Virus record (IMG/VR): IMGVR_UViG_3300043683_000015
Location: 1-41,546 of that record
DNA length: 41,546 nt
Reading direction: 5' to 3' (one strand)
Origin: a virus
Taxonomy: Duplodnaviria; Caudoviricetes
In this document: piece after piece, positions 1-41,546 of the stretch
How positions within the stretch are numbered: position 1 is the first letter of the stretch
Layout: each line of letters begins with the position of its first letter
Translations under genes and position numbers: made by a program
The notes under the pieces: generated by a model
Told to the model about the DNA's origin: nothing
The model's database searches: none
What the model saw: only the letters and a program-made list of their open reading frames with translations

Positions 1-127
1 GGGGTTCCCAGCCACCCCATCGTGCTGCCGCCTGAGCCGCCGCTGGGCACCTGGGGCGGCGTGGCCCCGCCTTTCGTGGACGCTGGGTTCCCGATACCTC
101 CGGGAACGCCCACCCATCCCATCACCC
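1..127 (+). repeat. Terminal direct repeat, left copy (assembly circular overlap)
   Basis: Identical to 41420-41546; 127 is a common assembler k-mer length; lies inside a CDS. Confidence 0.92.
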
Positions 128-321
128 TGCCGCCGGTCGAGCCGGGCGGGCCTCCGGTGCAAATCTGGCCGTCGCCGGGGCATCCAAGCCATCCGATCGT
201 GCTGCCGCCGGCACCGCCGGAAGGCAACAAGCCGCCGCCTGACGGGGGTGGCTGGGGTTATAGTGAAGAGTTCGGATGGGGCTTCTTCCCTATGGGCACC
301 TCGCCCAGCCCGAAGTCGTAG
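1..321 (+). CDS. Pro/His-rich repeat protein, C-terminal part (starts at 41087 across the circular join, 217 aa total)
   Basis: Frame from ATG 41087 continues through 41420 = position 1 to TAG 319-321; P(T/S)HP repeats; aromatic GGWGYSEEFGWGFFP tail. Confidence 0.85.
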   Translation, partial: GVPSHPIVLPPEPPLGTWGGVAPPFVDAGFPIPPGTPTHPITLPPVEPGGPPVQIWPSPGHPSHPIVLPPAPPEGNKPPPDGGGWGYSEEFGWGFFPMGTSPSPKS

Positions 322-349
322 GGCACAATGAGCGAACCGGCGCAGCCTC

Positions 350-616
350 ATGGACTGGGCATTCAAAGCCGCGGCGGCGCTGGTTCCTCTCCTGCTCGGC
401 GCCCTGGTCACGCTGGCGTGGCAGAACAGCCACGCCCTCGTGCTGCTCACGCACGACTACGACGACCTCCGCGTCGATTACGAAAAGACCAAGGCGGCGC
501 TGGAACCTGGCCGCACGATCATGCTCCGCTTCGACATCCACGAACGCGAACTGGCGCACCTGCGCGATCTGGTCGAAACCCGCATGGCTTGCCCCGCGCC
601 GCCTACCCGCCCATGA
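350..616 (+). CDS. Small membrane protein, one N-terminal TM plus coiled coil
   Basis: AAAALVPLLLGALVTLAW hydrophobic segment followed by charged helical region. Confidence 0.6.
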   Translation: MDWAFKAAAALVPLLLGALVTLAWQNSHALVLLTHDYDDLRVDYEKTKAALEPGRTIMLRFDIHERELAHLRDLVETRMACPAPPTRP

Positions 617-639
617 CGGCCACACCATAGAGGCACGGC

Positions 640-1215
640 ATGCAGCACTCCATCACCCTGCCCTATCGCCGCACCTCGCCGGTCCACGTCCCGCGCAGCG
701 ACCTCGTGCTGTCCTCCGCCGATAGCCTGCTATTGACCGTCATCGTCGTCGAGAGCGACCACCCTTCGGCGCAGGCGATCATCCTGACCACCGACGCCAA
801 CGGCCCGGCGATGCAACTGGTGATGTGGGACGACGCCGACTACGGCTACACCTGGGGCGACTACCAGCGCCCATTTGTGCCCGGCCTGATGCTGCAATCC
901 ATCGCAGGCACGCCCGGCAGCGCCATCGGCTCGTGGGATTTCCACATCCCCACCGGCACGTTCTCGGGCTTCCCGCTGCGCTGCGGCTGGGCAATCCTGC
1001 TGCTGTGGGCCGATGGCGCCAAGTCCTCGGTGCTGGCCCAGGGCATCGCTTCGTTCCTGCGGCCGTTCTTTACCGGCACGCCGCTCTCGGCCATCGAACC
1101 CATCCCGCCGATCGATCCGATACCGCCCGGCCCGCCCGCGCATGTTGGCCTGACCACTGACGACCTGCACCCGATCATCACCGACGACGGCGTTCATAAA
1201 CTGGAGACGTCATAA
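640..1215 (+). CDS. Putative virion tail-associated protein
   Basis: GAGG RBS, GC3-rich codons, TAATG coupling to the downstream fibre gene; function inferred from position only. Confidence 0.6.
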   Translation: MQHSITLPYRRTSPVHVPRSDLVLSSADSLLLTVIVVESDHPSAQAIILTTDANGPAMQLVMWDDADYGYTWGDYQRPFVPGLMLQSIAGTPGSAIGSWDFHIPTGTFSGFPLRCGWAILLLWADGAKSSVLAQGIASFLRPFFTGTPLSAIEPIPPIDPIPPGPPAHVGLTTDDLHPIITDDGVHKLETS

Positions 1216-2471
1216 TGTCCGGCAGCAATATCCGCGTCATCGACCTGCCCGACCTGGGCACCGTCACCGATGCCAGCAGCTTTGTCATCGACAAGAACAC
1301 CGCCACCGGACGGTTCTCGGCGCTCGCGGTCAAAACCTACTGCGCCACCACCACGCTGCCCGAGGCGCCCTCGAACAATACGCCGTATGGCAGAATGAAT
1401 GCCGCATGGACCCCGGTGCTGGCCGACGCGCCCTCAAACGGGCTGTCCTATGCCCGCCTCAATGCCACCTGGTCCCCGGTGGTGCCCGAAGCGCCACTCA
1501 CCGGGACAATCTACGGCCGCGGCAGTTCGGGCTGGACTTCGGTGCTGCCGATCTCCGGGGGCACGATCAGCGGCAATCTCGGCACCACCGGCAACATGAC
1601 CGTTGGCAGCAACCTCTACACCAACACCCTCAGTATGTCGTCGGCCAACGGCTACGAATGGATCCACTACGTCTCGGCCGGCAGCGGCGATCACGTCGAG
1701 CAGCATCGCGCCAACTGGTTCCAGGTGTGGACATCCTCAAACGGCACATGGGGTTGGAACTCGCCGAACGGCACCTGCATGACGCTCGACGGCGGTGGCG
1801 CGCTGAGCGTCAAGAGCAACGCCTCGGTCGGCGGCACCCTGGCCGTCACCGGCGATATCAGCGGCGTCGGCGCGTCCTCGTCGATTTCCGTCCCCGGCAA
1901 TATCACCGGCAGCACCGCCGTCTGGAACGTGCCGAATGCGTTCGGCTTCGCTCCCGGCGGGCTGGGCCGGAAATTCTTCTTCGGCGCGGCATATTACTGG
2001 GAGTGGAACCAATCCAGCGGCCAGATGAACTGGGTCAGCAACGGCACCCCGATGTGGAACATGCGCGCATCGGACGGCCTGTGCTTCAATTCCGTCGCGG
2101 CCGTGGGTGGCGTCGGACCCTACCTCAACACGTCCGACCGGCGCACCAAGACGAACATCATGCCGTCCACCAAGGGCCTCACCGAGATCCTGCAACTCCA
2201 GCCGGTCGCCTTCACCCGCGCCGATCCCACCACCGGGGCACAGGACGAAATCGGCTTCGTCGCCCAGGACGTGCAGCCGATCGTCCCCGAGGCCGTGTGG
2301 CAGGCGGGCATTCCGCTGAAGGATGGCACCGGCGGCCTCGATACCGGCGACCCGACGCTGGCGATCTCCGAAAGCACCATCGCCGCCATCAGCGTCAACG
2401 CGATCAAGGAACTGAACAACCTCATCACCGCGCTCACCGCCCGCATCGCGGCGCTGGAGGGCACGCCCTAG
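1215..2471 (+). CDS. Tail fibre/spike with foldon-like repeats and C-terminal intramolecular chaperone (peptidase S74) domain
   Basis: SDRRTKTNI cleavage motif, LQPVAF, IGFVAQDV, VNAIKEL, terminal coiled coil; N-terminal PEAP...Y.R...W repeats. Confidence 0.88.
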   Translation: MSGSNIRVIDLPDLGTVTDASSFVIDKNTATGRFSALAVKTYCATTTLPEAPSNNTPYGRMNAAWTPVLADAPSNGLSYARLNATWSPVVPEAPLTGTIYGRGSSGWTSVLPISGGTISGNLGTTGNMTVGSNLYTNTLSMSSANGYEWIHYVSAGSGDHVEQHRANWFQVWTSSNGTWGWNSPNGTCMTLDGGGALSVKSNASVGGTLAVTGDISGVGASSSISVPGNITGSTAVWNVPNAFGFAPGGLGRKFFFGAAYYWEWNQSSGQMNWVSNGTPMWNMRASDGLCFNSVAAVGGVGPYLNTSDRRTKTNIMPSTKGLTEILQLQPVAFTRADPTTGAQDEIGFVAQDVQPIVPEAVWQAGIPLKDGTGGLDTGDPTLAISESTIAAISVNAIKELNNLITALTARIAALEGTP

Positions 2472-3988
2472 TGTCCGACGCCCTCACCGCACTGCGGACG
2501 GCGCTATCCCCCAAGGTCGGGATGCGGCGCATTCCGTTCCCGCTGGAGAGCTACGAACATCCGTCAAGGCCGCTGTCGGCCAAGCGGCTCGTGAACCTCA
2601 TGGCCGAGCAGCAGCCCGCCGATGCCCGCACCGCCGCAGCCTTGGTCTCGACGCCAACGCTCCAGGCTTGGGACGCCGCCGCCGGGGGCGCGGGCGCCAT
2701 CGGCACCGGCCCGATCCTGGCCATGAACGACGAAGTGCCCGGCGTGATCTACATCGCCAGCGGCACCAAGTTCTACCGCATGCGGTTCTCGCCCACCGGC
2801 GTGCCCACCGTGGAAATGCTCGCCGATGTCGGCACCGCGGACGCTGGCACCAGCCCATGGAACTCGTTTGTTACCATCGCCGCCGGACCCACCGCCTGCG
2901 TCGTCTGCGTCGCACCCCGCGCCTATACCTGCACCCATCTGCCCGGCGATCCGCTGCACCAGATCACCGATCCGGATTTCCCCGGCGCCTCGTCGGTCTG
3001 CTACGTCGATGGGTATTTCGCCTTCTCGGCCCTCGGCGACACCGCCATGTGGTTCATCTCGCGTGTGCTCGATCCGTCATCCTTCGATGCGCTTGATTTC
3101 GTCTTCTCGGACGCGACGCCGAATGTCATCCGCCGGGTGATCAGCCATCGCGGCCAGGTCTGGACCATCGGCGAGAGCGGCATGGAAGTTTGGTACAACG
3201 CGGGCAAATCGGGGCTGGAAACCACGCCCGGGACGTCGTTCTTCCCGTTCCGCCGCGCCGCGGGCGGCGTGATACCCATCGGCACCGGCTCGCCCATGGC
3301 CGTCTGCAAGGCGGACCAGTCGGTCTGGTGGGTCGGCCTCGATGGGCTGGTCTGGCGCTCCGAGGGCTATAACCCGAAGCGGGTTTCCACCTATGCCATA
3401 GAGGCCATCATCGGCATCGGCATGGTCGCCATGACCGCGTTTACCTTTCCCTATCGCGGCCACTGGTTCTATTGCCTGACCACCAACGACAGCAGCCGCA
3501 CCCTGGTCTATGACGTCGCCACCGGCGCCTGGCACGAGCGCGCCACCAGCACGGACGGCACCGGGCCCTGGAAGGCGGCAACGGCGGCGGCGGACAACAA
3601 CAGCCTGCACCTGCTCGGCGACCGCACCACGGGGATGCTTTACACGCTCAGCATGTACGTGAACGACGCGGGCGTGGCAGTCATCCGCCAGGCGACCTTG
3701 CCGACGATCTGGGCCTCTACCGACCGCGCCTTCTGCTCGCGCATCGAGATTGAGATGGAAAGCGGCGGCTCGGCAGGGCCGGGCGCGGTGCAACTTGAAT
3801 GGAGCGACGACGGCGCGCGGACGTGGAAGGCCCCGCGCAGCATGTCGGCGGGCGCCTCCGGGGATTACACACACAGGGTCTACACCACCCGGCTGGGGTC
3901 ATTCCGCCAGCGGACTTTCAGGATTACAACGCACGGGGTCTCGCGGCTGTACGGAATGGACGCCGACATCATCCCCGGATCATCCTGA
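2471..3988 (+). CDS. Packaged-DNA stabilisation / tail nozzle protein (P22 gp10-like)
   Basis: GTG overlapping upstream TAG; YVDGYF, EVWYN, RVSTYAIE, TLVYD...WHER, LEWSDDGARTW, RLGSFRQR motifs. Confidence 0.85.
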   Translation: MSDALTALRTALSPKVGMRRIPFPLESYEHPSRPLSAKRLVNLMAEQQPADARTAAALVSTPTLQAWDAAAGGAGAIGTGPILAMNDEVPGVIYIASGTKFYRMRFSPTGVPTVEMLADVGTADAGTSPWNSFVTIAAGPTACVVCVAPRAYTCTHLPGDPLHQITDPDFPGASSVCYVDGYFAFSALGDTAMWFISRVLDPSSFDALDFVFSDATPNVIRRVISHRGQVWTIGESGMEVWYNAGKSGLETTPGTSFFPFRRAAGGVIPIGTGSPMAVCKADQSVWWVGLDGLVWRSEGYNPKRVSTYAIEAIIGIGMVAMTAFTFPYRGHWFYCLTTNDSSRTLVYDVATGAWHERATSTDGTGPWKAATAAADNNSLHLLGDRTTGMLYTLSMYVNDAGVAVIRQATLPTIWASTDRAFCSRIEIEMESGGSAGPGAVQLEWSDDGARTWKAPRSMSAGASGDYTHRVYTTRLGSFRQRTFRITTHGVSRLYGMDADIIPGSS

Positions 3989-4506
3989 TGGCCACCGCAC
4001 CGCGCCTCATCGAGCCGCCGTTCTACGATCCGCCGATCGCCGATTTCGCGTCCGGCCAGCAGCACTCGCAGGCGTGGACGGAATATCACCAGGCAGTGGC
4101 CGACCGGCTGGCCGCCATCACCGACGCGGGGGTCACGGACGGCTCCGAGGCAACGGCGGGCGACGTGGGCGAATACATGACCGCCGGCAGTGCCGCCGCG
4201 GCGATCAGCTCCGGCGTCGTGACCAACATCGTGGCCCTCAACCTGACGCCGGGCGATTGGGACGTGTCCGGCTTCGTCGCGTTCACGGCCGGCGCCGGGA
4301 CGCATACCTATTTCGGCGTGGGCATCAGCGTCATCGATACCAGCATCACCGCCACCTATCCGGCCTCGGCGATCAACCAGGTGCTGCCGACCACCATTCA
4401 CCGGATCAACATCACCGCCGCCACTGCGGTCTGGCTGGTGGCCCAGGCGGGCTTTACCGGCACCATGACGGCGGCCGGATCAATCCGCGGGCGGCGGGCG
4501 CGCTAG
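3988..4506 (+). CDS. Putative tail needle/tip protein
   Basis: TGATG coupling; position after gp10-like gene; beta-rich C-terminus LNLTPGDWDVSG. Confidence 0.5.
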   Translation: MATAPRLIEPPFYDPPIADFASGQQHSQAWTEYHQAVADRLAAITDAGVTDGSEATAGDVGEYMTAGSAAAAISSGVVTNIVALNLTPGDWDVSGFVAFTAGAGTHTYFGVGISVIDTSITATYPASAINQVLPTTIHRINITAATAVWLVAQAGFTGTMTAAGSIRGRRAR

Positions 4507-5055
4507 ATGCGACAGTTTCTCAAGATCGCCGAGGGCATCGAGACGCTGCCGCTGCGGCTGGAGCTGGCGCGAAACGAGCAGCTATGGGACCAGCGGCCCG
4601 ATCGGCGCCTCTATCCCGGCACGCCGCACGCGGCCATGACCGACATCACCGTGCGCTATATGCCCGAGGCCGACCTGACCGACCTTGAGGTCCGGCGGGG
4701 CGAGCATCGCAACGTCTTCTGGCCCGCCTGGCACGCCCTGCCCGCGCTGCGCCCGGTGGTGTTCGGCCTGATGACGCGGGTGCAGGCTGTAGAGCTGGGA
4801 TCAGTGCTGCTGACACGCCTTCCGCCGGGCAAGAGTATCGAGCCGCACAGCGACGCCGGCAACTGGGCGCCTGAGTTTTACACGACAAAGGCACACTGGA
4901 CGGTGCAGGGCTCGGCGCTGGTGAAATGCGAGGACGAGCAGTGCTGGTTTCAGACCGGATCAGTCTGGACTTTTGATAATCTGCTGATCCACAGCGTCGA
5001 GAATCAGGGCGACGAAGACCGGATCAGTGTCATTGTGAGTATGCGCTGTGAATAA
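4507..5055 (+). CDS. Aspartyl/asparaginyl beta-hydroxylase-like 2OG-Fe(II) oxygenase
   Basis: LTRLPPGKSIEPHSD (HxD), WTFDNLLIHSVEN (distal His), DRISVIV (2OG-binding Arg). Confidence 0.82.
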   Translation: MRQFLKIAEGIETLPLRLELARNEQLWDQRPDRRLYPGTPHAAMTDITVRYMPEADLTDLEVRRGEHRNVFWPAWHALPALRPVVFGLMTRVQAVELGSVLLTRLPPGKSIEPHSDAGNWAPEFYTTKAHWTVQGSALVKCEDEQCWFQTGSVWTFDNLLIHSVENQGDEDRISVIVSMRCE

Positions 5056-5056
5056 C

Positions 5057-5581
5057 CTATTTGGACCTTGCAAACTCGCCGAAGAGCAGTCGCGCGACTC
5101 TGTCGTAGGCTGCCGTGGCCTCTTCGATGGTATCGAACGTGCCGATCCCGATCTTGACATTGAACCGCCCGCGATTGCGATAAACCCCCTTGGGTTCTGT
5201 CTTCCCCACTCTGGCGATCTTGTTCATGCAGTTTTGAGCATGGGTGGCATCTCTCAAGTTGGCAATCCTATTGTCGTGCCGGATGCCGTTGACGTGGTCT
5301 ATCTTTTGGATTGGATCGCGCCCCGTAGCCATCTTCCAGACAATCCGATGAGCAAGAAAATGCCTTCTGCACCATTGGATTCGGACATAACCGTTTTGCC
5401 CTCGCGTGCCGGCGGGCTGACCTGTGTATTTTATGCGCTGAGAGGCTCGCCAGTAAGGTTGATCACGCCAGAACAGAATGCCGGCTTCGGCATCAATGTC
5501 GAAGCACGACCGGAGTTGCTCCAATGATGGTAGACCAGTTTCCAATGTCGGTTGTTGGGGTCTAAACATGAGATCAGGCAT
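5057..5581 (-). CDS. Free-standing HNH homing endonuclease with AP2-like C-terminus
   Basis: AHRIVW, IDHVNGIRHDNRIANLR, KGVY, GTFDTIEEATAAY; lower GC; inverted within the late operon. Confidence 0.9.
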   Translation of the reverse strand: MPDLMFRPQQPTLETGLPSLEQLRSCFDIDAEAGILFWRDQPYWRASQRIKYTGQPAGTRGQNGYVRIQWCRRHFLAHRIVWKMATGRDPIQKIDHVNGIRHDNRIANLRDATHAQNCMNKIARVGKTEPKGVYRNRGRFNVKIGIGTFDTIEEATAAYDRVARLLFGEFARSK

Positions 5582-5678
5582 CGCGCGCTCCTTCCCGAGC
5601 CGTGGTGTTCAGGGCCAGCGCCGCGTTTCCAGCGCGACGTTGGTCCGCTCCCTTGTAGCACATAGGGGAATGAAAGCC

Positions 5679-6023
5679 ATGCAGCGCGCAGAACATCAGC
5701 CTGAAACTATCAGTGTCACGACCTATGCTGGGATTTATTACAAAGTATGGTACGTCGTCGATGCTGGAACAATTATACCCCAACATAGTCACGAATTTCC
5801 GCACCTAACCGCGCTGATGTCCGGCGCGGTGGAAGTCTCGCGCGACGGCAAGGCGCCGCATACCTACAAAGCGCCGGCAACGATCGAGATCCCGGCCGGC
5901 TGCAAGCACGCCTTCCGCACGCTGATGCCGCATTGCGTGTTCGCGTGCATTCACAACGCCGATCGCCTGGAGGACGGCGAGCCGGCCGTCCGCGAGGAAC
6001 ACCATCTCGTAGAGGAGGACTAG
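5679..6023 (+). CDS. Cupin-domain protein
   Basis: PQHSHEFPHLT and IPAGCKHAF cupin motifs; AGGGGA RBS before ATG 5679. Confidence 0.8.
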   Translation: MQRAEHQPETISVTTYAGIYYKVWYVVDAGTIIPQHSHEFPHLTALMSGAVEVSRDGKAPHTYKAPATIEIPAGCKHAFRTLMPHCVFACIHNADRLEDGEPAVREEHHLVEED

Positions 6024-6025
6024 AC

Positions 6026-6688
6026 ATGCCGTGGGCGCTCGCCGCCGCAGGCGTTACCGCCGCGGGCGGATTGATCAGCAGCAAGATGCAGTCGGATACT
6101 GCGGAGCGCGGGCAGGACATCGCGCAGCAGCAATTCCAGCAGCAGCGCACCGATACTGCGCCATGGCGCACGGCCGGGGGGCAGGCGCTCGGCGGCGCCA
6201 CCGATCTGCTCGGCCTCAACGGGCCGGATGCGGCGGCTGCCGCCATGGGCCGCTACACCGCCTCGCCGGGCTACCAGTGGCAGCTAAACGAGGGGCTGCG
6301 CGCGGTCGATGCAGGAGCCGCAGCGCAGGGGATGCTGCGCTCCGGGGCGACGCTGAAAGCGGAACAGGAGTTCGGCCAGGGCCTGGCGAACCAGGATTTC
6401 AGCAATTATTACAACAGACTATATGGACTGTCCCAGCTCGGCGGGAATGTCGCAGTGCAAGGGGCGACGAATGCCTCGGGTGCGGCAACTGCGGCACTCG
6501 GCGGCGCCAACGCGCAGAACAGCATCACCGGCAATCTCAGTCAGGGCCTCACATCGAGCGCCAACCAACTGCTGACCAATCCGGACTTCAAGAGTTGGGC
6601 AAAGGGCGTGTGGAGCGGCACCGGCAATTCCGGCCAGGCGGGATTACTATCGCCCACCGATCCCGGATACATCGCCCCAGTTTATTGA
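6026..6688 (+). CDS. Ejection/DNA transfer protein (P22 gp7-like)
   Basis: GAGGA RBS; N-terminal Ala/Gly hydrophobic segment; SPGYQW, AAAQGMLRSGATLKA, GQGLA.Q.F.NY.NRL motifs. Confidence 0.8.
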   Translation: MPWALAAAGVTAAGGLISSKMQSDTAERGQDIAQQQFQQQRTDTAPWRTAGGQALGGATDLLGLNGPDAAAAAMGRYTASPGYQWQLNEGLRAVDAGAAAQGMLRSGATLKAEQEFGQGLANQDFSNYYNRLYGLSQLGGNVAVQGATNASGAATAALGGANAQNSITGNLSQGLTSSANQLLTNPDFKSWAKGVWSGTGNSGQAGLLSPTDPGYIAPVY

Positions 6689-6697
6689 GGACATCCC

Positions 6698-9070
6698 ATG
6701 TCCGGCGCGCAGACTTCCCCGTTTCCCGACTACAACCAGTTGATGGCGGCGAACGCGCAGAACATCGCCAATGCCTACGCCCCCGAGCGCAACCGGCTGT
6801 TCGTCCAGCAGGCGGCGCAGGAGGCGGGCGCGCGGGAAATGACGGCGATGGCAAACGCCTCGCAAGGGCTGCTGTCGCTGCCGGATGAGGCAACCCGTGC
6901 CCAGGCATATCCCGAGGTCGTGCGCTACATGCAGAGCCTAGGCTTTGCCAAGAACGCGCCGCCGACCTATCCCGGCGAGCAGGCGTTGCAGCAGATCCGG
7001 GCGCGCGGTCTGCCGGTCGAACAGCAGTTCAACCTGGGAATTGCGGGAGGGTCCGCCCTCTCGGACCAACTGCTGAAGCTCTACACCGGCGGCGGCGTGG
7101 GAACAGGGACGGCGGCAACGGGAGCGTCTGGAGACGTAGGCCCGGCCGTCCCGCGCGATCCCAAAGCCCCCACCATCGGCCAGCAGGCCAACAATCCTGG
7201 CAATCTCAGCACCGGCGTTCCCGGCAGCACCGGCTTCATCACCGCAGCGGACGGGCAGAAGGTTGGCGTCTTTCCCGACGTGCCGACCGGCGTGGCAGCG
7301 CATGCCTACCAGCTTGCCCGCTATGCGGGACAGGGCATCAACACGGTGCAGGATGCGGTCAACCGCTGGGTCAGCAACCCGTCCGCCAACACCGCGCCGT
7401 ATGTCGCCGCCGTCAGCAAGGCGCTCGGGGTCGGGCCTGGCGATAAGATCAACCTCGCCGATCCGGCCGTGCAGAAGGCTTTCATCCTGGCGCAGCAGCC
7501 CTACGAGAGCGGCAGGCCATGGCTCAACCCGGCAGATGTGGATGCTGGCATCGCGTTGGCGAGCAGTCCCAACTTCGGCAAGGGCGTGGCGGCGCGGACG
7601 GGTGGAACGAACTTCGCAGGCCCCGGTGTGCCAACCGGCCCCACGGCACCCGCCCCGGCAGTTCCAGCACCCACGGCGCCCGCCCCTGTGCCCACAGCCC
7701 CGCCCGGTCCTGTGGCGGCGGGTGGCACCGTGGCCGAGCAGCCGGGCAACCAGCCCCTGATCAACCAGCTAACGTCCGTGGGCGGGGCACCGCCCGCAAT
7801 CGCCGCGCCAGTCGTGGCGGCGCCAGCAGTGCCAGCGCCCGCAGTGCCTGCCCCGCCAGCACCGCCCGCACCCACCTCGCCGCAACCCCAGCCAACAGCT
7901 ACGGCAACTCTGCCGCACGCCAGCGAGGTGCCGACCGGCATGGCCCGCCCGCAGGCACAGCAGGCACAGGCGTTGCTCGCGCGCGCGGCCCAGATCGAAA
8001 TGCTGGCAGCCCAGGCGCCGCACGATCTGCGCGCGCAGGCAACGGCGAAGGCAATGGCGGCCGATCTGAAGACAAAGGCCCAGATGCTGTTGCAGGCCGA
8101 GAACGTGGTGCAGACCCAGGAAGGCCAGCTGGACACGCTCACTGGCAAGATCACCGAGACGGCCAAGCCGTTGGCCAATTATCGCGAGACCTCCCCCGGC
8201 TCCGGCATCTGGATCGGCGGCCCCGGCACCGAGCCGAAGTTCCAGCCGCCTGGGCGGCTGGTGGTATCGCCCGATGGCACGGTGTGGCAGACCGGCGTGG
8301 GCGGCGCTACGGTTCTGTCGCCCTCCGATCCCGTGGCCATCGGAGCACGCAAGGCGGCGGAAGCGGCAGGCACCGCGGCGGGTCAGGCGAGCGGAAAGCT
8401 GCCATCTCAACTCGCCGATCAGGGCCGCAACTCGGCGCAGGCGATCGGCAACATCGATTACGGATTGAGCCAGCTTGAAAAGGCCAAGGCGGCCGGCATC
8501 AACACCGGATATTTCGCGCCGTGGCTCGGCACGGTAGCGGCCATCGGCAAGTCCTTGGGTATCAGCCCATCGCTCATCGGCGTCGATCCTGCCGCGGTGG
8601 GCAATATCCAGACCGCGCAGAAGACGCTCGCGGTGGTCTCGGGTGCGATCTTGCAACAGGTGCTCGGCAGTGGCTCGCAGATTACCGACGCGAAAATACA
8701 GCATTTCATCCACGCGCAGCCCGGCATCGAGACCGACCCGGATGCCGTCAATCGCGTGTTGAACTGGGCGCGCTCGCAGTTCGTCTATGAGCGGGAAATG
8801 GCCCAGGCGGGGATGAAGGATGCAAGCGCAACCGGGATACTGCCGCCCGGCTGGCAAGCCAAGTATTACGCCGAGCACGGTTTTGCGCCGATCTACAATC
8901 CTGAAACCGGGCACATGGAACAACCGGAGGGCAGGGAACCAAGCCGGGAGGCGCAAAAAACCGTTGAGACAGCGCCGGTCAATCCGGCAAACCGCCAGGC
9001 TGGGACAATTTATTCGACGCCCAAGGGGCCGATGAAGTGGACCGGCTCCGGCTGGATACCGGTGCAATAG
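6698..9070 (+). CDS. Large ejection/internal virion protein with NNPGN lysozyme-like domain
   Basis: GAGGA RBS; ANNPGNL...VFPD...GV...Y...GINTV...W...Y...VS motif set; Pro/Ala linker; position after gp7-like gene. Confidence 0.7.
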   Translation: MSGAQTSPFPDYNQLMAANAQNIANAYAPERNRLFVQQAAQEAGAREMTAMANASQGLLSLPDEATRAQAYPEVVRYMQSLGFAKNAPPTYPGEQALQQIRARGLPVEQQFNLGIAGGSALSDQLLKLYTGGGVGTGTAATGASGDVGPAVPRDPKAPTIGQQANNPGNLSTGVPGSTGFITAADGQKVGVFPDVPTGVAAHAYQLARYAGQGINTVQDAVNRWVSNPSANTAPYVAAVSKALGVGPGDKINLADPAVQKAFILAQQPYESGRPWLNPADVDAGIALASSPNFGKGVAARTGGTNFAGPGVPTGPTAPAPAVPAPTAPAPVPTAPPGPVAAGGTVAEQPGNQPLINQLTSVGGAPPAIAAPVVAAPAVPAPAVPAPPAPPAPTSPQPQPTATATLPHASEVPTGMARPQAQQAQALLARAAQIEMLAAQAPHDLRAQATAKAMAADLKTKAQMLLQAENVVQTQEGQLDTLTGKITETAKPLANYRETSPGSGIWIGGPGTEPKFQPPGRLVVSPDGTVWQTGVGGATVLSPSDPVAIGARKAAEAAGTAAGQASGKLPSQLADQGRNSAQAIGNIDYGLSQLEKAKAAGINTGYFAPWLGTVAAIGKSLGISPSLIGVDPAAVGNIQTAQKTLAVVSGAILQQVLGSGSQITDAKIQHFIHAQPGIETDPDAVNRVLNWARSQFVYEREMAQAGMKDASATGILPPGWQAKYYAEHGFAPIYNPETGHMEQPEGREPSREAQKTVETAPVNPANRQAGTIYSTPKGPMKWTGSGWIPVQ

Positions 9071-9071
9071 C

Positions 9072-11045
9072 ATGGCAGGGGAACTCTCCGACGCTGAGGT
9101 ATTCGGCGCTTCCCGCGAGTTGTCCGATGAGCAGGTATTCGGTGGCCGCGCATTGGCCAATGAAGCCGCGCGGGCTACCCCACCGGGCACGCCGCTCTCC
9201 ACCATTCTTGCCTCACCTGATGCGACCTCGGCCGATGTTCCCTATACCGACCCGGCGGGCCAGGGCGCGCTCGGACGCATCGGCGAGGCGGCGCTGAAGG
9301 GGGCGAGGGAAGGTCCGCTGGTCACGCCCTACGGGTTGCAAACTCTTGAGGCTGGCGGCCCGGCGGGCCGTTATATCTACAGCCCCCTGTTACAGGCCGC
9401 GAACCCGTGGGTAGGCGCGCTGGCGGGCGGCTTGGGGCAGGCTGCTTATGAGGCCGGCAACGTGGTCGGCGGCCCTCGCCTGGGGCGCGACCTCTATGCG
9501 ATCAATCAATTAATGCCAGCGGTCAGTGGGATGCCTGGGATTATCACGCCAAGCGGCGGGCCGGTCAGCGCCGGTACTATCATCCGCAACACCTTGGCGC
9601 CGTGGGAAGATACAAGGATGCCTCTCACGTTGGAACGAAGCGGGCCACGGATAACGCGGTCCGACAATGTCGATTCATTCCTGTCCAGGCAAACCCCCGA
9701 GGTCGTCGCCGAGATGGCAAAGACGAACCCCGACGCTGCGGCGTGGCTGGCAGAGCGGCAGGGAGCGGCGGAACGGCAGGCGCTGGCCGAGGGCGCGGGG
9801 ACGACGGCAGAAGGGCCAGCGGCGGGCACGGCCGGTCCGCAATCGGTCGGCGCTGCGGCGTCCCGTGAAGGCACCCCGGCGTTTGAGCTGGAACTGACTC
9901 CGAAGGAGATCGAAGCCTATCGCGCCACCGCCGAGGGATCGAAGCTGATCGAGCCGCAGCAGCCCAGCTTTGCCGACCACAAGGAATACATCCCAGGCGT
10001 TACAATATCCGAGCCGGAGGCGATGCAGACCGCCGAGGCTGCCCGCACGTTCAAGGATTTGAAGGCAAAGGATCCTGAACTGGCGGACAAGGAACAGGTG
10101 GCGGCGGATGCCAATAATACCAAATACACCAACCATTTCGACAACCTGGCCGGTTCACCGCGGACGCTGCAACTGGCCGAGCAGGCGCGCGACGAACCCG
10201 CCGCTGCGGCCAGAGAGCAACTCTGGGCCAATCAGAAGCCGACCGACCCGACGCCCGTCGTGGATGCGGCAAACCAGATCCTGGCCGGGGGCGAAGGGCG
10301 GCGCTCCGGGATACGCAACGCGGTGAATGCCGCGACGAAAGAGCTTTACGACGCAGACGGCAACTTGGTCACCGAACCCCGGATACTCTATGGCGTCCGC
10401 CAGCACATCACCGACATGCTCGAAGCCAAGGACATCACCGGGCAGAAGGTCAACGCCGTGGCCATCGGCCAGCTCACCCGGCTAAAACAGGTCTTAGATG
10501 GTGTCATCGAGAATGGCGCGCCCGGCTTCGGGGACTATCTCCGCAACTTCGCCGAGGCATCGCGGAAGATCGACGAGATGCGGGCGCTGCAAGGCTATCG
10601 CACCAGCCTATTCGACAGCCACGGCATTATGCAGCCGGCGCGGGTGCAAAAGATGATGAAAGACATCGTCGATGCACGGGCCGCCCGCAGCCTTGAGCCG
10701 GAACAATCGTTCACACCCGAGACGATGCAGGATCTATGGAACCTGCGCGACAGCCTGCGCCGCAAGGCTGCCGCCGAGCGGCTCGCCAAGGCGCCCGGCT
10801 CCGACACGGCGCAGAACTTCTTCGATGCTATGCGTGAGCATGCAGAAGGCAAGGCCGGCGCGGTGGCGGCCGGAACGATCGGGACGATATTGGGGGCTGG
10901 CCATCCAGTCGCCGGATTGGCTGGCATCGGGGTTCAGCAGTGGCTCTCGCATGCCGCCCAGGCACGCCGCTACAAGCAGGGGATGGAGATGCTCTACCCG
11001 AACCGGCTGATGACGCCACCGGCATCACCGCCGCCCGCGCCTTAA
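9072..11045 (+). CDS. Ejection/DNA transfer protein
   Basis: 657 aa, helical, duplicated ELSD..VFG N-terminus, GSDTAQN motif, last gene of the late operon. Confidence 0.65.
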   Translation: MAGELSDAEVFGASRELSDEQVFGGRALANEAARATPPGTPLSTILASPDATSADVPYTDPAGQGALGRIGEAALKGAREGPLVTPYGLQTLEAGGPAGRYIYSPLLQAANPWVGALAGGLGQAAYEAGNVVGGPRLGRDLYAINQLMPAVSGMPGIITPSGGPVSAGTIIRNTLAPWEDTRMPLTLERSGPRITRSDNVDSFLSRQTPEVVAEMAKTNPDAAAWLAERQGAAERQALAEGAGTTAEGPAAGTAGPQSVGAAASREGTPAFELELTPKEIEAYRATAEGSKLIEPQQPSFADHKEYIPGVTISEPEAMQTAEAARTFKDLKAKDPELADKEQVAADANNTKYTNHFDNLAGSPRTLQLAEQARDEPAAAAREQLWANQKPTDPTPVVDAANQILAGGEGRRSGIRNAVNAATKELYDADGNLVTEPRILYGVRQHITDMLEAKDITGQKVNAVAIGQLTRLKQVLDGVIENGAPGFGDYLRNFAEASRKIDEMRALQGYRTSLFDSHGIMQPARVQKMMKDIVDARAARSLEPEQSFTPETMQDLWNLRDSLRRKAAAERLAKAPGSDTAQNFFDAMREHAEGKAGAVAAGTIGTILGAGHPVAGLAGIGVQQWLSHAAQARRYKQGMEMLYPNRLMTPPASPPPAP

Positions 11046-11374
11046 CCGCGCCCGTAGACATCCCTGGCATACTTCCGCAGCTCGGCCGGATCGGCCTGGG
11101 GATAGAGCATCGCCAAGCCACGCAGAAAGATGCTGTTTTTGCGCCATATCGGAATGCTGGCGAGCGGCCACGCCAAGGGGGCGCCCAGAATGGCACCGAT
11201 GACGAATGACGCTGTCTCTGCCTGTTTGACGGCGATGGAGGCAAACAGAGCGCCACCGCAGAATCCAGTCAGAACCACCAACATCAGGAACACCAGCACG
11301 CGGGCGAACCAGTGGCCAACCAGCCAGAAATAGAGCAGCGCGACGGCGGCGGCCAGGCCGATCAGGATGTGCAT
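11042..11374 (-). CDS. Small multi-pass membrane protein (possible superinfection exclusion)
   Basis: Three hydrophobic segments; convergent with ejection genes, adjacent to attP. Confidence 0.6.
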   Translation of the reverse strand: MHILIGLAAAVALLYFWLVGHWFARVLVFLMLVVLTGFCGGALFASIAVKQAETASFVIGAILGAPLAWPLASIPIWRKNSIFLRGLAMLYPQADPAELRKYARDVYGRG

Positions 11375-11619
11375 CAGGTCGTCTTCTCCAGCTTATCGAG
11401 ACGAGCGGCGATGGCGCCGAGCTGATCGCTCAGTGCTGCCGTCACCTTCTCCGCTATGATGTCGCCGAGTTCGGCAAACTGTCCGTCAATGGCGGATAGT
11501 CCGGCCTGGAACTGATCGAGCGTCGGCAACTGCGCCTGTCCGGCTTGGAGGATGGCCAGTTGGCGTTGCAGTGATCGGACCTGTGAGCCGAGGAGCCGGA
11601 GGTCTATGGCGTCACTCAT
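11374..11619 (-). CDS. Hypothetical coiled-coil protein
   Basis: MSDAIDLRLL...; TGATG coupling to next gene; alternative start at 11643. Confidence 0.6.
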   Translation of the reverse strand: MSDAIDLRLLGSQVRSLQRQLAILQAGQAQLPTLDQFQAGLSAIDGQFAELGDIIAEKVTAALSDQLGAIAARLDKLEKTT

Positions 11620-11747
11620 TCCGCTGCGACCTCGCCGGGACATCTTGTCCTCGGTACGCCGCCGCCCTTGCGGTCGGCTGGGGGGGTGCTAGGGACAGGG
11701 GTGTTCCGTGAACAAATTGCCCAACTGGTGCCCAATCGATGGCGGAT

Positions 11748-11762
11748 GTTCGCCGCATGTTC
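11748..11762. promoter_or_regulatory. Putative alphaproteobacterial LexA box GTTC-N7-GTTC
   Basis: GTTCGCCGCATGTTC in intergenic DNA upstream of the minus-strand genes ending at 11619 and 11374. Confidence 0.45.
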
Positions 11763-11840
11763 TGTCCTGAATGGGCCGATGTAGGCCTGTAGATGAGTGC
11801 TCGATCCGGCGGAAATCTGGCGGATTTTCTAGGTCTCAAC

Positions 11841-11887
11841 TGGAGCGGGCGAAGGGATTCGAACCCTCGACCCCAACCTTGGCAAGG
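11841..11887 (-). other. attP core: 3' half of tRNA-Gly(GCC)
   Basis: Reverse complement CCTTGCCAAGGTTGGGGTCGAGGGTTCGAATCCCTTCGCCCGCTCCA: GCC anticodon loop, T arm, acceptor 3' strand, CCA; just downstream of int. Confidence 0.93.
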
Positions 11888-11980
11888 CGGGGTGCTGATC
11901 GTGAATTCCCAGAGCATGACTGCACCTTTCGAAGGTAGTGACCGGCATTGCCCAACTGGTGCCCAACTAACGACAAGTGT

Positions 11981-13075
11981 TCATCGCAGTCTCGCAATGG
12001 CGCCGGCCATGTGCTCCCCGGATACCGCGGCATAGCGCTGCACCATGCGCGGAGTGGTCCAGCCGCCCAACCGCATCAGGGTGAACAGGTCGGCACCCAT
12101 CATGACCATCCAGCTCCCCCAGTGGTGCCGCCAGTCGTGGATCCGGAAGGTGTGACGCATCACCGGCTTGCCCTTGGCGTTCTTCTTTCCTGTGGGACGG
12201 CAGAGCCCGGCCTTGATGCAGGCCGTCATGTGAGCCTTCGTCAGTGGGTTGCCACCGACATCGCGGGTATCGGCATAGGGTTTGCCGCGGCTGGACAGGA
12301 ACACGGGCCCGGTGTCGGGCTTCCCGTGCTGCTCCCATAGATCCTCCAGGCAATGCTGGAGCCGGGGGTGCATCGGGACGGCTCGGCCGTGGCCACTTTT
12401 GCTTCGGCGTCGCGCGCGGCCACCCTCGGTCACCGCTCCGGGGACGAATAGCTCGCGTCGGGACCACCGGACATGGCGCCAATCCAACCGGAGAGCTTCC
12501 TGGGTACGCAGCCCGGCAAAGCACAGGACCATCGCCACGGGGGCGGCGCTCGGGTTGTAGGCCGCCAGCAGGCGGTCCTGCTCGGCTACCGTCAGGTACG
12601 TCGCCACCTCGTGCGTTGGCTCCTGAACGGAGGGCAGGCGAGGGGCGGCTTTCCCGGCGCCGGCGTTCAGGGCGGCTTGCAGCGTGGCGCGCCATCTTGC
12701 GGCTGTTCCGGGCGACCAATTCTTTCCCCGGGTGCGAAGGATTTCCGCCCAGGCCGCTGGTGCCTCGGGCACGGCATAGGTGCCGATGCGTTCCGCCAGA
12801 TCGGCGACCTTGGCCTTGTCGTTGTGCGGAATGCCACCGGGACGTTGCAGATAGGTGGCGATGCATTCAGTTATCGTGAGGCGTCGCGCCCGCCCGTCAG
12901 GACCGTCAAGGGCGTCGGCTCGGATGCGCGCTTCCTCTGCCGCGGCGGCGGCTTGCGCGTCAGCTCGCGAACGAGCGCCAGTGCTGAACTCGGCGATGGT
13001 GATGATCTGACGGCCGACACGGATCGTGCCCCTGATGTGCCATATCTCGCCTCGGCGACGTAAGTGGAGGGGCAT
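11981..13075 (-). CDS. int: Tyrosine recombinase / integrase
   Basis: GLRTQEAL (R), SKSG (K), HDWRH (HxxR), LGGW, QRY (Y); next to attP. Confidence 0.95.
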   Translation of the reverse strand: MPLHLRRRGEIWHIRGTIRVGRQIITIAEFSTGARSRADAQAAAAAEEARIRADALDGPDGRARRLTITECIATYLQRPGGIPHNDKAKVADLAERIGTYAVPEAPAAWAEILRTRGKNWSPGTAARWRATLQAALNAGAGKAAPRLPSVQEPTHEVATYLTVAEQDRLLAAYNPSAAPVAMVLCFAGLRTQEALRLDWRHVRWSRRELFVPGAVTEGGRARRRSKSGHGRAVPMHPRLQHCLEDLWEQHGKPDTGPVFLSSRGKPYADTRDVGGNPLTKAHMTACIKAGLCRPTGKKNAKGKPVMRHTFRIHDWRHHWGSWMVMMGADLFTLMRLGGWTTPRMVQRYAAVSGEHMAGAIARLR

Positions 13076-13260
13076 CGCAACGCCTCGGTTATGGTGTCGA
13101 TATCGCGTCTGGTGAACAGCATGGCACGGCCGCGCTTGATTGGCGCGAACCCCGGGGTCGTGGCTGCGACCTGGCTGATGATGCGGCGCACCGTGCGTTC
13201 CGAACAGCGGAGCAGGGTGGCCAACTCCGCGCGCGTGGACAACGGCCTGTCGTCGGTCAC
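12871..13260 (-). CDS. xis: Excisionase-like HTH protein overlapping int 5' end
   Basis: TRAELATLLRCSERTVRR HTH, GRAMLFTRRDI wing; immediately upstream of int. Confidence 0.7.
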   Translation of the reverse strand: MTDDRPLSTRAELATLLRCSERTVRRIISQVAATTPGFAPIKRGRAMLFTRRDIDTITEALRCPSTYVAEARYGTSGARSVSAVRSSPSPSSALALVRELTRKPPPRQRKRASEPTPLTVLTGGRDASR

Positions 13261-13532
13261 GGGATCACCTTGGCGGGCATCCCATCCTGGACGCCCTCCA
13301 GGAAGGTTGTCGTCCAGGCCTTGGCAAGTTGCAGGCGCCCGGCTGGCGGGAAGCGCGCGATAGTATCGACGGCCAGGTTTCCGAGCAGGGCATACGCTTC
13401 AAGCGGCTGGAGGGTGGCAAGACGCTCGAAGATTGGCGGGTAGTGCTTTTGGATTTGTGCCCAAATGCGGCGCTCGGCTTCCGCCTCCATCTCGGCTCGG
13501 CTGGCCATTGGCGATTCTTTGCGGGAAGTCAC
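13257..13532 (-). CDS. Hypothetical protein
   Basis: Coupled by GTGA overlaps in the early-left operon. Confidence 0.55.
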   Translation of the reverse strand: MTSRKESPMASRAEMEAEAERRIWAQIQKHYPPIFERLATLQPLEAYALLGNLAVDTIARFPPAGRLQLAKAWTTTFLEGVQDGMPAKVIP

Positions 13533-13708
13533 GGCTCCGGTTCCTTCAATACATCAAGCCGGGCATTGAGCTTTTCATATTCCTGACGGCTCTCGCGCGA
13601 TGAGCGCCGCATATCGAGCATGGCGTAGAGGAATATCCCGCACGCTGCATAAGGGCTGATCAGGGTGAGCCAGTAGAGCAGCGTCCCAGGTGTGCAGGCA
13701 TCGCTCAT
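13529..13708 (-). CDS. Small single-TM protein
   Basis: MSDACTPG...LLYWLTLISPYAACGIFLYAML; GGAG RBS, ATGA overlap. Confidence 0.55.
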   Translation of the reverse strand: MSDACTPGTLLYWLTLISPYAACGIFLYAMLDMRRSSRESRQEYEKLNARLDVLKEPEP

Positions 13709-13947
13709 GGCTGCGGCTCCGTCTCGACGCCCGCACCATTGACCTTTGCCGCGAGTGCATTGGCCCACGCTTCGGCGTTGTCCGGGTCCGTAAACTCCCA
13801 AGTCACCCTGGGGCGGCCCGAGATGTAAATCGTGATGCGATACATTTCGTCCGGGTCGATGGGTTTGGGCGTCTTGGTTTTGGTGATCGCCGTGACTTTT
13901 TCCGGCCTGACCCAATGGCCGGGACATAGCTCCAAAAGCGCGCTCAT
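13705..13947 (-). CDS. Hypothetical protein
   Basis: ATGA overlaps at both ends, GGAG RBS. Confidence 0.6.
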   Translation of the reverse strand: MSALLELCPGHWVRPEKVTAITKTKTPKPIDPDEMYRITIYISGRPRVTWEFTDPDNAEAWANALAAKVNGAGVETEPQP

Positions 13948-14174
13948 GGCTTCGGCTCCAACGCGACGCGGGCGATTTCCGACTGTTTGCTCGACAACGA
14001 GAAGTCACCGCTTAGGTCGGTTTTTATCCGCGCAATCCGTTCCAACGCATCCCGCAGGTGGGCGATTTCGGCCGCGTCGCGTTCCATTTCTGCTTCGGCG
14101 CGCTTGAACTCCCTTTCGGCGCGGTCCAGAGTCTCGGCCAGTTGTTCCAGCTTCGCGCTCATGGCGTCGCTCAT
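13944..14174 (-). CDS. Hypothetical coiled-coil protein
   Basis: EIAHLRDALERIA...IARVAL motif common in phage early genes; ATGA overlap. Confidence 0.6.
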   Translation of the reverse strand: MSDAMSAKLEQLAETLDRAEREFKRAEAEMERDAAEIAHLRDALERIARIKTDLSGDFSLSSKQSEIARVALEPKP

Positions 14175-14275
14175 CCGTCCCAGTCCCCCCTCCATGTCCG
14201 CCAGATCGCCGTGACGCCGACCAATATCACGGCGGCGCCCAGCAGCCCGAACACCAGCCAGACTGCGTCGCTCAT
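14171..14275 (-). CDS. 34-aa single-TM peptide
   Basis: MSDAVWLVFGLLGAAVILVGVTAIWRTW; ATGA overlaps at both ends. Confidence 0.5.
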   Translation of the reverse strand: MSDAVWLVFGLLGAAVILVGVTAIWRTWRGDWDG

Positions 14276-14505
14276 GCCGGCCGGTGCGGGAACTGGAACA
14301 CCTGGGCTTCGCGGTGGGGTCGGCCGGGCCCGCTGACGCCGTCGTAGCGAATGCGCTCGGCCTGCTGCGCGTCGGCGGCGATATCGTCCAGCAGCAGCTC
14401 CAGGCGCCCGACGCGGGATGCGATATGCAACAGCTTGGTGCAGAGGTCGGGGCGGCCGATCTCCAACTGGTTGGCGACTTGCCTGATCTCTTGGGCGACA
14501 TTCAT
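14272..14505 (-). CDS. Hypothetical protein
   Basis: MNVAQEIRQV...; ATGA overlap with the recombinase stop. Confidence 0.55.
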   Translation of the reverse strand: MNVAQEIRQVANQLEIGRPDLCTKLLHIASRVGRLELLLDDIAADAQQAERIRYDGVSGPGRPHREAQVFQFPHRPA

Positions 14506-15320
14506 GCGGGCAATTCCATCTCGGCGGCGACACCAAGCACCTCGACGAGCATCTCGCGGACCTCGGCGGCAGCTTGTGGGTCGAACTCGGCGACGGCTTC
14601 GATCGCGCCGGCGTTCATTTCCATGGCGGCTTGCAACTTGTCGAGCGCGTCGGTGGCTTTGCAGGCTTCCACCAGGCGGCGCCAGCGTTCCATCCATTCG
14701 GAGCCGGTGCGGTAGATCTGACCGCCTTTGCTGGTCGCGAAACGATATTCTGGGTTGGTGTCGGCAGCGTCTCTTGCGCTCGTCTCAGGTTGGGGCTCGG
14801 CTGTGGCAGCATGTCCAACGTCGATCACCGTATCCTCCAGCAGCACGGCGCCGCGCATGTCGTGGACCTCGGTTTCATCGAGCATGCCGAGGCCGCAGAT
14901 TGAGAGCGTGGCGCGGCGTTTGGCTTTTGTGCATGCCTTCATCATGGCGTTGGCGCGCATCTCGCCCTTGAGGTTGCCGATGACGACGGCGCCGACGTCA
15001 CTGTCTTTGCGCCCGGTCTTATCGGTGGCGGCGACTTCGACGACGTAGAGATCACCGTCGATCGCCTTTGACACGATCTCGATATTGATGCCGTCGATCT
15101 TGCGGAGCTGGTCGGCGCAGTCCCGAGTGGCGTAGAGCACCACCTGGCCCTGGAAGGACATAAAGCGGAACGGGCGGGTCAATGGGTTCAATCCTCTGCT
15201 GCGGCAGACGGCCACCATGTATTCGACGCGCTGCTTGGACGAGAGCGCGGCGAGGTTGCCAGTGCCGATGACTTGCTCAAGGGTTCCGTCGCTGACGGGG
15301 GTTAAGGCGTTCATGGTCAA
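14502..15320 (-). CDS. Single-strand annealing recombinase (Red-beta/RecT-like)
   Basis: GLNPLTRPF, LYATRD, NAMMKACTKAKRRATLSICGLG; beside a Gp157-like gene. Confidence 0.7.
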   Translation of the reverse strand: MTMNALTPVSDGTLEQVIGTGNLAALSSKQRVEYMVAVCRSRGLNPLTRPFRFMSFQGQVVLYATRDCADQLRKIDGINIEIVSKAIDGDLYVVEVAATDKTGRKDSDVGAVVIGNLKGEMRANAMMKACTKAKRRATLSICGLGMLDETEVHDMRGAVLLEDTVIDVGHAATAEPQPETSARDAADTNPEYRFATSKGGQIYRTGSEWMERWRRLVEACKATDALDKLQAAMEMNAGAIEAVAEFDPQAAAEVREMLVEVLGVAAEMELPA

Positions 15321-15817
15321 AGCCTCCGGACTGTGAGCGTTGGCGGCGAGTTATTCAGCACGGCCCCCGGCACCTCGGCGCCGGCCTTCAGGGCATCGCC
15401 GATGGCGGTGAGGTTGGGCGACCGTGTGATGCGGAACATATCGTCGGGCAGGGCGTCCGGATCGGTCACCAGGACCGCGGTGCGGCCGGCTGATAGCGTG
15501 GCAGTAAAGTCCTCGGCCATGATCCGTTTCAGCCCCAGCGTTTCCAGCGCATCGCGGACGGTGATGCGGCAGGCATCGGCACGGGCTTCGAACCTCTGCT
15601 TGCGCTTGGACAGCACCTTCATGTGGTTGCCGAGGGCGTCGGCGAAGACATCGGCCTCGATGGCGTAACGGAGTATGGTGCGGAGCTGGTCAATAATATC
15701 CGTCTGTCCATCCACAGCATCGAACAGGAGTAGCTCGTCCGTCGCCATGTCCGGCTCGATGGCGATCAGCTGCTCGCGGAGCTGGGCGAGCCACTCGGGC
15801 TGGAGGGTCTGGCTCAT
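15317..15817 (-). CDS. Siphovirus Gp157-family protein
   Basis: RKQRFEARAD...L, D...LP...PNLTAI..ALKAGAEVPGAVL...L.VR C-terminus. Confidence 0.8.
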   Translation of the reverse strand: MSQTLQPEWLAQLREQLIAIEPDMATDELLLFDAVDGQTDIIDQLRTILRYAIEADVFADALGNHMKVLSKRKQRFEARADACRITVRDALETLGLKRIMAEDFTATLSAGRTAVLVTDPDALPDDMFRITRSPNLTAIGDALKAGAEVPGAVLNNSPPTLTVRRL

Positions 15818-16068
15818 CCGGCCAGTTCCATATCGGTCTGTGGCGCCTCTGGCGGGTCGATGGCCTGGCCTATCCCGTCGACGCTTATGGCGCGGGGCTT
15901 CCGGGATGGGCGCGGCGGGGTGGTCAGCGCGGCGATGAACTCGCGCACCTGATCAAGCCTGCCGGTGCGGGCGGCGATTTCGATCTCCAGCAGCCGCTCC
16001 AGGCCGCGATAGTGCTCAAGCGCGCGGGTGGCGTTGGCGGCTAGCTCGCCGCCGTTGAGGGCGGTCAT
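15814..16068 (-). CDS. Hypothetical protein
   Basis: GGAGG RBS, ATGA overlap. Confidence 0.6.
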   Translation of the reverse strand: MTALNGGELAANATRALEHYRGLERLLEIEIAARTGRLDQVREFIAALTTPPRPSRKPRAISVDGIGQAIDPPEAPQTDMELAG

Positions 16069-16271
16069 GTGGCACCTCCTGAAATGACGCGGAATACCGG
16101 GGGCACGGTTTGCAGCTCCATGGCCTCGACCGTGGGCAGCACCTCGCGGATGGCGCGGGCGATCTGCTCCAGTTCGGTGGGATCGAAAACATCGTCGTCG
16201 GCGCTGCGGCTCTGGATGTTCTCGGCGAGGAATTTCAGCTTGCGCGCGATCACCGGCTTAACTCCGGGCAT
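16065..16271 (-). CDS. Hypothetical protein
   Basis: ORF in the coupled early-left operon. Confidence 0.5.
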   Translation of the reverse strand: MPGVKPVIARKLKFLAENIQSRSADDDVFDPTELEQIARAIREVLPTVEAMELQTVPPVFRVISGGAT

Positions 16272-16582
16272 CGGACGCCGACCATGCCGCGCGCATCTTC
16301 GGGCGGATCGCCCGCGCAGACGAAGGAGTGGGGGAAGGTGGTGCGAACGGTGATCCAGCCGGTGCCGTTGCAGACATCGCAGGAGGCGAGGCGGGCGGCC
16401 TCGGCGGCTTCGTCTGCCGCGTCAAGCTGCTCCTCCAGATCCATGATGGCCTCGGCCTCGGTGGCGCCCTTGCCCAGCGGGCAGCCGGGGCCGTCGTAGG
16501 TGCTGTCGTCGTAGGCGCACCAGCGGCTGTCGTGGGGCGCGAATGCGGTGGTGTCTTCGTGGGTGACGATGTGCTGGGTCAT
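16250..16582 (-). CDS. Hypothetical protein with C-terminal CxxCxGxG zinc-finger-like motif
   Basis: W.AYDDSTYDG...G.GATEAEAI.DL motif plus CDVCNGTGW...RCP. Confidence 0.6.
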   Translation of the reverse strand: MTQHIVTHEDTTAFAPHDSRWCAYDDSTYDGPGCPLGKGATEAEAIMDLEEQLDAADEAAEAARLASCDVCNGTGWITVRTTFPHSFVCAGDPPEDARGMVGVRCPELSR

Positions 16583-16585
16583 GGC

Positions 16586-16828
16586 TCAGGCCGCCGCGTA
16601 GGCGCGGAACCAGGGGCGCAGGGGGGCGTCTGCGTCGCGGTCGTCCTCGATCTGGGCGGCGATGATGCCGAGGTCCGCGTTGCCTTCCTCGATGGCGCTG
16701 GTGAGGCTGGTGAGCAGTTCTTCGATGCGTACGTCTTCGACGGCGCCGTAGGCGATATCGAGGGCTTTGAGGGCAGCCTTGAGGGCGGTTTGGGCGGTCT
16801 CGATGGCGAAAGCGTCGGAGGCGTTCAT
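16586..16828 (-). CDS. Hypothetical protein, first gene of the leftward early operon
   Basis: GGAG RBS; directly downstream of oL/pL. Confidence 0.55.
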   Translation of the reverse strand: MNASDAFAIETAQTALKAALKALDIAYGAVEDVRIEELLTSLTSAIEEGNADLGIIAAQIEDDRDADAPLRPWFRAYAAA

Positions 16829-16883
16829 CGGGGTGGTCTCCATCTGTGCCGGGGCGAGATGCCGCGGTCGATGGAGAGGACTA

Positions 16884-16931
16884 TTGCCCAATAGGCAAAT
16901 ACCTACAAGGAAAAACTTGCCCTACAGGCAA
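16884..16931 (-). promoter_or_regulatory. oL: two TTGCC-N5-GGCAA operators (16884-16898, 16917-16931) overlapping putative pL
   Basis: TATTGCCCAATAGGCAAATA (16882-16901) identical to 20536-20555; minus-strand TTGTAG-17-AATAGT brackets it. Confidence 0.85.
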
Positions 16932-17015
16932 AAAAGAATTCCCCCTCCCGCCGAAAGCCGGGGAGCGGAGCCGAGCGCCTCCCGCAGCGGCACCACGCGT
17001 GCTACGCCTGAGCGC

Positions 17016-17213
17016 ATGCACACCGTCCACAACGCGCGCATCCAGTTGCTCGCCACGGCGCTGAATAACCTCGGCGTCGGTGCTATACTCGCCGGGATAG
17101 TCGCCCCCATCGTCAATGGCGTGGCTGGTGGGGCGCTGCATTTCGGTGCATGGTGCGCAGGTGGCGTCATGTTCCTTGTGACGGCGCAGTTTGTCCTCGG
17201 GAGGCTTCGGTGA
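17016..17213 (+). CDS. Small two-TM membrane protein
   Basis: LLATALNNLGVGAILAGIVAP and second hydrophobic helix ending VLGRLR. Confidence 0.6.
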   Translation: MHTVHNARIQLLATALNNLGVGAILAGIVAPIVNGVAGGALHFGAWCAGGVMFLVTAQFVLGRLR

Positions 17214-17338
17214 GCCTGGAAACCTATTGGTTGGTGGCACCCTTCGGACTTGCGATCTTCGGCACGCTAGTGGCCATCGTCGGCGTGAGGCTGATCGAGT
17301 TGGCCGGACGCCGGCACGGGCACGGCCCGGCCGAGTGA
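17210..17338 (+). CDS. Small single-TM peptide
   Basis: GGAGG RBS, GTGA overlap, YWLVAPFGLAIFGTLVAIVGV. Confidence 0.5.
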   Translation: MSLETYWLVAPFGLAIFGTLVAIVGVRLIELAGRRHGHGPAE

Positions 17339-17556
17339 GCGGCTGCGGGCTCACGGCGCAGACAGAGCGCCTGATCTCGGAGGTGAAGTCTTACGGCGAC
17401 AAGATTGACGAACTTCGCCATCAAGCGACGTATATCAAAGACTTAATCGCAGCGAGCGCGGTCATGGTATCGCTGGTTATCGCTGTTGTGGGTTTCATCT
17501 TGTCCGCGAAGGGCGACGCGGTTTTGCAGGCCGTGAGGGCGGTTATCAAACCTTGA
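17335..17556 (+). CDS. Coiled-coil plus C-terminal TM protein
   Basis: GTGA overlap; AVMVSLVIAVVGFIL. Confidence 0.45.
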   Translation: MSGCGLTAQTERLISEVKSYGDKIDELRHQATYIKDLIAASAVMVSLVIAVVGFILSAKGDAVLQAVRAVIKP

Positions 17557-17668
17557 TGGCAGGTTGCCACGCGGTACAGGATCAGATTGGCTAAAATTCC
17601 GGGCATCAGGGAGCAAGCACGCCAATCGCCACTTGCGTTAGCGCTTATGCATCTTACATAATGCCGAG

Positions 17669-18157
17669 ATGCGTAAGGCAACCGACAAAACACCAGAAGT
17701 GCCACCGGAGAAGAACCAGGCCGCCGCCGAATTGGGCCGCCGGGGTGGGAAGAAAGGTGGCGCCGCACGGGCGGCCAACATGACGCCGGAGAAGCGCGCG
17801 GATGCTGCGCGCCTTGCGGCGGTGGCGCGCTGGTCACGTACGCCCCCAGAGGAAAGGAGGCGCCCGAGAAGTCCGGATGGAGAACCATTCGTATTCGAGT
17901 TGCTGCCGGCGGAGATTGCGCAGATCACCGGAGCGGAGATTGTCGGATCGGGTGGTCTCCAGAGCTTGCTACGACGGTTGCACAAGCAACTGGAGACCGG
18001 CAATAGAGTCGAGTTCGATAACGCCGGGCTAGGGCAGCTTATTCGCTACACGACGGGCATTGGCGGTGGTGGTTTCGAGACGCGGCTACGCCGCGCGTTT
18101 GCGCGGTCTCTCCTGGACCAATTCACTCCCATCTTCGAGGCTGAGCGTCGGGGCTAA
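17669..18157 (+). CDS. Hypothetical protein: basic GG.ARA...ARW motif fused to a small GGLQSLL...GGGGFETRL domain
   Basis: GRRGGKKGGAARAANMTPEKRADAARLAAVARW; same motif begins the P63C protein. Confidence 0.7.
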   Translation: MRKATDKTPEVPPEKNQAAAELGRRGGKKGGAARAANMTPEKRADAARLAAVARWSRTPPEERRRPRSPDGEPFVFELLPAEIAQITGAEIVGSGGLQSLLRRLHKQLETGNRVEFDNAGLGQLIRYTTGIGGGGFETRLRRAFARSLLDQFTPIFEAERRG

Positions 18158-18724
18158 CCGCCGGAAAATGGTAGTGACCCGGAACCGATGATTGGTGGAC
18201 TTTACCATTCCGATGACCGCTTCAATCGCCCAGTCCGTCTTTCTGTACATCGGCAAGACCTGATCAAGCCACACAACCCGGGCGCCCTCCGACATGCCGG
18301 AGGCAAGCGAACGCATCACCACGTTCCGCTGAACCATCGTCGTCTGGTAACGCTCTGCATCCTCCACGCTGTAGGGCGGATCGGCCAGCACGAGGTCATA
18401 GGATGCCAGCGGCACGGCCGAGAGATCATGTGCATCGGCAACCCAAGTCGGGCTTGTCGCCGCGTTGCAATCGACGGTATCGCCCGGCATGGCGGCAAGA
18501 TCGACCTGGCCGCTGAACACGTGCAGCACGCGGCGGCGATCGGGGAACATCGCGGCGATGCGCCGCAGATAGCCGGCCGGGTAGCCGCCGTAGTAACCGG
18601 ATTTCACTCGGTAGTCGTTGCCCATGATCCATGTGCCGACCACGCGGCCATCTTCCGCGATAAAGAGGCTGCCGGGGAAGCCAGTCAGGCGGCCGTAACT
18701 TTCGATCCGCTGTTGCCAATTCAT
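18086..18724 (-). CDS. Orphan amino (N6-A/N4-C) methyltransferase-like protein
   Basis: Motif I-like VLHVFSG, motif IV DLVLADPPY; GAGGAG RBS. Confidence 0.75.
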   Translation of the reverse strand: MNWQQRIESYGRLTGFPGSLFIAEDGRVVGTWIMGNDYRVKSGYYGGYPAGYLRRIAAMFPDRRRVLHVFSGQVDLAAMPGDTVDCNAATSPTWVADAHDLSAVPLASYDLVLADPPYSVEDAERYQTTMVQRNVVMRSLASGMSEGARVVWLDQVLPMYRKTDWAIEAVIGMVKSTNHRFRVTTIFRRLAPTLSLEDGSELVQERPRKRAA

Positions 18725-19000
18725 TTTTTCTCTCCTCAGGCCGGTCATACCCAGCAAACCTAAGGGGTCAAGAAATTTGTACAACTGACTGGCACACATA
18801 GCAAATATCTGTGGATAACATGACTCGACTTGCGCATGCGCTGGATTTCCCATGCGTAATCGCTAAAGCATGTTGACATTGCGAAAGCGTTTACGCATAT
18901 GATGCGTATGGCTCAGCACCTCCTCCAGTTTGACCGGCGCCTGCACCAATTTTAGGGGTGGGTCGGTTGTGGTGGGGGAAGTCGATTGGGCCATCCAAAT

Positions 19001-19028
19001 CCTGCTTGCAACTTAGTATGCAAGCAGG
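19001..19028. promoter_or_regulatory. Palindromic operator CCTGCTTGCA-N8-TGCAAGCAGG upstream of the P63C gene, followed by a degenerate second copy
   Basis: Perfect 10-bp inverted repeat; TCCTTGCA-N8-CGCAAGCA follows immediately. Confidence 0.65.
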
Positions 19029-19064
19029 CATCCTTGCATCCATAGACGCAAGCAAGGTGTTTAA

Positions 19065-20066
19065 ATGACCGATAAGGACGGGTCGAAAGCAGCCGGCGGC
19101 TATGCCCGAGCCAAAAAACTGAGTCCGGCGACGAGGCGACGGATTGCGCAAAAGGCGGCTACGGCACGCTGGGCCGCGCACCTGCCGACAGCTACCCATG
19201 AGGGAGAGCTGAAGGTCGCGGACCTCGAATTGCCGGTCGCGGTATTGTCGGATGGCACGCGCTTGATGATCAGCCGGGCATTTATGACCGCTCTGGGCCG
19301 TCCTTGGAAAGGAAGCTATCGGCGTACCAGCCTCCCCAATTTCATCGACGCAAAGAACCTTTTGCCGTTTATTCCCAATGAGTTATATGATGTACTCGCG
19401 CCCGTCGAGTTCATCAATATGCGTGGGCAAAAAGTGCTGGGCTATCGCGCGGAACTTTTGCAGATGGTGTGTGATGTCTATCTCGATGCTAGGAATGCGA
19501 CCGGTGTACTAACGCCGGCACAATTACCATTGGCGGCACAGGCAGAAGTTCTGATCAGGGGATTTGCTCGTGTCGGCATCATTGCTCTGGTTGATGAAGC
19601 TACCGGTTATCAGAGAGATCGCGCCACCGATGCTCTCGCAAAAATCCTTGAAAAGTTCATTGCCAAAGAACTTCAGCCATGGGTTAAGACATTTCCCGAT
19701 GAATTTTATAAAGAAATGTTCCGGTTACGGAGTTTGGAGTTCCCAGGAGACACCGTCAAGCGCCCACAATACTTTGGACATCTTACGAACGACATAATTT
19801 ACCGACGCCTTGCCCCCGGGGTATTGGAGGAATTGAAAAACAGTGTTCCCAAGGCGCCGTCAGGACGGAGAAAGGGGACGCTCCAACAAAAGCTGACCCC
19901 CGACCTCGGGCATCCCCGCCTACGTGAGCACCTTGCCTCAGTGACGACGATAATGGCGCTGAGCGATGACTATACGGACTTCAAGAAGAAACTCGATAAA
20001 AGGCATCCCCGCTATGATGGGACTCTCTCATTTGATTTCGATCAAGAAGGCGACGAAGGCCTCTAG
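19065..20066 (+). CDS. P63C-domain protein
   Basis: GFARVGIIALVDEATGYQ, LQPWVKTFPDEFY, RPQYFGHLTNDIIYRRLAPGVLEEL, GHPRLREHL. Confidence 0.88.
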   Translation: MTDKDGSKAAGGYARAKKLSPATRRRIAQKAATARWAAHLPTATHEGELKVADLELPVAVLSDGTRLMISRAFMTALGRPWKGSYRRTSLPNFIDAKNLLPFIPNELYDVLAPVEFINMRGQKVLGYRAELLQMVCDVYLDARNATGVLTPAQLPLAAQAEVLIRGFARVGIIALVDEATGYQRDRATDALAKILEKFIAKELQPWVKTFPDEFYKEMFRLRSLEFPGDTVKRPQYFGHLTNDIIYRRLAPGVLEELKNSVPKAPSGRRKGTLQQKLTPDLGHPRLREHLASVTTIMALSDDYTDFKKKLDKRHPRYDGTLSFDFDQEGDEGL

Positions 20067-20131
20067 TTCTTTCCCCAACGCTTAGCCGCATCAACAGGGG
20101 GGAGACGGAAATGGCTCACAACGTGGTGCAT

Positions 20132-20473
20132 CTAAGCGGCGTCATCTCGGCGGGTCGGCGAAGGGGGGTGCATCATTCTGATGACCAAGCGCCTCTCAGC
20201 ATCGTCCAGGCCCCGCCACCAGCGGACGAGATTGACTTCGCCACCTTCTTTGATGATCTCGCCAGGGAGTGGGCGGCCTTCCGGGTCGCTCAAAAACTCG
20301 CGCGGATCGCAGTTCAGGACACCGGCAATTCTCCGCATCCAATCGTCAGTAAGGGGGCGCTTGCCACGCTCCATTCGCGATAGATGCGGCACCGTGATCC
20401 CAATCTTGGGAGCTACGTCGTCTAGGGTGAATCCCCTGGCTTCCCGAACGGCGCGGATGCGATTCATGTCCAT
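20132..20473 (-). CDS. cI: CI-like XRE repressor without S24 peptidase domain
   Basis: NRIRAVREARGFTLDDVAPKIGITVPHLSRMERG HTH; divergent from cro across three operators. Confidence 0.85.
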   Translation of the reverse strand: MDMNRIRAVREARGFTLDDVAPKIGITVPHLSRMERGKRPLTDDWMRRIAGVLNCDPREFLSDPEGRPLPGEIIKEGGEVNLVRWWRGLDDAERRLVIRMMHPPSPTRRDDAA

Positions 20474-20477
20474 GAGT

Positions 20478-20556
20478 TTGCCCCAGCGGCAAGAGCCAAG
20501 CACTTGCCCTGTCGGCAAGGATTTCATTTGACCCATATTGCCCAATAGGCAAATAT
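20478..20556. promoter_or_regulatory. oR: three TTGCC-N5-GGCAA operators (20478-20492, 20504-20518, 20538-20552) with putative pR
   Basis: Three palindromes between cI and cro; TTGACC-17-AAATAT brackets the third. Confidence 0.87.
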
Positions 20557-20562
20557 GCGGGC

Positions 20563-20799
20563 ATGAAGTTGTCCGCATACCTTTCCCAAGATGGGAAAAA
20601 CGCCACCGTGCTCGCAAAAGACTGCGGCGTGTCCGTTTCTGCAATCACGCGCTTGGCCAATGAAAAGAGGGTGCCAAGTCTTGCGCTGGCCCTGAAGATT
20701 GCCAAGGCAACGGGTGGAGATGTCGCTCCGACCGACTTCGAGGCGAACGTCCAGCGCGCTGCGGGCACGCCCGTGGCAGCCGAACAGGTGGCAGCGTGA
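20563..20799 (+). CDS. cro: Cro-like HTH regulator
   Basis: LAKDCGVSVSAITRLANEKRVPSLALALKIAKATGGDV.P.DF. Confidence 0.85.
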   Translation: MKLSAYLSQDGKNATVLAKDCGVSVSAITRLANEKRVPSLALALKIAKATGGDVAPTDFEANVQRAAGTPVAAEQVAA

Positions 20800-21191
20800 G
20801 AGCCCTGGTCGGATCCGCGCTGCGCTGGTTCATCGACGGCGCCCCGGCGCGCCACCGGCCATGCGAGGCTGGGCCCGTGCGCAGCGAGACGTTCGAGCGG
20901 GCCATCGCCGCCGCGCTCGATGATCTTGAAGAAAAGGTTCAGCGCCTGTCAGCACCGGTCATGCCTTCCCTGGAAGAGATGATAGCAGTGCAATCAAAGA
21001 TTGCCGACGTGATCTTGCATGGGCGAGCGCGGGCCCCATCCGCACCGATCATGCCTTCCCTGGAGGGGCGGGTAGCGCTCCAATCAGAGATAATAGACGC
21101 GATCGTGCATCGGCCATCGCGGCCTGCTTCTGCAGCTGCAGGTGGTCATGGCGCTCCAGGGCCAGCATTACCTGATCGAGGGCTTCAGTGA
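20796..21191 (+). CDS. Hypothetical protein with two 30-aa repeats
   Basis: GTGA coupling to cro; 90-bp imperfect tandem duplication. Confidence 0.45.
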   Translation: MRALVGSALRWFIDGAPARHRPCEAGPVRSETFERAIAAALDDLEEKVQRLSAPVMPSLEEMIAVQSKIADVILHGRARAPSAPIMPSLEGRVALQSEIIDAIVHRPSRPASAAAGGHGAPGPALPDRGLQ

Positions 21192-21315
21192 CCGTGTCGC
21201 GCCCCAGCAGGCCCCGCTCTATCAGGAGCGTCGCAAGCGTGGCTCCGAGATGCGAGGCGAACATCGCCTCGCCGGCTATGCTGTCGAGTGACAATCCTGG
21301 GGGTTGGTCACTCAT
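21049..21315 (-). CDS. Hypothetical helical protein, antisense in the early-right operon
   Basis: GGAGG RBS before MSDQPP; LATLLIERGLL...EALD amphipathic pattern. Confidence 0.55.
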   Translation of the reverse strand: MSDQPPGLSLDSIAGEAMFASHLGATLATLLIERGLLGRDTVTEALDQVMLALERHDHLQLQKQAAMADARSRLLSLIGALPAPPGKA

Positions 21316-21534
21316 CTCTTCCTCCGTCGGTGGTATTGCAGCTTCGACGGTAGGGAGCGGGGGTCGGGCCGGCAACGGCTCGGCCCTCGTTGCCAATCCC
21401 CAAACCCGTGCTTCTTCCAGCGACGAACCGTTCCCGCGGCGCGGCGCCAAGTCTGTCGATCCCTTCTCGTATCCAGCCGGTTTCCCTCTGTCCTCCTCCT
21501 CCTCCTCCTCGGTTCACACCGTAGGAGGAGAGGC

Positions 21535-21828
21535 GTGGGAAAAAACAGGTCAGAGATTGCCCGAAAGTTTCAGCATATGACTGCGGCGTTGTCGGAGACG
21601 TATTCGCAGACGATCCACCGTGTGTTGAACAAGGCGTATGCCCCGTTGCGGCATGCGACCGAGACCCTGGCGCGGCATTCCGGCGCGACGCCACGGGCAG
21701 CGCGCAACTGGCTGGATGGTGAGTGCGCTCCGCGTGCCGAGCATCTCATCCTGCTGATGGCGAACTGCGCTGAGCTGCGCGCCGAGATCGACCGGCTGGT
21801 GAGGGAGGCTCAATGCGACGGCCCCTGA
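21535..21828 (+). CDS. CII-position HTH regulator
   Basis: AGGAGG RBS, GTG start; LARHSGATPRAARNWLDGECAP HTH. Confidence 0.7.
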   Translation: MGKNRSEIARKFQHMTAALSETYSQTIHRVLNKAYAPLRHATETLARHSGATPRAARNWLDGECAPRAEHLILLMANCAELRAEIDRLVREAQCDGP

Positions 21829-22049
21829 CGGTAGTTCTGGAATTCGGCTTGTGCGGGTTCGGCGCGGTCCGCGTGGGCACATGGTCGGTCATGCAGATCG
21901 GCGTCGTCACGCTGACATGGTGGCGCGGCTCGCTGCTGGAGGAGCTGAAGCGGAACCAGGAGGCGCTGGCCTTGTCGGCGAGGGCGATGGAGAGGGCGGC
22001 AAGCGGGGTAGGGAAGGGGGCAGAAAAGGTGAGGGGGGTTGGCGCGTGA
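21813..22049 (+). CDS. Hypothetical protein
   Basis: GGAGG RBS, coupled to neighbours. Confidence 0.5.
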   Translation: MRRPLTVVLEFGLCGFGAVRVGTWSVMQIGVVTLTWWRGSLLEELKRNQEALALSARAMERAASGVGKGAEKVRGVGA

Positions 22050-22852
22050 GCGCAACAATATGGTATCCGTCCAAGGTGCATCCACTGGCAGATCTGTTCC
22101 CAATGATGGCCGAGGATGAACTGGCCGACCTGGCTGAGGACATCAAGGCGAATGGCCTTCTGCATCCGATTGTTGTCCATCTCGATACGCTGATTGACGG
22201 TCGAAACCGGCTGGCCGCTTGTGAGATTGCCGGCGTCGCGCCGACGTACCGGCAGCTTGATGGACAGGATGCTGCGGCGCTGATCGTCTCAGCCAATCTG
22301 GCCCGGCGGAACCTGAACAAGGGTCAGCAGGCGGTGGCTTTGGCCATGATCTATCCGGAGCCAGGCAAGGGAGGACGAGGGAAGAAACAAAGCCTCGTAG
22401 AAACTGTGAGGGTTTCTGCGTCTCGTCTTACGCAGGCCCGCGCCATCCTTCACCATTCCCGTGCATTAGCTGAAGATGTTCTGGCCCATCGCACGAGCCT
22501 CGACAAGGCGCTCGCCACCGTCGAGGAGGAGCGCCGCGCCGGCCAGTCCATCGACGCGAAGATGACTGAGCTGCGCGCCAAGGCACCGGACATTGCCGAT
22601 CTGGTGGATGACGAACGCATCTCGCTGGACGCCGGCATGACTGAATTACGCACCAGGCAGCGCCGCGACGAAGAGGCGGTGGATGCGGCGCGGCAGGCGG
22701 TAAGGCGTCTGGCCGACATCCCGGTGCAGTTGGCGATGATCCAGAAGGGCGTCGCCGTGGCCGGCTTTGCGGTGCTGGACGACCTAAACCTCAGCGCAAT
22801 CGCCGAGGCGATCGGCGCACTTCAGGCAATGGCAAAGGAGGCGACGCAATGA
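22046..22852 (+). CDS. ParB/Srx N-terminal domain protein with HTH
   Basis: HPLADLFPMM, LAEDIKANGLLHPI, IDGRNRLAAC, SANLARRNL. Confidence 0.82.
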   Translation: MSATIWYPSKVHPLADLFPMMAEDELADLAEDIKANGLLHPIVVHLDTLIDGRNRLAACEIAGVAPTYRQLDGQDAAALIVSANLARRNLNKGQQAVALAMIYPEPGKGGRGKKQSLVETVRVSASRLTQARAILHHSRALAEDVLAHRTSLDKALATVEEERRAGQSIDAKMTELRAKAPDIADLVDDERISLDAGMTELRTRQRRDEEAVDAARQAVRRLADIPVQLAMIQKGVAVAGFAVLDDLNLSAIAEAIGALQAMAKEATQ

Positions 22853-23382
22853 CAACAATTCGGGCGAAAATGCGTGCCCGCGCCCAGGCTCGCTACGACC
22901 TCGCCATTGTCGGGCTTAAGCCTGCCGAGGACAATTCCTATGACATGGACGAGGTCGCCGAGAAGATGGCCGACCAGGTCGCCATCGATACGCGGGTCAT
23001 GCAGATCCGCCAGGCCAAGCAGGATTTGCAGTTGCTGCGTGGCGATGAAGAAGACGACGATGATTCGGACCATTCCCCGTTGCAGTTGAACCTGTTCGGC
23101 GAGGGTCGGCTGGTCGATTACGATCCGTTCCGGCTGGTGCTGGGGCCGAAAAATCGGGTGGTGGCGCATCACCTCGCGACGCTTGAATACAAGGTGGAGG
23201 AGCGCAACCGGGCGACGGAGAACCTGCGTCGGGCACACGTCAAGGAGGCCTGCAAGGCGCGCGAGGTCGAGATCTTCGCGGCGTGGTCGCGGGAGCAGTT
23301 GCGGCTGGGCCGGAAGGCGCGCGATCTGATCTGGGGAAATTGCGTCACCGAAACCGGCATTCTCAGGACGCCGGACGAATGA
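22849..23382 (+). CDS. Hypothetical protein
   Basis: AGGAGG RBS, ATGA overlap. Confidence 0.65.
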   Translation: MTTIRAKMRARAQARYDLAIVGLKPAEDNSYDMDEVAEKMADQVAIDTRVMQIRQAKQDLQLLRGDEEDDDDSDHSPLQLNLFGEGRLVDYDPFRLVLGPKNRVVAHHLATLEYKVEERNRATENLRRAHVKEACKAREVEIFAAWSREQLRLGRKARDLIWGNCVTETGILRTPDE

Positions 23383-23603
23383 CCGAGCCCTGCATCCGCT
23401 GCGGCGAGCGCGCGCCCGCCCCCGGCAATGGGCTGTACTGCGAGCCGTGCTGGCAGCAGCAGGCGCATGAGGCCCACGAGACGCTGCGCGATTTGGGCGA
23501 AGACGCTGTCTCACTGTTGATGAAGGACGGAGGGCTGAGCTTCGTCGAGGCCGTCGAGCGGCTGGCCGGGGACCGCGGCTTATCGGGTGAGGCTGACCCG
23601 TGA
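23379..23603 (+). CDS. Small Zn-finger protein with DnaG zinc-binding-domain-like C-terminal helices
   Basis: CIRC...CEPC and DAVSLLMKDGGLSFVEAVERLA. Confidence 0.55.
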   Translation: MTEPCIRCGERAPAPGNGLYCEPCWQQQAHEAHETLRDLGEDAVSLLMKDGGLSFVEAVERLAGDRGLSGEADP

Positions 23604-24085
23604 GCCGCCCGTTCCGCCTGACCGGGCCAATCGTGCGTGAGCATCCGCTGCAGACACGGATTTCTAAGGTGCTGACGCTTGAGATCGCCCCGGCCGGCAA
23701 GGTGAGCAGGGACGGGGTCGTATGGTGGTCCGTCGACCATGCCAACTATGCCGGTGAGGTGCCCGGCATCCGCATCTCGCGCGGCATCATCGCCGGCATC
23801 CCCGACATGTTCGTGCTCCATGTCGGGCGCGCGTACATGATCGAGGTGAAGGCGGAGGACGGACAGTTGAACGACCCGCAGCGCTCGGTCGCGGCGGCGG
23901 TGTTGGCAGCCGGGGGCCGTGTCGGCGTGGTCACGGACGAATGGCAGACGCTCGCCTGTCTGGACCAGTGGCAGATACCGCGCAAGCGGCGGGTCCGGGA
24001 GCCGAGCGCGAGTAGCGCCGGCGGGCCGACGACAAGAGCCGACGACGAGATGTCGCGGCGAGGTCGCGGCGAGATCGCGGCATGA
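23600..24085 (+). CDS. VRR-NUC (PD-(D/E)xK) nuclease
   Basis: EHPLQ, GIIAGIPDM, IEVKAEDGQL...Q. Confidence 0.82.
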   Translation: MSRPFRLTGPIVREHPLQTRISKVLTLEIAPAGKVSRDGVVWWSVDHANYAGEVPGIRISRGIIAGIPDMFVLHVGRAYMIEVKAEDGQLNDPQRSVAAAVLAAGGRVGVVTDEWQTLACLDQWQIPRKRRVREPSASSAGGPTTRADDEMSRRGRGEIAA

Positions 24086-24675
24086 GTTCTGAACCTGGCG
24101 CACGCCCAGCTTCGATGTGGACGCCTGCAGTGGATGCGCAGTTGCGGAAGCTATGGGTCGCCGGAGTTCCCAGCACCGCCATCGCCGAGCGCCTCGGCTG
24201 CAGCAAGAACAGCGTCATTGGACGGGTGCACCGCCTGGAGTTGAAGCCGCGATCCAGCCCGATCAAGGGCGGCCCGAAGGTGGCTGCCGAGACACGGGCC
24301 AGGAACAAAGCCGCCAAGGCCAAGCTGGTGGACGCGCTCGCCGAGACATTGCGCACGCAACGCGCCAGCAAGCCGCCTGCTCCCGCGCTTCGACGAGTTG
24401 CTCCCAAGTTTCCGTTCACGCCGTCGCCCCGTGCGATCGGCACCCCGGCGTACCTTGCGCTCGGCACACCGGCACTCGGCACGCCGTTGCCCTCTCCACA
24501 CGTCTGTCAGTGGCCCACCGGACCGCGCCGCAGCTTCCTGTTCTGCGGCGAGCCCGCCATGCCGGATCGACCCTATTGCCTGGCGCATTGCGAGGTCGCG
24601 TATATCGGCTTCGGACACCCACGCCAGGAACGTACCTGGCTGCCTGGCAGGCCGCTGTGGCCACGGGTGCCGTGA
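24082..24675 (+). CDS. gcrA: GcrA-family cell-cycle regulator
   Basis: WT...LRKLW..G.....IA.RLG.SKNSVIGRVHRL.L and CQWPTG...FLFCG...PYCLAHC..AY. Confidence 0.88.
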   Translation: MSSEPGARPASMWTPAVDAQLRKLWVAGVPSTAIAERLGCSKNSVIGRVHRLELKPRSSPIKGGPKVAAETRARNKAAKAKLVDALAETLRTQRASKPPAPALRRVAPKFPFTPSPRAIGTPAYLALGTPALGTPLPSPHVCQWPTGPRRSFLFCGEPAMPDRPYCLAHCEVAYIGFGHPRQERTWLPGRPLWPRVP

Positions 24676-25082
24676 TAGCCTCCCGTCCCTACCAATTCGC
24701 CCCGGCGGGCTTCTACGCCCTCATGCGCCATATCGGCATCGAGATCGCCCACGGCCGCCGCCGTCCGGATCTGGCCGAGGAAATGGTGCGGGAACTGGCG
24801 CCGCAAATCGTAAAGGAACACCGCGGCGATTGCGTCGGATATCTCCTCCATATCGCCGAACTGTGGCGCCGCAACGAGGCCGCACGCCTCGATACGCGCA
24901 ACGGACAAATCCGCAGCGCAATCTGGCCGATGGCGTCTGCCAGGCTGCCACTCGCCCGGCTGCGCGACCGCGCTCACGCTATCAACAATGGGTTGTTCGC
25001 AGACGATGAGGTCGAAGCCATCATTGATGAGGTCATCGCCTCCACACGCCATGCCTGGCGCAAGCAGGGCGTGCCGGCATGA
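24672..25082 (+). CDS. Hypothetical replication protein, PriCT-like C-terminus
   Basis: GTGA overlap; AINNGLFADDEVEAIIDEV; coupled to the helicase. Confidence 0.45.
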   Translation: MIASRPYQFAPAGFYALMRHIGIEIAHGRRRPDLAEEMVRELAPQIVKEHRGDCVGYLLHIAELWRRNEAARLDTRNGQIRSAIWPMASARLPLARLRDRAHAINNGLFADDEVEAIIDEVIASTRHAWRKQGVPA

Positions 25083-26266
25083 GCGTTCGGGACGAATACG
25101 ACGGCGGCAACGTCACCAGGCTGCCATTGCGCCCGAAACGCTTCAAACGCCGTGAGCCGCACGAAATCCCGCCCCGCCCATGGCTCTATGGCACCATCCT
25201 GCAGCGCGGCTTCACTAGCATGATCATCGCGCCAGGCGGCACCGGAAAGACGCAACTGGGGCTCGCCATCGCCGCTGATATCGCCTCCGGCCGCGGCTTC
25301 CTCGGCTTCCATATCTTTGAGCGCGTGCCGGTCTGGTATCTTAATCTCGAAGACCCAGAGGTCGAGATCGAGCGCCGTCTGGCGGCTATCCGGATGATCC
25401 ACGGCCTCGGCTGGGATGAGATCGATGAGTGGCTGTATCTGCACAATGGGCGAGAACGACCCGTTTGCATCGCCGCCAAAGGCCCCGACGGCCAGCACAT
25501 AATTTACCCGGACCACGAGGCCGTGGTGGCCGCAGCGCGCGCCTGCGGCATCGGTCTCATTGTCGTGGACCCGTTCGCCCGATCGCATTCCCTGGTCGAA
25601 AACAGCAACGAGGAGATGAACGCCGCAATGGCCGCATGGAACGCTGTAGGCGAGGAGGTCGGCTGCGGTATCGCCCTGTTGCAACACGTTCGCAAGGGGT
25701 TCACGGGCGACGTCGAAGATAGCCGCGGAGCACGCGCGCTTATAGACGGCGCCCGCATGTGCCTGACCTTGCAGCATATGGCCACCGAGGAGTGCGAAGC
25801 TGTCGGCGTCCCCACCGAAGATCGCCACCGCTTCGTCCGGCTGTTGGACGGCAAGGTCAACATGGCTCCCCAAGCCACCGAGGCGACCTGGTTCGAAATG
25901 CGCGAGGTCGAACTGGGGAATCCCACCCCGGTCTATGTCAACGGCGATCGGGTGAGCGCATTGGCGCGCTGGGTCAAACCCTCGGCATGGGAAGGACTGG
26001 ACAACCATCTGGCCAACCACATCCTCGACAGCATCGACGCAGGCTTCGCCGCCGGACGGCCATACTCGGCCGCATCCAGCGCACAAGCCCGAGCAGCTTG
26101 GCGCGTCGTCCAACAACACTGCCCGGACAAAGCCGAAACCGCTTGCCGATCCATCGTCCTTACATGGGTCAAAAACGGCCTTCTCTTCATGGAAACCTAC
26201 CGCGACAAGGCCGAGGGAAAGGACCGTCTCGGCCTGCGCGTTAACGCAACCAAAAGACCGTCGTGA
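25079..26266 (+). CDS. AAA_25 / RepA-like replicative helicase
   Basis: Walker A APGGTGKT, LNLED, Walker B IVVDP, ENSN, HVRK, SRGARAL, K.N. Confidence 0.85.
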   Translation: MSVRDEYDGGNVTRLPLRPKRFKRREPHEIPPRPWLYGTILQRGFTSMIIAPGGTGKTQLGLAIAADIASGRGFLGFHIFERVPVWYLNLEDPEVEIERRLAAIRMIHGLGWDEIDEWLYLHNGRERPVCIAAKGPDGQHIIYPDHEAVVAAARACGIGLIVVDPFARSHSLVENSNEEMNAAMAAWNAVGEEVGCGIALLQHVRKGFTGDVEDSRGARALIDGARMCLTLQHMATEECEAVGVPTEDRHRFVRLLDGKVNMAPQATEATWFEMREVELGNPTPVYVNGDRVSALARWVKPSAWEGLDNHLANHILDSIDAGFAAGRPYSAASSAQARAAWRVVQQHCPDKAETACRSIVLTWVKNGLLFMETYRDKAEGKDRLGLRVNATKRPS

Positions 26267-26283
26267 TCAGCCAAAAAACGGCG

Positions 26284-26412
26284 TCAATGGCGGAATCAAT
26301 GGCGGAAGAATTTCCGCCGTCATTGACCGCCACCCTAAAGGGTAAAGGCGACGGCGGAATTCGCCGCCGTCACCATTACGAAGCACGGGTGGCGATAGCG
26401 GCAATGGCGGAA
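26284..26412. repeat. Iteron-like cluster, putative replication origin
   Basis: TCAATGGCGGAA twice in tandem, inverted TTCCGCC, GACGGCGGAA, CAATGGCGGAA around an ACCCTAAAGGGT palindrome. Confidence 0.55.
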
Positions 26413-26559
26413 ACCGCACCTAGGCCGCCCCTGTGGATATCTCGGTTGCGATTGATTCTAACGCGCTGTAGCATTCAGCAGTCTCAGAACCAGAGACGGA
26501 TCAACAATGCCTGTTAGCGCCAGATCTCCATCGACGCCTCAGAGGCGCTCCGTTGGATC

Positions 26560-26946
26560 ATGGAACCCGCAATTATGAGCGCGACTGATAACAGTGCACC
26601 GTCAGCCAGGCGCGGCATCGGCCGCCCGTTCGTCAAAGGCCAGACCGGAAATGCCGGCGGACGGCCAAAAGCCGAGCACGACGTCGTTGCCTTCGCCCGG
26701 CAAAAAGGCCCAGACGCTATCCGAACCCTCGCCGAAATCATGCTCAACACCAAGGCGTCAGACTCCGCACGCGTCGGCGCCGCCAACAGCCTCCTCGAAC
26801 GCGGCTTCGGAAAGCCCACCCAGCCACTCGGCGGCGACCCGAACCATCCGTTCACATACGTCATCCGCGGCCCGCTGCCAGTTGAAACAACCCAGGAATG
26901 GCTGCGATTGAACGCGCCGGAAGCAAACGATGCAGACACTGGCTGA
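26560..26946 (+). CDS. terS: Terminase small subunit (DUF5681-type)
   Basis: PFVKGQTGNAGGRPK, ARVGAANSLLERGFGKP; directly before TerL. Confidence 0.75.
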   Translation: MEPAIMSATDNSAPSARRGIGRPFVKGQTGNAGGRPKAEHDVVAFARQKGPDAIRTLAEIMLNTKASDSARVGAANSLLERGFGKPTQPLGGDPNHPFTYVIRGPLPVETTQEWLRLNAPEANDADTG

Positions 26947-28360
26947 ACCCGATGGCCTGATGACGGCCTGGCAGCCGCAGAAAGGCCCGCAAGCCGCGTT
27001 CGTCGGCTGCCCCGTGTTCGAGGTGTTCTTCGGCGGTGCGCGCGGAGGCGGCAAGTCGTGGGGCATGATCGGCGACTGGGCGCTGCACTCCGACCAATAC
27101 GGCGAGGATGCAGTCGGGCTGATGATCCGGCGCACCCGCATTGAACTCCTCGACCTCTTCGAACAGGCCCGCAGCGTCTATGCCAAGATCGGCGCAGCAG
27201 CCACATACAACCCGTTGCGTATCGTGATGCCCAACGGCGCCCGGCTGACCTTCGCTTATCTGGAGCGCGATCCTGACGCCGACCAATACCAGGGGCACAA
27301 TTACACCCGCATCTATGTCGAGGAAATCGGCAACTTTCCCTCACCGCGCCCGGTCATGAAACTCATGGCAACCCTGCGCTCCGGTGCGGGCGTTCCGGTC
27401 GGCCTGCGGCTCACCGGCAATCCGGGAGGCGTGGGCCACCAGTGGGTGCGGGCGCGATACATCGATCCAGCGCCCATGGGCTGGAAGATCCTGACCGACC
27501 CGAAGACCGGCCTCCAGCGCATCTATATTCCCAGCCGGGTGACGGACAATGCCTATCTCGGCCCCGACTACGTGCAGCGGCTCAAGGCCAGCGGCAGCCC
27601 CGAACTCGTCCGCGCCTGGCTGGAAGGCGACTGGACCGTCGTGTCCGGCGCGTTCTTCCCCGAGTTCAGCATGGAGCGCCACGTCATCGCGCCGCGCCCG
27701 ATCCCCGAGCACTGGGCGCGGTTCCGCAGCTTCGACTGGGGCAGCGCACGGCCGTTCTGCTGCCACTGGTGGGCGGTCAGCGACGGCACCATGCCCGATA
27801 TCGCCCGCGGCGCCCTGGTGCTCTACCGCGAGTGGTACGGCATGCGGCCCGGCGAACCCAACGTGGGCCTAAAGCTGACGGCGGAAGCGGTCGCCCAAGG
27901 CATCGCTGCCCGCGAGGCCGACGATCCGCAGCCGATGCTTGGCGTCGCCGATCCGGCCATATTCGCCGAGGACGGCGGCCCGTCCATCGCGCAACGGATG
28001 ATGACGCAGGGCGTGATGTTCCGCCCGGCGGACAACAAGCGCGTGCCCTCCCGCGGTGCGATGGGCGGCTGGGATCAGCTCCGCTCGCGGCTGGTGGGCG
28101 ACGATGATGGCAAGCCCATGGCGCTGTTCTTCAGCACCGCCCGCGATCTCATCCGGACGTTACCAGCCATGCAGCACGACGACGCGCGGCCGGAGGATAT
28201 CGATACCGATGCCGAGGATCATTGTTGCGATTGCGCGCGCTACGGCATGATGTCGCGGCCCTGGATCAAGGACGCCGTGAAACCGCCGGTGCGCGATAGC
28301 TGGGACATCGCCTTCGAGCGCGCCAACGAGGGGCAGCCCGATGGATGGAGGGTGGCATGA
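26930..28360 (+). CDS. terL: Terminase large subunit
   Basis: GGARGGGKS Walker A, IYVEE Walker B, LTGNP, FDWG and EDHCCDCARY nuclease motifs. Confidence 0.95.
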   Translation: MQTLAEPDGLMTAWQPQKGPQAAFVGCPVFEVFFGGARGGGKSWGMIGDWALHSDQYGEDAVGLMIRRTRIELLDLFEQARSVYAKIGAAATYNPLRIVMPNGARLTFAYLERDPDADQYQGHNYTRIYVEEIGNFPSPRPVMKLMATLRSGAGVPVGLRLTGNPGGVGHQWVRARYIDPAPMGWKILTDPKTGLQRIYIPSRVTDNAYLGPDYVQRLKASGSPELVRAWLEGDWTVVSGAFFPEFSMERHVIAPRPIPEHWARFRSFDWGSARPFCCHWWAVSDGTMPDIARGALVLYREWYGMRPGEPNVGLKLTAEAVAQGIAAREADDPQPMLGVADPAIFAEDGGPSIAQRMMTQGVMFRPADNKRVPSRGAMGGWDQLRSRLVGDDDGKPMALFFSTARDLIRTLPAMQHDDARPEDIDTDAEDHCCDCARYGMMSRPWIKDAVKPPVRDSWDIAFERANEGQPDGWRVA

Positions 28361-28584
28361 TCAAGGCGACCTATGCTGGCCTATCCGGCGCGGAGTTCAT
28401 GCGCGAGGTCAGCGACGACCCCGAAAAGTGGGCCGAGGCGCTTTATGATGCCTGGGGAAAACAGCGTTTCACCACCCACGCGGTATGGTCGGCAAACCGC
28501 GAAGAGCGCATCGAAGAACTCGCAAAATGGTTCCGCGACGCCATGGACGCCGCACGCCGCCTCAACCCGAAGGTAGTGCCATGA
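28357..28584 (+). CDS. Hypothetical protein
   Basis: GGAGG RBS, ATGA overlaps between terL and portal. Confidence 0.6.
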   Translation: MIKATYAGLSGAEFMREVSDDPEKWAEALYDAWGKQRFTTHAVWSANREERIEELAKWFRDAMDAARRLNPKVVP

Positions 28585-30701
28585 CCGCACCCCGCGCGCT
28601 CTACGCCGATCCGCCAACTGATCCCGCCGCCGCCGAGGCAACCGCACCCAAGGGCGGCCCCGCTAGCGAGGGCTACACCCGCGACCTCGATGACGCCCAC
28701 GCCCGCCTCGTCCGCTGGTTCGAGGAGTCGGAAAACACCGGCATGGACGCACGCGACCGCTCCAACCGCGACCGTGACTACGTCACCGGCATTCAATGGA
28801 CCCAGGCGGAACTGAAGGCCCTGGCCGATCGCCACCAGCCGCCGATAACCATCAATTACTGCTCCCGCAAGGTCGATCTCATGTGCGGCATCGAGCGCAA
28901 GAGCCGCACCGACCCGAAGGCATACGCCCGCAACCCGGCGGACGAGGACAAGGCTTACGCGGCAACCCAGGTGCTGCGCTACATCGCCGACCAGAACAAG
29001 CTCAACGTCACGCGGTCAGCCGTCTACGAGAACATGCTGGTCGAAGGCGCCGGCGGCTGCGAACTCGGCCTCGAAGACGACGGCAAGGGCGGCGCGGAGA
29101 TCACCATCACCGCCGTGCCATGGGACCGGCTGTGGTGGGATGTCCACTCCCGCCTGCCGGACTTCAGCGACGCGCGCTACAAGGGCCTCGTGATCTGGCT
29201 CGACCGCGACCAGGCCAACGAAATGTGGCCGGATGCGGAAGACGTCATCACCGACAGCTTCGCCACTCACGACGGCAGCTACGACGACCGCCCCGGCCAT
29301 GTCCTGTGGACCGACAGCACCCGATCCCGCGTCCGCGTCGTCCAATGCCACTGGGACGAAAAGGGCACATGGTGGAGCGCCACCTACACGCGGTCAGGCT
29401 TCCTCGCCTCGCCCCGCCAATCGCCGTTCTTCGACCACAAGGGCAAGTCAGCCTGCGCTCTGGTCATGCAATCCGCCCATGTGGACAGGGAAAACAATCG
29501 CTACGGCATGGTCCGTGATATGATCTCGTTGCAGGACGAGATCAACAAACGCCGGTCCAAAGCCCTGCATCTGTTGTCAGTCGCGCAGATCATCACCGAG
29601 AAGGGCGCGGTGCAGGACATTGACCACGCGCGCCGCGAGGTCGCCAAGCCGGACGGCGCCGTTGAGGTCATGCCGGGAATGCGCTTCGAGGTCCACCACG
29701 GCGGCGAGATGGCTACCGGGCAGATGCATTTGCTCCAGCATGCGACAGGCGAGATGCAGGCTACCGGGCCGAACGCCTCGATGAGCGGCACCGACGATCG
29801 CGAGCTGTCCGGCCGCGCCATCCTGGCCCAGCAGGCGGGCGGGGCGGCGGCTAACGAACCCATCGCGGACGGGCTGCGGCAATGGATGCAGACCGTCTAC
29901 GAAATCTGCTGGATGGCCGCCCGGCAATACTGGAGCGCGGGCAAATGGGTGCGCGTGACCGACGATCTGGGGAATACGAAATACGTCGGCATCAACCAGC
30001 CCATCACCTTGCAGGACAAGCTGGCCGAAATGCCGGACCAGCAGCGGGCGCAGGCCATGCAGCAACTCCAGATCGTGCCCGGCGATCCGCGCCTCGGCAT
30101 GGTCGTCGGCGTCGAGAACGACATCCGCGAGATGGACATCGACGTCACCATCGGCGCCGGGATGGACGTGCCAAGCCTCCAGAACGAGCAGTTCCAGGTG
30201 CTGTTGCAACTGGCGTCCACGCAGCCGGGGCTGATCCCCGCCGACGTGCTCATCGCCGCCTCCAGCCTGCACGACAAGGACAAGCTGCTGGAGCGCATGA
30301 AGCAGCACGAACAACAGCAGGCGCAGGCGCAACAGCAGGCCGGGCAAATGGCCCAGCAGCACGCCCAGGCCGATATCACCGGCAAGCAGGCCAAGGCCGC
30401 GGCCGACTTCGCGCTGGCGGCCGAGCGGCGGCATGCCTCGGTGCATCATATCGCGGACATGCATCAAGGCTTCATGGACATGAACGCGCCGCCGGATGCC
30501 CCGAGCGCGCAGGGCACCGTGGTTCCGCCCGAGGTCCAGGCGGCGCTGGACACGGCCGACCTGCGGGGCCGCCACGCCAAGGCCGCGGTGGACGAGGCGC
30601 GGGCGAATGATCTGCGGCACTCGGCGGTGGAGCGCGTGTCCAATGTGATGCTGCAAGGGCTACAGGCGCAGCAGCCGCAGGGGCCACAGGGAGGAACCTG
30701 A
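28581..30701 (+). CDS. Portal protein, P22-like
   Basis: DYVTGIQWT, PPITIN, RYGMVRDM...QDEINKRRSK, SGRAI; Gln-rich barrel-like C-terminus. Confidence 0.92.
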   Translation: MTAPRALYADPPTDPAAAEATAPKGGPASEGYTRDLDDAHARLVRWFEESENTGMDARDRSNRDRDYVTGIQWTQAELKALADRHQPPITINYCSRKVDLMCGIERKSRTDPKAYARNPADEDKAYAATQVLRYIADQNKLNVTRSAVYENMLVEGAGGCELGLEDDGKGGAEITITAVPWDRLWWDVHSRLPDFSDARYKGLVIWLDRDQANEMWPDAEDVITDSFATHDGSYDDRPGHVLWTDSTRSRVRVVQCHWDEKGTWWSATYTRSGFLASPRQSPFFDHKGKSACALVMQSAHVDRENNRYGMVRDMISLQDEINKRRSKALHLLSVAQIITEKGAVQDIDHARREVAKPDGAVEVMPGMRFEVHHGGEMATGQMHLLQHATGEMQATGPNASMSGTDDRELSGRAILAQQAGGAAANEPIADGLRQWMQTVYEICWMAARQYWSAGKWVRVTDDLGNTKYVGINQPITLQDKLAEMPDQQRAQAMQQLQIVPGDPRLGMVVGVENDIREMDIDVTIGAGMDVPSLQNEQFQVLLQLASTQPGLIPADVLIAASSLHDKDKLLERMKQHEQQQAQAQQQAGQMAQQHAQADITGKQAKAAADFALAAERRHASVHHIADMHQGFMDMNAPPDAPSAQGTVVPPEVQAALDTADLRGRHAKAAVDEARANDLRHSAVERVSNVMLQGLQAQQPQGPQGGT

Positions 30702-30702
30702 T

Positions 30703-31221
30703 ATGCCATTAGCCACACCTTCCGTTGCGCCTGAACTTGTGATGAAGGCCAATCGAAAGCCATCGCTGCACAAGTTGACGAGGCCAGATTTCGAAACATC
30801 CGGCCGGGTGGGTTTGTCAAAGCCCAAAGGAAAACTCACAGGAATAAAATGGCAAGAAGTGGTTAAAGAACACAGAGACCTTATAGGAGCCGAGAGAAAC
30901 AACGGGAAATCGTGGCCAGAAATAGGGCGAATACTAGGAATGGATCATAATGGAGTTCGCACAGCAGCAACCAGCCTCCGAATAGGAAAATGGGACATGC
31001 GTGCCGTTCGACGGTTTATAGAAGGTAACCTTCCCTATATCCGCAAGCAAAGAGAGATAGGCGCCTCTTGGGCGACTCTTAGCCGCGATCTTGATCTGCC
31101 CCTTGAAACGTTGCGCCATGCCGCCGTGGAATTTGATCCAGGCCTGCTTACGCGGTGGTCAAAATACGCCGGCCGCAAGAGAAGCCACAAGGCCCAGCAG
31201 CCGCAGGGGCCGGTGCCATGA
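30703..31221 (+). CDS. Low-GC inserted gene with two tandem HTH-like units
   Basis: GKSWPEIGRILGM and GASWATLSRDLDL; GGAGG RBS; flanked by a 22-bp direct repeat. Confidence 0.6.
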   Translation: MPLATPSVAPELVMKANRKPSLHKLTRPDFETSGRVGLSKPKGKLTGIKWQEVVKEHRDLIGAERNNGKSWPEIGRILGMDHNGVRTAATSLRIGKWDMRAVRRFIEGNLPYIRKQREIGASWATLSRDLDLPLETLRHAAVEFDPGLLTRWSKYAGRKRSHKAQQPQGPVP

Positions 31222-31586
31222 GCGGCTTTCTGGTTCGCAACCAACTGATGACCGATAATCCGCTGGGGACAGTGCCGCCAATGCAGTCCGGCACGGGCGG
31301 CCCGCAGTTCGCGCAACCGACCTGGGGCGGCAGCGGCATACAGTCCGGGACGGGCGGTGTGGACCTGGCCATGCCGGCTGGCGGCAATGACATGCAGCAG
31401 ATCATGGCGGCGTTCCATCAGCACATGCAGGCCGCCGGGTTCCCTGCTCCTGGCGCGCCGACGATGCCGGGACAGCCGCCCGGGCTCGCGCCCACGGCAG
31501 GGATGCAGCCCGCCCAGCAGCTTCAGGCGGCGATCGACGCCGACCAGGCCAACTACCACGGCCGCGAGGGCGGAGGGCTGGTCTGA
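31218..31586 (+). CDS. Hypothetical Gln/Pro/Gly-rich protein
   Basis: ATGA overlap, between portal and scaffold. Confidence 0.55.
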   Translation: MSGFLVRNQLMTDNPLGTVPPMQSGTGGPQFAQPTWGGSGIQSGTGGVDLAMPAGGNDMQQIMAAFHQHMQAAGFPAPGAPTMPGQPPGLAPTAGMQPAQQLQAAIDADQANYHGREGGGLV

Positions 31587-31605
31587 TGAGTAAAGGACAG
31601 GAGCA

Positions 31606-32430
31606 ATGAGCGAACTCGACAGCTTCCTTTCATCCGGAACGCAACCGCCGGACCCGTCATCCCCCGCGCCAGCCTCGCCCCCGCAGCCGACACCACCGCC
31701 GCCGCCGGCCGCCAAGGCTGAGCCAGCCAAACCGGAGGCCAAGGCCGAACCACCCAAGGCTGCGCCCGAGCCGGAACCCGAGCCGGACGAGGACGTCGGC
31801 CACGAAGGTATGATCCCGGCCTCCACCTTCCACAAGGCGCGCACCGACTGGAAGTCCAAGGTCGTCGAAGCCCAGACCCAGGCCAAAATGCTCCGCGAGC
31901 AGATCGAAGCGTTCCAGAAGCAGCAGGCCGCACCGCCGCCACCGTCGCCCCAAGCTCCCCAGCCGCCCGTGGTGCTCGATCCCGCCCGCGATCCGGTCGG
32001 CTACCACAACCGGCTGCAAGAGGTGCTGCTCAACGACCGGCTCAACATCTCCGAGCTGATGGAAAAGGAGAAACACCCGCCCGAGGTCTTCGATGCCGCC
32101 GTGAACGAGTTCAAGGAAATGGCCCAGAAAGACCCGGCGCTGTTCCAGAAGCTGCACCAGCAGATGCACCCCTATGGCTGGCTGATGAAGGAAGTGCAGC
32201 GGCTCCGCCTCCAGCGCGAGGTCGGCGACGACCCCGAGGGCTACAAGGCCAGGCTTCGCGCCGAGTGGGAGGCCGAGCAGCAGCGCACCGCCGAGACGCC
32301 GATATCGCCCGCCGCCGGGCTGCCGCCGTCGCTGGCCACCACGCGGTCGGCTGCGCCACGTTCCACCAATGGATTTTCCGGGCCGCCCGGACTCGATGAC
32401 ATCCTTCGCCGGGAGCCGAAGCGGCGGTGA
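31606..32430 (+). CDS. Capsid scaffolding protein
   Basis: AGGAG RBS; Pro/Glu-rich N-terminus, coiled coil, PPSLA motif; directly upstream of MCP. Confidence 0.75.
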   Translation: MSELDSFLSSGTQPPDPSSPAPASPPQPTPPPPPAAKAEPAKPEAKAEPPKAAPEPEPEPDEDVGHEGMIPASTFHKARTDWKSKVVEAQTQAKMLREQIEAFQKQQAAPPPPSPQAPQPPVVLDPARDPVGYHNRLQEVLLNDRLNISELMEKEKHPPEVFDAAVNEFKEMAQKDPALFQKLHQQMHPYGWLMKEVQRLRLQREVGDDPEGYKARLRAEWEAEQQRTAETPISPAAGLPPSLATTRSAAPRSTNGFSGPPGLDDILRREPKRR

Positions 32431-32648
32431 ACCAGGATACCCTGACCATCGCCACGGCCATCCTCTACGCCATCCGTCTCGGTCAGAAATGGCCGGAAAC
32501 ACCCGCTCACCGCGAAAGATTATTGTTTTCGGCCCTGACGGACGCTAATGATATCATCCGTCTCGTCCAGAGGCAGACCGTCCCGCCGCCGGGGACAATA
32601 CCATCGGGCGTTAAACCGTCTGCCAATGGAAACCGCCGCCGGGTTTAA
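32427..32648 (+). CDS. Small hypothetical ORF overlapping the structured capsid leader
   Basis: GTGA overlap, GGAG RBS; 3' end includes hairpins 1-2. Confidence 0.4.
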   Translation: MNQDTLTIATAILYAIRLGQKWPETPAHRERLLFSALTDANDIIRLVQRQTVPPPGTIPSGVKPSANGNRRRV

Positions 32649-32800
32649 CAGGGCGTACGTCGGGCACTAAAGGGGCCGCCGCCGGGTCCATCCGCCGCCG
32701 GGAAATCGGGCGTCCTTTCGGGCTGTAGCGCCCCGCCGCCGGGGGCACTCGCACGCTGGCGCTTGGCGTCGGCACGTTCCCGAGACCCTCGCCCGAGGAC
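32580..32800 (+). ncRNA. Putative structured cis-regulatory RNA: five hairpins with invariant GCCGCCG loop
   Basis: Stems GTCCC/GGGAC, AAACC/GGTTT, GGGCC/GGTCC, TCC/GGA, GCCCC/GGGGC differ in sequence but keep pairing. Confidence 0.65.
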
Positions 32801-32807
32801 CACTCAA

Positions 32808-33920
32808 TTGGCAGACATGAATCTCACTCCCGCGAGAGCGGGACTGACTCCGATCATCTGGGACTCCGACTACTTCACCGAATACATCCGCAAAAACCAG
32901 TTCGCCCGCTACATGGGCACGACCATGGGGTCGATGATCCAGGTCAGGGAAGACCTGACCCGCAAGGCCGGCGATACCGTGGTGTTCCCCACCGTCCGCA
33001 GGCTCGTCGGCGCAGGCGTCACCGGCAACGCCGTGCTTGAGGGCAACGAAGAAATTCTCAACGCCCGCAGCTTGAACCTGCAAGTAGCGGCCATCCGCCA
33101 CGCCGTCGCGGTTTCCGACTGGGACGAACAGAAATCGGTCATCGCACTCCGTGATGCCGCCCGCGATGCACTGATGAACTGGTCGCTGGAAAAGATCCGC
33201 GCCGATATCATCATCTCGCTCGAAGCCATGACGGCGGACGGATCGGTCCAGATCCCCTACAGCACCGCTTCCGCCGCACAGCGCAATACCTGGCTCACCA
33301 ACAACGCCGACCGCGTGCTGTTTGGCGTGTCCAAGTCCAACGCCGTGTCCAACGTCATGGCCACCGCGCTCGCCACGCTGGACGCGCCCACCGACAAGAT
33401 GAGCGCCGCCATCGTCACCCTGGCCAAGCGTATCGCCCGCACCGCCAGCCCGCGCATCCGGCCGATCAGCGTGAACGACGATGAGGAATGGTTCACGATG
33501 TTCATGCCATCGCTGCCGTTCCGCGATCTGATGCAGGATCCGGTGATCATCAATTCGTTGCAATACGCCTGGGATCGCGGCCGAGACAATCCGCTCTTTA
33601 CCGCCGGTGACCTGATCTATAACGGCGTCATCATCCGCGAAGTCCCGGAGATGCCGGTGATTGCAAACGCGGGCGCGGGCGGCACCACGGACGTCGCCAT
33701 GTCCGCCCTCTGCGGCGCGCAGGCGCTCGGCGTGGCATGGGCACAGCGCACCAAGAGCACCACCAACACGCGTGACTACGGCTACATGCACGGGGTCGGC
33801 ATCCAGGAGATGCGCGGCATCGGCAAGCTGCGCTTCGGCACCGACCCGACCGTGGACACTACCAAGCCGGTCGATGCCGGGATCGTCTCGGTATTCACCA
33901 CCGCTGTCGCGGATGCCTGA
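32808..33920 (+). CDS. Major capsid protein (N4-gp56/DUF4043-like), TTG start
   Basis: GAGGA RBS; DLTRKAGDTV.F, G.GVTG...LEGNEE, NPLFTAG...YNGVIIRE, LCGAQAL..AW, DYG. Confidence 0.9.
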   Translation: MADMNLTPARAGLTPIIWDSDYFTEYIRKNQFARYMGTTMGSMIQVREDLTRKAGDTVVFPTVRRLVGAGVTGNAVLEGNEEILNARSLNLQVAAIRHAVAVSDWDEQKSVIALRDAARDALMNWSLEKIRADIIISLEAMTADGSVQIPYSTASAAQRNTWLTNNADRVLFGVSKSNAVSNVMATALATLDAPTDKMSAAIVTLAKRIARTASPRIRPISVNDDEEWFTMFMPSLPFRDLMQDPVIINSLQYAWDRGRDNPLFTAGDLIYNGVIIREVPEMPVIANAGAGGTTDVAMSALCGAQALGVAWAQRTKSTTNTRDYGYMHGVGIQEMRGIGKLRFGTDPTVDTTKPVDAGIVSVFTTAVADA

Positions 33921-33922
33921 TC

Positions 33923-34588
33923 ATGACCACCGCAAAGGGCGGGGCCACACCGGCCCCCGCTCCGGCCGTCCTCGTCACCGGGCGAACGGCGGAGGAACTC
34001 GCGCAGATGGCGGCGCTATCCGTCGGCGCCCAGGTGATCCTTGACTTCAACGGCGCCGGCTCGATCGGGGCGCGCGGCGGTGCAGGCACCTCGATCGAGG
34101 AGAACACCGCGGCCAGGGACGCGCACCTGGCCGCGCTCGGCTACGATCCCGCCGCACCGTCCGGCCCGCCGACCGCACCCGATCCGGCAGGCGCGGTGAG
34201 ATCCGCTGACGGGCCGATCAAGGGCCGGGCCACGCGCATGTCCAGCCTGGCGGCGGGGATCATCACCGATCTTAGCGACATACCGGGCGCCCCACCCACG
34301 TCAGCGCCCATCAACGTGGACGTGCCGCATGCATCGCAATCCGGCGCCACGCTCAACTGCACCATGGGCAACTGGCAGCAAACGCCGACCGGCTACGCCT
34401 ACGCCTGGACGATCGACGGGGCGGCCGCCGGCACCGCCGCCGACTACACGGTCACACCCGCCGATGTCGGCAAATCAGCCACGTGCATCGTAACCGCCAC
34501 CAACGCCGTTGGATCGACGGCCGCCCCGCCCTCGAACGCCGTGACCATCACGGACCCGGCCGGCGCGACCCGCACAAGGAGATCATGA
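33923..34588 (+). CDS. Putative capsid decoration protein with C-terminal Ig-like domain
   Basis: GATLNCTMGNW...YAYAW...YTVTPADVGKSATCIVTATN Ig-like pattern. Confidence 0.65.
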   Translation: MTTAKGGATPAPAPAVLVTGRTAEELAQMAALSVGAQVILDFNGAGSIGARGGAGTSIEENTAARDAHLAALGYDPAAPSGPPTAPDPAGAVRSADGPIKGRATRMSSLAAGIITDLSDIPGAPPTSAPINVDVPHASQSGATLNCTMGNWQQTPTGYAYAWTIDGAAAGTAADYTVTPADVGKSATCIVTATNAVGSTAAPPSNAVTITDPAGATRTRRS

Positions 34589-34590
34589 AC

Positions 34591-34968
34591 ATGGCCAGCC
34601 AGACCCACGACGAAGCCAAGCCGAAGGCGAAGACGGCACAGGCGGCGCCGGTCGCCGAGAGCGCCGAGACCAAGGCCGCCCGCGCAAACGACAGCATCGG
34701 CGCACAGGTGATCCTCGATCCGGCCTCCGACGCCGCTCTGGCCGCACGAGGCGGCGCTGAAGGCACGATCGAAGGCAACACCGCCGTTCGCAACGCCGCC
34801 CTGCCACGGATTATCGGCCTGTCCCACGATACCGTCGGCGGCACGGTCAAAGGCCCGCAGGATGCGCCAAAGCTGCACCGGCCGGTGCCGTGGTACGAAC
34901 CGCCCGCGACCGGGCAAACGCCGGAAGACGTGCGAAAGGAAGCTCTCGCGCAGATCGTCTCGCCGTAA
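34591..34968 (+). CDS. Virion protein paralogous to the N-terminal domain of the upstream gene
   Basis: AAGGAG RBS; shared S.GAQVILD...ARGGA...IE.NTA.R motif. Confidence 0.65.
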   Translation: MASQTHDEAKPKAKTAQAAPVAESAETKAARANDSIGAQVILDPASDAALAARGGAEGTIEGNTAVRNAALPRIIGLSHDTVGGTVKGPQDAPKLHRPVPWYEPPATGQTPEDVRKEALAQIVSP

Positions 34969-35915
34969 TGGCAACCGTCGCCCAGCTTGCCGAACGGGTG
35001 CTTCGGCGGCTGGGCGTCGCCATCGTGCCGGTGGCCGACCGGCCGGCGCTCAACACGCGGATTGCGCCGGGCGATATCGCTACCAACGCGCTGATCCAGC
35101 TCGGCGTGATCGCCGTTGACAAGCCGCCGCTCTCGCAAGCGGTGGTGGTCACGACCGACGCCATCGCCACGCTCGCCCTGACCAAGCTCGGGGTCATCGC
35201 GTCCGACGAAACGCCGATCGCGTCGGACATGACGCTGGCGCGCGATGCGGTGGCGGCCGTCCATGCCAACCAGGTCGCACAGGGCCATGCCGATTGGACG
35301 GCAACGGCGATCACCAACGCGGTGTCTGAGGAGTATGCCGGGCTGACCGCGCAGCATCTGGCATCCGCTTTCGGCAAGACTGCCGACCTTCAGGCCGTGG
35401 CGATCATGGAGGCGCGCATTGCCGCGGTGGCGCGCACCAGCCGGGCTTACAACCTGGCGCTGGCCAAGGTGTCCGAGGTCCAGGCGTCATTGATCTCCCA
35501 AGGCGTCATCCCGTGGGACAACCAGGGCATCCCGACTGCGGTCGCCGAGGAATACACCAGGCTGGTTGCCATGTCGCTCGCCGCGTCCTTCGGGCAGCAG
35601 GCCGATCCCAAGATGCTGGCCGTGTGCGAGGCGCGGGTGAAACGGGCAAGCCAGATCATGCGGGCGCCCGAGGACGCGCAGGAGGCCGTCATGTCCGTGC
35701 ATGACGCGCTGGTGGCCCGTGGACTGGCGCGCTGGACCGTGTTCGACATCCCGGCGGCGGCTGAAATGCCCTACGAGCTGCTCGCCGCCAACCGCCTGGC
35801 GCGGCTGTATGAGCAGCCCGCCGATCCTGGCGCCGAGGCGCTCGCAACCCGCCAACTGGCGCAGATCGTGCAACTGGACAGCTCGGGCGAGCGCGTCCGG
35901 GTGGAGTATTTCTAG
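34968..35915 (+). CDS. Head-tail adaptor (P22 gp4-like) with nested triplication
   Basis: MATVAQLAERVLRRLGV start, IP...Y..L.A..LA motif, EYF end; position after head genes. Confidence 0.65.
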   Translation: MATVAQLAERVLRRLGVAIVPVADRPALNTRIAPGDIATNALIQLGVIAVDKPPLSQAVVVTTDAIATLALTKLGVIASDETPIASDMTLARDAVAAVHANQVAQGHADWTATAITNAVSEEYAGLTAQHLASAFGKTADLQAVAIMEARIAAVARTSRAYNLALAKVSEVQASLISQGVIPWDNQGIPTAVAEEYTRLVAMSLAASFGQQADPKMLAVCEARVKRASQIMRAPEDAQEAVMSVHDALVARGLARWTVFDIPAAAEMPYELLAANRLARLYEQPADPGAEALATRQLAQIVQLDSSGERVRVEYF

Positions 35916-37358
35916 GTGGGAGCGGGCGGCTTCGATGACGGGCTGAACTTCGGCGGGGGCACACCCCCGGTTGAGCCGCCGCCAGCGCCGCCATCCACCG
36001 CGACGCCCCCCGTCCATACGCCGGACGATGACCTCGACTTCGCCGGCACCCCGCAGCCGCCGGATGTGCCGCCCGATCCCAACGGGGAGAACTGGCGCGG
36101 GCAGCCGGGGCCAGTCGGTCCGACAGGTCCGCAAGGACCGCCTGGCGCGGATGGCGAGGACGGCGCGGGCGGGGCGGTCGTCCTGCCGACGCCGCCGATC
36201 GCCGATCCCGGCGCGCTGTGGTGGGATAATATCGGCGGCCAGCTTTACGTCCGCTACGATGACGGCAACGGCCCGCCGCAATGGGTGGCGGCATCCAGCA
36301 AGGCTGGCGGCACTTCCATCCCCGAGCCGCCGAATGACGGCACGATATACGGCCGGGGCGGCACAACCTTGGGCTGGGCGGGCGTTCTGCCGCTCGCTGG
36401 CGGAACGCTGACCGGGGATCTGGCGCTCGCCGCCGATCCCGATCAGCCGATGGAAGCGACCACGAAACACTATGTCGATGCCCAGATCGACATGGTCGCC
36501 GGAACCGCTGGCGTCTACGGCCTCTATAACGCCCGCACCAACACCCAGGCGGCGGCCGATCCCGCTCACGGCAACCTGACCTGGAACACGGCCGGGCAAG
36601 CCAACGCCACGCAGATTTACGTCAGCATCATGTCCAGCCGCGGCAATGACGTGTCATCCATCTGGACCGGCATCGTTCCGCCGCAGACGCTCGTGCTCCA
36701 GCGGCAAGACCTCAGTTCGCAGAACCAGGTCTTCACCATCACCGGCGTTACCAGCAACAGCACCTGGATGACGCTGGCAGTAACGCCGGTCACCAATATC
36801 GGCCCGCTATTCTCCAACAACAACGACCTGCTGGTGATCCTGCCGCCGCCGTCCGCCTCGCAATTCCTGCCGCTGACCGGGGGCACCATGACCGGGCCGA
36901 TCGTGCTCGCGGGCAATGCCAGCGCCGCGCTCAATCCGGTGCCATTGCAACAGATGCAGGCGGCGATCTCGGCCATTCCGGCAGGCGGCGTGACCTCATT
37001 CAATACCCGCACAGGCGCGATCACGCTCACCAACGCCGATGTGGTGACGGTGCTGCCGCCCTCCTCCACCGCGCCGGTCATGGATGGCACGGCTGCCATC
37101 GGCAGCATCAATACATGGGCAAAAGCAGATCACATCCACCCGATCGACACATCGCGCTATGCGGCAACCAACCCGGCCGGTTATCAGACCGCGGCACAGG
37201 TTACGGCCGCAATCGATGCCAAGCTGGTCATCGCCGCCACCGCCCCCGCCGTCGTCCATGGCGCGCTGTGGTGGGACAGCACCGGAGGGCAACTCTACAT
37301 CGGATACAATGACGGCAACTCGCTCGCCTGGATCGTCGCATCCAGCACGCCGCGCTAG
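35916..37358 (+). CDS. Tail fibre-like protein with collagen repeat and foldon-like motif
   Basis: GQPGPVGPTGPQGPPGADGEDG; LPLAGGTLTG; ATTKHYVD; VTSFNTRTGAITL; two GALWWD..GGQLY modules. Confidence 0.8.
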   Translation: MGAGGFDDGLNFGGGTPPVEPPPAPPSTATPPVHTPDDDLDFAGTPQPPDVPPDPNGENWRGQPGPVGPTGPQGPPGADGEDGAGGAVVLPTPPIADPGALWWDNIGGQLYVRYDDGNGPPQWVAASSKAGGTSIPEPPNDGTIYGRGGTTLGWAGVLPLAGGTLTGDLALAADPDQPMEATTKHYVDAQIDMVAGTAGVYGLYNARTNTQAAADPAHGNLTWNTAGQANATQIYVSIMSSRGNDVSSIWTGIVPPQTLVLQRQDLSSQNQVFTITGVTSNSTWMTLAVTPVTNIGPLFSNNNDLLVILPPPSASQFLPLTGGTMTGPIVLAGNASAALNPVPLQQMQAAISAIPAGGVTSFNTRTGAITLTNADVVTVLPPSSTAPVMDGTAAIGSINTWAKADHIHPIDTSRYAATNPAGYQTAAQVTAAIDAKLVIAATAPAVVHGALWWDSTGGQLYIGYNDGNSLAWIVASSTPR

Positions 37359-37372
37359 CGGGAGTTCAGATC

Positions 37373-38602
37373 GTGGCCCTCGACTTCCCCGCATCGCCAA
37401 CGCTCAACCAGACCTTTCCAGGGCCGAATGGCGTCACTTGGTCATGGGATGGCGCGAAATGGACCGACGCCGCCGTCAGCGGCAGCCCTCCGGGCGGGGC
37501 AGTCATTGCGGCCACGCCGCCCGCCGTTACCAACGGCTCGCTCTGGTGGGACAGCACCGGCGGACAGTTGTACGTCGGGTTCAACGACGGCAACAGCACG
37601 CAATGGGTCGTGGCCTCCAATATTCCCGGCCTCGCCAACGCCGCCACCAAGGCGGATGTCGCCGGCGCGCTCGCCAATGTCGGGCGCAACCTGATCCACA
37701 ACAGCATGTTCAACATCGCGCAGCGCGGGGCGGGGCCGTTCACGACGGCGAACTGGGCATTGGATCGCTATTTGTTGCAATTCAATGGCGGTTCGGTGTC
37801 GGGAACCCAGTTTGCTCTAAGCGATGCGGATCGTGCGCAAATCGGTGATGAAGCCGCCGTCAACGGCTGGCAGTGCGTGGGTGTCGGCACAGCGGGCGCG
37901 GGCGACTACACACTACCGCTAGAGCAACACCTTGAAAGTATCCGCCGTCTCGCGGGTAAGACGGTTACGGTAAGCTTTTATGCAAAGGCAACAGCGGGGA
38001 CGCCTAAACTTGGCATTGAGTTCCAGCAGGTATTCGGTTCCGGCGGCTCACCTTCAACGGTGGTCAATGGCATCGGTTCGCAAGCATTCACCTTGTCCAC
38101 TACGTGGACCCGTTACACCGCAACTGTGGCGCTACCGAGCGCCAGCGGGAAGACGTTCGGCACGACGGCCGGAACGGATTATACGATGCTCCGGTTCTAT
38201 CAATCAGCAGGTGCAACGCTGAATGCCCAGTCAGGCGGCATAGGCGTGCAGTCATACACGTTGCAACTCTGGGGCGTCCAGTGCGAGGTCGGCAGTCAGG
38301 CCACGCCGCTCGAAAAGTTAGATCCGCGTTATGATCTCGCCAACTGCCAGCGGTTTTACCAAACCGGCTTTGCCGGGGTCTACGGCTATGCCAATGCTGG
38401 GGCAGCCATCGGCAATCTTGGTCAGTTTCCGGTGACGATGCGCGCTAGCCCTACAATGGCAATCGTGACGCCAACTTACGGCAACGCTTCTGCGGCCAAT
38501 ATCGTTGCGTCGGGATTCGGTTCGTATCAGGTGTCTGCCACGGTAACGGCGGCGGGCAACGCCAGCGTCACCCTCAATTACACCGCCAGCGCGGACCTCT
38601 GA
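37373..38602 (+). CDS. Receptor-binding / tail fibre protein A (carbohydrate-binding-like domain)
   Basis: GRNLIHNSMFNIAQRG, DRY, LAGKTVTVSFY, QCEVGSQATPLE, CQRFY. Confidence 0.78.
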   Translation: MALDFPASPTLNQTFPGPNGVTWSWDGAKWTDAAVSGSPPGGAVIAATPPAVTNGSLWWDSTGGQLYVGFNDGNSTQWVVASNIPGLANAATKADVAGALANVGRNLIHNSMFNIAQRGAGPFTTANWALDRYLLQFNGGSVSGTQFALSDADRAQIGDEAAVNGWQCVGVGTAGAGDYTLPLEQHLESIRRLAGKTVTVSFYAKATAGTPKLGIEFQQVFGSGGSPSTVVNGIGSQAFTLSTTWTRYTATVALPSASGKTFGTTAGTDYTMLRFYQSAGATLNAQSGGIGVQSYTLQLWGVQCEVGSQATPLEKLDPRYDLANCQRFYQTGFAGVYGYANAGAAIGNLGQFPVTMRASPTMAIVTPTYGNASAANIVASGFGSYQVSATVTAAGNASVTLNYTASADL

Positions 38603-38604
38603 TC

Positions 38605-39768
38605 ATGCCCCTCGATTTCCCCAACACCCCCGCCCTCAACCAGACCTACACCGGCCCCGGCGGCGTCATCTGGACCTGGGACGGTGCGAAATGGGCGAAC
38701 GGCAGCACCATCACGACAGCCTACGCGCCGCTCGCCAGCCCGGTCTTCACCGGTGATCCGCAGGCGCCGACGCCGCCAGCGGGCGATGCCGATACCAGCC
38801 TCGCCACCACCGCGTTCGTCGCCGCCGCCACCGCCACCGCGCTGCACGATGTCGGGCGCAATACCCTGCACAACTCGATGTTTACGATAGCGCAACGTGG
38901 CACGGGGCCGTTCAGTGCCAGCAACTACACGCTGGACCGCTGGTGGGTAGACATTGCGCTCGATACGTCGAACGTCACGCAAGGACCGTTCAGCGATACC
39001 CAACGCTCGCAGATCGGAGACGAAGCCGCCGAACAGGCATTGATCGTCGGCGTTACCGGAAATGCCGGCGCCGCCGCATTGACCGCCGTGTCGCAACCGA
39101 TAGAAGGCGTGCGGCGACTGGCGGGCAAAACAGTGACCGCGTCGTTCTGGGCCTATGCCACAGCGGGAACGCCCAAGGTCGGCGTCGGCATAATCCAGTC
39201 GTTCGGCACTGGCGGATCGCCCTCCGCGAACGTGACGGTCAATGCGACAGCGGTTACGCTCAGCACGACGGCGACACGCTATAGCGTCACCCTCGCGCTG
39301 CCGTCCGTTGCGGGCAAGACACTCGGCACGAACGGCAATCATTACACACGGCTGATGCTATGGCTGTCATCCGGCGCGAACAACAACACCAGCGCGGGCG
39401 GCATCGGTGTGCAGAGCGCGACCTTCGTGTTCTGGGGCGTGCAGCTTGAGGTCGGCAGTCAGGCCACGCCGCTCGAAAAGCTCGATCCGGTTACCCAGCT
39501 GCAACAGTGCCAGCGGTTTTATCAGACCGGGCCTTTCGTTACCTACGGCTATTCAGGAGCAGCCATAGGTATTGAGGTCGTAATTCCGCTTAGCACACCG
39601 ATGCGTGCATCACCGACCTGCACAACAGCAGGCATGGGATATACCAATGCCAGCGGCGGTTCTTTCGTTGGAAACTATGGCACTCAGGCGATCAAGCTTA
39701 TCGGTTCGGTGACTGGTGCAGGTTCGTATCGCGCCGAAGGCACTTTCACTGCCAGCGCGGACCTCTGA
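38605..39768 (+). CDS. Receptor-binding / tail fibre protein B, paralog of A
   Basis: Same motif order; SPVFTGDPQAPTP...ATTAFV shaft; identical TASADL end. Confidence 0.78.
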   Translation: MPLDFPNTPALNQTYTGPGGVIWTWDGAKWANGSTITTAYAPLASPVFTGDPQAPTPPAGDADTSLATTAFVAAATATALHDVGRNTLHNSMFTIAQRGTGPFSASNYTLDRWWVDIALDTSNVTQGPFSDTQRSQIGDEAAEQALIVGVTGNAGAAALTAVSQPIEGVRRLAGKTVTASFWAYATAGTPKVGVGIIQSFGTGGSPSANVTVNATAVTLSTTATRYSVTLALPSVAGKTLGTNGNHYTRLMLWLSSGANNNTSAGGIGVQSATFVFWGVQLEVGSQATPLEKLDPVTQLQQCQRFYQTGPFVTYGYSGAAIGIEVVIPLSTPMRASPTCTTAGMGYTNASGGSFVGNYGTQAIKLIGSVTGAGSYRAEGTFTASADL

Positions 39769-39783
39769 CCATGGAGACATGAC

Positions 39784-39978
39784 ATGCTCTCCCTCCTCAT
39801 CTACATCTTGATTTTGCTGATCGTCTTCAGCGTCATTTTCTACATCATCAGGCTCTTGCCGCTGGAGCCGCCTTTCGGCGCCGTCGCCCAGGCCGTGGTC
39901 GGGCTGATATTGTTGCTCATACTGATCGACATGCTGCTGGGCGGCCGCTTCATCGGCATTCCGAGGCTGGTGCCGTGA
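39784..39978 (+). CDS. Small two-TM membrane protein (holin candidate)
   Basis: Two long hydrophobic helices split by LPLEPPF; GGAG RBS. Confidence 0.6.
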   Translation: MLSLLIYILILLIVFSVIFYIIRLLPLEPPFGAVAQAVVGLILLLILIDMLLGGRFIGIPRLVP

Positions 39979-40304
39979 GCGCGCATCCGGAAACGTTGAT
40001 ATCCATTAAGCGCGTGGCGGCTGCCCGGCCATTCATCGCGGCTGCGATGAAAGGGGGAGGCTACCTAAATGATGGTATCCGCGCCGCTCTCGCCGCTGCG
40101 GATGCTGCTGCGTGGCGGCTAATCGAAACGGCCCCGAAGGACGGCACGGAAGTTCTGGTGTTCGGGCGTCCGATCAGCGGCGAGCGCGGCTCGATCTGGG
40201 TTGAGCATTACGAGGTTGTGCAGGCGGGCGGCGAAGCGGGATGGCCCATGTCCGTCACTCATTGGATGCCCCTGCCCGCGCCGCCGGGAAAGAAGGCGGC
40301 ATGA
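39975..40304 (+). CDS. DUF551-like protein
   Basis: WRLIETAPKDGTEVL and THWMPLPAPP. Confidence 0.75.
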   Translation: MSAHPETLISIKRVAAARPFIAAAMKGGGYLNDGIRAALAAADAAAWRLIETAPKDGTEVLVFGRPISGERGSIWVEHYEVVQAGGEAGWPMSVTHWMPLPAPPGKKAA

Positions 40305-40324
40305 CCATGAAAGGAACCCACGCC

Positions 40325-41083
40325 ATGCGACCGTCTGTTGTCGTCGGCATGATCGCCAGCGCAGCGATCAGCGCCGCTATCGCGCTCTCGCCGCACCCGG
40401 TTCGCGCCGCGTTGCAGATCGCGGGCACCGTCAACGGCTCGTCGTTCCTGTGCGTCGACAACACTGCCTGCGACAGCGACGGGGCGGTCGGCACGCTGCG
40501 CCTGTCCAATCAGACCCTCGCGGGCGTGGTGGTGGACGGCAGCATCCAGTCGTCCTTCGGCACCCCAGGCAACCCCGGCCCGCTCGATATCCTGAACACG
40601 TCGTCACTGAGCGTCATCAACACGAATGCCGCGACCGTTCAGGCGCTCATCACCGTCTCGGACACCAGCTTCGCCGCGCCCGTGACGCAGGCAACGCTCT
40701 CGGCGAGCGGCACATGGGAAAATGCTGTCGGCTCATCGATTGCCATGAGTTGGTATGCCGACACCGCGAACGGCCAGGGCGCCGACTTCGCGGGCGACAA
40801 CCCCGGCGTGTTGCTCGATACCGCCGTCAGCACCGCGTTCCTGATCGCGGATAGCCTCAGCCATAGCGCCTCCGTGCCGTTCAGCGCCACCGCGCCGTTC
40901 TCGATGTCCGAAACGGCCCTGATAACGCTCACCGCTGGCGGCACGCTGCTCAATCGCGGCCAAACCGCGTTGGCCGCCGTCGAAACACCCGAACCGTCAT
41001 CCCTGTTCATCCTGGGCGGCGGCATAATCGCCCTCGTCCTGGCGCGCACCCGCGCGCTCGGCAAATCACCACTAGGAGCCTGA
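40325..41083 (+). CDS. PEP-CTERM sorting-domain surface protein
   Basis: Signal peptide ending VRA; Ser/Thr/Ala-rich body; TPEPSSLFILGGGIIALVLARTR C-terminus; alternative start 40301. Confidence 0.85.
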   Translation: MRPSVVVGMIASAAISAAIALSPHPVRAALQIAGTVNGSSFLCVDNTACDSDGAVGTLRLSNQTLAGVVVDGSIQSSFGTPGNPGPLDILNTSSLSVINTNAATVQALITVSDTSFAAPVTQATLSASGTWENAVGSSIAMSWYADTANGQGADFAGDNPGVLLDTAVSTAFLIADSLSHSASVPFSATAPFSMSETALITLTAGGTLLNRGQTALAAVETPEPSSLFILGGGIIALVLARTRALGKSPLGA

Positions 41084-41086
41084 ACA

Positions 41087-41546
41087 ATGCCAGGATTTCT
41101 CGCATACATCATTCCGATGGGAGACGGTGCTCCAGGGGTTCCGACCCATCCTTGGGTGCCACCACAGCCGGGAGTGCCTACGCATCCTTGGGTGCCACCG
41201 CAACCGGGCACGCCGACGCATCCCATAGTCATTCCGCCCGACGCGATAGGGCCAGGGGTGCCGAGCCACCCGATCTATCTTCCGCCGCCGGTCCCAACCC
41301 ACCCGATTGTCATTCCGCCTGGGGCCATTGCGCCAGGGGTGCCCACGCACCCGATTGTCATTCCGCCCCCGGCACACCCTAGCCACCCGATAGTCATTCC
41401 GCCGGGCGCCATCGCTCCAGGGGTTCCCAGCCACCCCATCGTGCTGCCGCCTGAGCCGCCGCTGGGCACCTGGGGCGGCGTGGCCCCGCCTTTCGTGGAC
41501 GCTGGGTTCCCGATACCTCCGGGAACGCCCACCCATCCCATCACCC
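41087..41546 (+). CDS. Pro/His-rich repeat protein, N-terminal part (continues to 321)
   Basis: AGGAG RBS; MPGFLAYIIPM then P(T/S)HP repeats; absent from ORF track because its stop lies across the join. Confidence 0.85.
   Translation, partial: MPGFLAYIIPMGDGAPGVPTHPWVPPQPGVPTHPWVPPQPGTPTHPIVIPPDAIGPGVPSHPIYLPPPVPTHPIVIPPGAIAPGVPTHPIVIPPPAHPSHPIVIPPGAIAPGVPSHPIVLPPEPPLGTWGGVAPPFVDAGFPIPPGTPTHPIT
41420..41546 (+). repeat. Terminal direct repeat, right copy
   Basis: Identical to 1-127. Confidence 0.92.

Follow-up and report, generated by a model that had tools for sequence, protein, structure and literature searches.

Tandem predicted pseudoknots, an undescribed covarying RNA motif, before the scaffold or capsid gene of short-tailed phages

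What is the role of a short element that is repeated five times in the leader of a major capsid gene? The question is raised by the virus record IMGVR_UViG_3300043683_000015 (Caudoviricetes), whose whole stretch of 41,546 nt is called here the window, and which shows exact copies of CCGCCGCCGGG on the plus strand at 32583, 32633, 32676, 32692 and 32733, between the scaffold and capsid genes. The record is complete, with direct terminal repeats, and also encodes an integrase and a large terminase besides the head genes listed in Table 1. The scaffolding protein matches the proteins annotated as scaffolds in Pam5 (E 3e-12) and in Pam1 (E 4e-10), and its predicted structure shows a long helix and a helical bundle; a fold search with this protein gave nothing at E<=0.001, no RNA-binding feature was identified in it, and the leader of its own gene contains no pseudoknot unit of the type described below. 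The capsid protein is related to the Pam1 capsid (PDB 7eel, E 5.7e-51), Acetobacteraceae MAGs hold capsid proteins 72-75% identical to it, and MAGs with related capsid genes span more than one phylum. An earlier reading of this DNA from its letters alone (the sequence-only reading) had given the capsid gene a TTG start codon; this start, at 32808, is borne out by the relatives, which start at the same M-A-D-M codons: among 166 starts read, 95 are ATG, 44 are TTG and 20 are GTG. At 40241-41083, the window contains a 280-aa ORF with a C-terminal PEP-CTERM sorting motif (21.4 bits against a Pfam cut-off of 20.7), which is unusual in a phage gene.

Table 1. Head genes and leader features of the window, and antisense genes at related loci (positions are those of the window, except where loci are named).
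Feature	Position or loci	Strand	Remarks
P22-like portal gene (PF16510)	28485..30701	+	profile matches; context
Scaffolding protein gene, 274 aa	31606..32430	+	homologous to the annotated Pam5 and Pam1 scaffolds
73-aa ORF	32427..32648	+	conserved in a sub-clade; last codons cross units 1 and 2
Unit 1, predicted pseudoknot	32580..32610	+	stem GTCCC/GGGAC 32580-32596; loop 32585-32591; tail CGGGCG 32605-32610
Unit 2, predicted pseudoknot	32630..32655	+	stem AAACC/GGTTT; loop 32635-32641; tail AGGGCG 32650-32655 (G7.A mismatch)
Tail 3 and hairpin 3	32661..32689	+	CGGGCA 32661-32666, then hairpin 32673-32689, loop 32678-32684
Unit 4, predicted pseudoknot	32691..32712	+	stem TCC/GGA; loop 32694-32700; tail CGGGCG 32707-32712
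Tail 5 and hairpin 5	32719..32746	+	CGGGCT 32719-32724, then hairpin 32730-32746, loop 32735-32741
CGCCCGAGGAC	32790..32800	+	complementary to tails; overlaps capsid SD GAGGA 32795-32799
Major capsid protein gene	32808..33920	+	TTG start; PHROG 334, Pfam PF13252
HNH gene between array and capsid start	L009, L020, L030, L032, L059, L064, L065, L067, L074, L348, L353	antisense	
HNH gene between scaffold and array	L033, L034, L052, L055, L058	antisense	

The five hairpins that had been described around CCGCCGCCGGG, with their differing stems, are all present at their sites, and so are the five interleaved G-rich elements (the tails of Table 1) with their complementarity to the loops. The small ORF that had been seen to end inside hairpin 2 stops at its 3' end. 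Outside the array, the window contains three further exact copies of CCGCCGCCGGG. In 300 dinucleotide shuffles of the window, the chance level is at most one copy per 200 nt, and one copy is also the maximum over 5000 shuffles made from the 231-nt region; together with the stem pairing statistics given below, these shuffles rule out a chance repeat in G+C-rich DNA.

Comparison with related loci shows that each hairpin is one half of a predicted H-type RNA pseudoknot in which both helices covary. The unit is 21-30 nt long and contains a variable stem of 3-5 bp, a 7-nt loop (G-Y-C-G-C-C-G), a short linker and a tail (C-G-G-G-C-G); loop positions 3-7 are predicted to pair with the tail, with one G left unpaired between them. 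Among 300 leader units collected with no stem required, stem pairs 1-3 are formed in 295, 293 and 288 (shuffle means 213, 207 and 132) and position 4 is paired in 172 versus 125 in shuffles, in agreement with the covariation first proposed for these hairpins; in 252 occurrences of the same motif outside leaders, pairs 1-3 are formed in 110, 113 and 97. A set of 66 units of equal length shows pairing in 96.5% of cells versus at most 59% in slid controls, and changes on both sides at eight of the nine pairs (four of four in the stem, four of five between loop and tail); this set was hand-picked from 142 candidates with the stem in view, and every loop-tail change in it comes from a single sequence. 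In a loosely defined set of 399 units, which contains false positives, an A at loop position 5 is accompanied by a T at the partner site in nine of ten cases. Other loop-tail pairs are seen as well: position 3 can have U-A, position 4 A-U, and position 7 any of U-A, A-U and C-G. The pair between loop position 6 and the tail is invariant. Exceptions are an A.G mismatch between loop position 3 and tail position 6 in several relatives, and G.A at loop position 7 in 10 of the 300 units, unit 2 of the window being one of them; unit 2 is also the top match of model R1 (33 bits). The position-5 variant arises at separate places of the capsid tree.

A pattern search of IMG/VR separates compensated from uncompensated changes. 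The doubly changed tandem pattern gave ten matches, all directly before a gene in scaffold position and about 11-20 nt away from it: nine of these genes are assigned by scaffold profile and one by its position between portal and capsid. The two singly changed patterns, of which the second is slightly looser, gave 1 and 42 matches; none of the 43 lies before a head gene and none has both stems. The first three stem positions show 48 G.U pairs and no A.C pair when read on the plus strand, so the fold belongs to the mRNA-sense strand, and the same count disfavours an element of the minus strand or of duplex DNA. The array is very probably a functional cis-acting RNA.

In the window, the units do not all follow the standard order. 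Hairpin 5 has no tail downstream, and tails 3 and 5 possibly form tail-first (permuted) units with hairpins 3 and 5, as the order of the elements suggests. The window and its six closest relatives show up to seven hairpins (H), which with the tails (t) are mostly ordered H-t, H-t-t-H, H-t-t-H. The 261-nt leader as a whole folds no better than its shuffles in a program that does not handle pseudoknots (z = +1.5, 191 of 200 shuffles as good), so one large stable leader fold is unsupported and the signal resides in the small modules.

According to this comparison, the unit is a conserved module, present in repeated form immediately ahead of the scaffold or the capsid gene in a large group of short-tailed phages. 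Among 64 non-redundant loci that contain both genes and were fetched by capsid homology alone, 54 have one or more units ahead of the scaffold gene but lack them ahead of the capsid gene; the remaining ten include cut-off leaders, variant units and one array that automated detection missed. The cultured phages Pam1, Pam5 and Pan3 have two units each before the scaffold gene, and CBW1004C-Prop1 has one standard and one variant unit. No array was found in the six more distant capsid relatives checked: KLEP18-1, RHph_Y1_10, PBC5, BcepMigl, KPP25 and AP1. In the array-less Burkholderia phage BcepMigl, a gene encoding a CsrA-like regulator (L210, 3663-3857) directly precedes the capsid gene and is possibly another route of head-gene control. 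The copy number ranges from one to seven: two units are found in 63 of 80 scaffold leaders and three in 33 of 57 capsid leaders. What had been taken for a feature of the capsid leader is therefore a conserved pseudoknot array on head-gene mRNA, as far as its nature is concerned, and its usual form is two copies before the scaffold gene. A signal for readthrough or frameshifting behind the stop codon of the portal or scaffold gene was rejected, the distance from array to stop ranging from a few to more than 500 nt.

In a capsid tree made by a quick method and rooted at midpoint (99 proteins reduced from 212), all loci with the array before the capsid gene, alone or together with one before the scaffold gene, form one clade with support 99, nested among loci with the scaffold-type array. 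Four loci with arrays before both genes fall outside the 22-member capsid-only clade that contains the window. The simplest reading of this tree is that the array was duplicated to the capsid leader and later lost before the scaffold gene. In the clade of the window, the array stands before the capsid gene and appears expanded from its copy number, the five copies being a local expansion. In the loci with both arrays L112/L344, L232 and L376, the upstream array lies 200-400 nt before the scaffold start, and in L112 and L232 it is followed by the SD and ATG of a small ORF.

The distance between the array and the start codon is constrained in scaffold leaders. From the last tail to the start there are 10-18 nt in 43 of 80 leaders, 25-37 nt in 26, and 40 nt or more in seven; none has 19-24 nt, and the remaining four are wrong start calls. 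A short spacer hairpin folds in 23 of the 26 leaders of the longer group (17 at p<=0.05), which makes the structural distance between array and SD roughly constant, and the array lies within the initiation region in 69 of the 80. The RBS is predicted to be largely open in scaffold leaders, with a mean opening energy of 4.7 kcal/mol, and more closed in capsid leaders (12.8 kcal/mol, or 9.8 with the units locked). In the window, 95 nt separate the end of the last complete unit from the capsid start.

The sequence-only reading also proposed a switch in which the array sequesters the capsid SD. The duplex can form (32706-32726 with 32786-32803, -17.8 kcal/mol; the first tail with the same SD stretch, -16.5 kcal/mol), and pairing between the array and the 12 nt that precede the capsid SD exceeds that of shuffles (p<=0.05) in 24 of 63 capsid leaders, where it goes via loop, linker or tail according to lineage, in at least three registers. 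These 24 are related to each other, and the significance is that of shuffles, the cross-locus control being weak because relatives share sequence. As a general property the switch is not upheld: the other 39 leaders lack significant pairing, and p is 0.38 in L001, which is near-identical to the window, 0.52 in L006 and 0.005 in L004. The duplex of the window is thus possible, with selection for it not established. Taken together, the comparison establishes that both helices exist as covarying pairings, on which strand they lie, that they stand ahead of scaffold or capsid genes, and how they are spaced from the SD.

The conservation of letters about an unpaired G, the repetition in tandem, the fixed SD spacing and the near-confinement to head genes point to an operator that is read by a protein. 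That the array is a multivalent, protein-bound translational operator which sets the output of shell proteins has, in our judgement, about an even chance of being correct; we infer the identity of the binder and the sign of control. The free scaffolding protein is the likeliest binder, by analogy, and is put forward as a tentative candidate only. In the ancestral layout, two units would reach to within 1-9 nt of the scaffold SD, or to within one short hairpin of it, and a protein bound to them would obstruct 30S loading, by which surplus scaffold would stop its own production. For some members of the window's clade, the SD-proximal sequence could pair with a unit instead, and a ligand that locked the pseudoknots would release the capsid SD and couple coat synthesis to scaffold supply. 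An operator of reversible sign, in which the same module with free scaffold as binder represses at the scaffold SD and activates before the capsid gene against anti-SD pairing, is unlikely. If it were true, the capsid tree would record a regulatory rewiring from scaffold only to both and then to capsid only, and a copy of the array in a tRNA-Thr islet (L542) would be a decoy or a sensor of the phage scaffold protein.

The 73-aa ORF at 32427, which had been considered as a ligand, matches no PHROG or Pfam family. Its homologs are found in 51 of 136 capsid-type loci and in none of 100 scaffold-type loci, so it cannot be the general ligand. Its C-terminal codons span units 1 and 2, with the stop usually at unit 2, so ribosomes on this ORF would transiently unfold the units.

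The occurrences away from standard head genes bear on the idea of a single phage binder. Loose patterns match mostly by chance. A metagenome pattern search gave 120 matches: 33 show both stems and 87 fail the two-stem filter, among which three are real arrays read out of register. Of the 33, 20 lie before scaffold or capsid genes by profile, four are at short loci, behind a portal or scaffold gene, five precede scaffold-like N-termini recognised by eye, one is ambiguous, and three are L606, L559 and L542. In L606 the module precedes a capsid gene of another family (match to 8e16, E 0.0017), in L559 it precedes a distant scaffold-like gene, and in a further locus, L675, a gene in scaffold position that gives no scaffold-profile match. 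L542 is the only one of the 33 clearly without a head gene. It shows, at 1270-1640 on the minus strand, a TTGACA hexamer, three complete units, a 24-aa hydrophobic ORF and a terminator, in an islet of about 1.2 kb that is flanked by a tRNA-Thr gene on one side and by a direct repeat of this gene's first part on the other; this stand-alone copy is possibly a prophage remnant, a decoy RNA or a sensor. The modules of L606, L675 and L542 strain the idea that one phage protein is the binder. In 800 sampled bacterial genomes, the two-unit pattern is at about control level, proper stems (judged by eye) are found only in the seed prophages, and no module was found before host metabolic or transport genes.

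The strongest competitor of the protein-bound operator, distinctly less probable and still a real possibility, is a stabiliser of mRNA that needs no ligand. A cut just upstream in the late transcript would leave the stacked pseudoknots as a barrier to 5'-end-dependent decay or to RNase E scanning, so that scaffold and capsid mRNA would outlive terminase and portal mRNA; a riboswitch pseudoknot that acts as a roadblock to RNase E scanning is a reported precedent (PMC9373788). The arrays mark the border between low-copy and high-copy head genes, and they also precede unrelated head genes. Eleven distinct loci contain intact arrays of 3-4 units at 611-626 nt upstream of the capsid start, with an antisense gene between them (Table 1), so SD adjacency is dispensable there and an insert of about 600 nt is tolerated. 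From their motifs we take these inserted antisense genes to be HNH-type endonuclease genes. At the insert-bearing loci, mean identities are 77% for arrays, 82% for inserts and 83% for capsid DNA, and the SD pairing is significant in one of ten loci with an intervening HNH gene. In KLEP18-1 and RHph_Y1_10, HNH genes are annotated at this place too, yet there is no array. A terminator-like hairpin with a U-run stands right before unit 1 in 10 of 79 scaffold leaders, where it leaves no space for a promoter, and in none of 55 capsid leaders; the far-off intact arrays and these hairpins are both compatible with a stabilising role. However, stabilisation leaves unexplained the two-peaked, hairpin-corrected SD spacing, the complementarity that part of the capsid clade shows on the SD side, and the near-invariant letters of loop and tail, even at loci with 43-47% G+C.

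The fixed SD spacing and the open RBS (4.7 kcal/mol) of scaffold-type leaders would also suit an enhancer read by the host ribosome, in which the pseudoknots dock on the 30S platform or on protein S1 beside the SD and raise initiation constitutively. Protein S1 binds pseudoknots, and the use of the module before unrelated genes and the occurrence of related capsid genes in MAGs of more than one phylum agree with a host-derived reader. Such an enhancer would be expected before host genes too, yet the 800 bacterial genomes show the control level, and arrays about 600 nt from the start do not fit; we regard it as improbable. An assembly-associated RNA, the other role suggested by the sequence-only reading, would be freed from the mRNA, and its loops and tails would pair between molecules and help to nucleate proheads, in the way that the loops of phi29 pRNA pair between molecules. 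The five loops and five tails of the window, two of the tails ahead of their hairpins, and the stand-alone three-unit copy of L542 could be read in this sense, but the copy number varies from one to seven, the arrays are embedded in an mRNA leader, tied to the SD and lack a separate 3' boundary, and in the prevailing geometry, which is intramolecular, the tail lies 5-10 nt past the loop. Nothing in the analysis supports such a role, which is very improbable. Just as improbable is a tandem small-molecule riboswitch: a compact H-type pseudoknot whose unpaired G residues are invariant, the tandem arrangement, the closeness to the SD and, in some leaders, an alternative pairing would be in keeping with it, but no Rfam riboswitch model matches up to E 10, and the module is found almost exclusively before phage head genes, with none before host genes in the 800 searched. 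Least probable of all is an element that acts as DNA, such as a hairpin promoter, an activator site or a packaging signal. In its favour, a terminator-like hairpin that adjoins unit 1 in 10 of 79 leaders would demand a new promoter; against it, the wobbles are confined to the mRNA-sense strand (48 versus 0), the loop-tail spacing varies, and no sigma-70-like site was found in the region.

The protein-bound operator has relatives among known systems, while the motif itself appears to be undescribed. The sequence-only reading had recognised no named family, and the array matches none in Rfam 15: there are no matches at the gathering threshold in the window and in six related loci, and at E<=10 there are none or only chance matches (E 7.7 and 4.9). 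In this undescribed, covarying motif, the predicted fold is akin to the pseudoknot operators of phage leaders. Compact H-type pseudoknots beside the SD are also found in the preQ1-I, SAM-II and guanidine-III riboswitches, from which the array differs by its context, phage head assembly instead of metabolism, and by giving no Rfam match. To our knowledge, no RNA operator structure is defined for the scaffold autoregulation of P22, which was reportedly described in 1985, and no description of such an operator was found in the accessible text of the literature. GP20 is a scaffold-like protein. Structured RNAs lie directly upstream of phage GP20 genes, as the array does before its head genes: GP20-a (RF02991, 107 nt), GP20-b (RF03003, 72 nt) and six further candidates are given in PMC10690425, whereas the repeats here have 21-30 nt and do not match those Rfam models. 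In the same source, the leader pseudoknot of T4 gene 32, directly upstream of a phage gene like the array, is bound by the gene product and controls translation (PMC10690425); it is a single pseudoknot before the gene of an ssDNA-binding protein, unlike the one to seven short copies before head genes, whose binder is putative. The P22 scaffolding protein (gene 8) has been linked to control of its own translation, and its model resembles the long helix and helical bundle predicted for the window scaffold, according to bioRxiv 10.1101/2022.12.13.520362. The window shares with P22 a head module with a PF16510 portal, and differs from it in that the array precedes the capsid gene and not the scaffold gene. 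A full-text search found no description of the motif, within the text that it covered; an unnamed candidate in the alignments of PMC10690425 or in the supplement of PMC5737381 is possible.

The balance between scaffold and coat in tailed phages is a long-standing question, and the motif is defined here in a widespread phage group with cultured members, for one of which, Pam1, the capsid is solved (PDB 7eel). With a module of 25 nt and natural compensated variants, the binder, the sign of control and the stoichiometry become testable with simple assays, and the shift of the array from the scaffold leader to the capsid leader offers a natural experiment in regulatory rewiring.
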